Position numbers and translations under genes: made by a program
Assembly: GCF_013122565.1 (NCBI RefSeq)
Contig: NZ_CP053258.1
Direction: 5' to 3' (one strand)
From: Escherichia coli
GTDB taxonomy: Bacteria > Pseudomonadota > Gammaproteobacteria > Enterobacterales > Enterobacteriaceae
DNA length: 64,000 nucleotides
Shown: positions 1-64,000 of the stretch, piece after piece
How positions within the stretch are numbered: position 1 is the first letter of the stretch
Layout of the letters: each line of letters begins with the position of its first letter
Notes under the pieces: generated by a model
What the model was told of the DNA's origin: nothing
What the model saw: only the letters and a program-made list of their open reading frames with translations
Database searches by the model: none

Positions 1-209
1 TCCTGCGGGTTAAAGTCGCCCTCTTTGCCCCCGTGTTGCAGAATGCGCCGCAGAGACTCATCGCGGCTGATCCCTTTTAGGGATTCGTTAAACTGCGCAT
101 CAATGCTGATGCCAATTTCAGCGGCAATCTGCTGCCACGCCTGGAAATGCAGATGCGCGGTATCGGTGATTACACCATCCAGATCGAAAATTACCCCTTG
201 CAGTTTCAT
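1..209 (-). CDS. ycjU: beta-phosphoglucomutase, N-terminal part (gene runs off window start)
   Basis: Reverse-complement translation from ATG at 209-207 gives [13 protein letters not shown] (HAD DxD motif); AGGAGG 5 nt upstream; ATGA overlap with ycjT stop. Confidence 0.85.
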
Positions 210-2473
210 TCATCCTCCTGATGCGTGGTAGCGGTCCCATTGAAGGGCAAAATAAAATCACCCAAACAGAAAACAGATTCTTCAGCCACGGATATAAGCT
301 GACCGTTCAAACGCAGTGAAACGGGCGCAGAAGTTCGAATCGCAATACGCTGCGCGTCGAGAGTGACCTGTAATTCGCAGCCCTGCCAGAACAGAGGGAA
401 AGACAACTGTTGCCACTGCTCAGGTAACGCCGGATTGAGATGCAATTCACCGTCATGCACGCTCACCCCGGCAAAACCCTGAATCGCCCCCAGCCAGATA
501 GCGCCAGTTGCGGCAGCGTGGATACCATCATCACAACTATGCGGATCAGCACCAAGATCGATTTCAGTCCCCTCGCGCCAGAACTGATAACTTTGGGTCA
601 GCAGGCCACAGCGTGCGGCAACAATGCCGTGGATTGCTTTACTTAATGACGAGTCGTGAATGGTGCGCGGTTCATAAAATTGCAGATTGGCAAGACACGA
701 TACCGCTGAGAACTGCTCCGGCAGCATGTAATTGAGCATCACCACATCAGCTTGTTTGAGGATCTGCATCTCGTTCACTTCTGCGCGTGAATAATCCAGC
801 AGAATGGTTTGCTTCCCCGCCGCCGCTTTGTATTTCGCCAGGTTAATCGCCGGCTTAGCCATAAACGAATCATCCTGCGGCAAAACGCCGTCGGGCTGAG
901 TCTCTGGCATCCACAACTCTTTGAGGAATATTTCGGCACGATGAATAAACGCATCGTCGCTACAGCCGAACTGGCGGGCAATATTCAGCGCCTGTTGGAC
1001 GTTGTAGCAGGCCATATAGCTGGTGTATGCGTTATTATTGACATGTTCGGTATATTCGTCTGGCCCAATAACATCATGAATTTCCAGACGATCGTTAACT
1101 CTCACCGCGCGGCTAATCCAGAATTTCGCAGTTTCCAGCAGTAGCGCCATGCCTTCGTGAGCGATGAAGCTTTCATCTCCCGTTGCCTGCCAGTATTGAA
1201 TGACAGCCCAGGCGATATCGGCGACCAGATGATGTTCAGCCTGCGCCGAGGCCACTTTTTGCCGCAGTCCGGTGCGGATGTTAATGGCGGCAAATTCCGG
1301 CGTCTCTTCTTCGCCGCTGCGCGCGCTCTCCCACGGAAACAGCGCGCCCTGCCAACCATTGCGTCGCGCTTTCTCCTGCGCGCCAGGCAAGTTGTGCCAG
1401 CGATAACGCAGTAAACTTCGGGCAACCGTCGGATCGCTAAACAGATGAAACGGTAGCAAAAATACTTCTGTATCCCAGAAAACGTGGCCTTTGTAGCCTT
1501 CGCCGGTTAAGCCTTTTGCCGCAATACTGCTGCGCTCGTCGTGAGCCGGCGTCATGATGCGCAGATGATAAAGCGCATAATCTAACGCTTGCTGATCGTG
1601 CGCATCGCCGCCATTTACTGTGATACGACGTTTCTGCCACCATTGACGCCAGTTTTCTGTTGATGCTGCAAGAAGTTGGTCGTAACTCTGCTGCGCGCAC
1701 ATTTCAAGCTGGCGAAGCGACGCGCTGCCCCACTCGTCTAAAACGGCTTGCCTGTCATCCCGCCAGTCGATCCACACCAGTTTTTGCAACGTCACTGTCT
1801 CGCCTGCATGAAGCTGCGCACTGGTATGTTGCAGCAAACGGCGCTCTTTGGCGGTATAGCATTGCTGCACATCACCACTCACCTGGCAGCAACAGCTGAT
1901 GGCCACATCACTGCGTCCATCCTGGGTGGTGTAGATCCCCTGCATCAGATGCTGACCAAACACCCGCACCTGGGTTTCGTCGAGATGTTGGCGACCGTGG
2001 TTGGTTTGCGTGGCGTCGATACCTGTTGAAATCAGCACTGACGCGTCAGCGTCCAGTGGCGTAATAGTGATTTCCAGCGCAATGAGCGGCAGTTGGTCTG
2101 CCGAAACAAAGCGACGGCTGGCGATGGTGTAACCTGCGCCGTTGCTGGTACGCCAGACAACGTTGCGGCGTAATTCGCCACTGGCAAAGTCAAGCTCACG
2201 CTGCCAGGCTTCGTGGGATAACGAGAAAACCTCACCATTTATGGCAATCTCCATCCCCAAGATATCAGGCAGGTTCACCAGTTCGTTGATTTCACCTTTT
2301 CCCGCCCGATGATACAGCCCCGCCAGATACATCCCTCGCGTCTGGCGCGTGTAATCTTCTTCATGGCTGGCGCGAAGCCCAAGATAGCCGTTCCCCTGCG
2401 CCATCAGCGATGCATACTTGTTCAGGGTATGCTGGCTGAAATGGGGTTCTGATAACGTTACTGGCCTGGTCAT
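206..2473 (-). CDS. ycjT: GH65 kojibiose phosphorylase
   Basis: 755-aa ORF in track, matches remembered YcjT length and sequence; last gene before ycjU. Confidence 0.9.
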
Positions 2474-3525
2474 AATTCCACACGCGTCCCTGTTTCTGCG
2501 GATTGATACAACGCCGCCACCAGTTGCTGGATGATGTACCCCTGCTCGGCGTCGGCTATCATCACGGGCTTGCCCTGTACGTGATTGATAAAGGCTTCCA
2601 TGCTGCGCAAATGGCGGTTGTCGTCTGCCATTTCCCGTTGCATCAGCGTCATTAATTCACCGTTGTTATCGGTGTAGATATGTGCTGGAAACAGCGTCGC
2701 ACCGGCTTTATCACCACAAAAGCTGACGTTCATAATCGACTGTTCGCGGATGTTGAGCGCAAATGACGTTTCCAGCCACAGAATGCCGCCGTTATGAAAT
2801 TCAATGGTGCCAAACAGCGAATCTTCGACGCTGTAAGTTGCCGGATCCCACTCGCCAAACTGACCGCAGCTCTTTTGCGGGCCGATCTTTTGAAAGCTAT
2901 GCGCATTCACGCTTTTCACCGCCGGAAAGCCCAGCACATACATCGCCGCATCCAGCATATGAATACCGATGTCGATCAGCGGGCCACCGCCCTGCAGTTC
3001 TTTATTGGTAAAGACACCCCAGCCGGGAACGCCGCAGCGACGCAGGGCGCGGGCGGTGGTAACGTAAATCTCTCCCAAAACGCCGTTGGTCACCTGTTCA
3101 CGCAGCTGTTGCGTATCGAGCGCAAAACGATGGTGAAAGTCGTAGGCCAGCACCTTGCCCTGTTTGCGCGCGGTATCGCACATTTCCCGCGCCTGTTCTG
3201 GCGTCATGGCGGGCGGTTTTTCGCACATCACATGGCAGCCCGCTTCCAGCGCCATCAGGGTATGTTCGTAATGAAAACGGTTAGGTGAGCAGACGCTAAC
3301 CACATCAGGTTTCACCGCCAGCAGCATGGCCTGCGGATCGTCCCACACGGATGCATTCCCGTATTTTTCTGCCAGCGCCTGCGCCTGGGAAAGGCGGCTG
3401 TCACAGACAGCCACCAGTTCCAGATCGTTGCGGGTGCAGTAGTACGAAGCATGAACCTTATCCGCCACCTGGCCTGCGCCTATTATCGCGACCCGCAGTG
3501 GAGAGCTTGTCATTGCACTTTTCAC
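2470..3525 (-). CDS. ycjS: Gfo/Idh/MocA-family NAD-dependent sugar oxidoreductase
   Basis: 351-aa ORF; N-terminal Rossmann motif VAIIGAGQVA; 4-nt overlap with ycjT. Confidence 0.9.
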   Translation of the reverse strand: MKSAMTSSPLRVAIIGAGQVADKVHASYYCTRNDLELVAVCDSRLSQAQALAEKYGNASVWDDPQAMLLAVKPDVVSVCSPNRFHYEHTLMALEAGCHVMCEKPPAMTPEQAREMCDTARKQGKVLAYDFHHRFALDTQQLREQVTNGVLGEIYVTTARALRRCGVPGWGVFTNKELQGGGPLIDIGIHMLDAAMYVLGFPAVKSVNAHSFQKIGPQKSCGQFGEWDPATYSVEDSLFGTIEFHNGGILWLETSFALNIREQSIMNVSFCGDKAGATLFPAHIYTDNNGELMTLMQREMADDNRHLRSMEAFINHVQGKPVMIADAEQGYIIQQLVAALYQSAETGTRVEL

Positions 3526-3534
3526 AAAGACCTC

Positions 3535-4323
3535 TTAGCAGGTACGCAACCAGGTCAACGAATCACGGTACGCCTGGGCAGGATCTTCTGCCCGGATACG
3601 CCCTTCATACACCACATAACCCTGATAGTTATCGGCGCGCAGCTGTTCAAACAGCGCGTGGAAATCGAGGGTGCCGCTGCCCGGCTGGTAACGATGGTTA
3701 TCGGCAATATGCACATGACCGAGCAAGTCGCGGTTGTCATGCAGCGCCTGCGCCAGGTTATCTTCTTCGATGTTCATGTGATAGAAATCGCCGATAATCT
3801 GCACATGTTTAAGATTGTTTTCGACGATGTAACGACGAGCATCGGCGAGGGTGTTGATCATATGATCCTGATAGCGGTTTAACGGTTCGAGATACACCAC
3901 GGTTCCGGTACGCGCGGCGACCTGTTCCAGTACGCGCAGGGAATCACTCACCATTTTGCGGTCGCCGTCCAGGCTACGCGGCGAGGTCATCGGCGGTAAG
4001 CGGAAGGTAAACATGCCCCACGCTGCCGGAACGACGATACCTTTACCCCCCACTTCTGCCAGCGCTTCGAGAATGCGTTCGATCTGCTTTAAGCCATTAA
4101 GACGACGCTCTTCGATAAAGTCACCAATCCAGCCGTCATAGCCGCCGCAGGCGGTGGTCACCGGTAAACCGGTTTCTTTGATCGCCGCTTTGACTTCTTC
4201 GATGTTGTTGACCAGCAGTTTGCCGTCAATCTCAAAACCATCGAAGCCCATCTCTTTGATATAACGAAATTTCTCCAGAATATTTTCCGGGAAGAACGCC
4301 TGATTCTGTGTGCCTATTTTCAT
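3535..4323 (-). CDS. ycjR: sugar phosphate isomerase/epimerase (xylose-isomerase-like TIM barrel)
   Basis: Track ORF 3535..4452 trimmed to internal Met (MKIGTQNQAFF) to match the 262-aa protein. Confidence 0.85.
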   Translation of the reverse strand: MKIGTQNQAFFPENILEKFRYIKEMGFDGFEIDGKLLVNNIEEVKAAIKETGLPVTTACGGYDGWIGDFIEERRLNGLKQIERILEALAEVGGKGIVVPAAWGMFTFRLPPMTSPRSLDGDRKMVSDSLRVLEQVAARTGTVVYLEPLNRYQDHMINTLADARRYIVENNLKHVQIIGDFYHMNIEEDNLAQALHDNRDLLGHVHIADNHRYQPGSGTLDFHALFEQLRADNYQGYVVYEGRIRAEDPAQAYRDSLTWLRTC

Positions 4324-4340
4324 TTTTTCATTCCTTTGAA

Positions 4341-5393
4341 TTAAAACGTGACGCCCATTTTGATGCTCTGTTCCGGATGCTGATCGACATACTGCATGTA
4401 GCTTTCCGGGCTGTTGGCAAAGGTCACTACCGGGTCGATTAAATCTTCGCAATTGAGATAACCGTTCATCAGCAGTTTCCAGCAGGTTTCTTCAATACGC
4501 TTACGGCTCCAGCGCGGATAATCCGGGTTCGGTTCACTGCACGCGCGAGAGAAGACAATTTTGGCGTTATTGAAATGCGCTTCGCGTCCGAGGTTAAAAC
4601 CTTCAGCAAACGGTTTAGCAAACGCGACATAGGAGATGGTGCCACCGTAAGCCAGGCCGCGCAGCGCCGACTGCAGCGCGTCGGCGTAACCGCTGGTTTC
4701 GATAATCACATCGGCACCCTGCTTGCCGGTCAGCGTTTTGATCTCTTTGCCTACGTCAGTGCCAATGGGATTAAGGCAGAAATCCGCACCGTGACGACGA
4801 GCAATATCACAACGATGGGCAATAGGATCGACGCCAATTACCACCGACGCGCCAGCGCGTTTAGCCAATTGGATGGCAATTTGACCGATCGCGCCAAGCC
4901 CTACCACCACTACAAAATCCCCTACGCGTACGTTGGCATCGCGAACGCCACTCATGGCGAACTGCGCCGGGTCGTAGCAGACGGCGTTTTTCCAGGAGCT
5001 GCCTTCCGGCATTTTGCGCAGCTTGTAGTTATTCACTGCGTTAATGATGACCGTCTCGGAGAGCGGGCCGTAGCCGCATACGCTGTCGCCCACCGCGTAG
5101 TCGGTAACGTCGCTGCCGCACTCGATAATGTCGCCAACCACCATGTTGCCAAGCTGGAATTTGCCAAACTCAATGCCGCGCGGCGCATCTGCCGGACGCG
5201 GGGTGAACATCTGCCACTCGCCGTTAAAGTCTTCATCGATAAACGGGCTGGCGGCGCGGAAGTCGACCACTTCCGTTCCGTGTTTCGGTGCGCCGAAACG
5301 CACGCGGATCTTCACTTCATTGGCTAAAATCGCCCGATCTTCATACTCAACCAGCGCAGCAACGCGCGGTGCTGTGGCTACTAACTTTTTCAT
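4341..5393 (-). CDS. ycjQ: zinc-type medium-chain alcohol/sugar dehydrogenase
   Basis: 350-aa ORF; GLGAIGQ nucleotide-binding motif. Confidence 0.9.
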   Translation of the reverse strand: MKKLVATAPRVAALVEYEDRAILANEVKIRVRFGAPKHGTEVVDFRAASPFIDEDFNGEWQMFTPRPADAPRGIEFGKFQLGNMVVGDIIECGSDVTDYAVGDSVCGYGPLSETVIINAVNNYKLRKMPEGSSWKNAVCYDPAQFAMSGVRDANVRVGDFVVVVGLGAIGQIAIQLAKRAGASVVIGVDPIAHRCDIARRHGADFCLNPIGTDVGKEIKTLTGKQGADVIIETSGYADALQSALRGLAYGGTISYVAFAKPFAEGFNLGREAHFNNAKIVFSRACSEPNPDYPRWSRKRIEETCWKLLMNGYLNCEDLIDPVVTFANSPESYMQYVDQHPEQSIKMGVTF

Positions 5394-5423
5394 GTAAAAC
5401 TCCTTGTTAAGAAACTGGCCGCT

Positions 5424-6266
5424 TTAGCCCTTCACGCCACCGGCGGTCAAACCACTCTTAATAAAACGTTCCGAAAGCGCATACATAATCACCACCGGCA
5501 ATGCGGTCACCAGCGAGGCCGCCATCATGCGTCCCCAGATGTAATCAGGCGTACTGAACAGCGCGTTCAGGCCCACTGGTAAGGTGAAATTGCTGGCGCT
5601 GGAGAGGAAAATCGACGCAAACAGATAGTCGTTCCACGCCACCATAAAGCAGTAGACGAACACCGATATCAGCCCGGACATCGCCAACGGCACGGTGATA
5701 CGGAAGATAATTTGCAGACGGTTGAGGCCATCCATCATCGCCGCTTCTTCGATCTCATCAGGGATGGTGTCGAAGTAACTTTTCAGCATAAACACGGCGG
5801 TGGGCAGAGTTTGCGTCACCATGGTAATGATCAGCGCCATCTCGGTGTCGTAAATGCCAAGCGCGGTGATGATTTTGAACAGCGGCACCACCAGCAAAAT
5901 GCCAGAGAACATATACACCGTGTAAAAGCTGGCGTTGATGGTCATCCGGCCTTTAAAGCGCAGGCGAGAAAGCGCGTAAGCTCCGAGAATGCCGAGAAAT
6001 ACCGCCACCACGGATGAAACCACCGACACCACCATGCTGTTACGGAAGTAGTCGACAAACGGGAAAATCACCGGGTTAAAAATGTCGACATAATGCTCCA
6101 GCGTCCACTGTTGCGGCAGCAGCGTAGGATGCAGCGAGATCGCCTCTTTTGCGCTCTTGAACGAGGTCATCAGCATCACAAAAAACGGAAACAGCGTGAT
6201 GATGAGAAACAGCGCCAGCCCGCAGTAAAATCCGATACGACTGAGTGTGCGTTTATTTGTTGCCAT
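5424..6266 (-). CDS. ycjP: ABC transporter permease (sugar)
   Basis: 280-aa hydrophobic ORF, MalG-like. Confidence 0.9.
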   Translation of the reverse strand: MATNKRTLSRIGFYCGLALFLIITLFPFFVMLMTSFKSAKEAISLHPTLLPQQWTLEHYVDIFNPVIFPFVDYFRNSMVVSVVSSVVAVFLGILGAYALSRLRFKGRMTINASFYTVYMFSGILLVVPLFKIITALGIYDTEMALIITMVTQTLPTAVFMLKSYFDTIPDEIEEAAMMDGLNRLQIIFRITVPLAMSGLISVFVYCFMVAWNDYLFASIFLSSASNFTLPVGLNALFSTPDYIWGRMMAASLVTALPVVIMYALSERFIKSGLTAGGVKG

Positions 6267-7134
6267 TGAGGTTCACCCGTTTCCTGGTCAGAAGAATGAC
6301 AGCGAAAATAATGATGAAGAGCACCACCGAGATCGCCGCCGCTTTCCCTAAGTCATTAAAGGCAAAGGCAGTTTTGTAGAGATAGACACCGAGAATATCG
6401 ACCTTGGTCGTCAGCAGATAAACGTCAGCGAACATGTAGAACATCCAGATGGTGCGCAGGGTCACCACCGTCGCCAGGACCGGCATAATTGCGGGCAGCG
6501 TGACGATGCGAAACCGCTGCCAGGCATTAGCGCCATCCATCTCTGCCGCTTCGTACAGCGATTTGTCGATGGTCTGCAAAATCGCCAGAAACGAGATAAA
6601 GGCATACGGGAAGTAGCGCCAGATGGCGAACAGCACCACCAGCACAAAGCTACTGCCCGGATTATCGAACCACAGCGGTGCCTGCTCGTAGAGATGCAGA
6701 AGATCGACGCCGAGGTAGTTCACAATGCCGTAGCCGTTGTTGAACATGTATTTCCAGGCGAACACCAGCGAAATGGACGGCGTTACGTAGGAGAGGATCA
6801 CCAGCGAACGCGCGGTTTTGCGCAGGCGGAACTCGCGGTTGAAAAACATCGCCACCGCCAGCCCGAGCACGGTGCTGCCCGCCACCACCAGCGCGGTATA
6901 CCAGACCGTCATCCACAGCGAATGCCAGAAGCCGGGATCGGAGAGGATACGCACATAGTTGCTCACCCCAACAAACGTTGACTCGATGTTGGGATTGAGC
7001 GGCAGACGTAAAAAACTGATTTCGATATTCGACACCATCGGCCACGCCACCAGACCGCCCAGCAGTAATAAGCTGGGCGCGAGAAGCAGCAGCGCAAAGA
7101 GCATATCGGAACGACCTGAAAAAAGCCTGTTCAT
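6253..7134 (-). CDS. ycjO: ABC transporter permease (sugar)
   Basis: 293-aa hydrophobic ORF, MalF-like; overlaps ycjP start. Confidence 0.9.
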   Translation of the reverse strand: MNRLFSGRSDMLFALLLLAPSLLLLGGLVAWPMVSNIEISFLRLPLNPNIESTFVGVSNYVRILSDPGFWHSLWMTVWYTALVVAGSTVLGLAVAMFFNREFRLRKTARSLVILSYVTPSISLVFAWKYMFNNGYGIVNYLGVDLLHLYEQAPLWFDNPGSSFVLVVLFAIWRYFPYAFISFLAILQTIDKSLYEAAEMDGANAWQRFRIVTLPAIMPVLATVVTLRTIWMFYMFADVYLLTTKVDILGVYLYKTAFAFNDLGKAAAISVVLFIIIFAVILLTRKRVNLNGNK

Positions 7135-7154
7135 TGCGGATTCCTGTCCTGGGT

Positions 7155-8447
7155 TTAGTGCTGTTCGATCAGTTCATCCAGTTTTTTCTGGCTCGCTTGC
7201 AGCGTAGTAGAGAGATCGGCTTTACCCACGGTGACGTTATGCACCATTGAACTCACCACGCCAGAACCCGTCACATCACCCATGCGGGTAAAGTTTTTAT
7301 CCCCTACTGCGCCAAAGACCTGAATATTTGGCAGTTCACCGATTAGCTGATTCGGTAGTTCACCCAGCGCCTTAATAACGTCGTTGTCTTTCCAGGTGGC
7401 GGTAGTGACAACCGCTTTGTTCACCGGCAGTGCCGCGCCTGGCGACATCATCACCCAGTCGGCAATGTTGTCCGCCTGCTCCATAAAGGTGACGAATTTT
7501 TCTGCTGCTTCCGTTTCTTCGGTCTTTTGTCCGGCGGTAATGGTCAGCGAGGTCAACATGCCGTAGACGGCAGAGTTTTTCTCGGTTGGCACCACGAAAC
7601 CGACGTTTTTCGGGTCGCCTTCTTTAATCACAGCCGGAAGGATATAGGTGGAGTAAATCGCCATCGGCGCGGTGCCGTTCATAAAGGCGTCTTTCACTTC
7701 CATGATGTCGTTAGAACCCGGCATGGTGTTGGCAGCAAGGTCGCGGTAATAGGTCAGCGCCTGCATCATCTCTGGTGTATCAAGGGTGATTTTGCCTTCG
7801 GCGTTAAAGACGTTGGCCTGGTTGGATAACGCAAACTGGGAGAAGGATTGTTCCGTCAGCACGCTTTCTGCCGTAGGCAGCGCAATACCGTATTTTTTAT
7901 TCGCCGGGTCATTCAGTTTCTGTGCAACGTCCAGCAGCTGCTGCCAGTTTTTCGGCTCCTCCAGCCCGACTTTTGCCAGCACATCTTTGCGATACCAGAT
8001 GCCGCCAATCCAGGCGCTGACGGGAACACCGGTCCAGGCACTCCCATCTTCGGTGCGCACAATACGCAGTACGCCATCGTAAAACGCGCCTTCACCAACG
8101 TTGCTGATGACCGTGGCAACCGCCTTGCGATCGATAAGCTGCTCTTTGTCCATAACTTTGGCGTAGTCATGGCTGGTTTCGATCACTTCCGGCAGCGAAC
8201 CGCTACGTGAAAGGGTAATGACTTTAGTGTTATAGGCATCTTCTTCCACGGGCACTTGCTTAACGGTGATGCCCGGGTTTTCTTTTTCAAAACGGGCAAT
8301 CAATTTACTGATAACTGCCTGACGCTCCTGCTCCACCGAAGAATGCATAAATTCGATGGATACATTCGTTTTATTTTCTTCTTTACAGCCAGAAATCAGG
8401 GCGCAGGAAACCAGTGCTGATAACAGCACGATTTTTGATTTAATCAT
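7155..8447 (-). CDS. ycjN: periplasmic sugar-binding lipoprotein of ABC transporter
   Basis: 430-aa ORF; signal peptide with lipobox LISGC. Confidence 0.9.
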   Translation of the reverse strand: MIKSKIVLLSALVSCALISGCKEENKTNVSIEFMHSSVEQERQAVISKLIARFEKENPGITVKQVPVEEDAYNTKVITLSRSGSLPEVIETSHDYAKVMDKEQLIDRKAVATVISNVGEGAFYDGVLRIVRTEDGSAWTGVPVSAWIGGIWYRKDVLAKVGLEEPKNWQQLLDVAQKLNDPANKKYGIALPTAESVLTEQSFSQFALSNQANVFNAEGKITLDTPEMMQALTYYRDLAANTMPGSNDIMEVKDAFMNGTAPMAIYSTYILPAVIKEGDPKNVGFVVPTEKNSAVYGMLTSLTITAGQKTEETEAAEKFVTFMEQADNIADWVMMSPGAALPVNKAVVTTATWKDNDVIKALGELPNQLIGELPNIQVFGAVGDKNFTRMGDVTGSGVVSSMVHNVTVGKADLSTTLQASQKKLDELIEQH

Positions 8448-8460
8448 GAGATGTTCCTTT

Positions 8461-10140
8461 TTATTTAATCCACATAACCTGCCAGGGGCGCAGCGTTATT
8501 TCATTACCCAATATATCAACTTCACTAATCAGATCGCGACCATGCAGATTAGTAATATTTACATGCTGAATATTTTTACTGACATTAAACAATCCAGTCA
8601 GACAATTACCCTCTGCGTTACTTCTTTGAATACGCATTACGGATGAATTAACCGTATCGATGGTAAAATTATTATCCGGATGAAACTCGTTATGGCTGCG
8701 ACGAAGTGTAATTAAACGCGACAACTCATGATATACCGCATGCCTTAATGTAGCTTCATCGTTCAGTTCTCGGGTTATCTCTTCACTGTGATATTTTTTA
8801 CGGTTAATCGCACGGTTATATCCGAGTTTTTCGACACCTGCGTAATCATTACGCGAGCCCAGAATACTTTGAATATATATCGCTGGCACACCGGGGAAAC
8901 TTAACAAAATCGCATGGGCAAGGATAAACCTGGCGCAACGTTCTTCATCGCTACTCTCGCGGCGGCTTAACGCATCCATATAGGTGACATTTATTTCATA
9001 GGGACTGCGCGTACCGTCGGGATTATTTTTCCAGTTTACTAATGCACCTTCCTGCTGTAATGCCTCGACCAGCGCTAATATTTCGCTTTCTGGTAACAAG
9101 CCCCGCAGTGGGTTCAGCCCGATGCCATCGTGAGAGGCGAGGAAGTTAAACCAGGTCGTTTTACCGGAGGGCAAGCTCAGACTTTGCGCCCACTGGCACA
9201 GCGCCTCGACGTTCTGTTTTTGCACCGCATGTAACACCAGCGGCGGCAGCGAGAACTGGTACACCATATGCGCTTCGTCATCGCCTTCGCCAAAGTAAGC
9301 AATGTTATCTTTATGCGGAACATTCGTCTCAGTAATAATCACCGTACCTGGCGCGATGTCATCAATAATCGACCGTAACAGTTTGATAATCAGATGTGTT
9401 TTTTCCAGATGGATGCAGCTTGTTCCCGGCTCTTTCCACATAAAGCCAACGGCATCCAGACGGACATATTCTGCGCCCTTTTCCAGGTAACAAAGCAAAA
9501 CATCCACCATCGCCAGCAACACGTCAGGGCTACGGTAATTCAGGTCAATTTGATCGTCGCTAAAGGTGGTCCATAAATGGCGCGTGGAATTATCATCCAT
9601 TTGAAACGGCGTTAATAGCGGTAATGCACGCGGACGGGTGACAGCGCTGAGATCGGTTTGCGGATCAACCGCAATAAAAAAATCTTCAAAACCTGGCTGC
9701 TGTTGTAAATAGTTTTTAAACCATTCACTTTTTGCCGACATATGGTTGCAGACAAAATCAAACATTAAATGACTGCATTCACCGAGCTGCTGAATATCCT
9801 GCCACTCCCCCGCTTCACTGGCGACCTGATGATAATCAATTACCGAAAATCCATCATCAGATGACCATGGATAAAAAGGTAATAAATGAACATGTGAAAA
9901 AATGCTTTGCAGCCATTGATGGTAAAACTGATTAAATGTGGGTAGTGGTTTTAAATCATTACTGTGAAATTGATCGGCATAGGTAATTAACACGACATCA
10001 CTTTCATCCCAGTGTTTTTTACGTCGCTGTGTAATTAATCGTTTCGCACTCTCAAGACGCGTTACAAGTTTCTGTAAATGAGTTGCGGTAAATGTTCCAC
10101 CGTAGATTTCGTCCAGGTAATCCGTAATTTTCTGTTTCAT
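8461..10140 (-). CDS. ycjM: GH13 sucrose-phosphorylase-like enzyme (glucosylglycerate phosphorylase)
   Basis: Track ORF 8461..10167 trimmed to MKQKITDYL (559 aa); GGAAAGG SD upstream; first gene of ycj operon; visibly more AT-rich than downstream genes. Confidence 0.85.
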   Translation of the reverse strand: MKQKITDYLDEIYGGTFTATHLQKLVTRLESAKRLITQRRKKHWDESDVVLITYADQFHSNDLKPLPTFNQFYHQWLQSIFSHVHLLPFYPWSSDDGFSVIDYHQVASEAGEWQDIQQLGECSHLMFDFVCNHMSAKSEWFKNYLQQQPGFEDFFIAVDPQTDLSAVTRPRALPLLTPFQMDDNSTRHLWTTFSDDQIDLNYRSPDVLLAMVDVLLCYLEKGAEYVRLDAVGFMWKEPGTSCIHLEKTHLIIKLLRSIIDDIAPGTVIITETNVPHKDNIAYFGEGDDEAHMVYQFSLPPLVLHAVQKQNVEALCQWAQSLSLPSGKTTWFNFLASHDGIGLNPLRGLLPESEILALVEALQQEGALVNWKNNPDGTRSPYEINVTYMDALSRRESSDEERCARFILAHAILLSFPGVPAIYIQSILGSRNDYAGVEKLGYNRAINRKKYHSEEITRELNDEATLRHAVYHELSRLITLRRSHNEFHPDNNFTIDTVNSSVMRIQRSNAEGNCLTGLFNVSKNIQHVNITNLHGRDLISEVDILGNEITLRPWQVMWIK

Positions 10141-10311
10141 GTTGCCTTTCCGTGGTAGCGGTCCCATGAAATGAGAGACTACTCCGCAGAAAATAAACTG
10201 TCAATTGAGCACAAGGGTTTTAGTCACGCAGGAAATCATTTTTTACCAGGGAAAAAGCGTATTTGTGAGCTGACGCAAATAATCTATAGGGATGTAAATA
10301 AGGTGTGACAG

Positions 10312-10335
10312 AAAAAAACGGCGCATAAGCGCCGC
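10312..10335 (-). terminator. rho-independent terminator after pspE
   Basis: Minus strand reads GGCGC-TTAT-GCGCC followed by TTTTTTT. Confidence 0.8.
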
Positions 10336-10350
10336 TCATGGTGAATTCTT

Positions 10351-10665
10351 TTAACCTTTGACCTTCGGCATTGCGATGTCTTTCAGGCCACCGGCGTTCT
10401 CAACGTGGGTATATCCCATCTCGCTAAGGATCTCTTTTGCCTGCCCTGACTGGCGTCCGGCATTGCAATACACTTTCACGGTGTCGTTTTTATCGGGAAC
10501 GGCGGTGGCAATGCGCTCTTTCACTTCCTTCAGGGGAATATTGATGGCCCCCTGAACGTGCTCTTGCTTATACTGCTCTGGAACACGAACATCGATCCAG
10601 TGTTCAGCGGCAAAAACGGGCAGTGAAAACACCAGTGCCAGAGCAAGTAAGCCTTTTTTAAACAT
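10351..10665 (-). CDS. pspE: thiosulfate sulfurtransferase (rhodanese), periplasmic
   Basis: 104-aa ORF with signal peptide and rhodanese active-site Cys (CNAGRQS). Confidence 0.9.
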   Translation of the reverse strand: MFKKGLLALALVFSLPVFAAEHWIDVRVPEQYKQEHVQGAINIPLKEVKERIATAVPDKNDTVKVYCNAGRQSGQAKEILSEMGYTHVENAGGLKDIAMPKVKG

Positions 10666-10739
10666 GTAAGCGTCCTTCTATGGATGAAAATTGCTATCCA
10701 TTATACGCCTGAGATTTAACAATTTTTGCGAAACTCCCC

Positions 10740-10961
10740 TCACCTTTTATAACGCTGTGCCAGTTTATTAGCAGCCCGACTTAACAGCGGTTCCAGCGCC
10801 ACAGCCAGCAACATTTTCAGCGGTCGGCGAGCAACTGATTTTATCGCCCAGCCCGCCACACCCGCCGGGCCATAGCGCAGTGCGGTAAGAAGTACCAGCT
10901 TGCCTGCTAATTTGAAACCAGGCTTTACCTTTTGCCCGGCCTGTTGCCAGCGAGTATTCAT
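10740..10961 (-). CDS. pspD: phage shock protein D
   Basis: Track ORF trimmed to [10 protein letters not shown] (73 aa); operon position. Confidence 0.85.
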
Positions 10962-10969
10962 AACTTTCC

Positions 10970-11329
10970 TCACAGTTGACGGAAACGGCTACGTAACGTG
11001 AAAGTATCGGAAGTGACATAACGTTCCATCTCGCGTAAACGCGTTTCACTTGCCGCCAGTTCACGGTCGACTTCATCCAGCAATTCACTGCTGGAAGGTA
11101 GCTGCTCACCAAAGGCCATGTTGTCCGGCATTGGATCAAGCGCAAATGACAAAATGATGTAAGCAACCAGGGTAAACAGCGCCAGACCGAAGAAAATCGA
11201 CAGCACCACCAGGATACGCACCAGTTTTACCGGTACATCAAAATAGTTGGCAATCCCGGCGCAGACGCCACGGACCATGCCCTGCTGTGGAATACGCCAT
11301 AATTTTTTATTGAGATTAATGCCCGCCAT
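10970..11329 (-). CDS. pspC: phage shock protein C
   Basis: 119-aa ORF with single TM segment and PspC domain. Confidence 0.9.
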
Positions 11330-11553
11330 TAGCGATCCCTCCAGTTCGGATGTTCTGCATCAAGAATAGATTCCAGCGCCTGAATACGTTCGCGCATCCG
11401 TTTTGCTTCATCAGCCAGTTGCGCTAATCGCTGCTGCTCACTTTGCGACAATTCACTGCGACCAGAACGATTGCTGTAATGCAGCCATAACCAGATCGGT
11501 AAAACAAACAGCACAAAAATGGTTAACGGAATAGCCAGAAATAGCGCGCTCAT
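11329..11553 (-). CDS. pspB: phage shock protein B
   Basis: 74-aa ORF, N-terminal TM helix; overlaps pspC start. Confidence 0.9.
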   Translation of the reverse strand: MSALFLAIPLTIFVLFVLPIWLWLHYSNRSGRSELSQSEQQRLAQLADEAKRMRERIQALESILDAEHPNWRDR

Positions 11554-11606
11554 AAGTACTCCTTAGACGATGAGCGGCGGCGCGTTCGGACGCCGCCTGG
11601 ATGTTA

Positions 11607-12347
<741 letters not shown>

Positions 12348-12441
12348 TTATCTTTTTGATTTATAAAGATCTGATTGAAGAATCAACAGCAACATGCCAG
12401 GATGAGTTAGCGAATTACACTAACAAGTGGCGAATTTCATC

Positions 12442-13419
12442 ATGGCAGAATACAAAGATAATTTACTTGGTGAGGCGAACAGCTTTCTCGAAGTGCTGGA
12501 ACAGGTTTCGCATCTCGCACCGCTGGACAAACCGGTGCTCATCATCGGCGAACGCGGCACCGGTAAAGAGCTGATTGCCAGCCGCCTGCATTATCTCTCC
12601 TCCCGTTGGCAAGGGCCGTTTATTTCCCTTAACTGCGCGGCGTTAAATGAAAATCTGCTGGATTCCGAACTGTTTGGTCACGAAGCGGGGGCGTTTACCG
12701 GTGCGCAAAAACGTCATCCTGGGAGATTTGAACGTGCCGACGGCGGTACGCTATTTCTTGATGAACTCGCTACGGCACCGATGATGGTGCAGGAGAAATT
12801 ATTGCGCGTGATTGAGTACGGTGAACTGGAGCGCGTTGGCGGCAGCCAGCCATTGCAGGTGAATGTGCGGTTGGTATGCGCGACGAATGCCGATCTCCCG
12901 GCGATGGTCAATGAAGGTACTTTTCGCGCTGACCTGCTCGACCGGCTGGCTTTCGATGTAGTGCAACTGCCGCCCCTGCGCGAGCGCGAAAGCGACATTA
13001 TGCTGATGGCAGAACACTTTGCCATTCAGATGTGTCGGGAAATCAAGCTGCCTCTGTTCCCGGGGTTTACGGAGCGCGCCAGAGAAACATTGCTGAATTA
13101 TCGCTGGCCGGGAAATATTCGTGAATTGAAAAACGTGGTGGAACGTTCGGTGTATCGCCACGGCACCAGCGATTATCCGCTTGATGACATCATTATTGAT
13201 CCCTTTAAACGGCGTCCACCTGAAGAAGCCATCGCCGTTTCAGAAAACACCTCGCTTCCGACGCTGCCGCTGGATTTACGCGAGTTTCAGATGCAGCAGG
13301 AAAAAGAGTTGCTGCAACTCAGTTTGCAACAAGGGAAATATAACCAGAAGCGCGCAGCTGAATTGCTGGGGTTAACCTACCATCAGTTCCGCGCGTTGCT
13401 GAAAAAACACCAGATTTAG
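12442..13419 (+). CDS. pspF: sigma-54-dependent transcriptional activator (AAA+ bEBP)
   Basis: Track ORF trimmed to MAEYKDNLLGE (325 aa); Walker A GERGTGKE; GAFTGA motif; C-terminal HTH. Confidence 0.95.
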   Translation: MAEYKDNLLGEANSFLEVLEQVSHLAPLDKPVLIIGERGTGKELIASRLHYLSSRWQGPFISLNCAALNENLLDSELFGHEAGAFTGAQKRHPGRFERADGGTLFLDELATAPMMVQEKLLRVIEYGELERVGGSQPLQVNVRLVCATNADLPAMVNEGTFRADLLDRLAFDVVQLPPLRERESDIMLMAEHFAIQMCREIKLPLFPGFTERARETLLNYRWPGNIRELKNVVERSVYRHGTSDYPLDDIIIDPFKRRPPEEAIAVSENTSLPTLPLDLREFQMQQEKELLQLSLQQGKYNQKRAAELLGLTYHQFRALLKKHQI

Positions 13420-13440
13420 CAAAGTTGGGCAATGCGATTC

Positions 13441-13521
13441 GCCGGATGCGGCGTGAATGCCTTATCCGGCATACATAATCAATACGTCGTTTGCAGGCCT
13501 GATAAGCGCAGCGTATCAGGC
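13441..13521. repeat. REP/BIME palindromic units
   Basis: GCCGGATGCGGCGTGAATGCCTTATCCGGC and GGCCTGATAAGCGCAGCGTATCAGGC between convergent pspF and puuE. Confidence 0.8.
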
Positions 13522-13549
13522 ATTATTGCGTTGCCCCTGCTTCTGCGTA

Positions 13550-14815
13550 TTAGTCTCTCAGCGCATCCTGCAAAATTTTCATGGCCGCATCGAACTGCGC
13601 ATCCGGGATGGTTAGCGGATACAGAAAACGAATCACGTTGCCGTATGCGCCACAGGTCAGCAGAAGCAGCCCCTGCGCCAGCGCGCGTTGCTGGATTTTC
13701 TGCGCAATCGCCGCTGACGGTTCGCCCGTTTGCGGATCGTTAAACTCAGCCGCGATCATAGACCCCAGACCGCGTACCGCCGCGATGGCCGGAACGCTTT
13801 CTTTGGCATCAATCAGCGTGTTTGTCAGACGCTGGCCCAGTTGATTCGCGCGTTCGCAGAGTGATTCTTTGTCGATAATGTTGAGCACCGCGTGCGCGGC
13901 AGCCACCGCCAGCGGGTTCCCGGCGTAGGTGCCACCCAACCCGCCCGGCGCGGGCGCGTCCATAATATTCGCGTTACCGACCACGCCCGAAAGCGGCATC
14001 CCGCCCGCGAGGCTTTTCGCCATCGTCATTAAGTCCGGCTTATCGGCGTAATGATCCATGGCAAACAGTTTACCGGTACGCGCAAAGCCGCTTTGCACTT
14101 CATCGGCAATCATCACAATACCGTGCTCGTCGCACAGGCGGCGAATGGCGGCAACCAGCTCTTTTGGCGCAACGTTGAAACCGCCCTCGCCCTGCACCGG
14201 TTCGAAAATAATGGCCGCGACCTGCTTCGCTTCGATGTCTGATTTAAACAAGCGTTCGATGGCGTCGAGGGAGTCCTGTGTTGAAATGCCGTGTAAATCT
14301 GACGGATAAGGTACGTGATACACCGAACCAGGGAACGGGCCGAAGCCGATTTTGTACGGCGCAACTTTTCCGGTCAGCGCCATGGTCATATATGTACGAC
14401 CGTGGAAGCCACCGCTAAACGCAATCACGCCAGGTCGTCCGGTATGGGCGCGAGCAATTTTCACCGCGTTTTCCACCGCTTCCGCACCGGTAGTGAAGAA
14501 TGCGGTTTTAGCCTGCCCGCTCACTGGGGCAAGGGCGTTAATTTTCTCCGCCAGCGTGACGTAGCTTTCGTACGGCACAATCTGATACGCCGTGTGGGTA
14601 AACTGTTGCAATTGCTGCTCCACCGCCGCGACCAGATCAGGGTGGCGATGCCCGGTATTCAGCACCGCAATGCCTGCGGCGAAATCGATGTATTCGTTGC
14701 CCTCTACGTCCTTCAGCGTAGCGTTTTCTGCCGACTGGGCGAAGAAGTTACACATCACGCCAACCCCGCGTGGGGTAGCAGAAAGACGACGCTGATGGAA
14801 TTCATTGTTGCTCAT
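13550..14815 (-). CDS. puuE: 4-aminobutyrate aminotransferase (PLP-dependent)
   Basis: 421-aa ORF, class-III aminotransferase. Confidence 0.95.
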   Translation of the reverse strand: MSNNEFHQRRLSATPRGVGVMCNFFAQSAENATLKDVEGNEYIDFAAGIAVLNTGHRHPDLVAAVEQQLQQFTHTAYQIVPYESYVTLAEKINALAPVSGQAKTAFFTTGAEAVENAVKIARAHTGRPGVIAFSGGFHGRTYMTMALTGKVAPYKIGFGPFPGSVYHVPYPSDLHGISTQDSLDAIERLFKSDIEAKQVAAIIFEPVQGEGGFNVAPKELVAAIRRLCDEHGIVMIADEVQSGFARTGKLFAMDHYADKPDLMTMAKSLAGGMPLSGVVGNANIMDAPAPGGLGGTYAGNPLAVAAAHAVLNIIDKESLCERANQLGQRLTNTLIDAKESVPAIAAVRGLGSMIAAEFNDPQTGEPSAAIAQKIQQRALAQGLLLLTCGAYGNVIRFLYPLTIPDAQFDAAMKILQDALRD

Positions 14816-14852
14816 GTTTCACACCTTTTGACTCTTCACTGTTAATCGGAAA

Positions 14853-16133
14853 TTAAACGCCCAGACGATCGCGCAGGCTGTAATAAGCCGCGCCCATCGC
14901 GGTAAATGGCACGCGCAGCGTGCGCCCGCCGGGAAACGGGTAATGCGGCAGATTGGCGAAGGCATCGAAACGTTCGGCGTCGCCGCGCAGCAGTTCGGCA
15001 ATCAGACGCCCGGCAAGATGGGTACAGGTGACGCCGTGGCCGCTGTAGCCCTGCATGTAATAGATGTTGGTATCAAGGCGACCGAACTGCGGCATGCGCG
15101 ACAAGGTCAGCAGGAAGTTGCCCGTCCAGCGGTAATCAATTTTCACGCCCTTCAGCTGCGGGAAGGTTTTCAGCAGTTTCGGCACCACAAGGCGCTCAAC
15201 GTCATCCGGGTCGCGCGCGCCGTAGACCACGCCGCCGCCGTACAGCAGGCGGTTGTCGGCGGTAAGACGGTAGTAATCAAGCAGATAGTTACAGTCTTCC
15301 ACACAGTAGTTTTTCGGGATCAGCGAACGGGCTAAATCTTCCGACAGCCGTTCGGTGGTGATCACCTGCGTGCCGCACGGCATGCTGCGTTTCGCCAGTT
15401 CCGGCTCTACTTTATCGCCCAGATACGCATTCCCGGCGACAATCACATACTTCGCCGTCACCTGACCTTTGGCAGTTCGCACAACGGCTGGCGTGGTGTG
15501 CTGGATCTGCGTCACGGCAGAAAGTTCATACACGCGCCCGCCGTTGAGGCGGATGGCGTCGGCTTCACCAATGGCGAGGTTCAACGGGTGAATATGCCCG
15601 CCGCTGTGATCAAGCAGCGCGCCGGTATAGCGATCGCTGGCGACCTCGCGGCGAATGGCGTTGGCGTCCAGCAGTTCCAGCTGTTTATTGCCGTAGCGTT
15701 CCCAGTTCTCTTTCTGCTCTTCAAGTGTGGCGAGTTGTTTATCATTCATCGCCACAAACAGGCCGCCGGGGCGGTAGTCGCAGTCAATCTGATAACGTTT
15801 GATACGTTCGCGGATGATCTCGCCGCCTTCAAACATCATGCTGCCGAGCATACGGGCGGTATCCATGCCGTAGCTTTTTTCGATAACGTCGATGTCGCGG
15901 CTGTAGGAGTTCACAAGCTGCCCGCCGTTGCGCCCGCTGGCACCAAAGCCGATGCGTGAGGCTTCGAGAACCACTACGTCAAAGCCCGCTTCCGCCAGAT
16001 GCAACGCGGAGGAAAGCCCGGTATAGCCGCCGCCGACCACGCAAACGTCGCAGGAAATCGACTCATTCAGCGTGTCGAAAGGCGCATATTTATTCGCACT
16101 GGCGGCGTAGTAACTGCTGGTATGTTCGGTCAT
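14853..16133 (-). CDS. puuB: gamma-glutamylputrescine oxidase (FAD)
   Basis: 426-aa ORF with FAD-binding VVGGGYTG. Confidence 0.95.
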   Translation of the reverse strand: MTEHTSSYYAASANKYAPFDTLNESISCDVCVVGGGYTGLSSALHLAEAGFDVVVLEASRIGFGASGRNGGQLVNSYSRDIDVIEKSYGMDTARMLGSMMFEGGEIIRERIKRYQIDCDYRPGGLFVAMNDKQLATLEEQKENWERYGNKQLELLDANAIRREVASDRYTGALLDHSGGHIHPLNLAIGEADAIRLNGGRVYELSAVTQIQHTTPAVVRTAKGQVTAKYVIVAGNAYLGDKVEPELAKRSMPCGTQVITTERLSEDLARSLIPKNYCVEDCNYLLDYYRLTADNRLLYGGGVVYGARDPDDVERLVVPKLLKTFPQLKGVKIDYRWTGNFLLTLSRMPQFGRLDTNIYYMQGYSGHGVTCTHLAGRLIAELLRGDAERFDAFANLPHYPFPGGRTLRVPFTAMGAAYYSLRDRLGV

Positions 16134-16134
16134 T

Positions 16135-17622
16135 TCAGGCCTCCAGGCTTATCCAGATGGTTTTCAGTTCAGTGAATTTTTCAAGGGCATGCAGGGATTT
16201 GTCTCGACCGTTGCCGCTCTGCTTATAGCCGCCAAACGGCACGGTCATATCGCCATCGTTATAGTTATTGACGAAGACGGAACCGGCTTTCAGGCGACGG
16301 CTCATACGGTGGGCGCGGGAGAGATCGCGCGTCCACACCGCCGCGCCGAGGCCATACTGGCTGTCATTGGCAAGCTGTAGCGCCTGATCTTCTGATGTGA
16401 AACGGGTGACCACCAGCACCGGGCCGAAAATCTCTTCGCGGCTTAAGGACGCATTCGGGTCCACATCCACAAAGATGGTCGGGCCAATGGCCGCCGCCAG
16501 CCCGGCGTTACGACCATCCAGCAGCAGTTGCCCTTTGCCTTCGCCTTCACGAATAAAGCCATGCACCGAGTCAGCATGAGCGCTGTCGATTAAGGTGCCC
16601 ATGGTGGTTGCGGGGTCGAGCGGATGCCCCGGCTGCCAGTTTTGCGCCTGCTGTTTTAACAGGGCTAAGAATTCATCGGCGATGCTCTCTTCCAGCAACA
16701 GGCGCGTTCCGGCGATACACACCTGCCCCTGGTTGTAGAAAATGCCCGCTGCGGTGGCGCTCGCCGCTTTTTGAAGATCCGGGCAGTCGGCAAAAACGAT
16801 GTTGGCGCTTTTGCCACCGGCTTCCAGCCAGACGCGTTTCATGTTGCTGTCGCCTGCGTCTTTCAGCAGCTGTTTCCCGGTACGGGTCGAGCCGGTGAAG
16901 GCGATAACATCGATATCGCCATGGCATGACAGCGCCTGTCCCGCTTCATGACCAAAACCCGTCACCACGTTCAACACACCATCCGGCAAGCCTGCTTCTT
17001 TCGCCAGCCCAGCGAGACGTATCGCACTGAGCGGTGATTTTTCAGACGGTTTCAGGACAACGCTGTTCCCTGCCGCCAGCGCCGGGCCAAGCTTCCAGCA
17101 GGTCAGCAGCAGCGGGAAGTTCCACGGTACTATGGCGGCAATCACGCCGACCGGTTCACGCACGATCATCGCCAGCTCATGGCTACTGGTGGTCGCCACT
17201 TCGCCATACACTTTGTCGATTGCTTCGGCGTACCAGCGAATGGCGCGCGCCGCGCCGGGTATATCATCACGAAGGCTGTGACGAATCGGTTTGCCGGTGT
17301 CGAGGGTTTCCAGCAGCGCCAGTTCTTCGGCGTGGGCTTCCATTAAATCGGCGAGTTTATTCAGCACCGCTTTACGTTTTGCCGGGGCAGCCTGCGACCA
17401 GTCGCCGCGTTCAAATACGCCGTGTGCTGCGCTCACCGCACGGTCGATATCGACGCTCTTGCCGCGCGCAATATTCGCCAGCGGTGCCTGGGTGACCGGA
17501 TCAACGGTTTCAAAGGTTTCATTTTCCGCCGCAGCAGTATATTCACCGTTAATAAATAAGCGGGTTTCAATGGCGAGACTTAACGCTTTATCCTGCCAGT
17601 AAGCCAGATGATGAAAATTCAT
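16135..17622 (-). CDS. puuC: gamma-glutamyl-gamma-aminobutyraldehyde dehydrogenase
   Basis: Track ORF trimmed to MNFHHLAYWQDK (495 aa); aldehyde dehydrogenase family. Confidence 0.9.
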   Translation of the reverse strand: MNFHHLAYWQDKALSLAIETRLFINGEYTAAAENETFETVDPVTQAPLANIARGKSVDIDRAVSAAHGVFERGDWSQAAPAKRKAVLNKLADLMEAHAEELALLETLDTGKPIRHSLRDDIPGAARAIRWYAEAIDKVYGEVATTSSHELAMIVREPVGVIAAIVPWNFPLLLTCWKLGPALAAGNSVVLKPSEKSPLSAIRLAGLAKEAGLPDGVLNVVTGFGHEAGQALSCHGDIDVIAFTGSTRTGKQLLKDAGDSNMKRVWLEAGGKSANIVFADCPDLQKAASATAAGIFYNQGQVCIAGTRLLLEESIADEFLALLKQQAQNWQPGHPLDPATTMGTLIDSAHADSVHGFIREGEGKGQLLLDGRNAGLAAAIGPTIFVDVDPNASLSREEIFGPVLVVTRFTSEDQALQLANDSQYGLGAAVWTRDLSRAHRMSRRLKAGSVFVNNYNDGDMTVPFGGYKQSGNGRDKSLHALEKFTELKTIWISLEA

Positions 17623-17771
17623 TATGACTCCTGTTTCACGTCTATCAGATATATGCAGTTTGTGAACGTCAGGGCGCAGAGATCCCCGGGCCGTATGCCC
17701 GTTTATTTCTGGCGACATTCTTTATGGATTGCCGGGCGCATTGCGCTTACCCGGCTTACAGAACAAAAAGA

Positions 17772-18329
17772 TTAAAACGTGGTGGGCGTATGGGCGCTGA
17801 TAATTCGGCAAATACCTGCCGACGTATTACTGAAACTGTGCGGGATGCCGGTATTAATGGCATAACTTTGCCCCGCGACGAGATGATAATCCTGACCATT
17901 AATCGTCAGAACAATTTCACCTTCCAGTACAGTGCCTATTTCCTCACCCTGATGCTTAATTCTTTCCCCGGTGGTTGTGCCAGGCTGGTAAGTTTCAAAG
18001 ATCATCGCCAGCGTGCGATTCGGGTTACCGTTATGAACCAGCTTCATTGACACACCCTGACTGCCCATCTCAATTAAATCGTCCTGATTAATGACGACCT
18101 GCGGCTCATCAGGTTTTTCCGGCTCGGAAAAGAATTCCGAGAGTGACAGACCATACACCTTCAGCAGCTTTTGCAGCGTACTGATGGCAGGGCTGACTTT
18201 ATCTTGTTCTATCGTACTGATAGCACTGTGAGTCAGCCCGGAGAGTTCGGCGGCACGACGTTGTGAAAGCCCCTGCTGCTGGCGGATTTCCGACAAGCGT
18301 TTTCCTGGCGCCAGTCCCTCATCACTCAT
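17772..18329 (-). CDS. puuR: HTH-XRE/cupin repressor of puu genes
   Basis: 185-aa ORF; N-terminal HTH, C-terminal cupin. Confidence 0.95.
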   Translation of the reverse strand: MSDEGLAPGKRLSEIRQQQGLSQRRAAELSGLTHSAISTIEQDKVSPAISTLQKLLKVYGLSLSEFFSEPEKPDEPQVVINQDDLIEMGSQGVSMKLVHNGNPNRTLAMIFETYQPGTTTGERIKHQGEEIGTVLEGEIVLTINGQDYHLVAGQSYAINTGIPHSFSNTSAGICRIISAHTPTTF

Positions 18330-18355
18330 ATTTGCATTTCCTTAAACTGTAGTGG

Positions 18356-19120
18356 TCAGAGTCGCTGTTTTTCAGCGATATGGTGCTGACAAGCGGTGAT
18401 AAAGCCCTCGAACAATATACGCGAAAGCGCGTACTCGCTACTGTTCCATTCCGGGTGCCACTGTACGCCCAGCGCAAAAGGATGATTGATGACGCTCACC
18501 GCCTCAACTAAGCCATCCGGCGAGCGAGCTTCAACACGCAACCGTGGGCTAACGACCTTCGCCCCTTGTCCATGCAGAGAGTTTACCCAAAAGTTGCTAC
18601 ATTCAGGTAACAACGCAGACAGCAATCCCCCCTCTTCAACCTGAACTTCATGCGACGGTGCATATTGCTGTTCCACCGGCAGTTCGGGATCTTCCCGATG
18701 TTCCAGCAATTCAGGCTGTTCGCACAGCTTGCGATGCAACGAACCACCGGTTGCCACCACCAGTTCCTGTAAACCCCGGCAGATGGCGAAAATGGGGATG
18801 CGCCTTTCGAGTGCGGCATTAATTAACGCCATGCTCAGAAGATCACGCCCGGGATCGGCGTCAGGCTCATCGCCGTTTTCACCATATAGGTGCGGCTGCA
18901 CATTGCTGGGACTACCAGGAAGATAAATACCATCGAGTTTCGGCAAAAGTTGTTCAAGTAATGACGGTTCCGCCAGCGCATGTGGCAGCGCAATCGGCAA
19001 ACCGCCCGCGTGGATGATGGCATTCAGGTACTTTTCTTGCAGAGTCTGGGTCGTATGACCCTTAAGCCTGTTCCTGCACATTACGACACCGATAACCGGA
19101 TTGTTCATTATATTTTCCAT
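18356..19120 (-). CDS. puuD: gamma-glutamyl-GABA hydrolase (class-I glutamine amidotransferase)
   Basis: Track ORF trimmed to MENIMNNPVIG (254 aa); catalytic Cys in AICRG. Confidence 0.9.
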   Translation of the reverse strand: MENIMNNPVIGVVMCRNRLKGHTTQTLQEKYLNAIIHAGGLPIALPHALAEPSLLEQLLPKLDGIYLPGSPSNVQPHLYGENGDEPDADPGRDLLSMALINAALERRIPIFAICRGLQELVVATGGSLHRKLCEQPELLEHREDPELPVEQQYAPSHEVQVEEGGLLSALLPECSNFWVNSLHGQGAKVVSPRLRVEARSPDGLVEAVSVINHPFALGVQWHPEWNSSEYALSRILFEGFITACQHHIAEKQRL

Positions 19121-19331
19121 GCTCAATCTCACAAAGTGGACTAAATTATCGCCATTACTGCGCTTTAAATGACCTTTATGTTCAATATTTTTTCAATCTA
19201 GCAGTGGGTTTTCATTTTTGCAAACTCAATTTAACATTTGACAAACATTTAGTTTGCATACAGATTCGAATGGTGGTCATTATATTTTACGCTTTGATAA
19301 CGAGCGGAAAACAAACCAAAGGCGAAGAATC
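19121..19331. promoter_or_regulatory. puuD/puuA divergent control region with candidate PuuR operators
   Basis: AT-rich spacer with related elements ATGTTCAATATTTTTTCAAT and TGGTCATTATATTTTACGC. Confidence 0.5.
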
Positions 19332-20750
19332 ATGGAAACCAATATCGTTGAAGTAGAGAACTTTGTTCAGCAGTCAGAAGAGAGGCGGGGTAGCGCCTTT
19401 ACGCAGGAAGTGAAACGCTACCTGGAGCGCTACCCGAATACGCAATATGTTGATGTTTTACTTACCGATTTGAATGGTTGTTTTCGTGGAAAACGTATCC
19501 CTGTTTCAAGCCTGAAGAAGTTGGAGAAAGGGTGTTATTTCCCGGCCTCGGTGTTTGCAATGGATATTCTGGGCAACGTAGTAGAAGAAGCTGGCCTGGG
19601 TCAGGAAATGGGTGAGCCGGATCGTACCTGTGTCCCTGTTCTTGGTTCCTTAACCCCTTCTGCCGCCGATCCAGAGTTTATCGGTCAGATGCTCCTGACC
19701 ATGGTCGATGAAGATGGCGCTCCCTTTGACGTTGAGCCGCGGAACGTTCTTAACCGCCTGTGGCAGCAGCTGCGCCAGCGCGGATTGTTCCCGGTCGTAG
19801 CGGTAGAGCTGGAGTTCTATTTACTGGATCGTCAGCGCGACGCTGAAGGGTATCTGCAGCCGCCCTGCGCGCCCGGCACCGATGACCGCAATACACAAAG
19901 CCAGGTTTACTCGGTTGATAACCTCAACCACTTCGCCGATGTGCTCAATGATATTGATGAACTGGCGCAGTTACAGTTAATTCCCGCCGACGGTGCGGTC
20001 GCCGAAGCCTCGCCGGGTCAGTTTGAAATCAATCTTTACCATACCGATAACGTGCTGGAAGCCTGCGATGATGCGCTGGCACTAAAACGCCTGGTGCGTC
20101 TGATGGCAGAAAAGCATAAGATGCACGCCACTTTTATGGCGAAGCCGTATGAAGAGCACGCGGGCAGCGGGATGCATATCCATATCAGTATGCAAAATAA
20201 TCGTGGCGAGAACGTGCTTTCTGACGCGGAAGGCGAAGATTCGCCGCTGCTGAAAAAAATGCTCGCCGGAATGATCGATCTGATGCCGTCATCAATGGCG
20301 TTGCTGGCACCAAACGTGAACTCGTATCGCCGCTTCCAGCCGGGGATGTATGTACCGACGCAGGCGTCGTGGGGCCATAACAACCGCACCGTCGCCCTGC
20401 GTATTCCATGCGGCGATCGCCATAATCACCGCGTGGAATATCGCGTGGCGGGTGCCGATGCCAACCCATATCTGGTGATGGCAGCGATTTTTGCCGGTAT
20501 TTTGCACGGTCTTGATAACGAGCTGCCGTTGCAGGAAGAAGTCGAAGGCAACGGGCTGGAACAGGATGGCTTACCCTTCCCGATTCGCCAGAGCGATGCC
20601 CTGGGTGAGTTTATCGAGAATGATCACCTGCGCCGCTATTTAGGCGAACGGTTTTGCCATGTCTATCACGCCTGTAAAAATGATGAGCTGTTGCAGTTTG
20701 AGCGCCTCATCACAGAAACAGAAATTGAGTGGATGTTGAAAAACGCATAG
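19332..20750 (+). CDS. puuA: glutamate-putrescine ligase (glutamine-synthetase family)
   Basis: Track ORF trimmed to METNIVEVENF (472 aa). Confidence 0.95.
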   Translation: METNIVEVENFVQQSEERRGSAFTQEVKRYLERYPNTQYVDVLLTDLNGCFRGKRIPVSSLKKLEKGCYFPASVFAMDILGNVVEEAGLGQEMGEPDRTCVPVLGSLTPSAADPEFIGQMLLTMVDEDGAPFDVEPRNVLNRLWQQLRQRGLFPVVAVELEFYLLDRQRDAEGYLQPPCAPGTDDRNTQSQVYSVDNLNHFADVLNDIDELAQLQLIPADGAVAEASPGQFEINLYHTDNVLEACDDALALKRLVRLMAEKHKMHATFMAKPYEEHAGSGMHIHISMQNNRGENVLSDAEGEDSPLLKKMLAGMIDLMPSSMALLAPNVNSYRRFQPGMYVPTQASWGHNNRTVALRIPCGDRHNHRVEYRVAGADANPYLVMAAIFAGILHGLDNELPLQEEVEGNGLEQDGLPFPIRQSDALGEFIENDHLRRYLGERFCHVYHACKNDELLQFERLITETEIEWMLKNA

Positions 20751-21052
20751 TACCCCTTGCGGGGTTGTTTCATCGGCCTGAGCGGAGCCAGGCCTGACAT
20801 TTGCTGGTAATCCAGACATTTCCCGGATGTCGCGTTATGGAGCGCAGGCGGCAACGGGCTTCCGTTAACGATTAAGACTGTGACGAGGAAATGAGATGAT
20901 GCCGATGATTAAATCCCCGCATGGCGCGGGAGGCTGCGTATGCGCCCCTCCTGCGACTGACTGGACTCCGCCCCCTTTGCTTCCCTTGCTAAACAGGTTT
21001 GATTTCAGGTCGACACGACCGCAAACCTTATTACGCAGGGGAGGCAGCAATT

Positions 21053-22438
21053 ATGGCTATTAATTCACCACTGAATATTGCTGCGCAACCCGGCAAAACC
21101 CGTCTGCGAAAATCACTGAAATTGTGGCAGGTTGTGATGATGGGTCTGGCCTATCTCACGCCGATGACTGTGTTCGATACCTTTGGCATTGTATCTGGCA
21201 TTAGCGACGGTCACGTCCCGGCGTCCTATTTGCTGGCGCTGGCGGGCGTGCTGTTTACCGCTATCAGCTACGGCAAACTGGTTCGCCAGTTTCCGGAGGC
21301 CGGTTCGGCCTATACCTACGCGCAAAAGTCGATTAACCCGCACGTCGGATTTATGGTCGGCTGGTCATCGCTGCTGGATTATCTCTTTTTGCCGATGATC
21401 AACGTCTTGTTGGCGAAAATCTATCTCTCCGCCCTCTTCCCGGAAGTGCCGCCGTGGGTGTGGGTGGTAACCTTCGTCGCCATTTTAACCGCCGCGAATC
21501 TGAAGAGCGTCAACCTGGTCGCTAACTTCAATACCCTGTTTGTACTGGTGCAAATCTCCATCATGGTGGTGTTTATCTTCCTGGTGGTTCAGGGACTGCA
21601 TAAAGGAGAAGGCGTTGGCACCGTCTGGTCACTTCAGCCGTTTATCAGCGAGAACGCGCACCTGATCCCGATTATTACCGGGGCGACGATTGTCTGTTTC
21701 TCGTTCCTCGGTTTCGATGCGGTGACCACGCTTTCGGAAGAGACGCCGGACGCCGCACGCGTGATCCCAAAAGCCATCTTCCTGACGGCGGTATACGGCG
21801 GCGTTATCTTTATTGCTGCGTCGTTCTTTATGCAGCTGTTCTTTCCCGATATCAGCCGCTTTAAAGATCCGGATGCCGCACTGCCTGAAATTGCGCTGTA
21901 CGTCGGCGGCAAGCTCTTCCAGTCGATTTTCCTCTGCACCACGTTTGTGAACACGCTAGCGTCTGGCCTGGCTTCACATGCCAGCGTGTCGCGTCTGCTG
22001 TATGTGATGGGGCGTGACAATGTGTTTCCGGAGCGCGTGTTTGGCTATGTGCACCCAAAATGGCGGACTCCGGCACTCAACGTCATTATGGTCGGAATTG
22101 TCGCGATGTCGGCGCTGTTCTTCGATTTAGTTACCGCCACAGCGTTAATTAACTTCGGTGCTCTGGTGGCGTTTACCTTCGTGAATCTGTCGGTGTTTAA
22201 TCATTTCTGGCGGCGTAAAGGAATGAATAAAAGCTGGAAGGATCACTTCCACTATTTGCTGATGCCGCTGGTTGGCGCGCTAACGGTGGGTGTGCTGTGG
22301 GTTAACCTCGAGTCAACGTCACTGACACTCGGTCTGGTATGGGCTTCGTTAGGCGGCGCATATTTGTGGTATCTGATCCGCCGCTATCGCAAAGTGCCGT
22401 TGTATGATGGTGACAGAACGCCGGTGAGCGAAACGTAA
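21053..22438 (+). CDS. puuP: putrescine importer (APC superfamily)
   Basis: Track ORF trimmed to [12 protein letters not shown] (461 aa); about 12 TM segments. Confidence 0.95.
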
Positions 22439-22447
22439 TAGTCGGAT

Positions 22448-22486
22448 GCGCGGCGCATTATCCTGCCTGAGGGTAATGCACCGCGC
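22448..22486 (+). other. imperfect stem-loop after puuP stop (possible terminator, no U-tract)
   Basis: GCGCGGCGCATTA ... TAATGCACCGCGC, 13-bp arms with one mismatch. Confidence 0.4.
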
Positions 22487-22571
22487 CATTAACTATAAAA
22501 AGATGTATGACCCGGATCACGAGTGCTATCATCCGCCCTTATGCTTAGCGCATTAACCCCAGGGGCAAATA

Positions 22572-22817
22572 ATGAACCACGATATCCCGCTAAAATATTT
22601 TGATATTGCCGATGAGTACGCGACCGAATGCGCAGAGCCTGTCGCAGACGCTGAACGCACACCGCTGGCCCACTACTTCCAGTTACTGCTCACCCGTTTG
22701 ATGAACAATGAAGAGATCAGCGAAGAAGCCCAACATGAAATGGCTGCTGAAGCGGGGATTAATCCCGTACGCATTGATGAGATCGCAGAGTTTTTGAATC
22801 AATGGGGTAATGAGTAA
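22572..22817 (+). CDS. ymjA: small acidic protein of unknown function
   Basis: 81-aa [22 protein letters not shown]. Confidence 0.85.
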
Positions 22818-22850
22818 TTATTTAATTGCAGACGATCGGTCAGTATCGTT

Positions 22851-22880
22851 GCCCGGATAAAGCGTTCACGCTGCATCCGG
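22851..22880. repeat. REP element
   Basis: GCCCGGATAAAGCGTTCACGCTGCATCCGG matches the REP consensus on the opposite strand. Confidence 0.7.
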
Positions 22881-22993
22881 TTAAAATGACACGCATTGCA
22901 GCGTGCTTTAATGGGTTTCTCACGATCGTACCGCTCTGCTCCTCGCTAAGTTGTTCTGTGAGTTATAGTTATAGAGAAATCACGGGTACGAAT

Positions 22994-23024
22994 GTTGAAC
23001 AGATGGCGACGCCATCTGTTCAAC
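22994..23024. promoter_or_regulatory. 31-nt perfect palindrome upstream of sapA (candidate operator or UTR hairpin)
   Basis: GTTGAACAGATGGCG-A-CGCCATCTGTTCAAC, 15-bp perfect arms, about 105 nt upstream of sapA ATG. Confidence 0.4.
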
Positions 23025-23128
23025 GACCAACCACACGGCCCTCATTACGACCCCTGAACACAAACGGTAATGGCAAATGTCATTAAATATTAGTAAGATA
23101 GCCTCTTTACATAAAATCCCTTAATATT

Positions 23129-24772
23129 ATGCGCCAGGTATTATCGTCTCTTTTGGTGATTGCTGGACTTGTGAGTGGTCAGGCAATCGCCGCGCCTGAA
23201 TCCCCCCCGCATGCTGATATCCGCGACAGCGGTTTTGTCTATTGCGTCAGCGGGCAAGTCAACACCTTTAACCCATCCAAAGCGAGCAGTGGGTTAATTG
23301 TCGATACCCTTGCCGCCCAGTTTTATGATCGACTGCTGGATGTCGATCCCTATACCTATCGCCTGATGCCGGAACTTGCCGAAAGCTGGGAAGTACTCGA
23401 CAACGGCGCGACCTATCGCTTCCACCTGCGTCGCGATGTTCCGTTTCAAAAAACCGACTGGTTTACTCCCACTCGTAAAATGAATGCCGACGATGTGGTG
23501 TTTTCCTTCCAGCGAATTTTTGACCGCAACAACCCGTGGCATAACGTCAACGGCAGCAACTTCCCCTACTTCGACAGCCTGCAATTTGCCGATAACGTGA
23601 AAAGCGTCCGTAAACTGGATAATCATACCGTTGAGTTCCGTCTGGCTCAGCCGGATGCTTCTTTTTTGTGGCACCTCGCAACCCATTATGCTTCGGTCAT
23701 GTCGGCAGAATATGCCCGGAAGTTAGAGAAAGAAGATCGCCAGGAGCAACTCGACCGTCAACCGGTCGGCACTGGACCGTATCAGTTGTCGGAATACCGC
23801 GCCGGGCAATTTATTCGCCTACAACGTCATGATGACTTCTGGCGCGGTAAACCGTTAATGCCGCAGGTGGTGGTGGATTTAGGCTCCGGCGGCACCGGAC
23901 GTCTGTCGAAACTCCTGACCGGGGAATGCGACGTTCTGGCCTGGCCTGCTGCCAGCCAGCTATCCATTTTGCGTGACGACCCGCGCTTGCGTTTAACGCT
24001 GCGTCCTGGGATGAACGTCGCCTATCTGGCATTTAACACCGCCAAACCGCCGCTAAATAATCCCGCTGTCCGCCATGCGCTGGCACTGGCGATTAATAAC
24101 CAGCGCCTGATGCAATCCATCTATTATGGTACGGCTGAAACGGCGGCCTCTATTTTACCGCGCGCCTCGTGGGCCTATGACAACGAGGCTAAAATTACTG
24201 AATACAATCCGGCGAAATCGCGCGAACAGTTGAAGGCGTTGGGGCTGGAAAACTTAACGCTGAAACTGTGGGTGCCAACACGTTCGCAGGCGTGGAACCC
24301 CAGTCCACTGAAAACCGCCGAACTGATTCAGGCGGATATGGCGCAGGTTGGCGTAAAAGTGGTGATTGTGCCGGTAGAAGGTCGCTTTCAGGAGGCGCGG
24401 TTGATGGATATGAGCCATGATCTGACGTTATCCGGTTGGGCGACGGACAGTAACGACCCGGACAGTTTCTTCCGTCCGTTACTGAGCTGCGCAGCAATTC
24501 ATTCACAGACCAACCTCGCCCACTGGTGCGATCCGAAATTCGACAGCGTATTGCGTAAGGCGCTCTCCTCGCAGCAACTGGCGGCGCGCATTGAAGCCTA
24601 TGACGAAGCGCAGAGTATTCTGGCGCAGGAATTGCCCATTTTGCCGCTGGCGTCGTCATTGCGTTTGCAGGCCTATCGGTACGATATCAAAGGTCTGGTA
24701 CTTAGCCCGTTTGGTAACGCCTCCTTTGCTGGGGTGTATCGCGAGAAACAGGATGAGGTGAAAAAACCATGA
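23129..24772 (+). CDS. sapA: periplasmic peptide-binding protein of Sap ABC transporter
   Basis: 547-aa ORF with signal peptide, family-5 SBP. Confidence 0.95.
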
Positions 24773-25734
24773 TTATCTTCACCTTACGCCGCATTTTGTT
24801 ATTGATTGTCACCTTGTTCCTGCTGACCTTCGTTGGCTTCAGCTTGAGCTATTTCACTCCACACGCGCCGTTACAAGGCGCGTCACTGTGGAATGCCTGG
24901 GTGTTCTGGTTTAACGGTCTGATCCACTGGGATTTTGGTGTTTCCAGTATTAACGGTCAACCGATTGCCGAACAGTTAAAAGAGGTCTTCCCGGCGACGA
25001 TGGAACTGTGCATACTCGCCTTCGGTTTTGCGCTGATTGTTGGCATCCCCGTAGGGATGATTGCCGGGATTACGCGCCATAAGTGGCAGGATAACTTGAT
25101 CAACGCCATCGCCTTACTGGGTTTTTCCATCCCGGTGTTCTGGCTGGCGCTTCTGTTGACGCTGTTTTGTTCACTCACGCTAGGTTGGTTGCCCGTTTCA
25201 GGGCGTTTCGATCTGCTCTACGAAGTGAAACCGATTACCGGTTTTGCGTTGATTGATGCCTGGCTTTCGGACTCACCATGGCGGGATGAAATGGTCATGA
25301 GCGCAATCCGCCATATGATATTGCCCGTGATCACCCTGTCGGTTGCGCCAACAACTGAAGTGATCCGCCTGATGCGTATCAGCACTATCGAAGTGTATGA
25401 CCAGAACTATGTTAAAGCGGCGGCGACCCGCGGTTTGTCACGCTTTACTATTTTGCGTCGCCATGTTCTGCATAACGCGTTACCTCCGGTTATTCCTCGC
25501 CTGGGCTTACAGTTTTCTACCATGCTGACGCTGGCGATGATCACCGAAATGGTTTTTAGCTGGCCGGGTTTAGGGCGCTGGTTAATTAACGCCATCCGCC
25601 AGCAGGATTACGCAGCCATTTCCGCCGGAGTGATGGTGTGTGGCTCACTGGTTATTATTGTTAACGTGATTTCTGATATTTTGGGTGCCATGGCTAACCC
25701 TCTGAAACATAAGGAATGGTATGCCTTACGATAG
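24769..25734 (+). CDS. sapB: Sap ABC transporter permease
   Basis: 321-aa ORF, DppB/OppB-like. Confidence 0.95.
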
Positions 25735-26611
25735 CGTATACAGCGAAAAGCGCCCGCCGGGCACGCTGCGTACCGCCTGGCGCAAATTTTATAGTGACGC
25801 CTCTGCGATGGTCGGTCTGTACGGCTGCGCGGGGCTGGCTGTACTGTGTATTTTTGGCGGCTGGTTTGCGCCTTACGGCATCGACCAGCAATTTCTCGGT
25901 TACCAATTATTGCCGCCGTCATGGTCGCGCTATGGCGAAGTTTCTTTCTTTCTGGGGACTGACGACCTCGGACGCGATGTTTTAAGCCGTTTACTGAGCG
26001 GAGCTGCGCCAACCGTGGGTGGCGCATTTGTGGTGACGCTTGCCGCGACGATCTGTGGCCTGGTACTGGGCACCTTCGCCGGGGCAACGCACGGCCTACG
26101 ATCAGCAGTGCTTAACCATATTCTGGATACCTTACTGGCGCTCCCTTCCCTGCTGTTGGCAATTATCGTTGTAGCGTTTGCCGGACCGAGTTTGTCCCAC
26201 GCCATGTTTGCTGTCTGGCTGGCATTGCTGCCGCGTATGGTACGTTCGATTTACAGCATGGTGCATGACGAACTGGAAAAAGAGTACGTTATCGCCGCCC
26301 GTCTGGATGGCGCATCAACGCTGAATATTCTCTGGTTTGCTGTGATGCCAAACATCACCGCCGGGCTGGTCACCGAGATCACCCGCGCACTGTCGATGGC
26401 AATTCTCGATATCGCCGCGCTGGGCTTTCTCGATCTCGGCGCACAACTCCCCTCGCCTGAATGGGGAGCGATGCTCGGTGATGCGCTGGAACTGATTTAT
26501 GTCGCCCCGTGGACTGTCATGCTGCCAGGTGCGGCAATTATGATTAGCGTGCTGTTGGTTAACCTCCTTGGCGACGGTGTCCGTCGTGCAATTATTGCGG
26601 GGGTGGAATAA
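25721..26611 (+). CDS. sapC: Sap ABC transporter permease
   Basis: 296-aa ORF, DppC/OppC-like. Confidence 0.95.
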
Positions 26612-27603
26612 TGCCATTACTCGATATTCGTAACCTGACCATTGAATTTAAAACCGGGGATGAGTGGGTTAAGGCAGTTGACCGCGTAAGCATGACCTTA
26701 ACCGAAGGTGAAATCCGCGGTCTTGTTGGCGAATCCGGCTCCGGCAAAAGTTTGATTGCGAAAGCGATTTGTGGGGTGAATAAAGATAACTGGCGTGTTA
26801 CTGCTGACCGTATGCGTTTTGATGATATCGATTTGCTGCGTCTCTCCGCACGCGAACGACGCAAGCTGGTTGGTCACAACGTGTCGATGATTTTCCAGGA
26901 ACCGCAGTCGTGTCTTGATCCTTCAGAACGAGTGGGTCGCCAGTTGATGCAAAACATCCCAGCCTGGACCTATAAAGGCCGTTGGTGGCAGCGTTTTGGC
27001 TGGCGCAAACGCCGTGCCATTGAACTGCTGCACCGCGTGGGGATTAAAGATCACAAAGATGCGATGCGCAGTTTTCCCTATGAGTTGACCGAAGGTGAAT
27101 GTCAGAAAGTGATGATAGCCATTGCACTGGCGAATCAACCGCGTCTGCTGATTGCTGACGAACCGACCAACTCAATGGAGCCAACAACCCAGGCGCAAAT
27201 CTTTCGCCTGCTGACGCGTCTCAACCAAAACAGCAATACCACTATTTTGCTTATCAGCCATGACTTACAAATGCTTAGCCAATGGGCGGATAAAATTAAC
27301 GTGCTTTACTGCGGTCAAACGGTGGAAACCGCGCCGAGTAAGGAGTTGGTGACGATGCCACATCATCCTTATACCCAGGCGCTGATCCGCGCGATACCAG
27401 ACTTCGGCAGCGCGATGCCGCATAAAAGTCGCCTCAATACGTTGCCCGGCGCTATCCCACTGCTGGAACAGTTACCGATTGGTTGTCGTCTGGGGCCACG
27501 TTGCCCGTATGCACAACGAGAATGCATTGTGACGCCACGTTTGACGGGGGCGAAAAATCATCTCTATGCCTGTCATTTCCCGCTGAACATGGAGAAAGAG
27601 TGA
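26611..27603 (+). CDS. sapD: Sap ABC transporter ATPase
   Basis: 330-aa ORF; Walker A GESGSGKS. Confidence 0.95.
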
Positions 27604-27604
27604 G

Positions 27605-28411
27605 ATGATCGAAACGTTGCTTGAAGTGCGTAATTTAAGTAAAACGTTCCGCTACCGGACCGGCTGGTTTCGTCGTCAAACCGTAGAAGCGGTAAAACCC
27701 TTGAGCTTTACGCTACGTGAAGGCCAGACACTGGCGATTATCGGCGAGAATGGTTCGGGTAAATCGACGCTGGCAAAAATGCTGGCGGGAATGATAGAAC
27801 CTACCAGCGGCGAGTTATTGATTGACGATCATCCGCTGCATTTTGGCGATTATTCCTTCCGTAGTCAGCGTATTCGCATGATTTTTCAGGATCCTTCGAC
27901 CTCGTTGAATCCCCGTCAACGTATCTCGCAAATCCTGGATTTTCCACTGCGTCTGAACACCGACCTGGAACCGGAACAGCGTCGTAAACAGATTATTGAA
28001 ACGATGCGTATGGTTGGGCTGCTACCGGATCACGTCAGTTACTATCCGCATATGTTGGCCCCCGGGCAAAAACAGCGTCTGGGTCTGGCGCGCGCGCTGA
28101 TATTGCGCCCAAAAGTCATTATTGCCGATGAAGCCCTCGCCTCACTGGATATGTCGATGCGTTCGCAGTTGATTAATCTGATGCTGGAGTTACAGGAAAA
28201 ACAGGGCATTTCGTATATTTATGTTACCCAGCATATCGGAATGATGAAGCACATTAGCGACCAGGTGCTGGTGATGCATCAGGGCGAGGTTGTCGAGCGA
28301 GGCAGCACCGCGGATGTGCTGGCATCACCGCTGCATGAACTCACCAAACGGCTGATTGCCGGGCATTTTGGCGAAGCATTAACAGCGGATGCGTGGCGTA
28401 AAGATCGCTAA
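27605..28411 (+). CDS. sapF: Sap ABC transporter ATPase
   Basis: 268-aa ORF; Walker A GENGSGKST. Confidence 0.95.
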   Translation: MIETLLEVRNLSKTFRYRTGWFRRQTVEAVKPLSFTLREGQTLAIIGENGSGKSTLAKMLAGMIEPTSGELLIDDHPLHFGDYSFRSQRIRMIFQDPSTSLNPRQRISQILDFPLRLNTDLEPEQRRKQIIETMRMVGLLPDHVSYYPHMLAPGQKQRLGLARALILRPKVIIADEALASLDMSMRSQLINLMLELQEKQGISYIYVTQHIGMMKHISDQVLVMHQGEVVERGSTADVLASPLHELTKRLIAGHFGEALTADAWRKDR

Positions 28412-28438
28412 TTTTCTGAATCCTCCTTCCAGATTATC

Positions 28439-28481
28439 CACCTCATTCTGACAAGAGATTAAATCTTGTCAGAATGAGGTG
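28439..28481. other. perfect 18-bp inverted repeat / stem-loop at sapF-ycjD junction
   Basis: CACCTCATTCTGACAAGA-gattaaa-TCTTGTCAGAATGAGGTG; right arm abuts the ycjD start codon; no U-tract. Confidence 0.6.
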
Positions 28482-28832
28482 ATGGATAAAATAAAATCAA
28501 ATGCGCGTGATTTAAGACGCAATCTCACTTTACAGGAACGAAAGCTCTGGCGATATCTTCGCAGCCGACGTTTTGGTGATTTCAAATTTCGCCGTCAACA
28601 TCCGGTGGGGAGCTACATTCTCGATTTTGCTTGCTGCTCGGCGCGTGTAGTCGTTGAGCTGGATGGTGGGCAGCATGATTTGGCAGTTGCCTATGATTCC
28701 AGGCGCACTAGCTGGCTTGAGTCGCAGGGCTGGACCGTGCTGCGTTTCTGGAATAACGAGATTGATTGTAATGAGGAGACGGTGCTGGAGATTATTCTGC
28801 AGGAACTGAACCGCCGGTCACCCTCACCCTGA
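28479..28832 (+). CDS. ycjD: DUF559 protein (Vsr/restriction-endonuclease-like fold)
   Basis: 117-aa ORF MMDKIKSNARDLRRNLT; start may be GTG at 28479 or ATG at 28482. Confidence 0.85.
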   Translation: MMDKIKSNARDLRRNLTLQERKLWRYLRSRRFGDFKFRRQHPVGSYILDFACCSARVVVELDGGQHDLAVAYDSRRTSWLESQGWTVLRFWNNEIDCNEETVLEIILQELNRRSPSP

Positions 28833-29060
28833 AAGGGCGAGGGGGCCGACCGAGCCGAATAGCTGTTGTGGTGAAAACATGGAGACAGTGCTGGAGAATA
28901 TTCGGCAAGGTCTGAACCATCCCAGCCATCGCCATAAAAGGGTTAGGGGCTGTATGAGCCTGTTTGTTGCTGGGGTAACAATATTTGCACAATACGGTCC
29001 CCTCGCCCCTCTGGGGAGAGGGTTAGGGTGAGGGGAAAAGCGCCCACCCTGCCGCAGCCT
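28833..29060. repeat. degenerate copy of ycjD 3' end plus GC-rich imperfect palindromic repeats (box-C-like)
   Basis: GGAGACAGTGCTGGAGAATATTCGGCAAGGTCTGAACC about 80 percent identical to ycjD's last codons; motif copies AGGGCGAGGGG, AGGGTTAGGGG and CCCCTCGCCCCTCTGGGGAGAGGGTTAGGGTGAGGGG. Confidence 0.5.
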
Positions 29061-29199
29061 GCTCCGGTCGGACCTGGCAACTATAGCTACTCACAGCCAG
29101 GTTGATTATAATAACCGTTTATCTGTTCGTACTGTTTACTAAAACGACGAATCGCCTGATTTTCAGGCACAACAAGCATCAACAATAAGGATTAAAGCT

Positions 29200-29988
29200 A
29201 TGGGTTTTCTTTCCGGTAAGCGCATTCTGGTAACCGGTGTTGCCAGCAAACTGTCCATCGCCTACGGTATCGCTCAGGCGATGCACCGCGAAGGAGCTGA
29301 ACTGGCATTCACCTACCAGAACGACAAACTGAAAGGCCGCGTAGAAGAATTTGCCGCTCAATTGGGTTCTGACATCGTTCTGCAGTGCGATGTTGCCGAA
29401 GATGCCAGCATCGACACCATGTTCGCTGAACTGGGGAAAGTTTGGCCGAAGTTTGACGGTTTCGTACACTCTATTGGTTTTGCACCTGGCGATCAGCTGG
29501 ATGGTGACTATGTTAACGCCGTTACTCGTGAAGGCTTCAAAATTGCCCACGACATCAGCTCCTACAGCTTCGTTGCAATGGCAAAAGCTTGCCGCTCCAT
29601 GCTGAATCCGGGTTCTGCCCTGCTGACCCTTTCCTACCTTGGCGCTGAGCGCGCTATCCCGAACTACAACGTTATGGGTCTGGCAAAAGCGTCTCTGGAA
29701 GCGAACGTGCGCTATATGGCGAACGCGATGGGTCCGGAAGGTGTGCGTGTTAACGCCATCTCTGCTGGTCCGATCCGTACTCTGGCGGCCTCCGGTATCA
29801 AAGACTTCCGCAAAATGCTGGCTCATTGCGAAGCCGTTACCCCGATTCGCCGTACCGTTACTATTGAAGATGTGGGTAACTCTGCGGCATTCCTGTGCTC
29901 CGATCTATCTGCCGGTATCTCCGGTGAAGTGGTCCACGTGGACGGCGGTTTCAGCATTGCTGCAATGAACGAACTCGAGCTGAAATAA
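29200..29988 (+). CDS. fabI: enoyl-ACP reductase (NADH)
   Basis: 262-aa [31 protein letters not shown]. Confidence 0.97.
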
Positions 29989-30007
29989 TCGTTCTGTTGG
30001 TAAAGAT

Positions 30008-30040
30008 GGGCGGCGTTCTGCCGCCCGTTATCTCTGTTAT
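30008..30040 (+). terminator. probable fabI terminator
   Basis: GGGCGGC-gttct-GCCGCCC followed by a T-rich tract. Confidence 0.5.
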
Positions 30041-30131
30041 ACCTTTCTGATATTTGTTATCGCCGATCCGTCTTTCTCCCCTTCCCGCCTTGCGTCAGGA
30101 TAACGATTTCCTTTACGACCAAGGAGCGCCC

Positions 30132-31259
30132 ATGGAACAACGCCACATCACCGGCAAAAGCCACTGGTATCATGAAACGCAATCCAGTACTACGGAGTAT
30201 GACGTTCTGCCTCTGGTCCCGGAAGCCGCAAAGGTCAGCGATCCCTTTCTACTCGACGTGATCCTTGAAAAAGAAACGCTGGCCCCCTTCCTTTCATGGC
30301 TGGACCCTGCGCGTGTTCTTGCAGTGGATTTGTTCCCTGACCAGCTTACCGTGACCCGTTCACAGACCTTCACCGCTTATGAACGCTTGTCGACGGCCCT
30401 GACGGTTGCTCAGGTTTGCGGCGTCCAGCGGTTATGTAACTACTATTCGGCGCGACTTACGCCGCTCCCCGGGCCTGATTCCACCAGGGAAAGTAATCAT
30501 CGGTTGGCACAAATCACGCAATATGCCCGCCAACTGGCTAGCTCGCCTTCTATTATCGACAACCGATCGCGCCAGCATCTGAATGACGTCGGTCTTACTG
30601 CCTGGGACTGTGTGATCATTAACCAAATCATTGGTTTTATTGGCTTTCAGGCGCGGACAATTGCGACATTTCAGGCTTATCTCGGGCATCCGGTACGCTG
30701 GTTACCCGGGCTGGAGATACAAAACTACGCCGACGCGTCACTGTTTGCTGATGAATCATTACGCTGGCGAAGCAGCTATGAGGTGGAAAAACTACCTGAA
30801 GAGCACACAAAAAGTTCAACTGCAGAACTTTGCCAACTGGCCGAAATACTCTCTCTCCACCCTATTTCACTTTCCCTTCTCGAAAAGTTATTAAACAGCA
30901 CACGGGTCAATACACAGCCGGATAATCAGCTTGCGGCGTTGTTATGCGCGCGTATAAATGGCAGTCCTGCTTGTTTTGCCGCCTGTATGGATTCATCAAA
31001 TGAATATAAAAAAATCAGCCCCCTTCTGCGCAAGGGCGAAAATGAAATTAACCGATGGGCTGACCGTCATTCTGTTGAGCGCGCTACCGTTCAGGCGATA
31101 CAATGGCTGACCCGAGCACCCGATCGCTTTAGCGCCGCCCAGTTCAGCCCTTTACTCGAACACGAAAAATCATCAACGCAGATTATTAATCTGCTGGTAT
31201 GGAGCGGGCTGTGTGGCTGGATAAATCGCTTAAAAATCGCGTTGGGTGAGACATATTAA
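30132..31259 (+). CDS. yciW: putative oxidoreductase of the cysteine regulon
   Basis: Track ORF trimmed to [12 protein letters not shown] (375 aa); AGGAG SD upstream. Confidence 0.85.
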
Positions 31260-31326
31260 CCTTGCCGCGTCAGACAGATTCGCGTAAAACTGTCAGCCGC
31301 TCTAATGGCCACCAAAATAGACAATT

Positions 31327-33261
31327 ATGTTTCAGGACAACCCGCTGCTAGCGCAGCTTAAACAGCAACTGCATTCCCAGACGCCACGCGCTGAAGGGGT
31401 GGTAAAAGCCACAGAAAAAGGCTTTGGCTTCCTGGAAGTCGACGCGCAAAAAAGTTATTTCATTCCGCCGCCGCAGATGAAAAAAGTCATGCATGGCGAC
31501 CGAATTATCGCGGTGATCCACAGTGAAAAAGAACGTGAATCCGCAGAGCCAGAAGAACTGGTTGAACCGTTCCTGACTCGTTTCGTGGGTAAAGTTCAGG
31601 GCAAAAATGACCGTCTGGCCATCGTTCCTGATCATCCACTCTTAAAAGACGCCATTCCTTGCCGCGCAGCCCGTGGCCTGAACCACGAGTTTAAAGAAGG
31701 GGACTGGGCGGTTGCCGAAATGCGCCGTCATCCGCTGAAAGGCGATCGTTCTTTCTATGCTGAACTGACACAATACATCACTTTTGGTGACGACCACTTT
31801 GTACCGTGGTGGGTTACACTTGCGCGCCATAATCTGGAAAAAGAAGCACCAGACGGTGTCGCTACCGAAATGCTCGATGAAGGTCTGGTTCGTGAAGATC
31901 TGACCGCGCTGGATTTTGTCACCATCGACAGTGCCAGCACGGAAGATATGGATGACGCCCTTTTCGCTAAGGCGTTGCCGGATGACAAACTTCAGCTGAT
32001 TGTGGCGATTGCTGATCCAACCGCGTGGATTGCTGAAGGTAGCAAGCTGGACAAAGCCGCGAAAATTCGCGCATTCACCAACTATCTGCCTGGCTTCAAC
32101 ATCCCTATGCTGCCTCGCGAGCTTTCTGACGATCTCTGCTCACTGCGCGCCAATGAAGTCCGCCCGGTACTGGCATGCCGCATGACACTCTCCGCTGATG
32201 GCACCATTGAAGATAATATCGAATTCTTTGCCGCCACCATCGAATCCAAAGCGAAGCTGGTGTATGACCAGGTTTCTGACTGGCTGGAAAATACCGGTGA
32301 CTGGCAGCCTGAAAGTGAAGCAATTGCCGAACAAGTCCGTTTGTTAGCGCAAATTTGCCAACGCCGCGGCGAGTGGCGTCATAACCACGCACTGGTGTTT
32401 AAAGATCGCCCGGATTACCGCTTTATTCTCGGTGAAAAAGGTGAAGTGCTGGATATCGTCGCCGAGCCTCGTCGCATTGCCAACCGTATCGTCGAAGAAG
32501 CGATGATTGCCGCTAATATTTGTGCGGCCCGCGTACTGCGCGATAAGCTCGGTTTTGGCATCTATAACGTGCATATGGGCTTTGATCCGGCGAATGCCGA
32601 CGCGCTGGCAGCGTTGCTGAAAACGCACGGTCTGCATGTCGATGCCGAAGAAGTGCTTACGCTGGACGGTTTCTGTAAGCTGCGTCGTGAACTGGATGCG
32701 CAACCAACTGGTTTCCTCGACAGCCGCATTCGTCGCTTCCAGTCATTTGCTGAAATTAGCACTGAACCCGGTCCTCACTTTGGCCTCGGTCTGGAAGCAT
32801 ACGCCACCTGGACTTCGCCGATCCGTAAATATGGCGACATGATCAACCACCGTCTGCTGAAAGCGATTATCAAAGGCGAAACTGCGACGCGTCCACAGGA
32901 TGAAATCACTGTCCAAATGGCCGAGCGTCGCCGTCTCAATCGGATGGCAGAACGTGATGTTGGTGACTGGTTATACGCACGCTTCCTGAAAGACAAAGCC
33001 GGGACCGACACCCGTTTCGCGGCGGAAATTGTCGATATCAGCCGTGGCGGCATGCGTGTTCGTTTGGTTGATAACGGCGCTATCGCCTTTATTCCTGCAC
33101 CTTTCTTACACGCTGTGCGCGATGAAATGGTTTGCAGCCAGGAAAACGGCACCGTACAAATTAAAGGTGAAACGGTTTATAAAGTAACTGACGTTATTGA
33201 CGTCACCATTGCCGAAGTCCGCATGGAAACCCGCAGCATTATTGCGCGCCCGGTCGCGTAA
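31327..33261 (+). CDS. rnb: exoribonuclease II
   Basis: 644-aa [18 protein letters not shown]; RNB catalytic domain and C-terminal S1 domain. Confidence 0.97.
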
Positions 33262-33270
33262 TCTCCTTTC

Positions 33271-33304
33271 ACGGCCCATTCCTTATGAATGGGCCGTTTA
33301 TTTC
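33271..33304 (+). terminator. rho-independent terminator of rnb
   Basis: GGCCCATTC-cttatg-AATGGGCC followed by GTTTATTT. Confidence 0.8.
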
Positions 33305-33494
33305 CCCGCTCTACCTTCATCATGTCCCGGCAGTTTTTTAACTGACTTTCGTTTGAAAACTGGCGTTTTTCCAAAACTGGATTACAAATAAATATATAAA
33401 AAAACAATGCGTTTAGCCGCCGTTAATTTCATGTAAGTCATGTTGTTCCTTTTATTTAACCGCGGACTCCGCTGTTAACCGGAGGATATGCATC

Positions 33495-35480
33495 ATGAAA
33501 ACCGTTAGGGAGTCCACAACGTTGTACAACTTTCTCGGATCGCACAATTCATACTGGCGGTTGACGGAAAGCAGCGATGTTTTGCGCTTTTCTACCACCG
33601 AAACCACAGAACCTGAACGTATGTTGCAGTTATCTGCCGAACAGGCTGCTCGCATCAGGGAAATGACGGTCATCACCTCCAGCCTGATGATGAGTCTGAC
33701 CGTCGATGAAAGCGATCTTTCTGTGCATCTGGTAGGACGAAAAATCAATAAACGGGAATGGGCTGGCAACGCGTCTGCATGGCATGACACACCGGCGGTT
33801 GCTCGTGATTTATCACACGGGCTTTCCTTTGCTGAGCAGGTAGTTTCTGAAGCACATTCCGCAATAGTCATTCTCGACAGCCGGGGGAATATTCAACGCT
33901 TCAATCGGTTATGTGAAGATTACACAGGGTTGAAAGAACACGACGTCATTGGGCAAAGCGTGTTTAAACTGTTTATGAGCCGTCGTGAAGCTGCGGCATC
34001 CAGGCGCAATAACCGTGTATTTTTTCGAAGCGGCAATGCATATGAAGTCGAACTGTGGATACCAACACGTAAAGGCCAGCGGCTGTTTCTGTTTCGCAAT
34101 AAATTTGTCCACAGCGGCAGTGGCAAAAACGAGATTTTTTTAATCTGTTCAGGCACCGATATTACCGAAGAGCGCCGCGCTCAGGAGCGACTGCGTATTC
34201 TGGCAAATACCGACAGTATCACCGGACTGCCGAATCGTAACGCAATGCAGGAGTTAATCGATCACGCCATTAATCAGGCAGATAACAATAAAGTTGGGGT
34301 TGTGTATCTTGATTTGGATAATTTTAAAAAGGTCAATGACGCCTATGGGCATTTGTTTGGTGACCAGCTATTACGCGACGTGTCATTGGCTATTTTAAGC
34401 TGTCTCGAACATGACCAGGTGTTGGCGCGTCCAGGTGGCGATGAGTTTCTGGTACTCGCATCCAATACCTCACAAAGCGCGCTGGAAGCAATGGCATCAC
34501 GAATTTTGACTCGCTTACGGCTCCCCTTTCGTATTGGTTTAATTGAAGTTTATACCAGCTGTTCAGTAGGTATTTCGCTCTCTCCCGAACATGGTTCGGA
34601 CAGCGCGACTATTATTCGTCACGCCGACACAGCAATGTACACAGCGAAGGAAGGCGGACGAGGACAATTTTGCGTTTTTACTCCAGAAATGAATCAGCGG
34701 GTATTTGAATATCTCTGGCTGGATACCAACTTGCGTAAAGCACTGGAAAACGATCAGTTGGTTATTCACTATCAACCGAAAATCACCTGGCGTGGCGAAG
34801 TGCGCAGTCTGGAAGCACTAGTACGTTGGCAGTCACCTGAACGTGGGTTGATTCCACCGTTGGACTTCATTTCCTACGCCGAAGAGTCAGGGCTAATTGT
34901 GCCTTTAGGCCGTTGGGTGATTCTCGATGTCGTACGCCAGGTGGCAAAGTGGCGGGATAAAGGTATTAACCTGCGAGTGGCGGTAAATATTTCTGCACGT
35001 CAGCTCGCCGATCAAACCATTTTCACCGCCCTGAAACAGGTTCTTCAGGAACTCAATTTTGAATACTGCCCTATCGATGTTGAACTGACAGAGAGTTGTC
35101 TGATTGAGAATGATGAACTGGCACTGTCTGTTATTCAACAATTTAGCCAACTAGGTGCGCAAGTGCATCTGGACGATTTTGGTACCGGCTACTCTTCACT
35201 TTCGCAACTGGCGCGCTTTCCGATCGATGCCATCAAACTTGACCAGGTTTTTGTTCGAGATATTCACAAACAGCCTGTCTCGCAGTCACTGGTCCGGGCG
35301 ATCGTCGCTGTGGCCCAGGCATTGAATCTTCAGGTGATCGCCGAAGGTGTAGAGAGTGCAAAGGAAGATGCTTTTTTAACCAAGAACGGGATCAATGAGC
35401 GGCAAGGATTTTTGTTTGCCAAACCGATGCCCGCCGTCGCCTTCGAACGCTGGTATAAACGCTATCTGAAGCGCGCATAA
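33495..35480 (+). CDS. pdeR: c-di-GMP phosphodiesterase, PAS-GGDEF-EAL
   Basis: 661-aa ORF with degenerate GGDEF (PGGDEF) and EAL (EALVRW) motifs. Confidence 0.95.
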   Translation: MKTVRESTTLYNFLGSHNSYWRLTESSDVLRFSTTETTEPERMLQLSAEQAARIREMTVITSSLMMSLTVDESDLSVHLVGRKINKREWAGNASAWHDTPAVARDLSHGLSFAEQVVSEAHSAIVILDSRGNIQRFNRLCEDYTGLKEHDVIGQSVFKLFMSRREAAASRRNNRVFFRSGNAYEVELWIPTRKGQRLFLFRNKFVHSGSGKNEIFLICSGTDITEERRAQERLRILANTDSITGLPNRNAMQELIDHAINQADNNKVGVVYLDLDNFKKVNDAYGHLFGDQLLRDVSLAILSCLEHDQVLARPGGDEFLVLASNTSQSALEAMASRILTRLRLPFRIGLIEVYTSCSVGISLSPEHGSDSATIIRHADTAMYTAKEGGRGQFCVFTPEMNQRVFEYLWLDTNLRKALENDQLVIHYQPKITWRGEVRSLEALVRWQSPERGLIPPLDFISYAEESGLIVPLGRWVILDVVRQVAKWRDKGINLRVAVNISARQLADQTIFTALKQVLQELNFEYCPIDVELTESCLIENDELALSVIQQFSQLGAQVHLDDFGTGYSSLSQLARFPIDAIKLDQVFVRDIHKQPVSQSLVRAIVAVAQALNLQVIAEGVESAKEDAFLTKNGINERQGFLFAKPMPAVAFERWYKRYLKRA

Positions 35481-35626
35481 GTAGATGAATATATATACCT
35501 AGCGCTATATCCCGTCATTATATATCGTATTCCTGGATGATAATTAGCCGTTGCTGTTAAACACTTCTCTTTTAGCGGCAATTTTTGCATTATTCATTTT
35601 CCACTTTTGCTATAAGGATGTCCTTG

Positions 35627-35800
35627 ATGTCTGAATTTGATGCCCAGCGCGTTGCCGAACGTATTGATATTGTGTTAGATATCCTTGTGGCAGGCGATTA
35701 CCACTCTGCGATCCATAATCTCGAGATTCTTAAAGCAGAACTCTTGCGCCAGGTTGCTGAATCTACGCCAGACATCCCGAAGGCACCGTGGGAGATTTAA
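35627..35800 (+). CDS. yciZ: small protein, UPF0509 family
   Basis: 57-aa [30 protein letters not shown] after trimming track ORF to internal Met. Confidence 0.7.
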
Positions 35801-35890
35801 CAATCGTGCCTTCAGGTTTTCCTATTTGAGGATGCCCGGCGCGTCAGTATTTTTTTTATTTAGTATTATAACGTTATAAGAATTACAGCG

Positions 35891-36640
35891 ATGAATTCCC
35901 GACAACAAACTATTCTACAGATGGTCATTGACCAGGGTCAGGTTAGCGTAACCGATCTGGCAAAAGCCACTGGAGTTTCTGAAGTTACCATTCGCCAGGA
36001 TCTCAACACCCTCGAAAAACTGAATTACCTCCGCCGTGCACATGGTTTTGCAGTTTCGCTTGATAGTGATGACGTCGAAACCCGGATGATGAGCAACTAT
36101 ACGCTGAAGCGTGAACTCGCCGAGTTTGCCGCGTCACTGGTTCAACCGGGCGAAACCATCTTTATCGAAAATGGCAGCAGCAATGCCCTGCTCGCCCGGA
36201 CTCTTGGCGAACAGAAGAAAAATGTCACTATCATCACAGTCAGCAGCTACATTGCGCATTTGCTGAAAGACGCGCCTTGTGAAGTCATTTTGCTCGGTGG
36301 CGTGTACCAGAAAAAAAGCGAAAGTATGGTTGGCCCTTTGACACGCCAGTGCATCCAACAGGTGCATTTCAGCAAAGCATTTATTGGTATTGATGGCTGG
36401 CAACCTGAAACTGGATTTACCGGTCGCGATATGATGCGTACCGATGTGGTCAATGCCGTGCTGGAAAAAGAGTGCGAAGCGATAGTCCTGACTGACAGCT
36501 CGAAATTTGGTGCTGTACATTCATACTCCATCGGCCCCGTTGAGCGATTCAATCGCGTGATTACCGATTCGAAAATACGCGCCAGCGATTTGATGCATCT
36601 TGAGCACAGTAAACTCACCGTTCACGTCGTTGACATTTAA
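35891..36640 (+). CDS. yciT: DeoR-family transcriptional regulator
   Basis: 249-aa ORF; N-terminal HTH, C-terminal sugar-phosphate-binding domain. Confidence 0.9.
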
Positions 36641-36908
36641 CCATTTCCCTTCTCTACGGATGATTTGCAGTTTGGCAAATCATCCGCTCTAAGATGATTC
36701 CTGGTTGATAATTAAGACTATTTACCTGTCATTAACATTCTCAAGATATAAAATTATTATCAGCGATATAACAGGAAGTCATTATCACCTGCGTGATATA
36801 ACCCTGCGCGCGAGCGGATTTCACGGAATAATTTCACCAGGCTTATTCTTAGCTATTATAGTTATAGAGAGCTTACTTCTGTGAATCATAAATTCAGGAG
36901 AGAGTATT

Positions 36909-37127
36909 ATGTTTGTAACGAGCAAAAAAATGACCGCGGCTGTTCTGGCAATTACCCTGGCAATGTCTCTGAGTGCCTGTTCTAACTGGTCTAAACGGGA
37001 TCGTAACACCGCAATCGGCGCTGGTGCAGGGGCATTAGGCGGTGCAGTACTGACCGATGGCAGTACGTTGGGTACATTAGGTGGTGCAGCTGTCGGTGGT
37101 GTTATTGGTCACCAGGTCGGTAAATAA
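36909..37127 (+). CDS. osmB: osmotically inducible lipoprotein B
   Basis: 72-aa ORF; lipobox LSAC; glycine-zipper repeats. Confidence 0.95.
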   Translation: MFVTSKKMTAAVLAITLAMSLSACSNWSKRDRNTAIGAGAGALGGAVLTDGSTLGTLGGAAVGGVIGHQVGK

Positions 37128-37221
37128 TCGTAAATAAATGTCGATTATCGACTCGCAATTATAATACGCTTGATTCTGTTCAGTACGAAATAACTGAATA
37201 ATACACACAGTAAAATATTCG

Positions 37222-37249
37222 AAAGCCACGGATATATCCGTGGCTTTTT
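37222..37249. terminator. bidirectional terminator between osmB and yciH
   Basis: AAAGCCACGGATATATCCGTGGCTTTTT. Confidence 0.8.
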
Positions 37250-37252
37250 ATG

Positions 37253-37579
37253 TTAACCGCCTGCGAGTTTTACCTTCATCCCTTTCGCTTCAAGCAGTGA
37301 TTTTAATAAATCACGCTTATCGCCCTGGATTTCAATAATTCCGTCTTTAACTGCTCCGCCGCAGCCGCATTTTTTCTTCAGTTCCGCTGCCAGTTTTGTC
37401 AGTTCGGCATCATCGAGATCGACACCGGTAATCAGGCAAACGCCCTTACCTTTACGTCCACTGGTCTGACGCTGAATACGCACCACTCCGTCGCCTTTAG
37501 GGCGTACAGGGGCCGCTTTGGGCTCATCAATACGCCCGGTTTCTGTTGAGTAGACCAGACGGCTGTTGGAATCACTCAT
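37253..37579 (-). CDS. yciH: SUI1/eIF1-like translation factor
   Basis: 108-aa [19 protein letters not shown]; start overlaps pyrF stop. Confidence 0.9.
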   Translation of the reverse strand: MSDSNSRLVYSTETGRIDEPKAAPVRPKGDGVVRIQRQTSGRKGKGVCLITGVDLDDAELTKLAAELKKKCGCGGAVKDGIIEIQGDKRDLLKSLLEAKGMKVKLAGG

Positions 37580-38316
37580 CATGCACTCCGCTGTAAAGAG
37601 GCGTTGATCGCTTTCAGCGTCTGCGCTGGATCTACCGATTGCGTTACCGGGCGACCAATCACCATATAATCAACACCAGCCGCCAACGCCTGTTCTGGCG
37701 TCATAATGCGGCGCTGGTCACCAGCATCACTCCCCTGCGGACGAATGCCCGGCGTAACCAGTTTGAACTCCTGACCGAATACCTGTTTGAAACGTACAGC
37801 TTCCTGAGCAGAACACACCACACCATCAAGGCCACATTTTTGCGTCAGTGCCGCCAGACGTTCTGCATAATCTGCAGGTGACAGTGTCACGCCAAGATCG
37901 GTCAGGTCGCTGGCTTCCATGCTGGTCAACACTGTCACAGCAATCAAAAGCGGTGCATCTTTGCCAAACGGAACAAGTGCCTCACGCGCTGCGGTCATCA
38001 TACGCGCCCCACCGGAGGCATGAACATTCACCATCCACACGCCTAAGTCAGCTGCAGCAGCGACAGCGTGTGCTGCAGTGTTGGGAATATCGTGGAATTT
38101 CAGGTCAAGAAAGATATCAAAACCACGCTGTTGAAGTTCGCGCACAAACTGTGGCCCAAACAATGTAAACATCTCTTTGCCGACCTTCAGACGACAATCG
38201 CGTGGGTCGATCTTGTCGACAAAGGCCAGCGCGTCATCACGATTATGATAATCAAGGGCAACAACCACAGGAGAATTCGTAACAGCGCGGGAAGAAGATG
38301 AAGCAGTTAACGTCAT
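37579..38316 (-). CDS. pyrF: orotidine-5'-phosphate decarboxylase
   Basis: Track ORF trimmed to [12 protein letters not shown] (245 aa). Confidence 0.95.
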
Positions 38317-38507
38317 GACCAGACCTTCTTGATGATGGGCACCGGAAGTGGCGCGAAACAGGTAAACGGCGAGCATTCTACCCGTGGAAATAAAAAATTA
38401 ACAGTTGCGATTTCTCCCCTGGCAGGCTTTTCTGCGCCGTCGTTGCCGGAGCACAATGGAACATCAATAATTAGTATGTTGTAACTAAAGTCGATTTTTT
38501 TTAAAAA

Positions 38508-39677
38508 TTACAGGCCATCAAGACCGCGAATCGGTTTAATGGTTGACCAGGCCCGACAAGACGGACAATGCCAGTAGAGGGTGTATGCGGTAAAACCACA
38601 TTTCTGGCAGCGATAACGAGGCTTACTACGTACCTTTTCACCAACCATGTCACGCAGCACCATCAGGCTCTCTTTGGCACGCCCTTCTTCCGCTTCATTT
38701 AAGTGGTAATCCATTAGCTTATGGAACACACGCATGGTCGGATGACGCTGAAGCTGGCGCGTAATATAGACCTGTGCGGCCTCACTACCGTCGCGCGCTT
38801 CGATGATATCCGCAAGCATCAATTCAGCATCGGCACCGGTGTTCTCTTCCACCGCGCGCTGTAGGAATTCTGCCCATTCGGCAGTTTTACCCAACTGCTG
38901 ATAGCAGGTTTGCAACATTTCCAGCGTTTCGCTGACCAGTTCTCTGTCCTGGGATATGACACGTTGCAGACTTTCGACGGCTTTGGCGTATTCTCCTTTC
39001 GCCATAAACACGCGTCCCATCATGATGGATACGCGGGCGCTGTTTTTATCTGCCGCCGCCCCTTTTTTTAGCAAGGTCATGGCACGATCGAGATCGTCGC
39101 TGGCCATATGCTGCAGGGCTAACTCACAGTAGAAATGGGCAATTTCGACGCGCTGTTTATCTTTACCCAGCTTCACCAGGCGTTCGGCAACATCAATTGC
39201 TTTCTGCCACTCGCTGGTAGCCTGGTAGATTTGTAGCAACTGTTGCAGAGCGCCAATGCGGAAGTCAGTTTCATCGGTCAGCTGATTGAACATGTCTTCC
39301 GCGCGGTCGTATAACCCGGCGGCCATGTAATCACGCCCCAGTTGTTGAATCGCCAACAGACGCTGTTCATAGGTCAGCGAGGCGCTTTCCATTAGGGTCT
39401 GATGGATGCGAATAGCGCGATCAACTTCGCCACGCGAACGGAACAGGTTTCCGAGCGTAAGGTGGGCTTCAACGGTGCCTGTATCCTCTTTAAGCATATC
39501 GAGAAACAGGTCTACCGCTTTATCCTGTTGATTACTAAGCAGGAAGTTAACCCCCGCTACGTAATCACGCGACAAGCGGTTGGCTTCATCTTGCTTGTTT
39601 TGTTGCGCACTTCTGCGGCCCATATACCAGCCATAGGCAGCGGCTACAGGCAAAAGCAGAAACAACAACTCCAGCAT
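38508..39677 (-). CDS. lapB: LPS assembly protein B (TPR repeats, C-terminal rubredoxin-like zinc finger)
   Basis: 389-aa ORF; N-terminal TM; CxxC...CxxC at C-terminus. Confidence 0.95.
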   Translation of the reverse strand: MLELLFLLLPVAAAYGWYMGRRSAQQNKQDEANRLSRDYVAGVNFLLSNQQDKAVDLFLDMLKEDTGTVEAHLTLGNLFRSRGEVDRAIRIHQTLMESASLTYEQRLLAIQQLGRDYMAAGLYDRAEDMFNQLTDETDFRIGALQQLLQIYQATSEWQKAIDVAERLVKLGKDKQRVEIAHFYCELALQHMASDDLDRAMTLLKKGAAADKNSARVSIMMGRVFMAKGEYAKAVESLQRVISQDRELVSETLEMLQTCYQQLGKTAEWAEFLQRAVEENTGADAELMLADIIEARDGSEAAQVYITRQLQRHPTMRVFHKLMDYHLNEAEEGRAKESLMVLRDMVGEKVRSKPRYRCQKCGFTAYTLYWHCPSCRAWSTIKPIRGLDGL

Positions 39678-39683
39678 AGAAAG

Positions 39684-39992
39684 TTATTCCTTCGCCGCTG
39701 ACGAGTGCGGCGCTACAGCCACGTCAGTCGCGGGTGAAAGCTGGTTTTCCAGTCGCTTTATTTTACGTTCAGCGCGCGCCAGGGAAACACGAACTCGCAG
39801 CCAGAACAGGCCACAAATCAACCAACCGATAGCAAACCCCGCAGCAAACAATACCGCCAGCAATGTGGAAATACGGTACTCCCCTTGCGCTAACAGATAA
39901 TTAAACGTCACCTGTTGATCGTTCTGCGCACCCAACGTGACCGAAATCACGAAGATCGCTAACACCAGTAAGAAAATGAGTAAATATTTCAC
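39684..39992 (-). CDS. lapA: LPS assembly protein A
   Basis: 102-aa membrane ORF immediately upstream of lapB. Confidence 0.9.
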   Translation of the reverse strand: MKYLLIFLLVLAIFVISVTLGAQNDQQVTFNYLLAQGEYRISTLLAVLFAAGFAIGWLICGLFWLRVRVSLARAERKIKRLENQLSPATDVAVAPHSSAAKE

Positions 39993-40140
39993 ATTACTTC
40001 CCGTTATGTGGTTAGAGCGAATAAATTATGGTCAACTTACCGCAATAGCCCTTTAAAGTACCATTTTCGCGCCGTCTGCGAAATGGCATCCACGCGCATT
40101 GTTGATGATTTAAGGGCTAAATTCGGAAAATCAACCAGCG

Positions 40141-40905
40141 TTAACTTTCTTGTTCTCGTTGCGCTATTTCGCGATTTTCTTCCGCAGGTGGTGTTAATGG
40201 CCCACAAATTCGTTGCGTAAGCCACGTTGCCACCGCCACCAGCGCCCACGAAATCAACGTAGCTACCACCAGATCGCGTGGCCAATGCATCCCGAGCAGC
40301 AGGCGGCTTCCCATGACTCCCGTTGCCCAGACCAGCAAGATAGCAATGGTTAACGTTCGCCGACGCGGCCACAGCAAACCAACGGCCAGCAGTGCCCAAC
40401 TGGCAGCAAACATCGTGTGACCGGAAGGAAAGGCAAACCCGGTCTCTTTCTGCCAGTGTGAACGCAAATATTGTGGGATATTTATCTCTTCAGCCAACTG
40501 TTCTTTCACTAGATTTCCGCGTTCTGCTCGCTTTAAAGTGTAGAACTCATCAACCGGAATATGATGTGTTTTTTCCAGCCAGATAACAAAAGGTCGTGGT
40601 TCCTGGACTTTGTCTTTGATCCAGGATTTAACGCCTTGTCCCACAAGGATTGCCGCCGCCAGAATGGCAAATAATACAAAGGCAGCCTTAATGCGAAAAC
40701 GCAGACACCAGAGAAACCAGCCGAATAAAATCAAATGTGTAATGACGCCCCAGGGCTGGGTGACAGTTTCAGTAACCCAAAAAGCCGCTTTTAGTAGCCA
40801 ACTTTGTTCTCCAGGTTGCCAACGCCAGCCAGAAATCCATACGGCTACTGGCATAACAAGCAATAGTGCAGCTCCCACTGCGGTACGTCGGGCAATCGAA
40901 CGCAT
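40141..40905 (-). CDS. pgpB: phosphatidylglycerophosphatase B (PAP2)
   Basis: 254-aa membrane ORF with PAP2 motifs (PSGH, SRLLLGMHWPRD). Confidence 0.9.
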   Translation of the reverse strand: MRSIARRTAVGAALLLVMPVAVWISGWRWQPGEQSWLLKAAFWVTETVTQPWGVITHLILFGWFLWCLRFRIKAAFVLFAILAAAILVGQGVKSWIKDKVQEPRPFVIWLEKTHHIPVDEFYTLKRAERGNLVKEQLAEEINIPQYLRSHWQKETGFAFPSGHTMFAASWALLAVGLLWPRRRTLTIAILLVWATGVMGSRLLLGMHWPRDLVVATLISWALVAVATWLTQRICGPLTPPAEENREIAQREQES

Positions 40906-41074
40906 GGCCTCTCCTTTTTGATAAGTCCCACAATCATAACTGAAAATGCCAGTTCCAGGAAAAATTGACAGATTTGTGCCATTCCGTGAACGATCGACGC
41001 GTCGTGATTAGGTGAACCCCTTCTCGTTATGGCAAAATAAGCCAATACAGAACCAGCATTATCTGGAGAATTTC

Positions 41075-41665
41075 ATGCAGCTTAAACGTGTGGCAGAAGC
41101 CAAACTGCCAACCCCATGGGGCGATTTCCTGATGGTGGGATTTGAAGAACTGGCAACCGGACACGATCATGTCGCGCTAGTCTATGGCGATATTTCCGGG
41201 CATACCCCGGTACTTGCGCGCGTCCATTCCGAATGTCTGACCGGTGACGCTCTGTTCAGCTTGCGCTGCGATTGTGGCTTCCAGCTCGAAGCGGCATTGA
41301 CGCAAATTGCCGAGGAAGGCCGTGGTATTTTGCTGTATCACCGTCAGGAAGGTCGTAACATTGGTCTGCTGAATAAAATCCGCGCTTACGCACTGCAGGA
41401 TCAAGGTTACGATACTGTAGAGGCTAACCACCAGTTAGGCTTCGCCGCTGATGAGCGCGACTTCACTCTTTGCGCTGATATGTTCAAACTCCTTGGCGTC
41501 AATGAAGTCCGCTTGTTAACCAATAACCCGAAAAAAGTCGAAATTCTGACCGAAGCAGGGATTAATATTGTTGAACGCGTACCATTGATTGTAGGTCGTA
41601 ACCCCAATAACGAACATTATCTCGATACCAAAGCCGAGAAAATGGGCCATTTGCTGAACAAATAA
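41075..41665 (+). CDS. ribA: GTP cyclohydrolase II
   Basis: Track ORF trimmed to [11 protein letters not shown] (196 aa). Confidence 0.95.
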
Positions 41666-41686
41666 CCCTCTTGCATTGTGGAATTC

Positions 41687-41723
41687 ATTTGCTTGCCGGA
41701 AGCAAAATAACCGGCAAGCAAAT
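41687..41723. terminator. bidirectional terminator between ribA and acnA
   Basis: ATTTGCTTGCCGG ... CCGGCAAGCAAAT inverted repeat. Confidence 0.7.
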
Positions 41724-41728
41724 ACTTG

Positions 41729-44404
41729 TTACTTCAACATATTACGAATGACATAATGCAAAATGCCGTCGTTCTGGTAGTAGGTCAACTCCGTCGCGGT
41801 GTCGATACGACAACGGCAGAGTACGACTTCCTGGCTACCATCCGCGCGCGTAAGCGTCACCGGAACCGTCGCGCCGGGTTGTAGATTTTGCAGATCGCCA
41901 ATATCAATCTTCTCTTCCCCGGTTAGCCCTAACGTTTTACGCGTTACGCCTTGCGGAAATTCCAGCGGCAGGATGCCCATGCCAATTAAATTCGAACGGT
42001 GAATTCGTTCAAACGACTCGGCAATCACCACACGAATTCCAAGCAGACGAGGACCTTTTGCCGCCCAGTCACGGCTGGAGCCTGATCCATACTCTTTCCC
42101 GGCAATCACCGCCAGCGGCGTTTGCTCCTGCTTATAGCGCATCGCAGCATCATAAATAGAGACTACGTCGCTGTCAGGTAAATGCCGCGTCATCCCCCCT
42201 TCAACGCCAGGCACCATTTCATTACGGATGCGAATATTGGCGAAGGTGCCGCGCATCATCACTTCATGGTTACCACGCCGCGAACCGTAGGAGTTAAAGT
42301 CTTTTCGCTCAACACCCCGACCTTGTAGATATCGACCCGCTGGGCTGTCGGGCTTAATACTGCCCGCCGGAGAGATATGGTCAGTGGTGACTGAATCCCC
42401 CAGCATTGCGAGGATCCGCGCACCGTGAATATCTTCCACAGGTGCTGGTGTTGCCTGCATTTCATCAAAGAAAGGCGATAAGCGAATATAGGTTGAATCC
42501 TCCTGCCAACCGTAGGTATCGGATCGTGTGACGTTAATTTCCTTCCACTCTGCTGTGCCTTCAAAAACTTCTGCGTACTCTTTACGGAACATTTCTGTGG
42601 AGACTTGTTCTACCGCACGGGCAATTTCTTGTGCCGATGGCCAGATATCTTTCAGATAAACCGGGTCGCCTTTACGATCATGACCAATAGGCTCAGCAGC
42701 CAGGTTGATATTCATATTTCCCGCCAGCGCATAGGCAACCACCAGCGGCGGCGAGGCCAGCCAGTTGGTTTTAACCAGCGGATGGATACGGCCTTCAAAG
42801 TTACGGTTGCCGGACAGCACTGCACCGACGGTTAAATCGCCTTTTTTGATTGCCGTTTCGATAGGATCGGGCAGCGGCCCAGAGTTACCAATACAGGTGG
42901 TACAACCGTATCCCACAAGGTTAAACCCCAGTTCGTCGAGATACGGTGTCAATTTCGCTTTTGCCAGATAGTCAGAAACAACTTTCGAGCCTGGTGCCAG
43001 CGACGCTTTGACCCACGGTTGCCGCTTGAGGCCAAGAGTTACGGCTTTTTTCGCCAGCAAGCCTGCAGCCATCAGCACACTTGGGTTAGAGGTGTTGGTG
43101 CACGAGGTTATCGCAGCAATGACCACAGCGCCATCCGGTAACTGATACTGATGTCCGTTCATAACATAATCGACCGGCTGGCGATCTTTATGCGTGGCAT
43201 TCACTTCCAGTTCGTTACTGGCGGCAAATGCTTTTGGTACATCGGGCAGTGCAACGCGATCCTGTGGGCGTTTTGGCCCTGCCAGGCTCGCTTCAACGTC
43301 ATTCATATCCAGTTCTAACGTACTGGTAAAAATCGGTTCATCGCCCGGGTTACGCCACATGCCCTGCGCTTTGGCATATTTTTCGACCAACTCGACCTGA
43401 TCTTCGCTGCGCCCGCTTAAACGCATGTAATCGAGGGTTACAGCATCGATTGGGAAGAAGCCACAGGTGGCACCATATTCTGGCGACATATTGGCAATGG
43501 TGGCGCGATCCGCCAACGGTAGTGAATCCAGCCCATCACCATAAAATTCGACGAATTTCCCCACCACGCCATGTTTGCGCAGCATTTGGGTAACGGTGAG
43601 AACCAGGTCTGTGGCGGTAATACCTTCACGTAATTTTCCGGTAAGTTTAAAGCCCACTACGTCCGGGATAAGCATGGAAACCGGCTGGCCTAACATTGCG
43701 GCTTCTGCTTCGATCCCCCCCACGCCCCACCCCAGCACGCCAAGGCCGTTGATCATGGTGGTGTGCGAGTCAGTACCAACGAGTGTATCCGGATAAGCAA
43801 TCCATTCACCGTCCTGCAATTCGCTCCACACTGCTTTGCCGAGATATTCGAGGTTAACCTGATGGCAAATGCCTGTGCCTGGCGGCACGACGCTAAACCG
43901 ACTGAACGCCTGCTTTCCCCATTTCAGGAACACATAACGTTCGTGGTTGCGCTCCATTTCCAGGCGTACGTTTTCTTCAAATGCCTCATCATCACCAAAA
44001 CGATCGACGGTCACCGAGTGGTCAATGACCAGGTCGACCGGTGAGAGCGGATTAACCTTTGCAGTATCGCCACCGAGGCGTTTAACCGCTTCGCGCATTG
44101 CCGCCAGATCAACAACGGCAGGTACGCCGGTAAAGTCCTGCATCAGCACCCTTGCCGGGCGGTAGGCAATTTCACGGTCAGCATGGGCATTTTTCAGCCA
44201 TCCCGCCAGCGCGTGGATATCCTCTTCGGTAACCGAGTTACCATCCTGCCAGCGCAGCAGGTTTTCGAGCAAAACTTTGAGTGACTTGGGCAGACGGGTG
44301 ATATCGCCCAGTGATTTGGCAGCAAGCGGCAGGCTGTAGTAGTGGTAAGTTTTATCTTTGGCCTGCAACGTGTCCTTACTGGCTTCTCGTAGGGTTGACG
44401 ACAT
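41729..44404 (-). CDS. acnA: aconitate hydratase A
   Basis: 891-aa [28 protein letters not shown]. Confidence 0.97.
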
Positions 44405-44776
44405 AGCTCCTCCTTAATGACAGGGTTGCGAAGCCCTGATTCTCTTCAGGGTGAGTATTAAAGATAACACAAACATCGCGTAACGATTTGATAACAACCC
44501 AAATTGATAAAAGAGGAGAAACCTTGTGGCAAAGCAAATGAAAACCCCGCCGCAGCGGGGTCAAGGATCAGTGAGTAATGATCCAGAGGAGTTCGGCCCA
44601 GAAGAGCATCGACAGAGAAAATGCACCCATCCAGGACCAATATTTCATATTTGTGTTGATCATAGGCTACACCTTTAACGGTTATTACTTTGTGTTGAGA
44701 TAACTCAACCTGTTATTGCTGTGGTGTATTAAAAGCCCTTTAATTCATTAAAAATGGGTAATAAGAATGATGATAA

Positions 44777-44944
44777 TTATTGTTTCGGCTGTTCATCTTC
44801 AGCAAACAGTTCTATAAAGGCTTGCTGCTGCGATGTTAGTTGCCAGTCGTCTGGAATAATGACGGAACATTCCCGTTTCGTTTCTGGTTCATTATCACTA
44901 TGCTGACATAATGGTGACGACTCCAGTTGCTCCTGACCGACCAT
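44777..44944 (-). CDS. yciX: small protein
   Basis: 55-aa ORF MVGQEQLESSPLCQHSDNEPETKRE; start abuts ymiA stop. Confidence 0.7.
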   Translation of the reverse strand: MVGQEQLESSPLCQHSDNEPETKRECSVIIPDDWQLTSQQQAFIELFAEDEQPKQ

Positions 44945-44946
44945 AG

Positions 44947-45075
44947 TTATCCCCACACTTTCCAAATCAGCAGTGCGACAACCACCCAGAAAAGTGCAGA
45001 ACCAAGAAAAACCGCCAGCCAGGCTTTACGTTTTAATTCAGGATCGCGGCGGGGTTCCTGATTTCCAGAAGGCAT
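44947..45075 (-). CDS. ymiA: small single-TM membrane protein
   Basis: My translation: MPSGNQEPRRDPELKRKAWLAVFLGSALFWVVVALLIWKVWG (42 aa); below the track size cut-off; coordinates hand-counted. Confidence 0.6.
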   Translation of the reverse strand: MPSGNQEPRRDPELKRKAWLAVFLGSALFWVVVALLIWKVWG

Positions 45076-45403
45076 TGCTAACCTCATATAATCGCCATCA
45101 CTTATCAGCAAGACGTTGAACGATTGGTGTAATTAATCATACGATGAGACAAATCCTAAAGAAACTTTAGTCAAAAATCCAGCGAATTTACGAATCGTAT
45201 CCAGTGAATAATTCAATCTTTTGACCTGAAATAGATATTTGAAAACTGGAGTTTGCGAGGCGGGTAATTAGACACTACTTTACAGGTAATTTACCCTATA
45301 AATATGAGGGATAAAATATTGTGCACGATATACAAATAAGTAACAAAGAAAATATATTTCGGCACCTTCGCTACATAAAAGGTGCCGAAAATAACGCAAG
45401 AAA

Positions 45404-46402
<999 letters not shown>

Positions 46403-46530
46403 TCAGAACATCGTTTTTTCGTCACACCTGGCGGGTGACTAATACGATTTAATAATAAAAAAGGTGCTAACTATAACCACTATATCATTTATAGCCTTAG
46501 TGTATAGGTGTGAAGAAAAAATAATATGCA

Positions 46531-46558
46531 ATAAAAAAGGGCCGCTTTCGCGACCCTT
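46531..46558 (-). terminator. rho-independent terminator of topA
   Basis: Minus strand: AGGGTCGC-GAAA-GCGGCCCT followed by TTTTTT. Confidence 0.75.
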
Positions 46559-46587
46559 TGTTTATAAAAACCTGACAAAATTAAAGG

Positions 46588-49185
46588 TTATTTTTTCCCT
46601 TCAACCCATTTGCCATCAACATAAAATGCTGACCAGCCAGTCGCCTTTCCGTCTTTTTCCGAAGAGACATATTGCTGTTTGGTTTTACGGCTAAAGCGAA
46701 CCATGGTCTTATTACCTTCCGGATCCTGCTGTGGCGCATCGGCCAGATAACGCAGTTTTTCCGGCAGACGGTCGCGGAAGCGATAAAGCTCTTCCACCAG
46801 TGGCGCACGTGTTTCACGCGATTTCGGGAAAGTGTTGGCAGCCAGGAACACACCGGCAGCACCGTCACGCAGCACGAAATAAGCATCTGATTTTTCGCAC
46901 GGCAGCTCCGGTAATGGCACCGGATCTTCTTTCGGTGGTGCCACTTCGCCGTTACGTAAAATCTTACGTGTGTTTTTACACTCTTCGTTGGTGCAGGCCA
47001 TGTATTTACCGAAACGCCCCATTTTCAGGTGCATTTCAGAGCCACATTTTTCACACTCAACGATCGGGCCGTCATAACCTTTAATGCGGAATTCGCCCTC
47101 TTCGATCTCGTAACCGTCGCAGGTTGGGTTATTACCACAGACATGCAACTTACGTTTCGGATCGATGAGATAGCTGTCCATCGCCGTGCCACATTTCGGG
47201 CAACGACGTTTTGCGCGCAGCGCGTTGGTTTCAGCGTCTTCGCCTTCCAGCACGTTCAGCACTTCGTTTTCCGGCACCAGGTTAATGGTGGTTTTGCAAC
47301 GCTCTTTCGGCGGCAGCGCATAACCAGAACAGCCAAGGAATACCCCAGTGCTCGCTGTGCGAATCCCCATTTTGCGACCACAAGTCGGGCAGTCAATGCT
47401 GGTCAGAACCATCTGGTTCGGGCGCATACCACCCTCTTCCGGATCTTTTTCAGCTTTATCTAACTGCTGGGTGAAATCCGAGAAGAAGTGATCCAGTACA
47501 GCTTTCCACTCTGCTTCGTGATTTGCCACCTGGTCAAGGCTGTTTTCCATCTGCGCGGTGAAGTCGTAGTTCATTAACTCGCGGAAATTTTCTTCAAGAC
47601 GATCGGTGACGATTTCGCCCATTTTTTCCGCATAGAAACGACGGTTTTCTACACGCACATAGCCACGATCCTGAATGGTCGAAATGATCGACGCATAGGT
47701 AGACGGACGACCGATACCGCGTTTTTCAAGCTCTTTAACCAGCGATGCTTCACTGAAACGGGCTGGCGGTTTGGTAAAGTGCTGGGCTGGTGTCAGTTCA
47801 ACGAGCGTCAGAGCATCGCCTTTATCGACTGCCGGTAAGATACGATCTTCATCGCCTTTACGCAGTGCAGGCATCACTTTTGTCCAGCCATCAAAGCGCA
47901 AAATACGACCGCGTGCTTTCAGGCGGAAATCGCCCGCACCAACGGTCAGCGTCGTGGAGTCATATTTCGCCGGGGTCATCTGGCAGGCAACGAACTGACG
48001 CCAGATTAACTGGTACAGTTTCTGCGCATCTGCTTCCATATCCTTCAACGATTCCGCCATCACATTGACGTCAGAAGGACGAATCGCTTCGTGCGCTTCC
48101 TGTGAGTTTTCTTTGCTGGCGTACTGATTCGGACTTTCCGGCAGATATTTCTTACCAAAATTATCGCTGATATAACCGCGAACCATATTTACCGCGTCCT
48201 GACTCAGGTTAGTAGAGTCGGTACGCATGTAAGTGATATAGCCTGCTTCATACAAACGCTGCGCCATCATCATGGTTTTTTTCACGCCAAATCCAAGACG
48301 GGTGCTGGCAGCTTGTTGCAGCGTAGAGGTAATAAAAGGAGCGCCAGGTTTACTGGTTGTCGGTTTGTCTTCACGTTCCAGCACGCTGTAGCGCGCTTTT
48401 TCCAGCAGACTTACCGCAGCCTGAGTTTGTTCTTTGTTGACCGGACGGAACGGTTTGTCGTTCTGATGAGTCACCTGTAACGCCAACGCTTCACCAGATG
48501 GCGTGGTCGTGCTGGCATCGACTTCCCAGAACTCTTCCGGCACGAACGCTTTAATTTCACGCTCACGCTCGACCACCAGGCGAACCGCCACCGACTGCAC
48601 ACGACCGGCAGACAGACCACGAGCGATCTTTTTCCATAGCAGCGGCGAAACCATATACCCCACCACGCGGTCCATAAAGCGACGCGCCTGCTGGGCATTA
48701 ACACGATCAATATTCAGCTCACCCGGTTTGTTAAATGCCTGGCGGATCGCGTTTTTAGTAATTTCGTTAAACACTACTCGGCTATAGCGCGCATCATCAC
48801 CACCAATCACTTCCCGCAGGTGCCATGCAATGGCTTCCCCTTCGCGGTCAAGGTCGGTTGCGAGATAGATGTGGTCGGCTTTTTCAGCCAGTTGTTTCAG
48901 TTCAGAGACGACCTTCTCTTTACCAGGCAACACTTCATAGTGCGCCTCCCAATTGTGCCACGGGTCAACCCCCATACGGTTGACGAGAGCGCCACGTTCA
49001 TCCTTTTTAGGCTTTTTAGCCGTCTTGGTGGAGGTAGAGTCGGCACTCTTTTTGGCAGCTGAGCCACTGGTCGGCAAATCGCGGATGTGACCGACGCTGG
49101 ATTTCACCACGTAGTCACTACCCAGATACTTGTTGATCGTTTTGGCTTTTGCCGGGGACTCAACGATGACAAGAGCTTTACCCAT
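46588..49185 (-). CDS. topA: DNA topoisomerase I
   Basis: Track ORF trimmed to [22 protein letters not shown] (865 aa); C-terminal zinc ribbons. Confidence 0.97.
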
Positions 49186-49564
49186 ATTCACCTTACCTAA
49201 TTTGATTCTTCCAGGAATGCGTCGCACGTTGATAAACCTTCCACTGGCAACGAGTTACCGATATGGACTCGCTCTCTGCGGATATCAACCCCTTGTCGTG
49301 ACTCTGTTCACGAAAATTCAGGTGACTGAGTTAACAGGTCTTGGCCTACAGGCGCTATAGCACGACGGAATTTTGGTCGAATGTCAAGCAAATCTATTGC
49401 CAGATTGACGAAAGCGTCACACTGTACCTGATAAAATCCGATACGCAACTTTATTAGCATGCAAAATCCAAAGTTACCAGTAAGGCGCTCTTGCCAGCAG
49501 CGTGGTATATTTGTCTGCAAGCCATGCCTGGCGTAGACTAATGTCCTTGTTTAAGGAGTAAATA

Positions 49565-49816
49565 ATGAACAAAGAGACACAACCCATCGACCGCGAAACG
49601 CTGTTGAAAGAGGCCAACAAAATCATTCGTGAGCATGAGGATACGCTCGCAGGGATTGAAGCCACCGGCGTCACGCAGCGTAATGGCGTGCTGGTATTTA
49701 CCGGCGACTACTTTTTAGATGAACAAGGATTGCCAACAGCCAAAAGCACCGCGGTGTTTAATATGTTCAAACACCTGGCCCATGTGCTTTCAGAAAAATA
49801 TCATCTGGTTGATTAA
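49565..49816 (+). CDS. yciN: small protein of unknown function
   Basis: 83-aa [33 protein letters not shown]. Confidence 0.9.
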
Positions 49817-49820
49817 AGCA

Positions 49821-49851
49821 AAACGCGAGGTCTTAGCCTCGCGTTTGTCTT
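49821..49851. terminator. bidirectional terminator between yciN and sohB
   Basis: ACGCGAGG-tcttag-CCTCGCGT followed by TTGTCTTTT. Confidence 0.8.
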
Positions 49852-50901
49852 TTACATCAATGGCTTTTGACCCCGCTGCCACCAGCGTAGCAACAATCGA
49901 TCGGCGCTCTCTGCCGCGCTGCCGGTGAATCGGTCAATGAGTCGTTTACGCTGCATATAGCGTACATTGACCACTTCACGGCCTTCCATCAGGCTAAGAA
50001 TAACTTCATCACTGGTGTTGATTTCATCAACCAGGCCTTTCTCTACCGCCTGTTGTCCGTACCAGTGTTCACCCGTTGCCACCTGTTCAATATCCAGAGA
50101 AGGACGCATACGCTTCACAAAATCCTTAAATAACTGATGCGTTTCGTTCAACTCTTCGCGGAATTTCTCCCGCCCTTCTTCGGTATTTTCACCTAGCAAC
50201 GTCAGCGTGCGCTTATACTGCCCGGCAGTGTGCAGTTCAATATCAATATCTTTGCTTTTCAGGAAGCGGTTAAAGTTGGGCATTTGCGCCACCACGCCAA
50301 TGGAACCCACAATAGCAAACGGTGCGGAAACAATTTTGTCCGCCACACAGGCCATCATGTAACCGCCGCTGGCAGCAACTTTGTCTACCGTAACAGTTAA
50401 AGGAATGTTTTTATCACGCAGACGCTGCAGCTGCGAAGCCGCCAACCCGTAACCATGCACCATGCCACCAGGGCTTTCCAGACGGAGCACAACCTGATCC
50501 TGCGGTTTGAATGCTGCGAGTACCGCCGTTATCTCTTCACGTAGCGAGTTCACTTCATGGGCGTCCATGCTGCCTTTAAAATCCAGCACCCAGACGCGGG
50601 GTTTACTGTCAGTTGCCACCTCGCCCAGTTTGGCTTTCGCTTTTGCTGCTTTCGCTTCTTGCTTGTGCTTTTTCTTCTGCGCTTTGTGCCACTGTTTTTG
50701 CTGATGTGAGTCCATCAGCGCCGCGGCCAGTTCTTCTTTCATCTCCTTATACTGTTCGCTGAGATTGTTGACCCGTAACTCGCCACGCTGGCGTTTATTA
50801 CGTTGAGCAACATTGACAATAATGGCGGCAATCGCCGCAATCGCTAGCACAACGGTAACGATTTTCGCCAAAAACAAACCATATTCAGACAACAATTCCA
50901 C
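49852..50901 (-). CDS. sohB: S49-family inner-membrane peptidase
   Basis: 349-aa ORF; N-terminal TM; ClpP/S49 fold. Confidence 0.9.
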   Translation of the reverse strand: MELLSEYGLFLAKIVTVVLAIAAIAAIIVNVAQRNKRQRGELRVNNLSEQYKEMKEELAAALMDSHQQKQWHKAQKKKHKQEAKAAKAKAKLGEVATDSKPRVWVLDFKGSMDAHEVNSLREEITAVLAAFKPQDQVVLRLESPGGMVHGYGLAASQLQRLRDKNIPLTVTVDKVAASGGYMMACVADKIVSAPFAIVGSIGVVAQMPNFNRFLKSKDIDIELHTAGQYKRTLTLLGENTEEGREKFREELNETHQLFKDFVKRMRPSLDIEQVATGEHWYGQQAVEKGLVDEINTSDEVILSLMEGREVVNVRYMQRKRLIDRFTGSAAESADRLLLRWWQRGQKPLM

Positions 50902-51120
50902 GAGTCCCCACCTTGGTTAAACAACGCTTTGGCTCACAGTTTACAACAGGCATGTTAAGCCGTCTCGCAGAGATGTTATTGCAGCGAAAGTATGACAAAG
51001 TATCCATTTTGCGGTGTTATCGCCCCAGGCTGATTGAAATGCCCTTCTGTTTCAGGCATAAAGCCCCAAAGTCATAAAGTACACTGGCAGCGCGACAGAC
51101 AACGTCGTTGAGGAGTAGCC

Positions 51121-51879
51121 ATGCATTACCAGCCAAAACAAGATTTACTCAATGATCGCATTATCCTGGTGACGGGAGCCAGTGATGGTATTGGTCGTGA
51201 AGCCGCGATGACGTATGCACGCTATGGTGCGACAGTGATTCTGTTGGGCCGTAATGAAGAAAAATTACGTCAGGTAGCCAGCCACATAAACGAAGAAACT
51301 GGGCGTCAGCCACAGTGGTTTATTCTCGATTTGCTGACCTGCAGGTCCGAAGATTGCCAACAACTGGCACAGCGCATTGCCGTTAATTATCCGCGTCTGG
51401 ATGGTGTTTTGCATAATGCCGGATTGCTCGGCGATGTTTGTCCAATGAGCGAACAAAATCCACAGGTCTGGCAGGACGTCATACAGGTCAACGTTAATGC
51501 CACCTTTATGCTCACCCAGGCACTGCTTCCTTTATTACTCAAATCGGACGCCGGTTCACTGGTCTTTACTTCATCAAGCGTTGGACGTCAGGGACGAGCC
51601 AACTGGGGCGCATATGCAGCGTCGAAATTTGCCACCGAAGGGATGATGCAGGTACTGGCCGATGAATATCAGCAGCGCCTGCGCGTCAACTGCATTAACC
51701 CAGGCGGTACGCGCACCGCAATGCGGGCCAGCGCCTTCCCGACCGAAGATCCACACAAACTTAAAACCCCCGCTGATATCATGCCGCTATACCTCTGGCT
51801 GATGGGCGATGACAGCCGCCGTAAAACCGGCATGACCTTTGACGCCCAACCGGGCCGTAAACCAGGAATTTCCCAATGA
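51121..51879 (+). CDS. yciK: short-chain dehydrogenase/reductase
   Basis: 252-aa ORF with TGASDGIG and YxxxK. Confidence 0.9.
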   Translation: MHYQPKQDLLNDRIILVTGASDGIGREAAMTYARYGATVILLGRNEEKLRQVASHINEETGRQPQWFILDLLTCRSEDCQQLAQRIAVNYPRLDGVLHNAGLLGDVCPMSEQNPQVWQDVIQVNVNATFMLTQALLPLLLKSDAGSLVFTSSSVGRQGRANWGAYAASKFATEGMMQVLADEYQQRLRVNCINPGGTRTAMRASAFPTEDPHKLKTPADIMPLYLWLMGDDSRRKTGMTFDAQPGRKPGISQ

Positions 51880-52466
51880 GTGATGAACGCTACCAACAGC
51901 GTCAGCAGCGAGTGAAAGAAAAAGTAGATGCTCGTGTGGCCCAGGCCCAGGATGAACGCGGTATTATCATCGTCTTTACCGGCAATGGAAAAGGCAAAAC
52001 CACCGCGGCATTTGGTACGGCAACTCGTGCAGTAGGCCATGGCAAAAAAGTGGGTATCGTGCAGTTTATTAAAGGCACCTGGCCTAATGGCGAGCGCAAT
52101 CTACTGGAGCCACATGGCGTTGAGTTTCAGGTGATGGCAACGGGCTTTACCTGGGATACACAAAACCGCGAGTCTGATACCGCCGCCTGCCGCGAAGTCT
52201 GGCAACATGCAAAGCGGATGCTTGCTGATTCCTCACTGGATATGGTTTTGCTTGATGAGCTGACTTATATGGTGGCGTATGACTATTTGCCACTGGAAGA
52301 AGTGGTGCAGGCGTTAAATGAACGTCCACATCAACAGACGGTGATTATCACGGGTCGAGGCTGTCATCGGGATATTCTTGAACTGGCGGATACGGTGAGT
52401 GAATTGCGCCCCATCAAACATGCGTTTGATGCCGGTGTAAAAGCGCAGATAGGGATCGATTATTAA
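51876..52466 (+). CDS. btuR: cob(I)alamin adenosyltransferase
   Basis: 196-aa ORF; P-loop GNGKGKTTAAFG; overlaps yciK stop. Confidence 0.9.
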   Translation: MSDERYQQRQQRVKEKVDARVAQAQDERGIIIVFTGNGKGKTTAAFGTATRAVGHGKKVGIVQFIKGTWPNGERNLLEPHGVEFQVMATGFTWDTQNRESDTAACREVWQHAKRMLADSSLDMVLLDELTYMVAYDYLPLEEVVQALNERPHQQTVIITGRGCHRDILELADTVSELRPIKHAFDAGVKAQIGIDY

Positions 52467-52475
52467 TCTGTAAAA

Positions 52476-52505
52476 ATGCCGGATATGACGTCCGGCATAT
52501 TTTGA
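52476..52505. terminator. bidirectional terminator between btuR and rluB
   Basis: ATGCCGGA-tatgacg-TCCGGCAT followed by ATTTTG. Confidence 0.8.
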
Positions 52506-53378
52506 TTAACCGTTATTACGTCCGCCAGAACGACGACCGCCGCTCACCTGACTGTGACGTTTCACCGCACGACGAATCTGATTCGCCTTCATGCGACGAC
52601 GGTCTTTTTCTACAGCGACTTTAGAGCTGGTTTCTGGCGGTAGCTCCACCAGTTCGCGCAGATAGTTAGTCTGGGCGAGGTCCAGCTCCGTCCAGCCACC
52701 GCGTGGCAGACCTTTCGGCAGTGGGATATCACCGTAACGAACACGGATCAGGCGGCTGACCTGCACACCAACCGCTTCCCACAGACGACGAACTTCACGG
52801 TTACGGCCTTCGGTCAGAGTAACGTTGTACCACTGGTTGATCCCTTCGCCGCCGCTGAACTTGATGGTTTTAAAAGCTGCCGGCCCATCTTCCAGCTGCA
52901 CGCCACGACTCAAATCACGCAGTTTCGCGTCGTCAACCTGACCAAATACGCGCACGGCATATTCACGTTCAACTTCACGGCTTGGATGCATTAAACGGTT
53001 TGCCAGTTCACCGTCGGTAGTGAACAGCAACAGACCACAGGTGTTAACGTCCAGACGACCTACAGCAATCCAACGTGCGCCACGCAATTTTGGCAGACGG
53101 TCAAACACCGTTGGACGTCCTTCCGGATCGTTACGGGTACACAACTCACCTTCCGGTTTGTAATAGGCCAGAACGCGACAAATTTGTTCAGCGGACTCAC
53201 GTACCGAAATCAGATGACCATCGATACGAATTTTCAGCCCAGGAGTAACTTCAACGCGATCGCCGAGTTTAGCAATTTTGCCATCAACACTCACTCGACC
53301 GGCTTCAATAATAGATTCGATTTCACGGCGAGAACCGTGGCCGGCACGCGCCAGCACTTTCTGTAGCTTTTCGCTCAT
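52506..53378 (-). CDS. rluB: 23S rRNA pseudouridine-2605 synthase
   Basis: Track ORF trimmed to [21 protein letters not shown] (S4 domain; RLDxxTxGLL motif); Arg/Gly-rich tail. Confidence 0.9.
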
Positions 53379-53478
53379 AGAGCTTCCTTTTGGTGTCGCC
53401 TTCACAGGCGTCGAACAGGAGAATCAATGGCGCCGTATAGCGCCATTTTAAGGCCGCGTAGTATACAGAGTTACGCAC

Positions 53479-54099
53479 TTATAAGAAAGGCTTCACATCA
53501 CCTACGCCTTCACGCAATACGACTGGCGTATCATCGGTAAGATCAATAACCGTTGTTGGTTTCTGCCCGAGATAGCCGCCGTGAATGATCAAATCTACCT
53601 GTTTTTCCAGACGGTCTTTAATTTCTTCCGGATCGGATTCGGTAAATTCGCTGCCTGGCAGCATTAGCGAAGTGGAAAGCATCGGTTCGCCCAGTGCTTC
53701 AAGCAAAGCCTGCGCAATCGGGTTAGAAGGCACACGCATACCGATGGTTTTGCGTTTTTCCTGCAACAGACGGCGTGGCACCTCCTTCGTCCCCTTCAGG
53801 ATGAAGGTATAGTTGCCCGGCGTGTTGTTTTTCATTAAACGAAACGCAACGTTATCGACAAATGAATAGGTCGAGAGTTCAGAAAGATCGCGACACATCA
53901 GGGTAAAGTTGTGACCGTCCGGCAGCTGGCGAATACGACAAATACGCTCCATGGCGTTTTTATCTTCAATTTTACAGCCGAGCGCATAGCCGGAATCAGT
54001 TGGATAAACAATCACCCCGCCTTTACGCACGATCTCCACCGCCTGGTTGATCAGACGTTGCTGCGGGTTATCAGGATGAATATAAAAAAACTGGCTCAT
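53479..54099 (-). CDS. yciO: YrdC/Sua5-family protein (TsaC paralogue)
   Basis: Track ORF trimmed to MSQFFYIHPDNPQQRL (206 aa). Confidence 0.9.
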   Translation of the reverse strand: MSQFFYIHPDNPQQRLINQAVEIVRKGGVIVYPTDSGYALGCKIEDKNAMERICRIRQLPDGHNFTLMCRDLSELSTYSFVDNVAFRLMKNNTPGNYTFILKGTKEVPRRLLQEKRKTIGMRVPSNPIAQALLEALGEPMLSTSLMLPGSEFTESDPEEIKDRLEKQVDLIIHGGYLGQKPTTVIDLTDDTPVVLREGVGDVKPFL

Positions 54100-54977
54100 A
54101 ATTCCCTCTCTGTGGTGTTCTGCGGCTGTTCCCATAGCTGCCAGACGCCTTCAACGCCTGCAGGCAGCCAGAGTTTACGACCCAGTTCGATCCACGGGCA
54201 TGGCTGATGAAAATCAGATCCTTGTGATGCCCATAAATGATGCTGACGCGCAAGGGTCGCCAGCTGGGTACGTTCATTGGGCGATTGCTGGCACTGCGCG
54301 ACTTCCATCGCGTCGCCGTGGTGTTCGGCAAAATGCGCAACCAATCTTTTCAGCCATTTAGCACTAAGATTGTACCGCCCAGGATGAGCTAGCACCGCCT
54401 TACCGCCAGAATGATGAATGACATCAATAGCTTGTTCTATTGTACACCACTGTGGCGGAACGTATCCGGTTTTCCCGCGCGCCAGATACTTTTTAAAGAC
54501 ATCCGCCATTGAACTGGCTTTGCCGCACTCCACAAGGAAACGCGCAAAATGACCGCGCGTCACCGCGCCGCCCTGAGCCAGTCGTTGCGCGCCTTCCAGC
54601 GCCCCAGATATTTGCGCTTTTTCAAGTCTTTCGGCAATGAGCTGCGCCCGCTGATTGCGCCGTTCTGTTTGCTGCGCGAGGAACTCACACATTAGCGGAT
54701 GAGTAATATCAATATTCAGCCCGACAATATGAATTTCATGATTTTCCCAGACCGTGGAAATTTCCACGCCGGGAATAAGATTCAGCGCCAGTCCCGAACG
54801 TGAAATTTCCTCTCTTGCTGGCGCGATTGCAGCTGTGGTGTCATGGTCGGTGATCGCCAGGGTGCCGACGCGCATCTCGACTGCACGGTGCACCAATGCT
54901 TCTGGCGTCAGGCAGCCATCGGAAGCTGTGGTATGGCTGTGCAGGTCGTAAATCACTGCGTAATTCGTGTCGCTCAA
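54096..54977 (-). CDS. trpH: PHP-domain 5'-3' exoribonuclease (RNase AM)
   Basis: 293-aa ORF; PHP motif YDLHSHTTASDG. Confidence 0.9.
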   Translation of the reverse strand: MSDTNYAVIYDLHSHTTASDGCLTPEALVHRAVEMRVGTLAITDHDTTAAIAPAREEISRSGLALNLIPGVEISTVWENHEIHIVGLNIDITHPLMCEFLAQQTERRNQRAQLIAERLEKAQISGALEGAQRLAQGGAVTRGHFARFLVECGKASSMADVFKKYLARGKTGYVPPQWCTIEQAIDVIHHSGGKAVLAHPGRYNLSAKWLKRLVAHFAEHHGDAMEVAQCQQSPNERTQLATLARQHHLWASQGSDFHQPCPWIELGRKLWLPAGVEGVWQLWEQPQNTTEREL

Positions 54978-55052
54978 GGCGCACTCCCGTTCTGGATAAT
55001 GTTTTTTGCGCCGACATCATAACGGTTCTGGCAAATATTCTGAAATGAGCTG

Positions 55053-55089
55053 TTGACAATTAATCATCGAACTAGTTAACTAGTACGCA
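55053..55089 (+). promoter_or_regulatory. trp promoter with TrpR operator
   Basis: TTGACA -35, TTAACT -10, operator palindrome CGAACTAGTTAACTAGTACG overlapping -10; leader ATG about +27. Confidence 0.9.
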
Positions 55090-55114
55090 AGTTCACGTAA
55101 AAAGGGTATCGACA

Positions 55115-55159
55115 ATGAAAGCAATTTTCGTACTGAAAGGTTGGTGGCGCACTTCCTGA
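55115..55159 (+). CDS. trpL: trp operon leader peptide
   Basis: ATGAAAGCAATTTTCGTACTGAAAGGTTGGTGGCGCACTTCCTGA = [14 protein letters not shown] with tandem Trp codons. Confidence 0.95.
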
Positions 55160-55200
55160 AACGGGCAGTGTATTCACCTTGCGTAAAGCAATCAGATACC

Positions 55201-55229
55201 CAGCCCGCCTAATGAGCGGGCTTTTTTTT
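55201..55229 (+). terminator. trp attenuator (3:4 hairpin plus U-tract)
   Basis: CAGCCCGCCTAATGAGCGGGCTTTTTTTT about 20 nt upstream of trpE. Confidence 0.95.
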
Positions 55230-55250
55230 GAACAAAATTAGAGAATAACA

Positions 55251-56813
55251 ATGCAAACACAAAAACCGACTCTCGAACTGCTAACCTGCGAAGGCGCTTA
55301 TCGCGACAATCCCACCGCGCTTTTTCACCAGTTGTGTGGGGATCGTCCGGCAACGCTGCTGCTGGAATCCGCAGATATCGACAGCAAAGATGATTTAAAA
55401 AGCCTGCTGCTGGTAGACAGTGCGCTGCGCATCACAGCTTTAGGTGACACTGTCACAATCCAGGCGCTTTCCGGCAATGGTGAAGCCCTGCTGACACTAC
55501 TGGATAACGCCCTGCCTGCGGGTGTGGAAAATGAACAATCACCAAACTGCCGTGTGCTGCGCTTCCCCCCTGTCAGTCCACTGCTGGATGAAGACGCTCG
55601 CTTATGCTCCCTTTCGGTTTTTGACGCTTTCCGCTTATTGCAGAATCTGTTGAATGTACCGAAGGAAGAACGAGAAGCAATGTTCTTCGGCGGCCTGTTC
55701 TCTTATGACCTTGTGGCGGGGTTTGAAGATTTACCGCAACTGTCAGCGGAAAATAACTGCCCTGATTTCTGTTTTTATCTCGCTGAAACGCTGATGGTGA
55801 TTGACCATCAGAAAAAAAGCACCCGCATTCAGGCCAGTCTGTTTGCTCCGAATGAAGAAGAAAAACAACGTCTCACTGCTCGCCTGAACGATCTTCGCCA
55901 GCAACTGACCGAAACCGCGCCACCGCTGCCGGTGGTTTCCGTGCCGCATATGCGTTGTGAATGTAACCAGAGCGATGAAGAGTTCGGTGGCGTAGTGCGT
56001 TTGTTGCAAAAAGCGATTCGCGCCGGAGAAATTTTCCAGGTGGTGCCATCTCGCCGTTTCTCTCTGCCCTGTCCGTCACCGCTGGCGGCCTATTACGTGC
56101 TGAAAAAGAGTAATCCCAGCCCGTACATGTTTTTTATGCAGGATAATGATTTCACCCTGTTTGGCGCGTCGCCGGAAAGTTCGCTCAAGTATGATGCCAC
56201 CAGCCGCCAGATTGAGATCTACCCGATTGCCGGAACACGTCCACGCGGTCGTCGTGCCGATGGTTCACTGGACAGAGACCTCGACAGCCGCATCGAACTG
56301 GAAATGCGTACCGATCATAAAGAGCTTTCTGAACATCTGATGCTGGTGGATCTCGCCCGTAATGATCTGGCACGCATTTGCACCCCCGGCAGCCGCTACG
56401 TCGCCGATCTTACCAAAGTTGACCGTTACTCTTACGTGATGCACCTGGTCTCCCGCGTGGTCGGTGAGCTGCGCCACGATCTCGACGCCCTGCACGCTTA
56501 CCGCGCCTGTATGAATATGGGGACGTTAAGCGGTGCGCCGAAAGTACGCGCTATGCAGTTAATTGCCGAGGCGGAAGGTCGTTGCCGCGGCAGCTACGGC
56601 GGCGCGGTAGGTTATTTCACCGCGCATGGCGATCTCGACACCTGCATTGTGATCCGCTCGGCGCTGGTGGAAAACGGTATCGCCACCGTGCAAGCCGGTG
56701 CTGGCGTAGTCCTTGATTCTGTTCCGCAGTCGGAAGCCGACGAAACCCGTAATAAAGCCCGCGCTGTACTGCGCGCTATTGCCACCGCGCATCATGCACA
56801 GGAGACGTTCTGA
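55251..56813 (+). CDS. trpE: anthranilate synthase component I
   Basis: 520-aa [31 protein letters not shown]. Confidence 0.97.
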
Positions 56814-58408
56814 TGGCTGACATTCTGCTGCTCGATAATATCGACTCTTTTACTTACAACCTGGCAGATCAGTTGCGCAGCAATGGTCATAACGTGGTGA
56901 TTTACCGCAACCATATTCCGGCGCAGACCTTAATTGAACGCCTGGCGACGATGAGCAATCCGGTGCTGATGCTTTCTCCTGGCCCCGGTGTGCCAAGCGA
57001 AGCCGGTTGTATGCCGGAACTTCTCACCCGCCTGCGCGGCAAGCTGCCAATTATTGGTATTTGCCTCGGACATCAGGCGATTGTCGAAGCTTACGGGGGC
57101 TATGTCGGTCAGGCGGGCGAAATTCTACACGGTAAAGCCTCCAGCATTGAACACGACGGTCAGGCGATGTTTGCCGGATTAACAAACCCATTGCCGGTGG
57201 CGCGTTATCACTCGCTGGTTGGCAGTAATATTCCGGCCGGTTTAACCATCAACGCCCATTTTAATGGCATGGTGATGGCGGTGCGTCATGATGCGGATCG
57301 CGTTTGCGGACTCCAGTTCCACCCGGAATCCATTCTTACTACCCAGGGCGCTCGCCTGCTGGAACAAACGCTGGCCTGGGCGCAGCAGAAACTTGAGCCA
57401 ACCAACACGCTGCAACCGATTCTGGAAAAACTGTATCAGGCACAGACGCTTAGCCAACAAGAAAGCCACCAGCTGTTTTCAGCGGTGGTGCGTGGTGAAC
57501 TGAAGCCGGAACAACTGGCGGCGGCGCTGGTGAGCATGAAAATTCGCGGCGAGCACCCGAACGAGATCGCCGGGGCAGCAACCGCACTACTGGAAAATGC
57601 CGCGCCGTTCCCGCGCCCGGATTATCTGTTTGCTGATATCGTCGGGACTGGCGGTGACGGCAGCAACAGCATCAATATTTCCACCGCCAGTGCGTTTGTC
57701 GCCGCGGCCTGTGGGCTGAAAGTGGCGAAACACGGCAACCGTAGCGTCTCCAGTAAATCTGGCTCGTCGGATCTGCTGGCGGCGTTCGGTATTAATCTTG
57801 ATATGAACGCCGATAAATCGCGCCAGGCGCTGGATGAGTTAGGTGTATGTTTCCTCTTTGCACCGAAATATCACACCGGATTTCGCCATGCAATGCCGGT
57901 TCGCCAGCAACTAAAAACCCGCACCCTGTTCAATGTGCTGGGGCCATTGATTAACCCGGCGCATCCGCCGCTGGCGTTAATTGGTGTTTATAGTCCGGAA
58001 CTGGTGCTGCCGATTGCCGAAACCTTGCGCGTGCTGGGGTATCAACGCGCGGCGGTGGTGCACAGCGGCGGGATGGATGAAGTTTCATTACACGCGCCGA
58101 CAATCGTTGCCGAGCTGCATGACGGCGAAATTAAGAGCTATCAATTGACCGCTGAAGATTTTGGCCTGACACCCTACCACCAGGAGCAACTGGCAGGCGG
58201 AACACCGGAAGAAAACCGTGACATTTTAACACGTTTGTTACAAGGTAAAGGCGACGCCGCCCATGAAGCAGCCGTCGCTGCGAACGTCGCCATGTTAATG
58301 CGCCTGCATGGCCATGAAGATCTGCAAGCCAATGCGCAAACCGTTCTTGAGGTACTGCGCAGTGGTTCCGCTTACGACAGAGTCACCGCACTGGCGGCAC
58401 GAGGGTAA
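56813..58408 (+). CDS. trpD: anthranilate synthase component II / anthranilate phosphoribosyltransferase
   Basis: 531-aa ORF; TGATG coupling with trpE. Confidence 0.97.
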
Positions 58409-59770
58409 ATGATGCAAACCGTTTTAGCGAAAATCGTCGCAGACAAGGCGATTTGGGTAGAAGCCCGCAAACAGCAGCAACCGCTGGCCAGTTTTCAGAA
58501 TGAGGTTCAGCCGAGCACGCGACATTTTTATGATGCGCTACAGGGTGCGCGCACGACGTTTATTCTGGAGTGCAAGAAAGCGTCGCCGTCAAAAGGCGTG
58601 ATCCGTGATGATTTCGATCCGGCACGCATTGCTACCGTCTACAGAAATTACGCTTCGGCAATTTCGGTGCTGACTGATGAGAAATATTTTCAGGGGAGCT
58701 TTGATTTCCTCCCCATCGTCAGTCAAATCGCCCCACAGCCGATTTTATGTAAAGACTTCATTATCGACCCTTACCAGATCTATCTGGCGCGCTATTACCA
58801 GGCCGATGCCTGCTTATTAATGCTTTCAGTACTGGATGACGAACAATATCGCCAGCTTGCCGCCGTCGCCCACCGTCTGGAGATGGGTGTGCTGACCGAA
58901 GTCAGTAATGAAGAGGAACTGGAGCGCGCCATTGCATTGGGGGCAAAGGTCGTTGGCATCAACAACCGCGATCTGCGTGATTTGTCGATTGATCTCAACC
59001 GTACCCGCGAGCTTGCGCCGAAACTGGGGCACAACGTGACGGTAATCAGCGAATCCGGCATCAATACTTACGCTCAGGTGCGCGAGTTAAGCCACTTCGC
59101 TAACGGTTTTCTGATTGGTTCGGCGTTGATGGCCCATGACGATTTGCACGCCGCCGTGCGCCGGGTGTTGCTGGGTGAGAATAAAGTATGTGGCCTGACG
59201 CGTGGGCAAGATGCTAAAGCAGCTTATGACGCGGGCGCGATTTACGGTGGGTTGATTTTTGTTGCGACATCACCGCGTTGCGTCAACGTTGAACAGGCGC
59301 AGGAAGTGATGGCTGCGGCACCGTTGCATTATGTTGGCGTGTTCCGCAATCACGATATTGCCGATGTGGTGGACAAAGCTAAGGTGTTATCGCTGGCGGC
59401 AGTGCAACTGCATGGTAATGAAGAACAGCTGTATATCGATACGCTGCGTGAAGCTCTGCCAGCACACGTTGCCATCTGGAAAGCATTAAGCGTCGGTGAA
59501 ACCCTGCCCGCCCGCGAGCTTCAGCACGTTGATAAATATGTTTTAGACAACGGCCAGGGTGGAAGCGGGCAACGTTTCGACTGGTCACTGTTAAACGGTC
59601 AATCGCTTGGCAACGTTCTGCTGGCGGGGGGATTAGGCGCAGATAACTGCGTGGAAGCGGCACAAACCGGCTGCGCCGGACTTGATTTTAATTCTGCTGT
59701 AGAGTCGCAACCGGGCATCAAAGACGCACGTCTTTTGGCCTCGGTTTTCCAGACGCTGCGCGCATATTAA
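58409..59770 (+). CDS. trpC: indole-3-glycerol-phosphate synthase / phosphoribosylanthranilate isomerase
   Basis: 453-aa [24 protein letters not shown]; start could be the second ATG at 58412. Confidence 0.97.
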
Positions 59771-59781
59771 GGAAAGGAACA

Positions 59782-60975
59782 ATGACAACATTACTTAACC
59801 CCTATTTTGGTGAGTTTGGCGGCATGTACGTGCCACAAATCCTGATGCCTGCTCTGCGCCAGCTGGAAGAAGCTTTTGTCAGTGCGCAAAAAGATCCTGA
59901 ATTTCAGGCTCAGTTCAACGACCTGCTGAAAAACTATGCCGGGCGTCCAACCGCGCTGACCAAATGCCAGAACATTACGGCTGGCACGAACACCACGCTG
60001 TATCTGAAGCGCGAAGATTTGCTGCACGGCGGCGCGCATAAAACTAACCAGGTGCTGGGCCAGGCTTTACTGGCGAAGCGAATGGGTAAAACTGAAATTA
60101 TTGCCGAAACCGGAGCCGGTCAGCATGGCGTGGCGTCGGCCCTTGCCAGCGCCCTGCTCGGCCTGAAATGCCGTATTTATATGGGGGCCAAAGACGTTGA
60201 ACGCCAGTCGCCTAACGTTTTTCGTATGCGTTTAATGGGTGCGGAAGTGATCCCGGTGCATAGCGGTTCCGCGACGCTGAAAGATGCCTGTAACGAGGCG
60301 CTGCGCGACTGGTCCGGCAGTTATGAAACCGCGCACTATATGCTGGGCACCGCAGCTGGCCCACATCCTTATCCGACCATTGTCCGTGAGTTTCAGCGGA
60401 TGATTGGCGAAGAAACCAAAGCACAGATTCTGGAAAGAGAAGGTCGCCTGCCGGATGCCGTTATCGCCTGTGTTGGCGGCGGTTCGAATGCCATCGGCAT
60501 GTTTGCAGATTTCATCAACGAAACCAACGTCGGCCTGATTGGTGTGGAGCCTGGCGGTCACGGTATTGAAACTGGCGAGCACGGCGCACCGCTAAAACAT
60601 GGTCGCGTGGGCATCTATTTCGGTATGAAAGCGCCGATGATGCAAACCGAAGACGGGCAGATTGAAGAATCTTACTCCATCTCCGCCGGACTGGATTTCC
60701 CGTCCGTCGGCCCGCAACACGCGTATCTTAACAGCACTGGACGCGCTGATTATGTATCAATTACCGATGATGAAGCACTGGACGCCTTCAAAACGCTGTG
60801 CCTGCATGAAGGGATTATCCCGGCGCTGGAATCCTCCCACGCGCTGGCCCATGCGCTGAAAATGATGCGCGAAAACCCGGAAAAAGAGCAGCTACTGGTG
60901 GTTAACCTTTCCGGTCGCGGCGATAAAGACATCTTCACCGTTCACGATATTTTGAAAGCACGAGGGGAAATCTGA
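59782..60975 (+). CDS. trpB: tryptophan synthase beta chain
   Basis: 397-aa [24 protein letters not shown]. Confidence 0.97.
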
Positions 60976-61781
60976 TGGAACGCTACGAATCTCTGTTTGC
61001 CCAGTTGAAGGAGCGCAAAGAAGGCGCATTCGTTCCTTTCGTCACGCTCGGTGATCCGGGCATTGAGCAGTCGCTGAAAATTATCGATGCGCTAATTGAA
61101 GCCGGTGCTGACGCGCTTGAGTTAGGCATCCCCTTCTCCGACCCACTGGCAGATGGCCCGACGATTCAAAACGCCACACTGCGTGCCTTTGCGGCAGGTG
61201 TGACCCCGGCTCAGTGCTTTGAGATGCTGGCACTCATTCGCCAGAAACACCCTACCATTCCCATTGGCCTGCTGATGTATGCCAACCTGGTGTTTAACAA
61301 AGGCATTGATGAGTTTTATGCCGCGTGCGAGAAAGTCGGCGTCGATTCGGTGCTGGTTGCCGATGTGCCAGTAGAAGAATCCGCGCCTTTCCGTCAGGCC
61401 GCGTTGCGTCATAATGTCGCACCTATCTTCATCTGCCCGCCAAATGCCGATGACGACCTGCTGCGCCAGATAGCCTCTTATGGTCGTGGTTACACCTATT
61501 TATTGTCGCGTGCGGGCGTGACCGGCGCAGAAAACCGCGCCGCGTTACCCCTCAATCATCTGGTTGCGAAGCTGAAAGAGTACAACGCTGCACCTCCATT
61601 GCAGGGATTTGGTATTTCCGCCCCGGATCAGGTAAAAGCAGCGATTGACGCAGGAGCTGCGGGCGCGATTTCTGGTTCAGCCATTGTTAAAATCATCGAG
61701 CAACATATTAATGAGCCAGAGAAAATGCTGGCGGCACTGAAAGTTTTTGTACAACCGATGAAAGCAGCGACGCGCAGTTAA
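60975..61781 (+). CDS. trpA: tryptophan synthase alpha chain
   Basis: 268-aa [31 protein letters not shown]; TGATG coupling with trpB. Confidence 0.97.
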
Positions 61782-61786
61782 TCCCC

Positions 61787-61815
61787 CAGCCGCCAGTTCC
61801 GCTGGCGGCATTTTA
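61787..61815 (+). terminator. trp operon terminator
   Basis: CAGCCGCCAG-ttcc-GCTGGCGGC followed by ATTTT. Confidence 0.85.
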
Positions 61816-62161
61816 ACTTTCTTTAACGAAGCCGGAAAAATCCTAAATTCATTTATTATTTATTTTTTTACCGTTTCGCTTACCCCTGTCGAACGTCAAC
61901 TTACGTCATTTTTCCGCCCAACAGTAATATAATCAAACAAATTAGTCCCGCAACATAACACCAGTAAAATCAATAATTTTCTCTAAGTCACTTATTCTTC
62001 AGACAATTGTTAATATATCAAGAAGGTTCCTCATAATATATTTTCCCACTTTCTTCTCGTTACGCTTAATTTGACTAATTTTCATTAGCGACTAATTTTA
62101 ATGAGTGTCGACACACAACACTCATATTAATGAAACAATGCAACGCAACGGGAGAAATAAC

Positions 62162-62341
62162 ATGACCGAACATCGTGGTGGTTCAGGAAATTTCGCCGAA
62201 GACCGTGAGAAGGCATCCGACGCAGGCCGTAAAGGCGGTCAGCATAGCGGCGGTAATTTTAAAAATGATCCGCAACGCGCATCTGAAGCGGGTAAAAAAG
62301 GCGGTCAACAAAGCGGTGGTAATAAATCAGGCAAGTCCTGA
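62162..62341 (+). CDS. yciG: small glycine-rich stress protein with internal tandem repeat
   Basis: Track ORF trimmed to MTEHRGGSGNF (59 aa); GGAGA SD upstream; two copies of an about 20-aa unit. Confidence 0.85.
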   Translation: MTEHRGGSGNFAEDREKASDAGRKGGQHSGGNFKNDPQRASEAGKKGGQQSGGNKSGKS

Positions 62342-62426
62342 TTCACCGTTAATTATTAATATCAGCTGATAAAGATAATTGCATCTGCGGGCCGTATGGC
62401 TCGCAGTGATTTCATTGGAGAAAAAT

Positions 62427-62927
62427 ATGAATATGAAGACCATTGAAGATGTATTTATTCACCTGCTTTCAGATACCTACAGCGCAGAAAAACAATTAAC
62501 CCGTGCACTGGCAAAACTCGCTAGAGCAACATCAAACGAAAAATTAAGTCAGGCTTTTCATGCGCACCTCGAGGAAACTCATGGACAGATTGAACGAATT
62601 GATCAAGTTGTGGAATCTGAATCGAACCTGAAAATTAAGCGCATGAAATGTGTGGCAATGGAAGGTCTCATTGAAGAAGCTAATGAGGTCATCGAAAGCA
62701 CCGAGAAAAACGAAGTGCGTGATGCCGCACTGATTGCCGCTGCACAGAAAGTCGAGCACTATGAGATCGCCAGTTACGGGACCTTAGCGACGCTGGCTGA
62801 ACAATTAGGTTACCGTAAAGCAGCTAAACTTCTGAAAGAAACTCTTGAAGAAGAAAAGGCTACCGACATCAAACTGACTGATCTGGCCCTTAATAACGTA
62901 AATAAGAAAGCCGAAAATAAAGCCTGA
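62427..62927 (+). CDS. yciF: ferritin-like DUF892 stress protein
   Basis: Track ORF trimmed to MNMKTIEDVFIHLL (166 aa). Confidence 0.9.
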   Translation: MNMKTIEDVFIHLLSDTYSAEKQLTRALAKLARATSNEKLSQAFHAHLEETHGQIERIDQVVESESNLKIKRMKCVAMEGLIEEANEVIESTEKNEVRDAALIAAAQKVEHYEIASYGTLATLAEQLGYRKAAKLLKETLEEEKATDIKLTDLALNNVNKKAENKA

Positions 62928-62972
62928 AATATGAACTTTAACTTTTAGTCATTTTATAAAGAGGACATTTTC

Positions 62973-63479
62973 ATGAATCGTATTGAACATTATCATGACT
63001 GGTTACGTGACGCCCACGCAATGGAAAAGCAAGCCGAATCAATGCTTGAATCCATGGCCAGCCGTATAGATAATTATCCTGAACTACGCGCTCGTATCGA
63101 ACAACATCTTAGTGAAACCAAAAACCAGATTGTTCAACTGGAAACTATTCTTGATCGTAATGACATTTCACGTTCAGTCATTAAAGATTCCATGAGTAAA
63201 ATGGCTGCGCTTGGGCAGTCAATCGGTGGTATCTTCCCTTCTGATGAAATAGTTAAAGGCTCTATTAGCGGATATGTCTTCGAGCAATTTGAAATCGCCT
63301 GTTACACCTCACTATTAGCAGCAGCAAAAAATGCCGGTGATACAGCTTCAATTCCAACCATCGAAGCGATTTTAAATGAGGAAAAGCAAATGGCCGACTG
63401 GCTGATTCAGCATATTCCGCAAACAACTGAGAAATTTTTAATTCGCTCTGAAACTGAAGGCGTAGAAGCGAAGAAATAA
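62973..63479 (+). CDS. yciE: ferritin-like DUF892 stress protein (YciF paralogue)
   Basis: 168-aa ORF MNRIEHYHDWLRDAHAMEKQAE. Confidence 0.9.
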   Translation: MNRIEHYHDWLRDAHAMEKQAESMLESMASRIDNYPELRARIEQHLSETKNQIVQLETILDRNDISRSVIKDSMSKMAALGQSIGGIFPSDEIVKGSISGYVFEQFEIACYTSLLAAAKNAGDTASIPTIEAILNEEKQMADWLIQHIPQTTEKFLIRSETEGVEAKK

Positions 63480-63503
63480 TACCCTTTATGCCATGTCCTT
63501 ATT

Positions 63504-63531
63504 GACCCCGTATATTACGGGGTCGTTTTTG
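63504..63531. terminator. bidirectional terminator between yciE and ompW
   Basis: GACCCCG-tatatta-CGGGGTC followed by GTTTTT. Confidence 0.85.
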
Positions 63532-63538
63532 TGCGGAA

Positions 63539-64000
63539 TTAAAAACGATATCCTGCTGAGAACATAAACACCCACGGATCGAGGCGTACGCTATCATGTT
63601 GCTGTGCACCGCCCAGCTTATAATTGGCGGTGGTATCGATATCCATGTACCAGACTGACATGTTAACCAACCAGTCACGGTTAATCAGATAATCAACCCC
63701 CACCTGCCCGGCAGCTCCCCAGGAATCTTTCAGACTGAGATCGGAAAGCCCCGCCTCTTTGCCATGATCGTTAAATCCATTATCAAAGAAGGTGGTGTAG
63801 TTAATACCTGCCCCAACGTAAGGACGGAATTTGCTGCTGGCATCACCAAAATACCACTGCGCCATCAGTGTTGGCGGCAGATGATGAACGGTTGCAATAT
63901 CGCCGGTCGCCCGGGTGCCGATTTTATGGCGGAACGGCGTCGCTGCCAGTAATTCCACACCAATGTTGTCGGTCGCCATATAAGTAAACGTCAAGCCCAG
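63539..64000 (-). CDS. ompW: outer membrane protein W, C-terminal part (gene runs off window end)
   Basis: ORF ends in the beta-barrel terminal motif SAGYRF; N-terminus and signal peptide lie beyond position 64000. Confidence 0.9.
   Translation of the reverse strand: MGLTFTYMATDNIGVELLAATPFRHKIGTRATGDIATVHHLPPTLMAQWYFGDASSKFRPYVGAGINYTTFFDNGFNDHGKEAGLSDLSLKDSWGAAGQVGVDYLINRDWLVNMSVWYMDIDTTANYKLGGAQQHDSVRLDPWVFMFSAGYRF

What the first reader, a model, noticed from the sequence alone, without database searches (positions are those of the whole stretch)
22994..23024. 31-nt perfect palindrome upstream of sapA
GTTGAACAGATGGCG-A-CGCCATCTGTTCAAC has 15-bp perfect arms, far beyond chance for this window. 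It sits about 105 nt upstream of the sapA start and about 180 nt past ymjA, with no following U-tract, so it is not a classic terminator. It looks like a dimeric regulator operator or a stable 5'-UTR hairpin for the sap operon.
Basis: seen in the sequence. Interest (0 to 1): 0.45.

Follow-up and report, generated by a model that had tools for sequence, protein, structure and literature searches.

The report
Strain-specific perfected palindrome upstream of sapA
The 31-base perfect palindrome upstream of the E. coli sapA gene is real, but it looks like an evolutionary by-product inside the decayed tail of an old phage integrase gene, is perfect in only about one E. coli genome in seven, and shows no sign of being a conserved regulatory switch.

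Summary
**Observation:** confirmed. Window 22994-23024 is a perfect 15+1+15 palindrome. It occurs once per genome, and its arms are longer than any seen in shuffled sequence.

**Interpretation:** only partly holds.
- The window is E. coli (puuP-ymjA-sapA).
- Published SMRT-Cappable-seq data for K-12 give two sapA starts.
  - One lies 23 nt before the ATG, downstream of the palindrome.
  - The other lies 18 nt upstream of the palindrome.
  - ymjA transcripts also read through into sapA.
  - So the palindrome is RNA only in the longer transcripts.
- It is perfect in 744 of 5422 E. coli records (13.7%).
  - K-12 and most strains carry 1-3 pair-weakening differences.
  - Other Escherichia species have 8-14 of 15 pairs.
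  - Other genera have nothing comparable.
  - The 85 nt next to sapA stay conserved throughout.
- No compensatory change was found in 11 distinct alleles.
- The left arm is homologous to the last codons of a phage-type integrase gene that is intact upstream of sapA in Citrobacter amalonaticus.
- The right arm was overwritten, with no length change, toward the complement of the left arm.

**Best reading:** a quasi-palindrome made more perfect by replication template switching, plus one late C-to-T change, in pseudogene debris. It probably has at most a minor hairpin effect. An operator, terminator, repeat element or att site is not supported.

**Interest:** low.

The parts
22994..23008 (.). Left arm of the palindrome (GTTGAACAGATGGCG). 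This is the ancestral sequence, homologous to integrase-tail codons N-V-(D/E)-Q-(V/M)-A.
   Evidence: -: sequence and repeat detection.
- 12 of 15 identical to a majority-rule Citrobacter consensus (GTTGACCAGGTCGCG) that I counted by hand from the rows.
- the nhmmer alignment covers it.
- ITGTNVEQMA aligns to IAGMNVDQVV.
23009..23009 (.). Central unpaired base (A).
23010..23024 (.). Right arm (CGCCATCTGTTCAAC). It does not resemble the orthologous Citrobacter bases (5 of 15, with no length change) and reads as the reverse complement of the left arm.
   Evidence: -: alignment and arm comparison.
- the integrase-remnant profile alignment stops at 23013.
- states in the other Escherichia species.
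23015..23015 (.). The single derived base (T; every outgroup has C). It turns an A-C mismatch into A-T and makes the palindrome perfect.
   Evidence: -: all seven outgroup Escherichia loci (L007, L008, L009, L098/L099, L100/L102, L103) have C.
- this pair is A-U in 1 of 11 alleles.
- found on two spacer haplotypes.
22945..23062 (+). Decayed 3' remnant of a tyrosine-recombinase (phage integrase) gene, frameshifted and with stops. The palindrome lies inside it.
   Evidence: -: blastn of L013 int plus spacer against the window, 67.6% over 188 nt, E = 2.5e-9, window 22945-23131.
- Pfam domains of the intact L013 integrase.
- remnants in other genera.
- protein-level similarity.
22964..22976 (+). 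Upstream sapA promoter P2: -10 TATAGT (22964-22969) and the mapped start at 22976 (MG1655 1357263). Its 153-nt leader contains the palindrome.
   Evidence: -: SMRT-Cappable-seq, PMC6131387, Supplementary Data 2.
- column definitions.
- coordinate mapping.
- sequence.
- The -10 assignment is my inference.
23071..23106 (+). Proximal sapA promoter P1: -35-like TGGCAA (23071-23076), -10 TAAGAT (23094-23099), and the mapped start at 23106 (MG1655 1357133), giving a 23-nt leader. The palindrome centre is at -97.
   Evidence: -: the mapped start.
- this segment is conserved across Escherichia and into Citrobacter and Klebsiella.
- The hexamer assignment is my inference.
22845..22895 (.). REP element just downstream of ymjA. 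It is the most polymorphic part of the spacer and is separate from the palindrome.
   Evidence: -: weak hit to the REP-derived naRNA4 model.
- sequence matches the REP consensus as I recall it.
- polymorphism.
22572..22817 (+). ymjA (DUF2543). Its promoter gives transcripts that read through the palindrome into sapA and sapB in K-12.
23129..24772 (+). sapA, first gene of sapABCDF.

Best explanation
The palindrome is a lineage-specific quasi-palindrome that has become perfect. It sits in non-coding debris, namely the decayed 3' end of a phage-type integrase gene left next to sapA.

**Origin (inferred)**
1. The integrase tail already had a weak outer inverted repeat.
2. On the branch leading to Escherichia, the right arm was overwritten, with no length change, toward the reverse complement of the left arm. 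This is the signature of replication template switching at a quasi-palindrome, and it gave about 13 of 15 pairs.
3. A G-to-T change gave the 14/15 allele shared by E. marmotae and 31% of E. coli.
4. One further C-to-T change at 23015 gave the perfect allele of this strain.
5. Other lineages lost pairs freely.

**What it does now**
- Shown: it is transcribed only in the minor long sapA leader and in ymjA read-through RNA.
- Predicted: it folds there into a hairpin of -21.8 kcal/mol in this strain and about -12 kcal/mol in K-12.
- Inferred: it is not a dedicated regulator of sapA. Any effect, such as pausing or a barrier to RNA decay, is incidental and differs between alleles.
For: - **Not conserved as a structure.**
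  - It is perfect in 744 of 5422 E. coli records. The K-12 allele occurs in 1713, the 14/15 allele in 1663, and other imperfect alleles in about 1302.
  - Watson-Crick pairs in other Escherichia: E. marmotae 14, E. ruysiae 12, Escherichia sp. MOD1-EC7003 (L007) 12, E. albertii 11 (my hand count), the Escherichia species of locus L009 10, E. whittamii 8.
- **No covariation.** There are 0 compensatory changes, 12 of 15 pairs vary, and the paired fraction (81.8%) is no higher than in shuffles (82.6%).
- **No purifying constraint within E. coli.** In an unbiased sample, 5 of 31 palindrome sites vary against 17 of 202 flank sites, and every variant weakens a pair.
- **The neighbouring promoter is constrained.** The 85 nt next to sapA stay almost invariant across Escherichia and are recognisable in other genera, while the palindrome region is not.
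- **Integrase origin.**
  - An intact integrase abuts sapA in C. amalonaticus.
  - Pseudogenised tails occur in at least 12 other loci.
  - The E. coli segment is homologous to it.
- **One-arm overwrite.**
  - The left arm is 12/15 identical to the Citrobacter consensus and the right arm 5/15, with no indel (hand count).
  - Of 6 changes in the inner 8 nt, 5 go to the complement (my binomial estimate, p about 0.02).
- **Transcript context.** Two start sites and read-through are mapped.
- **Literature.** Template switching makes E. coli quasi-palindromes more perfect (PMC7202029) and is proposed to explain perfect inverted repeats genome-wide (PMC5941160).
Against: - E. coli, E. marmotae and the clade-I-like strain keep 12-15 of 15 pairs, more than simple decay from 13/15 would predict. 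Two successive derived changes increased pairing, which could also reflect weak selection for a hairpin.
- Three of the five within-E. coli variants are C-to-T changes that leave a G-U wobble in the sense-strand RNA. This is a weak hint of RNA-level tolerance (3 against 0, not significant).
- The palindrome appeared in the same lineage in which ymjA came to lie upstream of sapA, so an insulating role cannot be excluded.
- The template-switch inference is post hoc, and its statistics are modest.
- No expression data exist for a strain with the perfect allele.
Confidence: 0.6

Rival explanations
1. It is a functional cis-acting RNA hairpin. In the long sapA leader (P2) and in ymjA read-through RNA, the stem pauses or partly blocks RNA polymerase, or blocks 3' exonucleases. 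This would insulate sapA from upstream transcription or stabilise ymjA mRNA, with strength set by the allele.
For: - It lies at +19 to +49 of a mapped transcript and inside read-through RNA.
- The predicted stem is strong, at -21.8 kcal/mol, and persists in the fold of the whole leader.
- Most E. coli alleles keep 13-14 pairs once G-U is counted.
- It arose in the lineage where ymjA sits upstream of sapA.
Against: - There is no U-tract on either strand.
- K-12 transcripts pass through it.
- No 3' ends in this interval appear in the held Term-seq tables.
- There is no covariation.
- E. whittamii and the Escherichia species of locus L009 have lost the stem (-5 to -6 kcal/mol, z = -0.7) even though they have the same ymjA-sapA arrangement.
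- It starts 18 nt from the 5' end, too far to act as a 5'-terminal stabiliser (established knowledge of RNase E 5'-end dependence).
Confidence: 0.2
2. It is a DNA operator for a dimeric transcription factor. The factor would either activate the proximal promoter from -97 or block the upstream promoter from +33.
For: - It has perfect dyad symmetry.
- Its position is compatible with an upstream activator site or a roadblock.
- Genomic SELEX places RNA polymerase sigma-70 binding somewhere in this spacer (PMC3946193).
Against: - The half-sites are polymorphic within E. coli and degenerate in sister species, while the promoter is conserved.
- Symmetry extends over all 15 positions with a 1-nt centre, which is unlike typical operators.
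- There are no extra copies in the window.
- It is not a PuuR site: the real PuuR motif occurs three times at 19102-19288, but the arm matches it at only 9 of 15 positions.
- No paper linking a transcription factor to the sapA upstream region was found.
- The sequence derives from a pseudogene.
Confidence: 0.07
3. It is a relic of a recombination site, such as an att core or another recombinase target, belonging to the integrative element whose integrase remnant contains it.
For: - It lies within the integrase 3' remnant at an insertion-prone spot between pspF and sapA.
- The intact integrase gene already carries an outer inverted repeat here, GTgGATCA...TGATCgAC.
Against: - The arms are adjacent, separated by 1 nt, with no 6-8-bp overlap region.
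- The boundary between variable and conserved DNA lies at least 50 nt upstream of the palindrome.
- The Citrobacter loci, including the one with the live integrase, have only 3-8 of 15 pairs.
- No phage in the collection carries this segment.
- All 5421 E. coli genomes that have the spacer have it uninterrupted.
Confidence: 0.04
4. It is a Rho-independent terminator of ymjA, or a copy of a dispersed palindromic repeat (REP/BIME, ERIC and similar).
For: It is a stable stem-loop downstream of ymjA.
Against: - There is no T-run.
- Read-through is documented.
- A true REP already sits at 22845-22895.
- There is one copy per genome.
- There is no Rfam match.
Confidence: 0.03

Closest known systems
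Quasi-palindrome-associated template-switch mutation sites, such as the E. coli thyA hotspot and lacZ reporters (Ripley model; Lovett laboratory)
   Same: An imperfect inverted repeat becomes more perfect through changes confined to one arm that copy the complement of the other arm, with no length change. The organism is the same.
   Different: Here the event is inferred from comparing species and was not observed directly. It lies in non-coding pseudogene debris. The last step to perfection is a single C-to-T change that ordinary mutation explains equally well.
Perfect short inverted repeats that are over-represented in E. coli MG1655 (Lavi et al. 2018, PMC5941160)
   Same: It belongs to the same class of object, and the same origin is proposed: preferential correction of imperfect repeats to perfect ones.
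   Different: That study reports that perfect repeats tend to be conserved across proteobacteria. This one is not. It is imperfect in MG1655 itself and perfect in only 13.7% of E. coli.
Intrinsic terminators and REP elements as intergenic hairpins
   Same: It is an intergenic stem-loop between two genes on the same strand.
   Different: It has no U-tract, is single-copy, and is read through. A genuine REP lies 100 nt upstream (22845-22895), and a classic terminator-like palindrome lies elsewhere in the window (37222-37247).
Promoters and UTR elements recruited from decayed mobile-element genes
   Same: The upstream sapA start site and its -10 box lie in sequence derived from integrase codons, so part of the sapA leader is built from prophage debris.
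   Different: Only the start site is documented. No regulatory consequence of the palindrome itself has been shown.

Membership tests
Rho-independent (intrinsic) terminator | A G+C-rich stem-loop followed directly by a run of U/T | tested here: not met
   The stem is present, but no T-run follows on either strand. The terminator scan found 0 sites in 22500-23300.
Rho-independent (intrinsic) terminator | Transcripts end at the element | tested here: not met
   In K-12, whose allele is imperfect, ymjA-promoter and P2 transcripts extend into sapA, sapB and sapC. The held Term-seq tables show no 3' end there, though those files may be incomplete. A perfect-allele strain was not tested.
Transcription-factor operator (dyad-symmetric) | Dyad symmetry | tested here: met
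   15-nt arms, 100% complementary.
Transcription-factor operator (dyad-symmetric) | Half-sites conserved in orthologous promoters | tested here: not met
   The half-sites are polymorphic in E. coli, degenerate in other Escherichia and absent in other genera, while the adjacent promoter is conserved.
Transcription-factor operator (dyad-symmetric) | Match to a known motif, or further genomic sites forming a regulon | tested here: inconclusive
   It is not a PuuR site (9/15). There are no extra sites in the 64-kb window. A whole-genome half-site search and a motif-library scan were not possible with these tools.
Transcription-factor operator (dyad-symmetric) | A protein binds it | not testable with these tools
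   Needs EMSA, pull-down or ChIP.
Dispersed palindromic repeats (REP/BIME, ERIC/IRU and similar) | Many copies per genome with a shared consensus | tested here: not met
   There is one locus per E. coli genome. The only Rfam match nearby is the weak REP-derived naRNA4 hit on the separate REP at 22851-22917.
Structured cis-regulatory RNA in a 5' UTR | Lies within a mapped 5' UTR | tested here: met
   It lies at +19 to +49 of the transcript that starts at MG1655 1357263. It is not in the transcript that starts at 1357133.
Structured cis-regulatory RNA in a 5' UTR | Structure supported by covariation or conservation | tested here: not met
   There are 0 compensatory changes, and pairing is no better than in column shuffles. 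The stem is lost in E. whittamii and in the Escherichia species of locus L009.
Product of quasi-palindrome template switching | Outgroups carry a less perfect inverted repeat at the same position | tested here: met
   Citrobacter has 3-8 of 15 pairs, the inferred Escherichia ancestor about 13, and the window 15.
Product of quasi-palindrome template switching | Clustered changes in one arm that equal the complement of the other arm, without length change | tested here: met
   The right arm is 5/15 identical to Citrobacter and the left arm 12/15, with no indel. Of 6 inner changes, 5 go to the complement (hand counts, my estimate p about 0.02, post hoc).
Product of quasi-palindrome template switching | The event is observed directly, or is dependent on replication | not testable with these tools
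   Needs mutation-accumulation or reporter experiments.
Tyrosine-recombinase attachment-site core | Inverted core-binding sites flanking a 6-8-bp overlap region | tested here: not met
   The arms are separated by 1 nt.
Tyrosine-recombinase attachment-site core | Located at the junction between element DNA and host DNA | tested here: not met
   Homology among loci with different upstream cargo begins at least 50 nt upstream of the palindrome.

The most novel reading that the evidence does not exclude
The hairpin could be a recently evolved, strain-polymorphic insulator. It would be strong in perfect-allele lineages (O157:H7, O55:H7, E. coli B and this strain), weak in K-12 and almost absent in the B2-type allele (seen here in urinary and other clinical isolates). 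It would set how much ymjA and P2 transcription reaches the sap operon, which encodes a putrescine exporter also implicated in antimicrobial-peptide resistance. That would give heritable between-strain differences in sap expression, created by template-switch mutation in prophage debris.
Probability: 0.1. Interest if true: 0.4.

Novelty: new member of a known kind. Interest (0 to 1): 0.17.

Why it matters
Mostly as a caution. A statistically striking perfect palindrome next to a promoter need not be a regulatory site. Here a population and species comparison shows it is a recent, allele-specific state of drifting sequence.

It is also a tidy natural example of how replication template switching, working on the remains of a prophage integrase gene, can build a long hairpin and contribute a secondary promoter to a housekeeping operon.

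If the minority reading were true, it would be a simple model for how such mutations create expression differences between strains.

Tried and rejected
- **PuuR operator.** This was attractive because sapBCDF exports putrescine and the puu genes are adjacent. The recalled PuuR motif was verified three times in the puuD-puuA spacer, but the palindrome arm matches it at only 9 of 15 positions.
- **Known RNA family.** An Rfam E-value search of 22400-23400 gave only a weak REP-derived hit on the neighbouring REP.
- **Consensus promoter and terminator scan.** Nothing was found. The mapped promoters are too weak for its thresholds.
- **Phage attP.** No phage record carries 22900-23128.
- **Small ORF or leader peptide.**
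  - A 21-codon ORF (22992-23057, MLNRWRRHLFNDQPHGPHYDP) stays open in most Escherichia species.
  - Its changes are mostly non-synonymous.
  - The B2-type, L091 and L007 alleles have early stops (my reading).
  - The longer 86-aa ORF is the decayed integrase frame.
- **Mutation hotspot or recurrent origin.**
  - Polymorphism density in the palindrome is only about twice that of the flanks, which is not significant.
  - The perfect allele sits on two spacer haplotypes.
  - A single origin followed by a REP-region change explains that equally well.
- **Independent confirmation of the start sites.**
  - The Cappable-seq 2016 supplement held here has no entries in this coordinate range.
  - The Thomason 2015 dRNA-seq paper is not held.
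- **The promoter predicted by Shimada 2014** (ATGACA-15-TTTAAT = window 22879-22905). It is picked from sequence and does not match either mapped start.
- **Literature.** Searches for sapA with ymjA, the sapABCDF promoter, and ChIP-exo found nothing on this element.

Full report
**1.
- Window 22994-23024 reads GTTGAACAGATGGCG-A-CGCCATCTGTTCAAC, with 15-nt arms that are 100% complementary and a 1-nt centre.
- The longest close inverted repeat in 30 shuffles of the window had arms of 8-12 nt.
- The 31-mer folds at -21.8 kcal/mol as RNA, z = -8.9.
- The half-site has no other better-than-chance match in the window.
- It lies 104 nt before the sapA ATG and 176 nt after the ymjA stop, with no T-run on either side.
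- The window is E. coli. The ymjA-sapA spacer is 100% identical to strain DSM 103246 and is present in 5421 of 5426 complete genomes. The gene order is puuA-ymjE-puuP-ymjA-sapA-sapB.

**2. Perfection belongs to this allele, not to the species.**

Counts among 5422 E. coli records:

| Allele | Records | Share |
|---|---|---|
| Perfect 31-mer | 744 | 13.7% |
| 14/15 allele (...CGCCACC...) | 1663 | 30.7% |
| K-12 allele (...CGTCACC...: one G-T, one A-C) | 1713 | 31.6% |
| Other imperfect forms | about 1302 | 24% |

- The "other" class includes an allele seen in urinary and other clinical isolates, which I call B2-type. It has only 12 Watson-Crick pairs.
- The K-12 hairpin is about -12 kcal/mol.
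- In a sample of 12 spacers chosen by whole-spacer ranking, 5 of 31 palindrome positions vary against 17 of 202 non-REP flank positions. Every variant weakens a pair and none is compensated.

**3. Beyond E. coli the stem fades while the promoter stays.**

| Species (locus) | Watson-Crick pairs of 15 |
|---|---|
| E. marmotae | 14 |
| E. ruysiae | 12 |
| Escherichia sp. MOD1-EC7003 (L007) | 12 |
| E. albertii | 11 (my hand count) |
| Escherichia species of locus L009 | 10 |
| E. whittamii | 8 |

- The last two fold no better than shuffled sequence.
- Across 11 distinct alleles:
  - There are 0 compensatory changes.
  - 12 of 15 pairs vary.
  - The paired fraction (81.8%) is not above column shuffles (82.6%).
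  - The pair that makes the stem perfect is A-U in only one allele, the window's.
- Outside Escherichia only the roughly 85 nt next to sapA are recognisable.

**4. Where it sits relative to transcription.**
- MG1655 coordinates map as window p = 23129 + (1357110 - g).
- SMRT-Cappable-seq operon tables (PMC6131387) list the following:
  - **P1:** sapA transcripts starting at 1357133 (window 23106). This gives a 23-nt leader behind a -10 TAAGAT, in the segment conserved across genera.
  - **P2:** a sapABC transcript starting at 1357263 (window 22976), behind a -10 TATAGT.
  - **Read-through:** ymjA-promoter transcripts (1357699/1357701) that continue through sapA and sapB.
- So the palindrome lies at -112 to -82 relative to P1, and at +19 to +49 of the 153-nt P2 leader.
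- In its K-12 form it does not stop transcription.
- The held Term-seq tables show no 3' end in this interval.
- The hexamer assignments are my inference. The start sites rest on one dataset, because I could not corroborate them elsewhere.

**5. What the DNA is made of.**
- In most Enterobacteriaceae, pspF directly precedes sapA. In Citrobacter the upstream cargo varies.
- In C. amalonaticus an intact 420-aa tyrosine recombinase (Arm-DNA-bind_2 plus Phage_integrase domains) ends 66 nt before sapA.
- Pseudogenised tails of the same gene, with in-frame stops, lie at the same place in about a dozen Citrobacter and Lelliottia loci, and more weakly in Klebsiella.
- The E. coli segment 22945-23131 is homologous to this gene tail plus spacer:

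| Test | Result |
|---|---|
| blastn against the L013 gene tail plus spacer | 67.6% over 188 nt, E = 2.5e-9 |
| Earlier blastn run | E = 3e-8 |
| Profile built only from the integrase part | Window 22959-23013 is the best hit in the window, E = 0.013 |
| Protein level | ITGTNVEQMA against IAGMNVDQVV; frameshifted AKLFCEL* against AKMVYEVY |

- The P2 -10 box and the palindrome therefore both lie in integrase-derived debris.

**6. How the palindrome arose (inferred).**
- The left arm is ancestral. It is 12 of 15 identical to a majority-rule Citrobacter consensus that I counted by hand, and the profile alignment runs through it and stops at 23013.
- The right arm occupies the same number of bases as in Citrobacter but is only 5 of 15 identical. 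Instead it equals the reverse complement of the left arm.
- The intact integrase already has an outer inverted repeat (GTgGATCA...TGATCgAC, 8 of 15 overall).
- On the branch to Escherichia, right-arm positions 1-8 changed from TGCTGAAC to CGCCACCT. That is 6 changes, 5 of them to the complement (my estimate p about 0.02, post hoc).
- Parsimony over seven outgroup loci gives three steps:
  1. An Escherichia ancestor with about 13 of 15 pairs.
  2. A G-to-T change giving 14/15.
  3. A C-to-T change at 23015 giving the perfect allele.
- A one-arm, length-neutral overwrite toward self-complementarity is the known signature of template switching at quasi-palindromes in E. coli (PMC7202029). It is also the proposed source of perfect inverted repeats genome-wide (PMC5941160).
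- The perfect allele occurs on two spacer haplotypes: O157/O55, and the window/B/PM7 type. Either recurrence or a single origin followed by a REP-region change fits, so I leave this open.

**7. Alternatives considered.**
- **Intrinsic terminator or dispersed repeat.** Not supported: there is no U-tract, transcription reads through, and there is one copy per genome.
- **Transcription-factor operator.** Not excluded, but the half-sites drift. The symmetry is more complete than proteins need. It is not a PuuR site. No literature links a factor to it.
- **Att core.** Not supported: the arms are 1 nt apart. The junction of variable and conserved DNA lies at least 50 nt upstream. No phage carries the segment.
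- **Modest RNA-level role.** Pausing, a barrier to decay, or insulation of sapA from ymjA transcription remains the main rival. It is favoured only by the retention of 12-15 pairs in E. coli and E. marmotae, and by a non-significant excess of G-U-preserving variants.

**8. Verdict.**
- The feature is real and non-random, but it is an ordinary kind of thing: a quasi-palindrome that drifted to perfection in one set of E. coli lineages.
- It is built from prophage integrase remains, and there is no evidence that it regulates sapA.
- It appears not to have been described before.
- Interest is low.

Noticed in passing
window 28439-28481: An even longer perfect inverted repeat, with 18-nt arms and a 7-nt loop (CACCTCATTCTGACAAGA gattaaa TCTTGTCAGAATGAGGTG). 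It lies between the sapF stop (28411) and the ycjD-like start (ATG 28484). No T-run follows it. The arms contain CTGACA-16-CAGAAT, which Shimada 2014 predicted as the ycjD promoter. The right arm also covers the Shine-Dalgarno-like GAGGTG.
   Followed up: partly
window 37222-37247: A 26-nt perfect palindrome, AAAGCCACGGATA|TATCCGTGGCTTT, followed by TTTAT and preceded by an A-rich run. It looks like a classic, possibly bidirectional, intrinsic terminator.
   Followed up: no
L013:672-1934 (Citrobacter amalonaticus); remnants in L011-L022, L030, L048 at about 1700-1935: The pspF-sapA junction is an insertion-prone spot. There is an intact phage-type integrase directly upstream of sapA in one species. 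Its pseudogenised 3' tail sits next to sapA in many Citrobacter, Lelliottia and Klebsiella loci, and different cargo genes (TetR-like, YheO-like, pentapeptide-repeat) lie upstream.
   Followed up: partly
L007, L009, L100 compared with the window, L008, L098, L103: The puu gene cluster is variably present in Escherichia. Escherichia sp. MOD1-EC7003, the Escherichia species of locus L009 and E. marmotae have pspF-ymjA-sapA. E. coli, E. whittamii, E. albertii and E. ruysiae have an amino-acid permease gene (puuP in E. coli) directly upstream of ymjA.
   Followed up: no
window 22845-22896: The REP element after ymjA is the most variable part of the spacer. The window, B-strain and PM7 haplotype differs from the others by a tight cluster of changes at 22872, 22881, 22896 and a 1-nt deletion at about 22882-22884. 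This looks like a single multi-base event, possibly conversion from another REP copy.
   Followed up: no
window 22992-23057: A 21-codon ORF (MLNRWRRHLFNDQPHGPHYDP) starts just before the left arm. It stays open with the same stop in E. coli, E. marmotae, E. albertii, E. ruysiae, E. whittamii and the Escherichia species of locus L009. The K-12/window differences at 23012 and 23015 and the B2-type change at 23024 are synonymous in this frame. Against that, changes between species are mostly non-synonymous, and three alleles have early stops (read).
   Followed up: partly
window 22962-22973: A tandem duplication, GTTATA GTTATA, within the integrase-derived sequence creates the TATAGT -10 box of the upstream sapA start site.
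   Followed up: no
window 19102-19288: Three copies of the PuuR-type motif AAAATATAATGAACA (0-2 mismatches) lie in the puuD-puuA spacer, where none of 100 shuffles reached the window-wide count. This confirms the identity of that regulatory region.
   Followed up: partly

Follow-up and report, generated by a model that had tools for sequence, protein, structure and literature searches.

For the insertion sequences IS10 and IS50, a control called 'fold-back inhibition' was reportedly described by Davis, Simons and Kleckner in 1985 and by Krebs and Reznikoff in 1986. In the homing endonuclease genes I-TevI, I-TevII, I-TevIII and segB of bacteriophage T4, and in mobE of phage Aeh1, an inhibitory structure forms only on transcripts initiated at upstream promoters; the promoter belonging to the nuclease gene itself is so positioned that RNA made from it is unable to fold the inhibitory hairpin (PMC2988022). 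The left end of IS200 has first a Rho-independent terminator, which guards against impinging transcription, and then a hairpin in which the initiation signal is sequestered (PMC4513863). Here we describe a hairpin between sapF and ycjD of Escherichia coli and compare it with these systems. We put at about an even chance the reading that it forms the core of a 5' control module of ycjD, which would both block translation of ycjD from read-through RNA and hold a weak promoter for the gene.

The DNA analysed is a stretch of 64,000 nt, referred to here as the window. A sequence-only reading of it had described a perfect 18-bp stem-loop with a 7-nt loop at 28439-28481, set 27 nt beyond the sapF stop codon and ending with its right arm at the ycjD initiation codon, and each part of this description holds. 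The two arms (CACCTCATTCTGACAAGA and TCTTGTCAGAATGAGGTG) are 100% complementary over 18 bp, the sapF stop codon occupies 28409-28411, which gives the gap of that size, and the annotated GTG of ycjD makes up the last 3 nt of the right arm. The annotated frame runs from this GTG, at 28479, to 28832, and an in-frame ATG follows directly after the arm and the GTG, at 28482. The stem has only 39% G+C. It is the longest perfect short-range inverted repeat of the window; per 64 kb of the same composition, chance alone would give about 9e-6 inverted repeats that are perfect over 18 bp and have a loop of 3-12 nt. In its 121-nt context the RNA folds at -40 kcal/mol (z = -7.4, with 0 of 200 shuffles as good) and the hairpin folds as DNA at -19.7 kcal/mol (z = -8.6). 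The region from -50 to +9 folds at -33.6 kcal/mol, with the GTG inside the stem and the ATG adjoining it. Coordinates of this and the neighbouring features are collected in Table 1.

Table 1. Features in the sapF-ycjD-fabI segment of the window, with the basis of each assignment.
Feature	Coordinates	Strand	Basis or remark
sapF	27605-28411	+	sapD also on the + strand of the window
Left part of the module, degenerate hairpin 1 (CTGAA...TTCCAG), directly after the sapF stop	28412..28438	+	gap-free alignment with hairpin 1 of the orthologs
5' arm of hairpin 2, containing the -35-like CTGACA (28448-28453)	28439..28456	+	complementarity, promoter scan, covariation with the 3' arm
Mirror-image promoter-like site, predicted start near 28438, toward the sapF 3' end	28445..28472	-	scan; Escherichia only
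Sigma-70-type promoter-like site, CTGACA-N16-(TGT)CAGAAT, predicted start 28482	28448..28475	+	consensus scan; PMC3946193
Loop GATTAAA, 7 nt, between the 18-bp arms; centre of the 16-nt promoter spacer	28457..28463	+	sequence varies between alleles; spacer 16 in all ycjD-bearing Escherichia
3' arm of hairpin 2: TGn 28467-28469, -10-like CAGAAT 28470-28475, 6-nt discriminator, annotated GTG 28479-28481	28464..28481	+	inverted repeat, scan
ycjD reading frame counted from its conserved ATG (116 codons and a stop), DUF559 endonuclease-like	28482..28832	+	PF04480, E = 9e-49
GC-rich hairpin CCCTCACCCT-gaa-AGGGCGAGGG over the ycjD stop codon, structured 3' end	28821..28843	+	kept in 12/15 orthologs
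GC-rich dispersed repeat GGTCCCCTCGCCCCTCTGGGGAGAGGGTTAGGGTGAGGGG, right end of the conserved unit	28996..29035	+	motif 3' of 12/15 orthologs
Right breakpoint of the ycjD/eefRABCD replacement; shared fabI-upstream sequence begins	29050..29077		haplotype comparison
fabI	29200-29988	+	annotated

No second copy of either arm was found in the 64-kb window, and the sapF-hairpin-ycjD junction occurs at a median of 1 place per E. coli genome. A covariance model built from the orthologs described below found no copies of the hairpin outside this locus. A scan of 27000-30500 against Rfam (E <= 10) returned only generic miRNA-precursor matches of 18-27 bits, against gathering scores of 70-100. Membership in a dispersed repeat family such as REP/BIME, ERIC or BoxC is excluded, since the hairpin is single-copy both in the window and per genome. 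The GC-rich repeat 3' of ycjD, in contrast, has a median of 15 copies per E. coli genome and is probably BoxC, a family of 50-56 bp with 22-32 copies; this BoxC-like repeat sits at the 3' end of ycjD and not at the hairpin. The K-12 reference annotation has no feature in the sapF-ycjD spacer. In the 16 papers listed for ycjD the hairpin is apparently not treated, and in one of them ycjD appears only as a deletion endpoint (PMC5727448).

The product of ycjD resembles the 'Endonuclease-Like Protein' of PDB entry 3HRL (E = 2e-27). Its orthologs, of about 120 amino acids and 60-68% identity, occur in many genera as solitary genes. The start codon is ATG in 14 of 15 orthologs, the exception being K-12, which has ATA, and the conserved ATG stands 7 codons ahead of an A[KR]xLRR motif in every ortholog having that motif. 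A correctly spaced Shine-Dalgarno sequence was found in none of the 15. The GAGG of E. coli belongs to the conserved arm and, at 2 nt from the ATG, is too close to be usable as a ribosome-binding site; elsewhere a GGGG abuts the ATG.

The orthologs do not share one chromosomal position. In E. ruysiae the order is sapF-ycjD-fabI, whereas in Enterobacter, Lelliottia, Franconibacter, Leclercia, Pseudenterobacter and strain RIT691 the ycjD ortholog lies directly 3' of hemW. In Phytobacter and Scandinavium it lies beside yggN, in the same region as the hemW locus, and in Kluyvera and Klebsiella between a cysP-like gene and yfeX. Across the sapF-fabI, hemW-yggN and cysP-like/yfeX loci, the 75 nt 5' of the ATG give a gap-free, ATG-anchored alignment. 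It shows a constant order of elements: hairpin 1 (CTGAAG...TTCCAG), then yTTCTGAC, a spacer of 16-17 nt, TGgCAGAGT (with CAGAAT in Escherichia), 5-6 nt, and the ATG. The alignments identify the E. coli hairpin as the second hairpin of a 5' module of about 70 nt, travelling with ycjD-type DUF559 genes in about 10 enterobacterial genera and at three unrelated loci. Between genera, no block of the module is better conserved than its 3' arm (TGGCAGAGTG). Hairpin 1 has decayed in E. coli but is strong in several genera: Enterobacter, Lelliottia and RIT691 have it as a terminator-like stem followed by a T-run, and a terminator scan of RIT691 called it terminator-like on both strands.

The edges of this unit are sharp. 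On the left it begins at the stop codon of the upstream gene at both the sapF and hemW loci, and on the right it ends after GGGTGAGGGG at three loci. In RIT691 the module begins right after the hemW stop codon equivalent to that of K-12, and in Enterobacter and Lelliottia it adds 2-4 extra codons to hemW. The empty hemW site of K-12 has no trace of the module; REP elements lie there beyond the end of hemW (...LELFLAE*). In 77 other enterobacterial species, what comes after sapF is an ordinary terminator, fabI at about 120 bp, or unrelated inserts; neither ycjD nor the hairpin was found after sapF in these species, and the covariance model was negative there. The hairpin should thus be assigned to ycjD and not to sapF, since its module goes with the orthologs at other loci and the empty hemW site is without it. 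It had been taken for a feature of the sapF-ycjD junction, a view that must be given up: it is part of the ycjD 5' module and is present at other loci in other genera. The possibility that it is a sapF element older than ycjD, raised by the fact that strain Nissle 1917 keeps the hairpin, was likewise overturned by the same module at the other ycjD loci.

Within E. coli the region is polymorphic. The sapF-hairpin-ycjD junction is present in 3,377 of 5,426 complete genomes. The other E. coli genomes, including those of Nissle 1917 and O157:H7, carry between sapF and fabI an efflux island of about 8 kb, which encodes a TetR regulator, an RND pump, an outer-membrane factor and an MFS transporter. 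The presence of eefRABCD versus ycjD at this locus has been described, with the hairpin unmentioned (PMC12817139). In a sensitive blastn comparison, the two haplotypes share within the spacer only the end of sapF (to 28418), the hairpin arms, and the sequence from 29077 on. The eef remnants that Fig. 3 of PMC12817139 suggests inside the ycjD segment were not found in this search, which matched nothing there beyond the hairpin arms and flanks. In eef-type strains 20 nt of hairpin 1, at 28419-28438, are deleted. These strains, E. albertii and two other Escherichia species have a related hairpin after sapF, which faces the convergent eefD. Its core is CACCTCATyCTGAC...GTCAGrATGAGGTG; the sequence at the apex varies and is often a G/C run, but in every case it is self-complementary. 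These sequences are recognised at 17-27 bits by the covariance model of the ycjD orthologs, and the eef-type hairpin is a decayed remnant of the ycjD module. A decayed ycjD hairpin beside sapF in eef strains, E. albertii included, implies that the ycjD unit was there before eef, an order that qualifies the published scenario in which eef was lost. Among 49 sapF junctions in an anchor-based sample of metagenome contigs, 25 were eef-type. The ycjD-bearing junctions consisted of 9 with the perfect palindrome extended to 19 bp, 6 of the window type (18 bp), and 9 of the K-12 type, which has one A·C mismatch and ATA for ATG.

Strong hairpins are predicted in 13 of the 15 orthologs (z from -2.4 to -9.7), those of Phytobacter and Klebsiella being without one. 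Compensatory changes in both arms, which the sequence-only reading had named as a check, were found in Escherichia and in other genera alike. Among 12 distinct Escherichia variants, 87% of the cells of the alignment pair, compared with 33-48% when the 3' partner is slid; the pair 9-35 is C-G in 6 variants and U-A in 6, and is unpaired in none. For 10 orthologs from outside Escherichia the corresponding values are 79% and 34-52%, and their covariation score of 0.272, against 0.174 for shuffled alignments, was reached in only 1 of 500 shuffles. Over the comparisons inside and outside Escherichia, the covariation exceeds 499-500 of 500 shuffles. The sequence of the outer stem varies between genera, with pairing retained within each: the 5' and 3' arms read CACCTCAT and ATGAGGTG in Escherichia, CATCCC and GGGATG in Enterobacter, CGCTCCGC and GTGGAGCG in Franconibacter, and TCATCTCCC and GGGGGATGA in Scandinavium. 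RNAalifold recovered the inner helix from the orthologs, with frequent G·U pairing: one position has 9 A-U and 6 G-U, another 7 U·G, 4 U-A and 2 C-G. The covariation, together with the G·U pairs, which would not work in a DNA cruciform or an antisense transcript, shows that the stem is an RNA structure of the sense strand. A CAU of the 5' arm pairs with the whole AUG in 8 of 11 orthologs from outside Escherichia. In sequence, the 3' arm is far better conserved than the 5' arm, which indicates a second, sequence-specific role for the 3' arm.

The 3' arm contains an extended -10-like element, TGTCAGAAT, 16 nt from the -35-like CTGACA, and the A of the ATG stands exactly 7 nt past the -10-like hexamer. 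This promoter prediction is already published: genomic SELEX with RpoD holoenzyme gave a peak in the 67-bp ycjD/sapF spacer of K-12 W3110, to which the hexamers CTGACA-16-CAGAAT were assigned in silico (PMC3946193). The peak height is 0.04 of the maximum, where the cutoff is 0.02 and the fabI promoter reaches 0.42 (PMC3946193). Because the palindrome is perfect, it also holds a promoter-like site on the minus strand. The SELEX signal is ambiguous: it could come from a start on the ycjD strand or from the mirror-image promoter on the other. In a 1.8-kb segment, 2 promoter-like matches of this quality were found and 1.8 are expected by chance. Supplements of Cappable-seq, SMRT-Cappable-seq and promoter-MPRA studies had nothing at these coordinates among the matches listed, and those of Adams 2021 have no sapF or ycjD entry. 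The geometry is constant where ycjD is present. All four ycjD-bearing variants of Escherichia retain the TGn and a spacer of exactly 16 nt, and in each the A of the ATG or ATA stands 7 nt past the -10-like hexamer; one of these alleles keeps the length of 16 despite differences at 7 of the 16 positions. Over all 15 orthologs the spacer is 16-17 nt and the ATG follows 5-6 nt after the -10-like hexamer (5 nt in RIT691), and TGn precedes the hexamer in 11. By contrast, eef-type E. coli, which have lost ycjD, show spacers of 9-14 nt, and the hexamer is often CAGGAT. CAGAGT, the -10-like hexamer found outside Escherichia, agrees with the consensus in just 3 of its 6 positions, and a promoter scan of the Enterobacter, RIT691 and Franconibacter modules called no promoter. 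Readings of TGGCAGAGTG and TCTGA as sigma-54 or sigma-E elements, made by eye, were dropped as the partner elements are absent.

These observations can be joined in one model. In the DNA, the 5' arm would supply the -35-like and the 3' arm the extended -10-like element of a weak sigma-70 promoter. Its transcript would start at or next to the AUG and thus be leaderless, carrying nothing of the 5' arm and at most the last 1-2 bases of the 3' arm, and on so short a transcript, lacking the 5' arm, the hairpin could not form. Read-through RNA from sapF, or elsewhere from hemW, would contain both arms and fold into a stable stem that buries positions -43 to -1, together with the AUG itself in most genera, so that ycjD would not be translated from foreign messages. 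Hairpin 1, lying upstream, would act as a first barrier against incoming transcription. A start of transcription at the AUG and leaderless translation are predictions from sequence geometry: the ATG in 14 of 15 orthologs, the lack of a workable Shine-Dalgarno sequence and the constant promoter-like arrangement together point to a leaderless transcript. Leaderless translation in E. coli is generally inefficient. In folding predictions the AUG is unpaired with a median probability of 0.05 on read-through RNA (-75 to +30), compared with 0.88 when the RNA starts at +1. Alleles of Escherichia give ranges of 0.29-0.63 and 0.91-0.99, respectively. In the window allele the AUG is thus only partly occluded in read-through RNA (0.58 unpaired), and what is occluded is the GTG with 43 nt upstream. 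The covariation shows an RNA structure, from which, with these folding predictions, we infer translational repression on read-through RNA. The earlier suggestion that the stem sequesters the ycjD ribosome-binding region survives in part: the initiation region is occluded, as covariation and the paired AUG of most genera indicate, while the GAGG within it is no usable ribosome-binding site. In K-12, where ATA replaces ATG, the leaderless message would have no start codon, and ycjD is probably silent there for this reason. Since YcjD is a DUF559 endonuclease-like protein, insulation of its gene from foreign expression is plausible.

The main rival to this self-insulating arrangement follows from the weakness of the promoter, of which only the positions are conserved outside Escherichia. 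As in IS200, the hairpin might contain no promoter and lie permanently in the ycjD 5' UTR, keeping translation very low; we think this unlikely. Transcription would then come from sapF or hemW read-through or from a start between hairpins 1 and 2, a supposition to which we give no greater credence, and it is similarly doubtful that the TGGCAGAGTG block is conserved for a reason at the RNA level. The conserved G·U pairs of the sense strand, the AUG fully paired in most genera, and a -10-like element that is poor outside Escherichia and uncalled by the scanner all suit such an arrangement, by which IS200 itself is regulated (PMC4513863). It leaves unexplained, however, why the 3' arm is better conserved than the 5' arm, why the 5-6 nt to the ATG and the 16-17 nt spacer are constant, and why there is a SELEX peak; moreover, lacking a Shine-Dalgarno sequence and closed off by a stem of -25 to -33 kcal/mol, ycjD would be essentially untranslatable, yet the reading frame is conserved across genera. 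A role for the sap operon, with the stem as a U-tract-independent terminator or a barrier to 3'-exonucleases on sapABCDF mRNA and its contact with ycjD incidental, is improbable. The stem does lie just past the sapF stop, where other genera have canonical terminators, and eef-type strains without ycjD keep the related hairpin, with compensatory changes, between the convergent sapF and eefD; this explanation may describe the role of the remnant in those strains. The same module nevertheless stands at ycjD orthologs far from sapF, and nothing similar follows sapF in the 77 other species. An intrinsic terminator proper is ruled out, in agreement with the doubt already voiced on sequence grounds: the stem is followed by ATGGATAAAATAAAATC, with no T-run and hence no U-tract, the terminator scan did not call it, and term-seq tables for K-12 (PMC7815308) have no 3' end at 1,350,208-1,361,446 among the matches listed, although the K-12 allele has one stem mismatch and sap expression may be low. 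This term-seq result also weakens the case for a terminating or stabilising role for sap mRNA in K-12.

It is about as improbable that the palindrome acts as DNA, either as an operator for a dimeric protein, possibly YcjD itself, much as I-TevI represses its own promoter, or as a supercoiling-dependent cruciform that switches the embedded promoter off. A cruciform-controlled promoter is reportedly known from a classical synthetic example of Horwitz and Loeb (1988). In Escherichia the palindrome is perfect and AT-rich at its centre, and its arms are equally far apart in all alleles that bear ycjD. The intron endonucleases of T4 bind operators overlapping the promoters from which they are themselves expressed (PMC2988022). 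Outside Escherichia, on the other hand, the repeat is imperfect as DNA, the G·U positions becoming G·T or A·C mismatches in a cruciform, and the sequence of the inner stem changes between genera with pairing kept, which speaks for structure and against a sequence-specific half-site. An operator of variable spacing was at first discarded on account of loops of 7-13 nt; that variation is confined to the eef-type remnants, and since the spacing is constant where ycjD is present, a site in the DNA is retained at low weight. Least probable of all, and in our view very much so, is that the hairpin has no current function and is a remnant kept palindromic by mutation bias. Template-switch correction of quasi-palindromes is an established mutational process in E. 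coli, the K-12-type alleles have an uncompensated A·C mismatch and a lost ATG, and the eef-type copies survive without ycjD. But the structure is kept over about 10 genera at 60-68% protein identity and in many different sequences, and mutation bias accounts neither for pairing by way of G·U nor for the constant distance from the ATG.

A speculative extension, to which we give little weight, is that the ycjD unit is or was an undescribed autonomous selfish cassette, made up of hairpin 1, the promoter-bearing hairpin 2, a leaderless DUF559/Vsr-like gene and BoxC-type 3' hairpins. No more probable is its counterpart in terms of homing, a free-standing, chromosomal, homing-endonuclease-like gene that would insulate itself and choose precisely a host gene's stop codon for its insertion. 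The discrete boundaries of the unit at three loci support a formerly mobile cassette; inspection by eye of the units at three loci and in about 10 genera showed no target duplication or terminal inverted repeat. On such a reading, BoxC-type repeats may owe their spread in part to this family of nucleases, by analogy with RAYT and REP, and the palindrome would also be a candidate site for binding or autoregulation by YcjD. With the module, a conspicuous and previously unannotated palindrome of the K-12 lineage and its relatives gains an explanation, and a conserved gene of unknown function gains a concrete, testable model of its expression, as leaderless and self-insulated.

Like the T4 homing endonuclease genes, ycjD has a hairpin predicted to sequester the initiation region and a putative promoter of its own adjoining, encodes a small nuclease-like protein, and is a solitary insert between host genes. 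It differs in being chromosomal and bacterial, with a weak sigma-70-type site in place of the late promoter of a phage, in having no Shine-Dalgarno sequence and a start predicted to be leaderless, and in its nuclease, which is DUF559/Vsr-like and not GIY-YIG or HNH; the control of ycjD, furthermore, is here a prediction. IS200 has in common with the ycjD unit two successive 5' inverted repeats, a size of about 0.6-0.7 kb and a single ORF. Its transcript starts between the two hairpins, however, so that the second is part of the native mRNA, which is not so in the model proposed here; IS200 is also multi-copy and encodes the transposase TnpA, whereas the ycjD unit is single-copy per genome. IS10 and IS50 are said to resemble the model in that only read-through RNA holds the segment that pairs with the start, their own transcripts starting downstream, and to differ from ycjD in having ordinary leaders and ribosome-binding sites. 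The likeness to intrinsic terminators extends to a stable stem-loop just past a stop codon, but not to the long stem of 39% G+C without a U-tract, and that to REP/BIME, ERIC and BoxC elements extends to an intergenic, foldable palindrome, but not to copy number, as the hairpin occurs once. The proposed mechanism is thus of a known kind, and what is new is where it would operate, on the chromosome and at a solitary DUF559 gene whose start is predicted to be leaderless, to which the regulatory design of phage homing endonucleases and insertion sequences would be extended.

The spacer between sapF and fabI is a hot spot in the regions downstream of sapF that we compared (loci L008-L087). It can be as short as about 120 bp or exceed 2.5 kb, and the inserts it holds are unrelated to each other from genus to genus. 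Features of the window in this spacer and upstream of sapA are listed in the table.

Sequence features at the ycjD locus and upstream of sapA
Feature	Position	Strand	Sequence or remarks
Perfect palindrome	22994-23024		GTTGAACAGATGGCG a CGCCATCTGTTCAAC; 15-bp arms, 1-nt loop; no T-tract
Predicted RNA 5' segment of mirror-image promoter	28422-28438	minus	predicted start near 28438
GC-rich hairpin	28821-28843		CCCTCACCCT gaa AGGGCGAGGG; ycjD stop codon within loop region
Degenerate direct repeat of ycjD 3' end	28881-28918		84% identity to 28775-28812
GC-rich repeat	28996-29035		GGTCCCCTCGCCCCTCTGGGGAGAGGGTTAGGGTGAGGGG

The GC-rich repeat downstream of ycjD probably belongs to the BoxC family, and E. 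coli genomes carry a median of 15 copies (maximum 29). Its motif, which forms the right boundary of the conserved ycjD unit, is found 3' of 12 of the 15 ycjD orthologs, spread over three separate loci. The final codons of ycjD themselves form an inverted BoxC-like half-repeat, and the hairpin at the stop codon is kept in most orthologs. Between these elements, the direct repeat codes for NMETVLENIRQGLNHPS, the counterpart in YcjD being NEETVLEIILQELNRRS; a second copy of the ycjD 3' end is clearer in the N96 allele than in the window. This arrangement suggests a tandem partial duplication or else a decayed second DUF559 gene.

At the 5' end of the gene, strains of the K-12 lineage have ATA in place of the ATG found in most ycjD alleles (window 28482-28484; 1601-1603 in the K-12 locus, L001). 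The 5' arm of their hairpin also carries a G>A change that is not compensated. The annotated start of K-12 ycjD is the GTG within the stem, and YcjD may be produced poorly, or not at all, in K-12. RNA predicted from the minus-strand promoter-like site that mirrors the palindrome would carry a strong Shine-Dalgarno-like AAGGAGG within its first 20 nt, the only possible start codon being an AUU 9 nt 3' of this motif. "Antisense" signals have been reported at the 5' end of ycjD, and such an RNA might be related to them. The second palindrome lies between ymjA (22572-22817) and the start of sapA (23129), so that, with the hairpin after sapF, perfect palindromes flank the sap operon at both ends.

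In strains carrying eefRABCD in place of ycjD (junctions L098, L105, L124, L133, L146 and similar), the remnant hairpin has at its apex a run of G facing a run of C, of strain-dependent length, with variants CAGG-CCCCCC, CAGGG-CCCCCC and CAGGGG-AAA-CCCCC; this variation looks like homopolymer-tract slippage. A remnant of the ycjD 5' module adjoins sapF in all eef-carrying Escherichia examined (window 28412-29077 compared with 820-8838 of L007, from Nissle, and with L010, from E. albertii). This remnant implies that eefRABCD was preceded at the site by a ycjD unit. The published interpretation, in contrast, is that strains with ycjD arose by loss of eef, on two or three occasions (PMC12817139).

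Follow-up and report, generated by a model that had tools for sequence, protein, structure and literature searches.

The small-protein gene yciZ of Escherichia coli and its conserved neighbor, the DeoR-type repressor gene yciT

Described relatives of yciZ

The YciZ family (Pfam PF23675, "YciZ-like"; NCBIfam NF010179/PRK13658; UPF0509) comprises short proteins that are encoded 5′ of yciT and share a helical core and a C-terminal PWEI. The gene considered here lies in a window—the whole stretch of 64 kb of DNA that was analyzed—that contains the rnb–pdeR–yciZ–yciT–osmB–yciH–pyrF region of E. coli. It shows no essential difference from the family: position, core, and C-terminus are alike, and the linker is three residues shorter in Escherichia, resulting in 57 instead of 60 amino acids. 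The match to PF23675 covers residues 1 to 57 of 57 with an E value of 2e-44 and 149.6 bits (cut-off 27), and the NCBIfam equivalog model NF010179 scores 126.1 bits (cut-off 87). A 551-nt query around yciZ finds matches in 5422 of 5426 complete E. coli genomes, and the E. coli RefSeq records listed carry the annotation "protein YciZ" beneath the match. Pfam, NCBIfam, and RefSeq, hence, agree with the identification as the small-protein gene yciZ that an earlier note had made from the sequence. The same note regarded the gene as lying below most size cut-offs, but it was not overlooked, as the RefSeq annotation and the two family models attest. YciZ is among the small proteins identified via chromosomal epitope tagging and is noted as positive in a tetracycline ribosome-profiling screen (VanOrsdel et al. 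2018), so that the translation signal proposed as a check on the ORF had already been published. As a discovery, the gene is ordinary: it is annotated, family-defined, and experimentally detected.

The DeoL–DeoT pair of E. coli consists of the identical two genes. Shimada 2014 lists deoT (= yciT) as the gene adjoining yciZ, and the small protein now bears the name "protein YciZ/DeoL" in NCBI and UniRef. These names tie the pair to the 2006 DeoT paper (Elgrably-Weiss et al. 2006, FEMS Microbiol Lett 254:141), in which DeoT is presented as a regulator with multiple targets. A literature search found no paper naming both deoL and deoT. The 2006 work is said to have reported that DeoL is needed for DeoT function. 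The earlier statement that the function of YciZ is unknown is, hence, nearly the state of the art, except that the YciZ/DeoL name in the databases ties the protein to DeoT.

Small helical co-regulators of DNA-binding proteins are represented by Hha and Cnu, which act with H-NS. By analogy, YciZ would be a helical protein of approximately 60 to 70 amino acids that lacks a DNA-binding domain and influences a repressor through direct binding—the latter being what is proposed for YciZ. Like leader peptides and translationally coupled upstream ORFs, yciZ is short and directly precedes the gene of a regulator, in some genera at a very small distance. However, the YciZ peptide is strongly selected, and the cis linkage is broken in Buttiauxella. 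HpdC, BssB/C, and GrcA are small accessory subunits of glycyl radical enzymes. YciZ is likewise small, and its gene borders a cluster for a glycyl radical enzyme in one genus, but the protein carries no Cys, Fe–S, or glycyl-radical motif, and its locus in E. coli is separate from ybiW.

The yciZ reading frame and its protein

35627–35800, + strand: yciZ (deoL) coding sequence, as judged by the ORF, PF23675, NF010179, the RefSeq annotation "protein YciZ", and start and frame in 53 of 53 loci
35614–35618, + strand: AAGGA, a Shine–Dalgarno-like motif 8 nt 5′ of the yciZ ATG, by direct reading of the sequence

The yciZ ORF consists of 57 codons from the ATG at 35627–35629 to the TAA at 35798–35800. 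An AGGA, AGGG, or AAGG motif lies at equal distance from the start in other genera, and the start region is structurally unremarkable (RNA-fold z of +0.62). The ATG aligned with 35627 is the start of the ORF in 53 of 53 other-species loci, and an in-frame start upstream of it is absent in many of them. In the mechanical ORF list, the frame is present just as 35585–35800, a 71-residue ORF with a TTG start. The TTG at 35585 was rejected as the start of yciZ because the aligned ATG is universal and many loci have no upstream in-frame start. The ATG at 35618, which would yield 60 residues, was rejected as well because it has no Shine–Dalgarno motif and is not conserved; the length of 60 residues in other genera is due to a longer linker and not to the N-terminus. 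The earlier note is borne out on these points: its 57-codon ORF with an acceptable start has exactly these coordinates and AAGGA 8 nt upstream, its longer ORF with a poor start is the TTG frame of 71 residues, and the family models identify both genes between which it had placed yciZ, namely pdeR (33495–35480) and yciT (35891–36640).

The comparative set consists of 53 loci with one genome per species and includes Escherichia, Citrobacter, Salmonella, Enterobacter, Klebsiella, Raoultella, Kluyvera, Leclercia, Lelliottia, Pluralibacter, Pseudocitrobacter, Pseudescherichia, Siccibacter, Superficieibacter, and Atlantibacter. Start codon and frame of yciZ are kept in all 53 species loci, that is, across at least 15 enterobacterial genera; the earlier note had named a frame not conserved in related species as grounds for giving up the gene, and the opposite is found. 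Synonymous sites are saturated with a mean pS of 0.70, and pN amounts to 0.11 for residues 1 to 41, 0.10 for the last seven residues (PKAPWEI), and 0.55 for the linker. The median dN/dS is 0.13 for the gene and 0.07 for the core. Mean identity to E. coli among 48 non-Escherichia sequences is 89% for the core residues 9 to 40, 88% for the tail, and 18% for the linker. The family alignment features 24 invariant columns, and the window protein carries all invariant columns—R12, I13, V16, L17, I19–V21, G23, D24, S27–I29, N31–L35, E38, L39, P54, W55, and E56—as well as the conserved core RIDxVLDILVxGDxxSAIxNLEILKxEL and the C-terminal PWE[I/V]. This pattern of conservation and selection is far beyond chance; yciZ is a real gene that is translated and whose protein sequence is under purifying selection.

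A profile search of 1.84 billion representative proteins retrieved the YciZ family as 47 clusters at 50% identity, all of them short, and no domain or enzyme fusion occurs among the 47 representatives. Even the most divergent members retain a terminal PWEI or PWEV, a length of 60 residues is usual—with the Escherichia linker three residues shorter—and every nameable organism belongs to the Enterobacteriaceae. No paralogue of YciZ was found in the window or at the E. coli ybi locus, and Rfam gave no relevant match between 35000 and 37500. An origin of yciZ in a defense system or a phage was rejected because the protein has no match in PADLOC or PHROGs.

YciZ is a cytoplasmic, acidic protein of 6.4 kDa with a pI of 4.5 and a net charge of about −6 that contains neither a cysteine nor a glycyl-radical motif. 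The AF2 model based on the family alignment features a confident two-helix hairpin, formed by residues 6–22 and 25–46 with pLDDT values of 96 to 98 in the helices, and a floppy tail of low confidence. The architecture is, thus, a helical hairpin followed by a freely varying linker and the invariant PWE[I/V] tail at the C-terminus. Both helices carry hydrophobic residues on more than one face, which suggests burial in an oligomer or against a partner. Fold and sequence searches against solved structures returned nothing specific to YciZ.

Flanking elements and neighboring genes

35564–35593, + strand: conserved bipartite element CTTCTCTTTT-N7-ATTTTTGCATTAT with near-invariant blocks across genera
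35800–35857, + strand: Escherichia-specific hairpin (35800–35848) followed by a T-run, −15.9 kcal/mol, z of −2.56, with a match in the scan for terminator-like sequences
35462–35590, − strand: ymiD, an antisense ORF of 42 residues, annotated in RefSeq
35891–36640, + strand: yciT (deoT), encoding a DeoR-type repressor, the invariant downstream neighbor; HTH_DeoR and DeoRC domains, NCBIfam YciT model at 488 bits (cut-off 450)
33495–35480, + strand: pdeR, the upstream neighbor, whose linkage is not conserved; EAL, GGDEF, and PAS domains, NCBIfam PRK10060 at 1335.8 bits

The element upstream of yciZ, CTTCTCTTTT-N7-WTTTYWGCATYAT (35564–35593), has a single match in the 64-kb window at up to three mismatches, with 0 expected by chance. 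Exactly one exact match occurs in 51 of 64 loci and always ends approximately 34 nt before the yciZ ATG. The element can be read as a weak promoter with TTCTCT (35565–35570) and CATTAT (35588–35593) separated by 17 nt; a consensus promoter scan did not call this pair. RNAalifold finds 0 conserved pairs in the 5′ region of yciZ, and the element contains no YciT box. It is regarded here as a putative promoter or operator of yciZ. A sigma-54 reading of its GGCA...TTGCA portion was rejected because the GG–GC spacing is wrong and variable and the GG is not conserved; of the FNR, CRP, Fur, NsrR, RpoH, and RpoE consensus sequences, compared by eye, none fits. RpoS-holoenzyme SELEX yielded a strong peak approximately 240 nt upstream of yciZ, and yciT is preferentially transcribed by the RpoS holoenzyme in vitro. 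In the table of differentially expressed genes of Gao 2021, yciZ (b4596) is the top up-regulated gene in the yfeC deletion, with a log2 fold change of 6.4 at a baseMean of only 7.6, and no YfeC ChIP-exo site is listed near yciZ in that study.

Between yciZ and yciT, RpoD SELEX places a promoter for deoT that consists of TTGAGG (35826–35831) and TATTTT (35848–35853) separated by 16 nt (Shimada 2014) and that overlaps the hairpin and T-run at 35800–35857. Outside Escherichia, this spacer is conserved neither in length, which ranges from 5 to 216 nt, nor in sequence.

The start of ymiD lies inside the conserved element upstream of yciZ, its ATG being the reverse complement of the CAT at 35588–35590; at its 3′ end, ymiD covers the final 19 nt of pdeR. 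Searches with tblastn recover ymiD at 74 to 100% identity in three of four E. coli loci and in a contig that resembles E. coli but is labeled as an Actinomycetes MAG; they give no match in the remaining E. coli locus (L002), in E. albertii, or in any other genus. In two of the other genera, translation by eye shows the antisense frame to be open for only about 16 to 22 codons. The gene has the look of a young ORF confined to its lineage. Mass spectrometry supports ymiD only weakly, and ExcludonFinder lists it in a divergent excludon with yciZ.

In each of the 53 species loci, the next gene downstream of yciZ is yciT in the same orientation, 5 to 216 nt away; the gap in the window is 90 nt. This linkage is conserved as for an accessory protein, with exceptions where yciT is lost or decayed. 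The exceptions count against YciZ as a partner of YciT: yciZ is intact while yciT is absent in locus L059 (placed approximately near Cedecea/Dryocola), fragmented together with pdeR in L063 and L055, which look like a decaying genome, and truncated at 145 residues in Citrobacter amalonaticus (L012). The upstream gene pdeR is absent from the yciZ locus in Klebsiella, Raoultella, L059, and L064—a divergent lineage with the order rnb–yciZ–yciT—and lies approximately 1 kb away from yciZ in Enterobacter-type loci. It was not found in 12 of 54 loci, a few of which hold too little upstream sequence to judge. Gene order across the family, thus, makes yciT rather than pdeR the conserved partner of yciZ. 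The biofilm and curli assays that had been suggested are founded on the pdeR neighborhood, a linkage that is not conserved, whereas yciT is always adjacent.

The YciT regulon and possible roles of YciZ

Buttiauxella brennerae and a second Buttiauxella-type assembly carry the pair at the same chromosomal locus as E. coli (rnb...pyrF) in the order rnb-pdeR-...-yciZ> <fsa >ybiY >ybiW >yciT >osmB <yciH <pyrF. The block of fsa, ybiY, and ybiW between yciZ and yciT (10001–15160 in L060/L061) is colinear with E. coli fsa–ybiY–ybiW at 73% nucleotide identity over its full length, and the DeoR gene beyond it passes the NCBIfam YciT model with 494.8 (cut-off 450). Buttiauxella yciZ, convergent with fsa and 4.2 kb from yciT, has kept both its sequence and the element in front of it—evidence in favor of a product that acts in trans. 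In E. coli, fsa–ybiY–ybiW occupies a separate locus between moeB and ybiV–ybiU, with the ybi cluster flanked by moeB and ybiT. The Buttiauxella order implies that the yciZ/yciT pair belongs functionally with the fsa–ybiY–ybiW pathway.

YbiW is a glycyl radical enzyme that cleaves 1,5-anhydroglucitol-6-phosphate in an anaerobic pathway. The fsa–ybiY–ybiW genes are the strongest published YciT targets in E. coli: ChIP-exo gives YciT signal-to-noise values of 45 at ybiY and 24 at ybiV, and deletion of yciT raises ybiY by 7.7, ybiU by 7.0, fsaA by 1.8, and ybiW by more than 3 on a log2 scale. In addition, a preprint combining massively parallel reporters with DNA chromatography and mass spectrometry concludes that YciT represses ybiYW at the ybiY promoter. 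Together with the gene order of Buttiauxella, these later data point to the ybi/fsaA cluster as the core YciT regulon.

A 14-nt box, ACTTTCATTCGAAA, occurs upstream of E. coli ybiY, ybiV, and ybiU and in the fsa–ybiY spacer of Buttiauxella. Three copies of ACTTTYATTCGAAA lie in the E. coli ybi locus (L062 3573, 7021, and 8043), upstream of ybiY/fsa, ybiV, and ybiU, respectively; because these positions agree with the published ChIP-exo signals at ybiY and ybiV as well as with the set of genes released from repression when yciT is deleted, ACTTTCATTCGAAA is likely a YciT operator, with the status of a candidate read from sequence. Autoregulation of YciT via this box was rejected since none of the loci has a copy close to yciZ or yciT. 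Within the window, the sole copy within two mismatches of ACTTTCATTCGAAA is ACTTTCGTTTGAAA at 33345–33358 (+ strand) in the rnb–pdeR spacer. It presumably falls on YciT ChIP-exo site #17 of Gao 2021, labeled "gmr/pdeR", with a signal-to-noise value of 9.7; the coordinate conversion was cross-checked against the osmB–yciT peak. Only some E. coli loci, and no other genus, have this box upstream of pdeR, so that any link between YciT and pdeR is recent and probably minor. The same spacer contains a RefSeq-annotated hypothetical protein of 34 residues, WP_000221855.1, at approximately 33337–33441 on the − strand (938–1042 in L001), which overlaps the YciT-box-like site.

In the preferred reading, for which the chances stand about even, YciZ/DeoL is a trans-acting protein that works together with YciT/DeoT, the DeoR-type repressor, on the ybi/fsaA regulon. 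With a promoter of its own, yciZ would be the leading gene of a yciZ–yciT unit, and its product would serve YciT as an accessory partner, either as a co-repressor or as an anti-repressor. The main job of YciT would be to repress the genes for anaerobic cleavage of 1,5-anhydroglucitol-6-phosphate, ybiY–ybiW–ybiV–ybiU and fsaA. The hydrophobic helices of YciZ may provide the interface to an oligomer or a partner, and the C-terminal tail may be another, short motif for docking. In the AF2 prediction for a YciT–(G4S)6–YciZ fusion—computed as a monomer only and from a shallow alignment with 26 paired sequences—the YciZ helices have pLDDT values of 70 to 78, the tail has 33, and the pTM is 0.58. Given this drop in pLDDT, no docking is predicted, which counts against YciZ as a partner. 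So do two published results, in that yciZ is not among the genes changed when yciT is deleted, and binding of YciT to its targets was seen in ChIP-exo and DNA pull-down with YciZ unmentioned; the lack of a YciT-box-like site near yciZ counts against it as well. A more far-reaching version is held only tentatively and is on balance doubtful: YciZ/DeoL would be an obligate subunit of YciT, with the PWE[I/V]-COOH tail and the hydrophobic hairpin switching YciT and thereby gating 1,5-anhydroglucitol catabolism, and with the CTTCTCTTTT...TGCATCAT element as the input site of a regulator or sigma factor. To our knowledge, no other DeoR-family regulator depends on a dedicated micro-protein.

Alternatively, yciZ might work in cis only, as a leader ORF whose translation rather than its product sets yciT expression via coupling or via attenuation at the hairpin and T-run. 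The gap to yciT measures only 5 to 18 nt in several genera, where the conserved TGGGAG of the PWE codons can act as the Shine–Dalgarno motif of yciT; a hairpin and a T-run separate the two genes in E. coli; and, as a guess, the "L" in deoL may mean leader. However, the peptide of such a leader should vary freely, and here the amino acid sequence is selected (pN of 0.11 versus pS of 0.70, 24 invariant columns). A spacer of 5 to 216 nt without conserved length or sequence, the broken co-linearity in Buttiauxella—with yciZ 4.2 kb from yciT and convergent with fsa—and the accumulation of stable tagged YciZ protein likewise speak against a cis-only role, which is improbable. The idea that the ORF is open by chance or was annotated in error appeals to its shortness and to the mechanical caller, which reports only the longer TTG-start frame; contradicted by the family models, the conservation, the codon-level selection, and the published detection, it is already refuted, and its probability is negligible.

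YciZ might, in turn, serve the 1,5-anhydroglucitol/glycyl-radical pathway itself, for example as a small subunit or chaperone of YbiW, YbiY, or FsaA, or have another role independent of YciT, with the linkage to yciT reflecting nothing but a shared regulon. Its gene borders the fsa–ybiYW cluster in Buttiauxella and persists where yciT is lost or decayed, the AF2 fusion with YciT gave no docking, and several glycyl radical enzymes do have small accessory subunits. Yet yciZ adjoins yciT in 53 of 53 other species, the E. coli ybi cluster lies elsewhere on the chromosome, between moeB and ybiT, and no paralogue of yciZ accompanies it, YciZ has neither cysteines nor a glycyl-radical motif, and no enzyme fusion is found among the 47 family representatives, which leaves such a role unlikely. 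A part for YciZ in a PdeR/c-di-GMP/curli switch is far less probable still. It can draw on the adjacency of yciZ and pdeR in E. coli, on ExcludonFinder, which lists pdeR–ymiD–yciZ as a non-contiguous operon, and on the weak YciT ChIP-exo site (signal-to-noise 9.7) with its box-like sequence upstream of E. coli pdeR, but the locus lacks pdeR in Klebsiella, Raoultella, L059, and L064 and has it approximately 1 kb off elsewhere, the box upstream of it is confined to some E. coli loci, and no link between YciZ and c-di-GMP was found in sequence or literature.

New here are the conservation of start and frame of yciZ across genera, the invariant linkage to yciT, and the insertion of fsa–ybiY–ybiW in Buttiauxella. 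The comparative analysis redirects work on yciZ toward yciT and the anaerobic utilization of 1,5-anhydroglucitol (YbiW/FsaA) and away from pdeR and curli. The LI-Detector study (PMC9431181) contains the observation that yciZ appears disrupted in a Keio-collection strain, though it was never a Keio target; phenotypes of neighboring Keio deletions may, hence, include the loss of yciZ, and yciT deletions or Keio-derived strains that also hit yciZ may have been misinterpreted. Should YciT turn out to require YciZ as its partner, a conserved "y-gene" micro-protein would gain a function, and the control of a DeoR-type repressor of a gut-relevant sugar-alcohol pathway would be explained. YciZ would then be a clean addition to the few small proteins that modulate transcription factors.

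Follow-up and report, generated by a model that had tools for sequence, protein, structure and literature searches.

The Hairpin between ymiC and acnA in Escherichia coli Is Probably the Intrinsic Terminator of the ymiA-yciX-ymiC Operon

The hairpin located between ymiC and acnA, at positions 44562..44543 on the minus strand of the window (the entire 64,000-nucleotide stretch of Escherichia coli DNA that was analyzed), probably serves as the intrinsic terminator for ymiA-yciX-ymiC, an operon that is induced by PhoQP, and as such it would form the 3' end of the RNA family STnc180 and insulate acnA. RNA polymerase would arrive from upstream through ymiA, yciX, and ymiC, and a G+C-rich stem-loop would form in the nascent RNA 5 nt past the stop codon of ymiC. 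The U-tract would then release the transcript around positions 44541-44536, and the resulting 3' end would be that of the Rfam family STnc180, which is in reality the mRNA of ymiC. In doing so, the terminator would keep the small-protein transcription that is driven by low Mg2+ and PhoQP out of the independently regulated acnA. The sequence, fold, gene context, family membership, and conservation of the hairpin were all determined directly. The hairpin is already known as a sequence family (STnc180) and is ordinary as a mechanism.

The gene for aconitate hydratase A, acnA (41729..44404 on the minus strand; 891 aa from its coding sequence), is preceded on the same strand by ymiA (44947..45087), yciX (44777..44944), and ymiC (44568..44663). 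The first and third of these operon genes encode small membrane proteins, with ymiC consisting of 31 codons. The annotations of ymiA, yciX, and ymiC were transferred to the window from a 99.7% identical E. coli record; yciX was also located by tblastn synteny, and ymiC by its open reading frame and RefSeq annotation. A segment of 901 nt around the hairpin site was matched in 5,421 of 5,426 complete E. coli genomes, and the minus-strand gene order in the matching records is cysB, ymiA, yciX, ymiC, acnA. An identity to the window of 99% or more across this segment was reached by only 4 of the 5,421 genomes. The 370-nt region upstream of acnA (44405-44776) from which the preliminary description had started does exist, but it is not purely noncoding, as it holds the annotated ymiC.

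The product of ymiC in the window is a protein of 31 aa (MINTNMKYWSWMGAFSLSMLFWAELLWIITH) that is identical to YmiC of K-12. Chromosomal epitope tagging has shown that the K-12 protein is made (VanOrsdel et al. 2018, PMC6001520), and YmiC localizes to the membrane (PMC11429745). When upstream regions were fused to reporters in E. coli, that of ymiA gave PhoQP-dependent activity that was induced by low Mg2+, promoter activity directly upstream of ymiC was negligible, and it was concluded that ymiA, yciX, and ymiC form an operon (PMC11429745). A scan for PhoP boxes (KGTTTA-N5-KGTTTA, up to two mismatches) gave no match upstream of ymiA. After cysB, at 45357-45390 (minus strand), there is a strong terminator-like hairpin of 13 pairs (TTTCGGCACCTT...AAGGTGCCGAAA) followed by a T-rich tail, and it delimits the ymiA unit on the upstream side. 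In both the Rfam structure and the minimum free energy fold, UACACC (about 44728-44723, minus strand) pairs with GGUGUA just upstream of the AUG of ymiC; this predicted pairing would sequester the Shine-Dalgarno sequence of ymiC.

On the acnA strand the RNA from 44562 to 44543 reads GACCCCGC-UGCG-GCGGGGUU, followed by UUCAUUUGC. The same site as minus-strand DNA is GACCCCGC TGCG GCGGGGTT, then TTCATTTGCT, and the plus strand at 44545-44561 is CCCCGCCGCAGCGGGGT. The site was also returned by a consensus scan as a terminator-like element of eight pairs, six of them G-C, with a loop of 4 nt. The G-C core spans 44560..44545, and the two outer pairs (G-U and A-U) take the first two U residues of the U-tract. 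The U-tract on the 3' side of the core (UUUUCAUUUGC, 44534..44544, minus strand) opens with the run TTTT at 44544..44541 and is short, with four U residues and then CAUUU. The stop codon of ymiC (TGA) occupies 44570..44568, which places the start of the stem 5 nt and that of the G-C core 7 nt further on; the distance between the last position of the core (44545) and the ATG of acnA (44404) is 141 nt. These values agree with the preliminary description, which had placed a hairpin followed by TTTT on the acnA strand at about 44543-44560, some 140 nt before the start of acnA; its coordinates are accurate to within 1-2 nt.

The hairpin was calculated to fold with an energy of -16.4 kcal/mol, and only 1 of 200 shuffled sequences was found to be equally stable. 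The corresponding z values are -2.8 in a context of 56 nt and -3.4 in a context of 40 nt. A heuristic terminator score, obtained with the formula of d'Aubenton-Carafa and current energies, gave a T-tail score of 3.82 and a d-score of 30 for the intact U-tract of the window. A bidirectional terminator was considered and rejected, because there is no U-run on the plus-strand side of the hairpin. The intergenic DNA of E. coli often contains G+C-rich palindromes, and the structure might on that ground be a chance palindrome, or a copy of a REP-like dispersed repeat, that plays no part in transcription. We regard this as exceedingly improbable, given that few shuffled sequences fold as well and that the hairpin is present in a single copy. 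Its 18-mer occurs once in the 64-kb window, against an expectation of 0.03, and no further copies were found in the window with up to three mismatches allowed; the hairpin is therefore not a dispersed repeat. In addition, the position of the hairpin and U-tract is kept across six genera, and the structure is part of a curated covariance model. The copy number, the conservation across genera, and the pairing described below have effectively refuted an origin by chance or repetition.

Orthologous loci were identified with a degenerate DNA pattern derived from the coding region of ymiC, and the search was thus independent of the hairpin; the pattern was strict, and Salmonella and Klebsiella were missed by it. 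The 18 enterobacterial loci obtained in this way come from Escherichia, Citrobacter, Enterobacter, Lelliottia, Kosakonia, Pluralibacter, and other Enterobacteriaceae, and the order cysB-ymiA-yciX-ymiC(-acnA) was found in all 18. Across these loci yciX evolves much faster than the adjacent genes, with amino acid identities of 33-80%, compared with 51-98% for ymiA and 90-100% for CysB. A hairpin with a U-tract is positioned between ymiC and a conserved acnA promoter block in 16 of the 17 complete spacers, representing six genera. Most of the orthologous hairpins have CCTCGC/GCGAGG where the window has CCCCGC/GCGGGG, a change on both sides of the stem, and the hairpin of Enterobacter soli has the U-G intermediate between the U-A and C-G forms. 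When 15 homologous hairpins were aligned, 90.7% of the cells were able to pair, compared with 39-61% when the partner was slid. The compensatory column contains UA in 10 hairpins, CG in four, and UG in one, which suggests modest covariation.

More informative than this covariation are the different stems of Pluralibacter (CCCGAC/GTCGGG) and of one Citrobacter (CCCGGTG/CGCCGGG) and the unrelated hairpin of strain RIT693; the loci at which the hairpin sequence is unrelated are L006, L019, and L018. At L018, from strain RIT693, unrelated sequence extends over about 115 nt and the terminator is a different one. Two loci carry insertions after ymiC, and in both the terminator still adjoins the acnA promoter. 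The insertion in C. sedlakii (L014) is 50 nt long and has its own hairpin; that in a strain of C. amalonaticus (L016, region 1216-1302) adds about 130 nt, with a long hairpin (GCGTTGCTCA...TGAGCAACGC), after the stop codon of ymiC and before the terminator. The distance from the ymiC stop codon to the hairpin ranges across the genera from 7 to about 140 nt. Judged from these alignments, what is conserved is a terminator just before the acnA promoter, and not its spacing from the end of ymiC.

Two further loci were of note in their own right. A divergent metagenome-assembled Enterobacteriaceae genome, whose AcnA is 81% identical, is without a terminator at the corresponding position (L012, 8706-8792), and its yciX was not matched. 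In Escherichia sp. MOD1-EC7003 (L021, 13550-13641), the sequence diverges from that of all the other loci halfway through the hairpin (CCTCGCTGCGGCG|CTGAGGAATCCCC...), and the 80 nt that are left of the locus contain no acnA; there may have been an insertion or rearrangement at the terminator. The CCTCGC/GCGAGG form of the hairpin, as found in record L004, is absent from the set of complete E. coli genomes, and L004, labeled "E. coli" by GTDB, is therefore assigned to a different Escherichia lineage.

A search of the region against Rfam returned a single family, RF02079 (STnc180), at 44736..44534 on the minus strand with a score of 199.3 bits (gathering score 50) and E = 4e-43, and no riboswitch or leader family was matched. 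The match is full length (model positions 1-208 of 208, no truncation), and the hairpin with its U-tail corresponds to the last helix and tail of the model. The match at 44534..44736 is a segment of the ymiC mRNA that includes the terminator. Scores above the gathering value were obtained for all 15 of the other loci tested, at the same position between yciX and acnA. The hairpin with its U-tail and the position between yciX and acnA are shared with the "Enterobacterial sRNA STnc180" of RF02079, and we found no structural difference between the two.

The Rfam classification of RF02079 as "Gene; sRNA" raises the question of whether the hairpin is the Hfq-binding, stabilizing 3' module of an independent sRNA, with termination of the operon being incidental. 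STnc180 was first seen as cDNAs in a study of Hfq co-immunoprecipitation in Salmonella (Sittka et al. 2008, PMC2515195), a provenance that would fit such a role. The same study, however, detected only RNAs of 500-2000 nt with northern probes for STnc180 in Salmonella, and called them likely processed mRNA species (PMC2515195). The region also encodes YmiC, a validated and membrane-localized protein (PMC6001520, PMC11429745), and the negligible promoter activity just upstream of ymiC speaks against an independent transcript (PMC11429745). The part of the ymiC open reading frame that runs from the KYW motif to the stop codon is 25 codons long in every one of the 18 enterobacterial loci. Pairwise differences by codon position, outside the search pattern, are 0.43/0.17/0.57 over the 18 loci, which is a coding signature. 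STnc180 was not found to act as a noncoding regulatory sRNA, a result that bears on the family label and not on the membership of the sequence. An independent sRNA is consequently an improbable reading of the hairpin, and the label "sRNA" of RF02079 is misleading, in that the segment is the mRNA of YmiC at the 3' end of a three-gene operon.

The main promoter of acnA, P2, lies downstream of the hairpin. A start at -50 was published in 1997 and was found again in a later study by 5' RACE, the supplement of which gives -51 and ttgtGTTATCTTtaat as the -10 box (Mendoza-Vargas et al. 2009, PMC2760140). In the window, P2 (44454..44469, minus strand) has the extended -10 element TGt-TATCTT (44469..44461) and starts at 44455/44454 (-51/-50). 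The P2 block is conserved in all 17 loci. Transcription from P2 begins about 90 nt downstream of the hairpin, which is therefore not contained in P2 transcripts. Between the terminator and P2 there is a second block, TTATCAATTTGGGTTGTTATCAAATCGTTAC (44480..44510, minus strand), that is near-invariant across six genera and is presumed from its conservation to be the regulator-binding region of acnA. This block contains a repeated TTATCAA motif. Since both the P2 start, at a distance of about 90 nt, and the conserved block lie downstream of the terminator, its job would be to separate two units.

Several other features were noted around P2. A PhoP-box-like sequence, TGTTTGTGTTATCTTTA (two mismatches, 44459-44475, minus strand), overlaps the -10 region, but the scan gave 18 matches against 13.4 expected, so that this match is not above chance. 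The P2 transcript has a 5'-terminal hairpin, CCCUGA-agagaa-UCAGGG (44434..44451, minus strand), for which 94.4% of the cells are paired across genera with one compensatory column. The 3' arm of this hairpin has a second possible partner, CCCUG at 44425..44421, immediately ahead of the Shine-Dalgarno sequence, and 94.7% of the cells are paired in this alternative with no double changes. Binding of CsrA to the P2 leader of acnA has been published. In K-12, a Term-seq 3' end at acnA +4 (PMC7815308) and a 5' RACE end at -5 (PMC2760140) suggest processing at the start codon.

The preliminary description had offered two readings of the hairpin. The terminator of the yciX/ymiA transcript was right in substance and overlooked the third gene, ymiC, between yciX and the hairpin. 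The other, an attenuator in a long leader of acnA, is unsupported for the main promoter: the start of P2 is about 90 nt downstream, no antiterminator was predicted, and no leader family was matched. For transcripts from a distal start, an attenuator is an unlikely but conceivable possibility. A second, sigma-38-dependent start, P1acnA, was reportedly described by Cunningham, Gruer, and Guest in 1997 at 407 bp upstream of the coding region, which we take to be at about position 44811 of the window, inside yciX. No statement on the position of P1acnA was found in the literature searched. If this distal start is real, some transcripts must pass the hairpin, and read-through into acnA may be possible.

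The hairpin would then be a regulated, leaky terminator of long acnA transcripts that originate either at the ymiA promoter or at the distal promoter within yciX, and ymiC would serve as a uORF, so that a ribosome at its stop codon hinders the hairpin and read-through into acnA depends on translation of ymiC. The separation of the ymiC stop codon from the base of the stem (5 nt) and from the G-C core (7 nt) is favorable to this arrangement, as a gap of 5-7 nt is within reach of the footprint of a terminating ribosome. A ribosome that terminates at the end of ymiC would extend as far as the first bases of the stem, and translation may have an effect. The spacing is not conserved, however, ranging up to about 140 nt, which argues against an effect of the ribosome as a conserved mechanism. 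The independent weakening and deleting alleles in most E. coli, described below, would also be in keeping with read-through that is tolerated or favored. On the other side, the well-supported start of P2 is downstream of the hairpin, which thus does not lie between this promoter and the start codon of acnA, and no structure was found to compete with the terminator. The terminator was formed with a pair probability of 1.0 in RNAs that extend from 44811, 44736, or 44663 to 44534 (130-278 nt). With the 3' arm withheld, the CCCC core of the 5' arm was unpaired (P <= 0.21), so that folding revealed no competing antiterminator; no mutually exclusive antiterminator or aptamer was identified by folding or by Rfam, which matched no leader or riboswitch family. 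The pair ymiC-acnA is among the candidates for uORF-dependent regulation nominated by Adams et al. 2021 (PMC7815308), but the 3' end behind this nomination is K-12 position 1335835, at acnA +4, and not the hairpin.

The leader-peptide attenuators of pyrBI and trp also have a short translated open reading frame beside an intrinsic terminator and upstream of a metabolic gene, and in pyrBI the terminator is suppressed when a ribosome follows closely. The ymiC-acnA region is similar in that the ymiC reading frame ends right beside an intrinsic terminator upstream of acnA. It differs from both attenuators in that no antiterminator or anti-antiterminator was predicted, the main promoter of acnA is downstream of the terminator, ymiC encodes a conserved membrane protein and not a sensor of charged tRNA, and the spacing to the terminator is not conserved. 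A further comparison is with mdtU-mdtJI, for which ymiC-acnA was nominated as a possible additional example (Adams et al. 2021, PMC7815308). Termination at mdtU is Rho-dependent, whereas the element between ymiC and acnA is intrinsic and the nominating 3' end is at acnA +4 (PMC7815308).

An intrinsic terminator at the end of the operon accounts for these observations: there is a G+C-rich stem-loop with a U-tract directly on its 3' side, the structure is conserved in 16 of 17 loci, and it stands 5 nt past the ymiC stop codon, at the end of a co-oriented unit and upstream of P2. That termination does take place at the hairpin in this strain is an inference, and so is its efficiency. The G+C-rich stem, the tetraloop, the U-tract after a stop codon, and the single direction of action are shared with canonical operon-end terminators of E. 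coli, from which the hairpin differs in that its site is polymorphic within the species. The U-tract of the window is also shorter than those of the Enterobacter, Lelliottia, and Kosakonia orthologues (6-7 U).

The alleles of the terminator within E. coli were compared at loci L027 (K-12), L028, L030, L033, and L035, and were counted in the 5,426 genomes. The spacer between ymiC and acnA in K-12 differs from that of the window at two places, a T-to-G change in the U-tract (GGGGTTGTCATTT) and the P2 start position. The former converts the third U to G (UUGUCAUUU), and the heuristic score is 30 for the allele of the window and 9 for that of K-12. The K-12 type was found as an exact 68-mer in 3,100 genomes and was matched in 3,326 in all (about 3,300); its carriers include K-12, O157:H7, and BLR(DE3). 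The exact 68-mer of the window, with TTTT, was found in one genome. An intact TTTT, as in the window, was found as an exact 36-mer in 382 genomes and with one mismatch in 288 more, and the intact form is accordingly present in at most about 670. A deletion of 14 nt, CCCCGCTG[CGGCGGGGTTTTCA]TTTGC, removes the 3' arm of the hairpin and the U-tract. It was found as an exact 76-mer in 879 genomes, with a total that is estimated to be about 1,150-1,350, or roughly a fifth of the genomes, and its carriers include urinary and avian pathogenic isolates. The deletion allele has no terminator hairpin, and the region folds with only -4.7 kcal/mol (z about 0). A stem variant with a G-to-T change in the 5' arm and an extra G was seen in L030 and L035 (-11.9 kcal/mol, z -0.9).

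At the loci of other Escherichia lineages and of other genera, the stem is followed directly by 3-7 U without interruption, and for this reason the form in the window looks ancestral and the other E. coli alleles look derived. Since most E. coli carry weakened or deleted versions, tight termination at this site is evidently dispensable in the species. The portion of the K-12 Term-seq data consulted (Adams 2021, PMC7815308) contains no 3' end at the hairpin, about position 1335700, nor at 13354xx-13357xx; the only plus-strand 3' end between 1333823 and 1339157 in that portion is the one at 1335835 (acnA +4). This negative result concerns the weakened UUGU allele of an operon that is induced by low Mg2+. 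Because the K-12 allele is weakened, neither the absence of a Term-seq end in K-12 nor the reported read-through from P1 can simply be transferred to the strain of the window.

The assignment of the hairpin as the terminator of the ymiA-yciX-ymiC operon has consequences for the annotation of this region, which should be treated as the end of the small-protein unit and not as a leader of acnA. The STnc180 entry of Rfam is better understood as the mRNA of a small protein. K-12, the strain in which the acnA promoters and 3' ends were mapped, has a weakened terminator, and many pathogenic lineages have deleted it, so conclusions about read-through into acnA may not transfer between strains. That this terminator has decayed into other alleles in most E. 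coli is a minor point, but one that can be checked. We would also put forward, as a speculative proposal, that the terminator is a tunable valve and not a fixed stop, in which the natural allelic series sets how much upstream transcription reaches acnA. The input to such a valve might, as an equally tentative suggestion, be the PhoQP-driven (low Mg2+) and stationary-phase transcription from upstream, possibly modulated by translation of ymiC that ends 5 nt before the stem. If this proposal is true, lineages of E. coli would differ in the stress response of aconitase A.

Follow-up and report, generated by a model that had tools for sequence, protein, structure and literature searches.

Between cysB and acnA, on the minus strand of the window (the whole stretch of 64,000 nucleotides that was analysed), lie three small genes, ymiA, yciX and ymiC, all of which are annotated in RefSeq (Table 1). 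The feature considered here consists of the first two cistrons of the known E. coli ymiA-yciX-ymiC small-protein operon; ymiA and yciX are already known genes, the operon has already been published, and the E. coli gene list is unchanged. An earlier note on this DNA had named the two genes upstream of acnA, and the RefSeq annotation bears out both names. The same note had remarked that the list of open reading frames missed the first gene and held only a longer version of the second; a 62-aa ORF opening with TTG (44965..44777), which is a longer mechanical version of the yciX frame, does exist, but current RefSeq annotates both genes.

Table 1. Features of the region between cysB and acnA (positions in the window)
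Feature	Position	Strand	Basis
cysB intrinsic terminator	45357..45390	-	terminator scan: 13-bp stem and T-run
ymiA upstream region (presumed promoter, operators and 5' UTR)	45088..45300	-	MAFFT alignments, 17 and 15 genera/species
ymiA CDS, 46 aa and stop, MRLAMPSGNQEPRRDPELKRKAWLAVFLGSALFWVVVALLIWKVWG	44947..45087	-	translation; RefSeq 141-nt CDS; Pfam, NCBIfam
ymiA/yciX junction, TGG GGA TAA CT ATG	44942..44955	-	sequence
yciX CDS, 55 aa and stop, MVGQEQLESSPLCQHSDNEPETKRECSVIIPDDWQLTSQQQAFIELFAEDEQPKQ	44777..44944	-	translation; RefSeq 'protein YciX'
yciX codons 31-47, core motif P31-x-x-W34-x-L36-(T/S/N)-x-x-Q40-(Q/R/K)-x-F43-I44-(D/E)-x-(F/M)47	44804..44854	-	alignment of orthologues
Rfam STnc180 (RF02079) match	44534..44736	-	cmscan, 199.3 bits (gathering score 50), E = 3e-43, full length (1-208)
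ymiC CDS, 31 aa, MINTNMKYWSWMGAFSLSMLFWAELLWIITH; third cistron, small membrane protein	44568..44663	-	ORF list; RefSeq
intrinsic terminator after ymiC, GACCCCGCTGCGGCGGGGTT followed by a T-run	44543..44562	-	terminator scan: 8-bp stem, 6 GC pairs

E. coli LR-46 matches the window at 99.5% identity, and similar DNA was found in 5421 of the 5426 complete E. coli genomes, in which the matches are annotated as ymiA, yciX and ymiC and the median number of matching places per genome is 1. The ymiA locus was single-copy and occupied the same position between cysB and acnA in 76 species loci, and its placement directly upstream of acnA was conserved in both Enterobacteriaceae and Erwiniaceae. Compared with E. 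coli K-12, the window has the same locus and the same three genes with no structural difference, and differs by its yciX allele, a minority one with, for example, P20 and E51 in place of the T and D of most E. coli. YmiA and YmiC were 100% identical and YciX was 96% identical to the proteins of one RefSeq genome, and YciX was 100% identical to the protein cluster P0001, 'protein YciX [Escherichia coli]'.

The terminator scan bounded the small-gene operon on both sides: the cysB terminator sets cysB apart from the ymiA promoter region, and the operon ends at the terminator after ymiC, approximately 140 nt ahead of the acnA ATG. A distal acnA promoter, reportedly placed by Cunningham, Gruer and Guest in 1997 about 400 bp upstream, would fall inside yciX. 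YmiC passed the family cut-offs of Pfam PF23694 (87.5 bits, cut-off 27) and NCBIfam NF041484 (66.3 bits, cut-off 42), and ymiC was conserved in most species loci; published work places it at the end of the operon, in the yciX 3' UTR and without a promoter of its own. In an Rfam search over the whole intergenic region only STnc180 was found, with nothing at ymiA, yciX or the upstream region. Its match covers the conserved and translated ymiC ORF and the operon terminator, that is, the 3' third of the operon, and excludes ymiA and yciX; the STnc180 'sRNA' is more aptly regarded as the 3' part of the mRNA, the part that codes for YmiC.

Alignments showed the region upstream of ymiA to be strongly conserved, with invariant blocks, among them GTCAAAAGATT, the palindrome CTAAAGTTTCTTTAG and GATAAG..CGATT.T.TGAGGTTAGCAATG. 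No conserved RNA fold was found there (RNAalifold −3.9 kcal/mol, almost no covariation), indicating that ymiA is not preceded by a leader RNA structure. The operon has been described as PhoQ-dependent and low-Mg2+-induced, the activity of a ymiA reporter being PhoQ-dependent and induced at low Mg2+ (Vellappan et al. 2024-25 preprint, PMC11429745). When the 340 bp upstream of ymiA were searched for the PhoP box (T/G)GTTTA-N5-(T/G)GTTTA, the best sites had 3-4 mismatches of 12; as none of them is a convincing PhoP box, the PhoQ dependence may be indirect. The oxidative or iron stress suggested earlier on account of the neighbouring acnA found no support, the published induction being by low Mg2+ via PhoQ.

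Start site and topology of YmiA

YmiA belongs to the PF22868 / NF000536 family, since it passes the curated cut-offs of both models (Pfam, 125.9 bits against a cut-off of 27 over profile positions 1-46 of 46; NCBIfam, 96.8 bits against 30). The gene starts at ATG 45087 (MRLAMPSGN...), 12 nt upstream of ATG 45075, at which the 2006 GenBank annotation begins. The length of 42 codons given in the earlier note corresponds to that older annotation and has to be replaced by 46 codons, because two initiation-profiling studies and one peptide detected by MS agree on the longer form: tetracycline ribosome profiling maps the start to the 46-aa form, and the tryptic peptide LAMPSGNQEPR spans the Met of the 42-aa form (both PMC4909307, supplementary file 3), and the initiation profiling of Weaver et al. 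gave the same 46-aa start. The choice of start codon had therefore already been settled by published data, which are collated here. A length of 46 aa is also given for YmiA in a PRM-MS study, which put its abundance in normal cultures at about 1000-3000 copies per cell.

YmiA is a single-pass inner-membrane protein with a cytoplasmic N-terminus, in which a basic N-terminal tail (RRDPELKRK-AW) leads into the membrane and only 3-4 residues make up the periplasmic end. K19, R20, K21 and W23 were invariant in 20 homologues, so that a K-R-K-A-W juxtamembrane motif precedes the transmembrane helix, and AF2 placed a helix at residues 16-45 with pLDDT above 90. The gene is under purifying selection (dN/dS about 0.1; 0.11). 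In published experiments, GFP-YmiA was found at the membrane, deletion of ymiA gave no growth phenotype at low Mg2+, and YmiA overexpression resulted in a lag of 8-10 h and longer cells, an effect that depended on the start codon; the overexpression lag was common to the unrelated small membrane proteins MgtS, MgrB, PmrR and YoaI (PMC11429745).

YciX as a conserved protein family

As the earlier note had it, yciX is a gene of 55 codons beginning with MVGQEQLESS... (read from 44944 to 44777). A yciX ORF of 49-59 aa was present in 75 of the 76 species-level loci across Enterobacteriaceae and Erwiniaceae. Its dN/dS was 0.30 in Enterobacteriaceae and 0.17 in Erwiniaceae, and 0.20 and 0.12, respectively, for the C-terminal part; pN/pS in the annotated frame was 0.52 and 0.35 in the two families, in contrast to at least 1.06 in the shifted frames. 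A profile search gathered 89 small-protein clusters, nearly all of 50-100 aa, including ones from Pantoea, Serratia and Mangrovibacter. YciX had no match in Pfam or NCBIfam, where no curated model exists. As judged from these comparisons, YciX is a genuine conserved small-protein family and not an Escherichia orphan. The opposite impression had been given by a word-indexed protein search, which returned Escherichia and Shigella only; it was overturned by tblastn on the species loci and by the full HMM search, and the case shows that word-indexed protein searches and gene callers report too few proteins of about 55 aa. The 62-aa TTG form was rejected as the conserved form of yciX, because in many species a stop codon, either that of ymiA or a different one, closes its frame just before the ATG. 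Metagenome data also contained YmiA-YciX fusions; these were set aside as products of assemblies with frameshifts or deletions and not taken for a naturally fused form.

The conserved part of YciX is sharply defined, being a 17-residue helix motif. In 39 diverse orthologues W34, L36, Q40, F43 and I44 were invariant and P31 was conserved in at least 90%, and YciX of the window carries the features by which the family is defined here (P-x-x-W-x-L-x-x-x-Q-x-x-F-I in the C-terminal part, and a length of 49-60 aa). Written as a degenerate DNA pattern, the motif matched 73 of 87 fetched loci, once in each. AF2 modelled residues 31-40 and 41-50 with pLDDT of approximately 91 and 85, with a helix at residues 38-48, and the protein beyond residues 31-50 with low confidence; on a helical wheel L36, Q40, F43, I44 and F47 fell inside a 100-degree arc. 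The motif is thus predicted to be an amphipathic helix with an N-terminal cap, and YciX is predicted to be a soluble protein with this one conserved helix and a largely disordered N-terminal stretch of 30 residues. Those 30 residues and the net charge were poorly conserved; the acidity ascribed to YciX therefore holds for the window allele (pI 4.05) and is an Escherichia-specific trait, not a conserved property. In a PDB search with the YciX profile the highest-ranking matches, at E = 0.012, came from protein A domains and involved a QQxAF-type helix, a likeness that was judged to be a chance similarity of short helices. A beta-clamp or PIP-type motif was rejected as well, since the spacing of the conserved residues does not match those consensus sequences.

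The ymiA/yciX junction and pairs at other loci

The layout that the earlier note had described, a single-transmembrane protein tightly coupled to a soluble partner, is confirmed on the minus strand, and the spacing of 2-3 nt given there can be narrowed to exactly 2 nt between the ymiA stop and the yciX ATG. The junction is made up of the two final ymiA sense codons, which form a G-rich, Shine-Dalgarno-like run, the stop codon, the 2-nt spacer and the yciX start; the yciX start thus lies within a few nucleotides of the ymiA stop, as expected by position for a coupled pair. In all 76 junction sequences compared (75 species loci and the window) the gap from the ymiA stop to the yciX start was between −1 and +4 nt, the start codon was ATG in 74 and GTG in 2, and ymiA always ended with TGG-GGN (71) or TGG-AGC (5). 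The reading frame of yciX relative to ymiA varied (0, +1, +2); because the gap stayed within these bounds while the frame varied, what has been preserved is the abutment and not a frame overlap. Its recurrence in 75 of the 76 species-level loci is far beyond chance. Folding of the junction RNA gave z = 0.19, with no stable local structure and no occluding hairpin.

Adjacent YmiA-like and YciX-like ORFs were also found in three further settings. One pair (L080/L081) overlaps by ATGA and adjoins an integrase gene, another in Serratia quinivorans (L085/L087) has an 11-nt spacer with a Shine-Dalgarno-like purine run and lies downstream of an ABC ATPase gene, and the third (L082) has a 13-nt spacer and lies in a divergent cysB...acnA locus; at pair loci other than cysB-acnA, ymiC was absent. 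These recurring pairs in other genomic contexts support, at the level of gene order, a two-gene module. Searches of PHROGs gave no useful match for YmiA, YciX or the L080 pair, and a BLAST search of the L080 pair region against plasmids found nothing. The YciX motif gave four matches in viral contigs; as three of them were chromosomal DNA at contig ends and one was random, there is no evidence of a phage-borne pair.

One lineage has lost only the YciX partner, and another only the YmiA partner. In S. enterica subsp. arizonae yciX is internally deleted and ymiA and ymiC are intact, and S. rubidaea has kept a YciX-like gene beside a decayed YmiA-like remnant; judging from these two losses, the YmiA-YciX partnership is not obligate. 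The co-conservation check proposed in the earlier note, in which conservation of only one frame would have spoken against a pair, was carried out, and both frames proved to be conserved in Enterobacteriaceae and Erwiniaceae. The two-component module envisaged there stands in so far as both ORFs are conserved and pairs occur elsewhere, but the unit has three cistrons and the partnership itself is only plausible. What is added here is that YciX is a conserved family that had no curated model, and that its abutment with ymiA has been kept through the whole Enterobacteriaceae-Erwiniaceae divergence with pairs at other loci besides, which justifies a targeted interaction experiment.

Proposed joint action of YmiA and YciX and alternative readings

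The explanation that we favour, and consider somewhat better than an even bet, is that the known operon couples yciX translation to that of ymiA and that the two products form a pair at the inner membrane. The anatomy of the junction and the comparative data suggest that ribosomes that have just terminated on ymiA would translate yciX by termination-reinitiation coupling, in which the G-rich TGG GGN end of ymiA may act as a weak Shine-Dalgarno element aiding reinitiation, and YmiA and YciX would consequently be made together, in a fixed ratio and beside the membrane. A weaker step is that the two proteins might work together on the cytoplasmic side of the inner membrane, with YmiA as the membrane anchor and the YciX helix as a short binding motif contacting the cytoplasmic tail of YmiA or a larger target protein; such a pair would be comparable to other small membrane proteins induced through PhoQP, whose action is to modulate larger ones. 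A functional pairing of this kind is plausible. The more specific form, in which YmiA and YciX constitute a conserved Enterobacterales two-piece unit of a membrane anchor and a co-translated disordered adaptor whose helix (W34, L36, Q40, F43, I44) docks on the KRKAW tail or on a larger envelope protein, is put forward tentatively, as a possibility that we would not expect to hold in full. If it is true, the unit adds a membrane-tethered regulator to the PhoQP (possibly Cpx) stress response, and YciX is a hitherto unrecognised family, without a Pfam or NCBIfam model, spread across Enterobacteriaceae, Erwiniaceae and Serratia. An AF2 model of the linker-fused YmiA-(GGGGS)5-YciX was no more confident: for the YciX helix pLDDT went from approximately 91/85 down to 77/80, and pTM was 0.29; as a crude linker trick with a paired alignment of 38 rows and no PAE, this model is uninformative rather than negative.

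The two proteins might instead be co-expressed and functionally independent, in which case coupling would merely save promoters and ribosome-binding sites, the YciX helix would bind an unrelated cytosolic target, and YmiA, like YmiC, would sit alone in the membrane. The persistence of either partner alone in S. arizonae and S. rubidaea, the fused model showing no sign of a complex, the third and apparently unrelated cistron ymiC in the same operon, and the different evolutionary rates (dN/dS 0.11 for ymiA and 0.30 for yciX) all fit such independence; nevertheless, we regard it as unlikely, since stop and start abut in 76/76 sequences despite the frame changes, and adjacent pairs outside cysB-acnA, where ymiC is missing, are hard to explain for unrelated passengers. 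That ymiA is the sole real gene, the yciX ORF in its 3' UTR being spurious, might be suspected from the missing Pfam and NCBIfam models, from the word-indexed search confined to Escherichia and Shigella, and from the searchable literature, in which neither published detection of the YciX protein nor other direct evidence for it or for initiation at the yciX ATG was found; the published operon work left YciX aside because it is longer than 50 aa (PMC11429745). The comparative data make this reading very unlikely indeed, with the ORF in 75/76 species loci, five invariant residues, dN/dS below 1 in the annotated frame only, and the 89 clusters of the profile search reaching Pantoea, Serratia and Mangrovibacter. 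It is highly improbable, too, that the small ORFs serve mainly as a cis-acting leader, whose translation would control how much transcription passes the ymiC terminator into acnA, or else the level of STnc180, with the protein products secondary. The position just upstream of acnA, kept in Enterobacteriaceae and Erwiniaceae, the terminator about 140 nt before acnA and the cataloguing of the distal operon part as an sRNA would agree with such a role, but the amino-acid sequences are conserved beyond the mere presence of ORFs, with in-frame pN/pS well below that of the shifted frames, YmiA accumulates as a membrane protein, and the pair also occurs away from acnA (Serratia, L080).

A toxin/antidote-like pair, in which YmiA would be a membrane-damaging peptide neutralised by the co-translated YciX, could account for the start-codon-dependent lag of 8-10 h and the longer cells on YmiA overexpression, for the arrangement of a small hydrophobic peptide followed by a tightly coupled partner, and for the integrase gene beside one pair (L080). 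The same lag, however, is seen with MgtS, MgrB, PmrR and YoaI, none of which is a toxin; in two families the locus is present once, keeps its synteny and has been under strong purifying selection (dN/dS 0.1), unlike typical mobile toxin loci; there were no PHROG matches, no plasmid match for L080 and no true phage match for the YciX motif; and loss of yciX is tolerated in S. arizonae with ymiA intact. Promoter-like sites were no commoner than shuffling would give (4 found, 3.1 expected; consensus scans), and cmscan of the intergenic region found no Rfam antitoxin RNA at the locus. We therefore hold this reading to be quite improbable. Type I toxin peptides (TisB, Ldr, Ibs) do resemble YmiA in being small hydrophobic single helices that slow growth when overexpressed; in contrast to them, ymiA has no evident antisense RNA, is syntenic and strongly purified, is present at ~1000-3000 copies per cell and can be deleted neutrally, and its locus does not show the patchy, multi-copy or mobile distribution by which type I toxin-antitoxin systems are recognised.

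For the favoured reading, a YmiA-YciX pair at the inner membrane, parallels are found among small membrane proteins. MgrB binds PhoQ, MgtS binds MgtA/PitA, and PmrR binds LpxT. These three share with YmiA a single pass, a length under 50 aa, location in the inner membrane, the same inducing stress and a similar overexpression lag, but they have no sequence similarity to it and are not known to have a translationally coupled soluble partner bearing a conserved helix motif; by this analogy, the likeness may point to a possible way of working, not to family membership. Time and again, small membrane proteins from the PhoQP regulon have proved to regulate larger proteins, and a pair with a soluble adaptor would add a modest new twist. 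The gene pairs mgtS-mgtT and yriA-yriB resemble ymiA-yciX in that each forms one operon with a stop touching or overlapping the next start, joint induction and the same regulon; whereas those two pairs overlap out of frame, ymiA and yciX abut, the arrangement is conserved in at least two Enterobacterales families, and the second product is soluble.

The small genes between cysB and acnA

The interval between cysB and acnA holds three small ORFs on the minus strand: ymiA, encoding a small membrane protein, yciX, encoding a small soluble protein, and ymiC, the third small gene of the operon. The ymiA–yciX junction reads TGG GGA TAA CT ATG, with 2 nt between stop and start. The earlier note had named both genes rightly, as the same names stand in the RefSeq annotation of matching genomes, and neither is missing from current annotation, RefSeq having entries for all three ORFs (“YmiA family putative membrane protein”, “protein YciX” and “small membrane protein YmiC”). 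YmiA and YmiC belong to the families of those names, and YciX matches RefSeq YciX and is without a curated family, no Pfam or NCBIfam model matching it. The ymiA–yciX feature is real, correctly identified and previously known, with one coordinate corrected here (46 codons versus 42).

Matches to the 1-kb region, with 95–99.5% identity, are present in 5421 of the 5426 complete E. coli genomes. The copy in the window is 99.5% identical to that of strain LR-46 and ~98% to most E. coli, and its yciX allele carries P20, I29 and E51 versus T, V and D in the commonest E. coli allele. Of 5451 places matched across the E. coli genome collection, six are on plasmids, and some genomes have two copies. 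A 454-bp contig labelled Terrisporobacter mayombei (L078) is essentially E. coli ymiA–yciX–ymiC DNA (ymiC 100% and YciX 95% identical), almost certainly a contamination in that assembly.

Features of the cysB–acnA interval (window positions)
Feature	Position	Strand	Remark
cysB	46378..45404	-	flanks small-gene interval
Intrinsic terminator after cysB	45390..45357	-	terminator scan
Conserved region upstream of ymiA	~45088..45300	-	~240 bp
ymiA	45087..44947	-	position as taken here; 46 codons; TM peptide
SD-like element	within 44947..44955	-	six bases
yciX	44944..44777	-	55 codons, MVGQEQLESS...
ymiC	44663..44568	-	31 codons
Rfam STnc180 match	44534..44736	-	199 bits
Intrinsic terminator after ymiC	44562..44543	-	terminator scan
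acnA	44404..41729	-	flanks small-gene interval

Three in-frame starts are available to ymiA, namely TTG (54 aa), ATG (46 aa, MRLAMPSGN) and ATG (42 aa, MPSGN). The 42-aa form chosen in the earlier note is that of the 2006 GenBank annotation, and the 54-aa form that of 2014 (PMC4909307 supplement). The 42-aa form gives way to 46 codons, since tetracycline ribosome profiling mapped the initiation site of the 46-aa form and an observed MS peptide, LAMPSGNQEPR, begins upstream of the Met of the shorter one (both PMC4909307 supplement), stalled-initiation profiling by Weaver et al. gave the same start, and the RefSeq gene is 141 nt long. A PRM-MS study also gives YmiA as 46 aa, at ~1000–3000 copies per cell. 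Comparative data are mixed, yet compatible with this form: within Enterobacteriaceae neither the second Met nor the GAGG lying six nt ahead of it varies, a few genera have another residue in place of the first Met, and the sole start in Pantoea aligns with the first Met. Additional internal initiation may occur at 45075.

YmiA has a basic, cytoplasmic N-terminal tail, in which a K-R-K-A-W stretch is invariant save the alanine (at least 90% conserved), followed by one predicted TM helix (AlphaFold2, residues 16–45, pLDDT above 90) and an exterior end of 3–4 residues. GFP fused to its N-terminus localises to the cell periphery (PMC11429745).

Conservation and breadth of YciX

When 5.8 billion proteins were searched by word index, YciX was found in Escherichia and Shigella only and YmiA in many genera, giving a first impression that only one frame was conserved. 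This was overturned by direct examination of the DNA of 76 species-representative loci fetched via YmiA: in 75 of them the ymiA stop is followed, at −1 to +4 nt, by the start of an ORF of 49–59 codons, and the apparent restriction arose from how sensitive the search was and how genes had been called. The earlier note had proposed co-conservation as a check, its idea to be abandoned if one frame alone were conserved or translated; both are conserved. Counting the window, 74 of 76 sequences start yciX with ATG and the other two with GTG. Because the frame offset between the two genes varies among lineages (0, +1, +2), evolution has preserved the abutment and the downstream protein rather than any frame overlap. 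A 62-aa TTG-extended yciX ORF was ruled out, since many species have a stop in its frame immediately before the ATG.

Values of dN/dS in Enterobacteriaceae and Erwiniaceae were 0.11 and 0.10 for ymiA, 0.30 and 0.17 for yciX (0.20 and 0.12 for its C-terminal part; 0.57 for its fast-evolving N-terminal half), and 0.22 and 0.12 for ymiC. Uncorrected pN/pS of yciX was 0.52 and 0.35 in frame for the two families and at least 1.06 in shifted frames; all these values are rough, many pairs being near synonymous saturation, but the frame contrast is clear all the same.

A profile of 39 YciX orthologues, compared with 1.84 billion cluster representatives in a search that used no word index, retrieved 89 proteins at E ≤ 1e-3, almost all of 50–100 aa, the named members coming from Enterobacter, Pantoea/Erwiniaceae, Mangrovibacter and Serratia. 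Several database proteins of 91–97 aa from metagenome or assembly data (P0005, P0009, P0010, P0041, P0243) are YmiA–YciX fusions in which a frameshift or a small deletion close to the junction has joined the two frames; they probably reflect errors of assembly or rare mutants, and one fusion cluster has 37 members.

In the 39-orthologue alignment W34, L36, Q40, F43 and I44 are invariant and P31 nearly so. AlphaFold2 with this alignment gave low confidence for residues 1–30, then a short turn and a helix at 38–48 (block-mean pLDDT 91 for residues 31–40 and 85 for 41–50), with the conserved residues along one face. YciX is best described, from alignment and model, as a putatively disordered peptide with one short conserved helix of binding type. 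The acidic character ascribed to it earlier is right for the allele in the window (pI 4.05) but is confined to Escherichia and no family trait, the median pI being ~9 both for the remaining Enterobacteriaceae and for Erwiniaceae.

Probable coupling and possible joint action of YmiA and YciX

In all 76 sequences, yciX starts within 4 nt of the ymiA stop, and ymiA always ends TGG-GGN or TGG-AGC (Trp-Gly or Trp-Ser), placing a G-rich run 5–7 nt before the yciX start. The most economical reading of this conserved arrangement is termination–reinitiation coupling, in which ribosomes terminating on ymiA would re-initiate on yciX, probably aided by the last two ymiA codons as a weak Shine-Dalgarno element. 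An RNA fold of the junction showed no hairpin occluding the yciX start. As the C-terminal codons of ymiA double as the SD-like element, protein-level and translational constraint on these bases are inseparable.

That YmiA and YciX form a functional pair is a plausible reading, to which we give slightly less than even weight. Besides the conserved abutment, it is favoured by pairs in divergent settings. In two further loci (L080 and L081) the stop of a 36-aa YmiA-like ORF (GTG start; …DVKRRAWLAVFA…) shares an ATGA with the start codon of a YciX-like one (…IPEHWQLTPEQRRFIDDL…; 41 aa in L080, where the pair lies at 2966..3198, ~900 nt from a phage-integrase-family gene). In Serratia quinivorans (L087 ~2380..2674, L085 ~2880..3255) an unannotated 37-codon YmiA-like ORF (GTG start, VISKDDADIKRKAWLCVFIGCGVFWLAVAAVIYWLLI) is followed after 11 nt by an annotated YciX-like gene of 57 aa; this pair comes after a gene for an ABC ATPase and is away from acnA. 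A divergent cysB...acnA locus (L082) retains the pair with a 13-nt spacer. At the loci away from acnA ymiC is absent. The L080 gene caller had joined the YciX-like ORF to an out-of-frame upstream extension (65 aa), and an inverted repeat, TTGATC...GATCAA, upstream of that pair is common to the Serratia loci.

Other observations are neutral or count against a pair. In Salmonella enterica subsp. arizonae (L024 2641..2830) an internal deletion has reduced yciX to a stub of 15 codons plus a still recognisable 3' end, with both ymiA and ymiC undamaged, so that the locus is, as its sequence reads, a natural yciX knockout; S. enterica proper has a 56-aa yciX gene 0 nt after ymiA. S. rubidaea (L086) keeps a YciX-like gene beside what appears a decayed remnant of a YmiA-like ORF, and in a paired-alignment AlphaFold2 model of YmiA-(GGGGS)5-YciX the confidence for the YciX helix fell instead of rising. 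That the two genes are co-expressed but functionally independent we regard as unlikely, and the toxin–antidote, leader and spurious-ORF readings as improbable even taken together; the likeness of YmiA to type I toxins is superficial only. The earlier idea of a membrane-peptide and soluble-partner module is a hypothesis that stands up to the co-conservation check and gains comparative support.

In possible mode of action, the nearest parallels are MgrB, MgtS and PmrR, small membrane regulators induced through PhoQP, together with the coupled small-ORF pairs mgtS–mgtT and yriA–yriB (PMC11429745); in neither group is there a soluble partner that is coupled and bears a conserved helix. Of the new findings, the most useful are how widely the YciX family really extends, the motif that marks it and its conserved coupling to ymiA; together they make a direct YmiA–YciX interaction test worthwhile.

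Operon expression and STnc180

According to a preprint (PMC11429745, Vellappan et al.), DNA upstream of ymiA–yciX–ymiC drives low-Mg2+-induced, PhoQ-dependent transcription and DNA just 5' of ymiC has negligible activity; deletion of ymiA is neutral, and YmiA overexpression causes an 8–10 h lag and longer cells, a phenotype common to MgtS, MgrB, PmrR and YoaI. For Salmonella, yciX appears in one paper as a gene of the Cpx regulon. Across genera, the region upstream of ymiA varies less than the coding sequence of yciX does, its invariant blocks including GTCAAAAGATT, the palindrome CTAAAGTTTCTTTAG and GATAAG..CGATT.T.TGAGGTTAGCAATG; neither an RNA fold conserved across genera nor, by PhoP-box scan, a convincing site was found in it.

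The ymiC segment belongs to the Rfam “sRNA” family STnc180, whose match coincides with the ymiC ORF and the operon terminator, so that this sRNA is either the protein-coding 3' part of the ymiA–yciX–ymiC mRNA or a dual-function or processed RNA.
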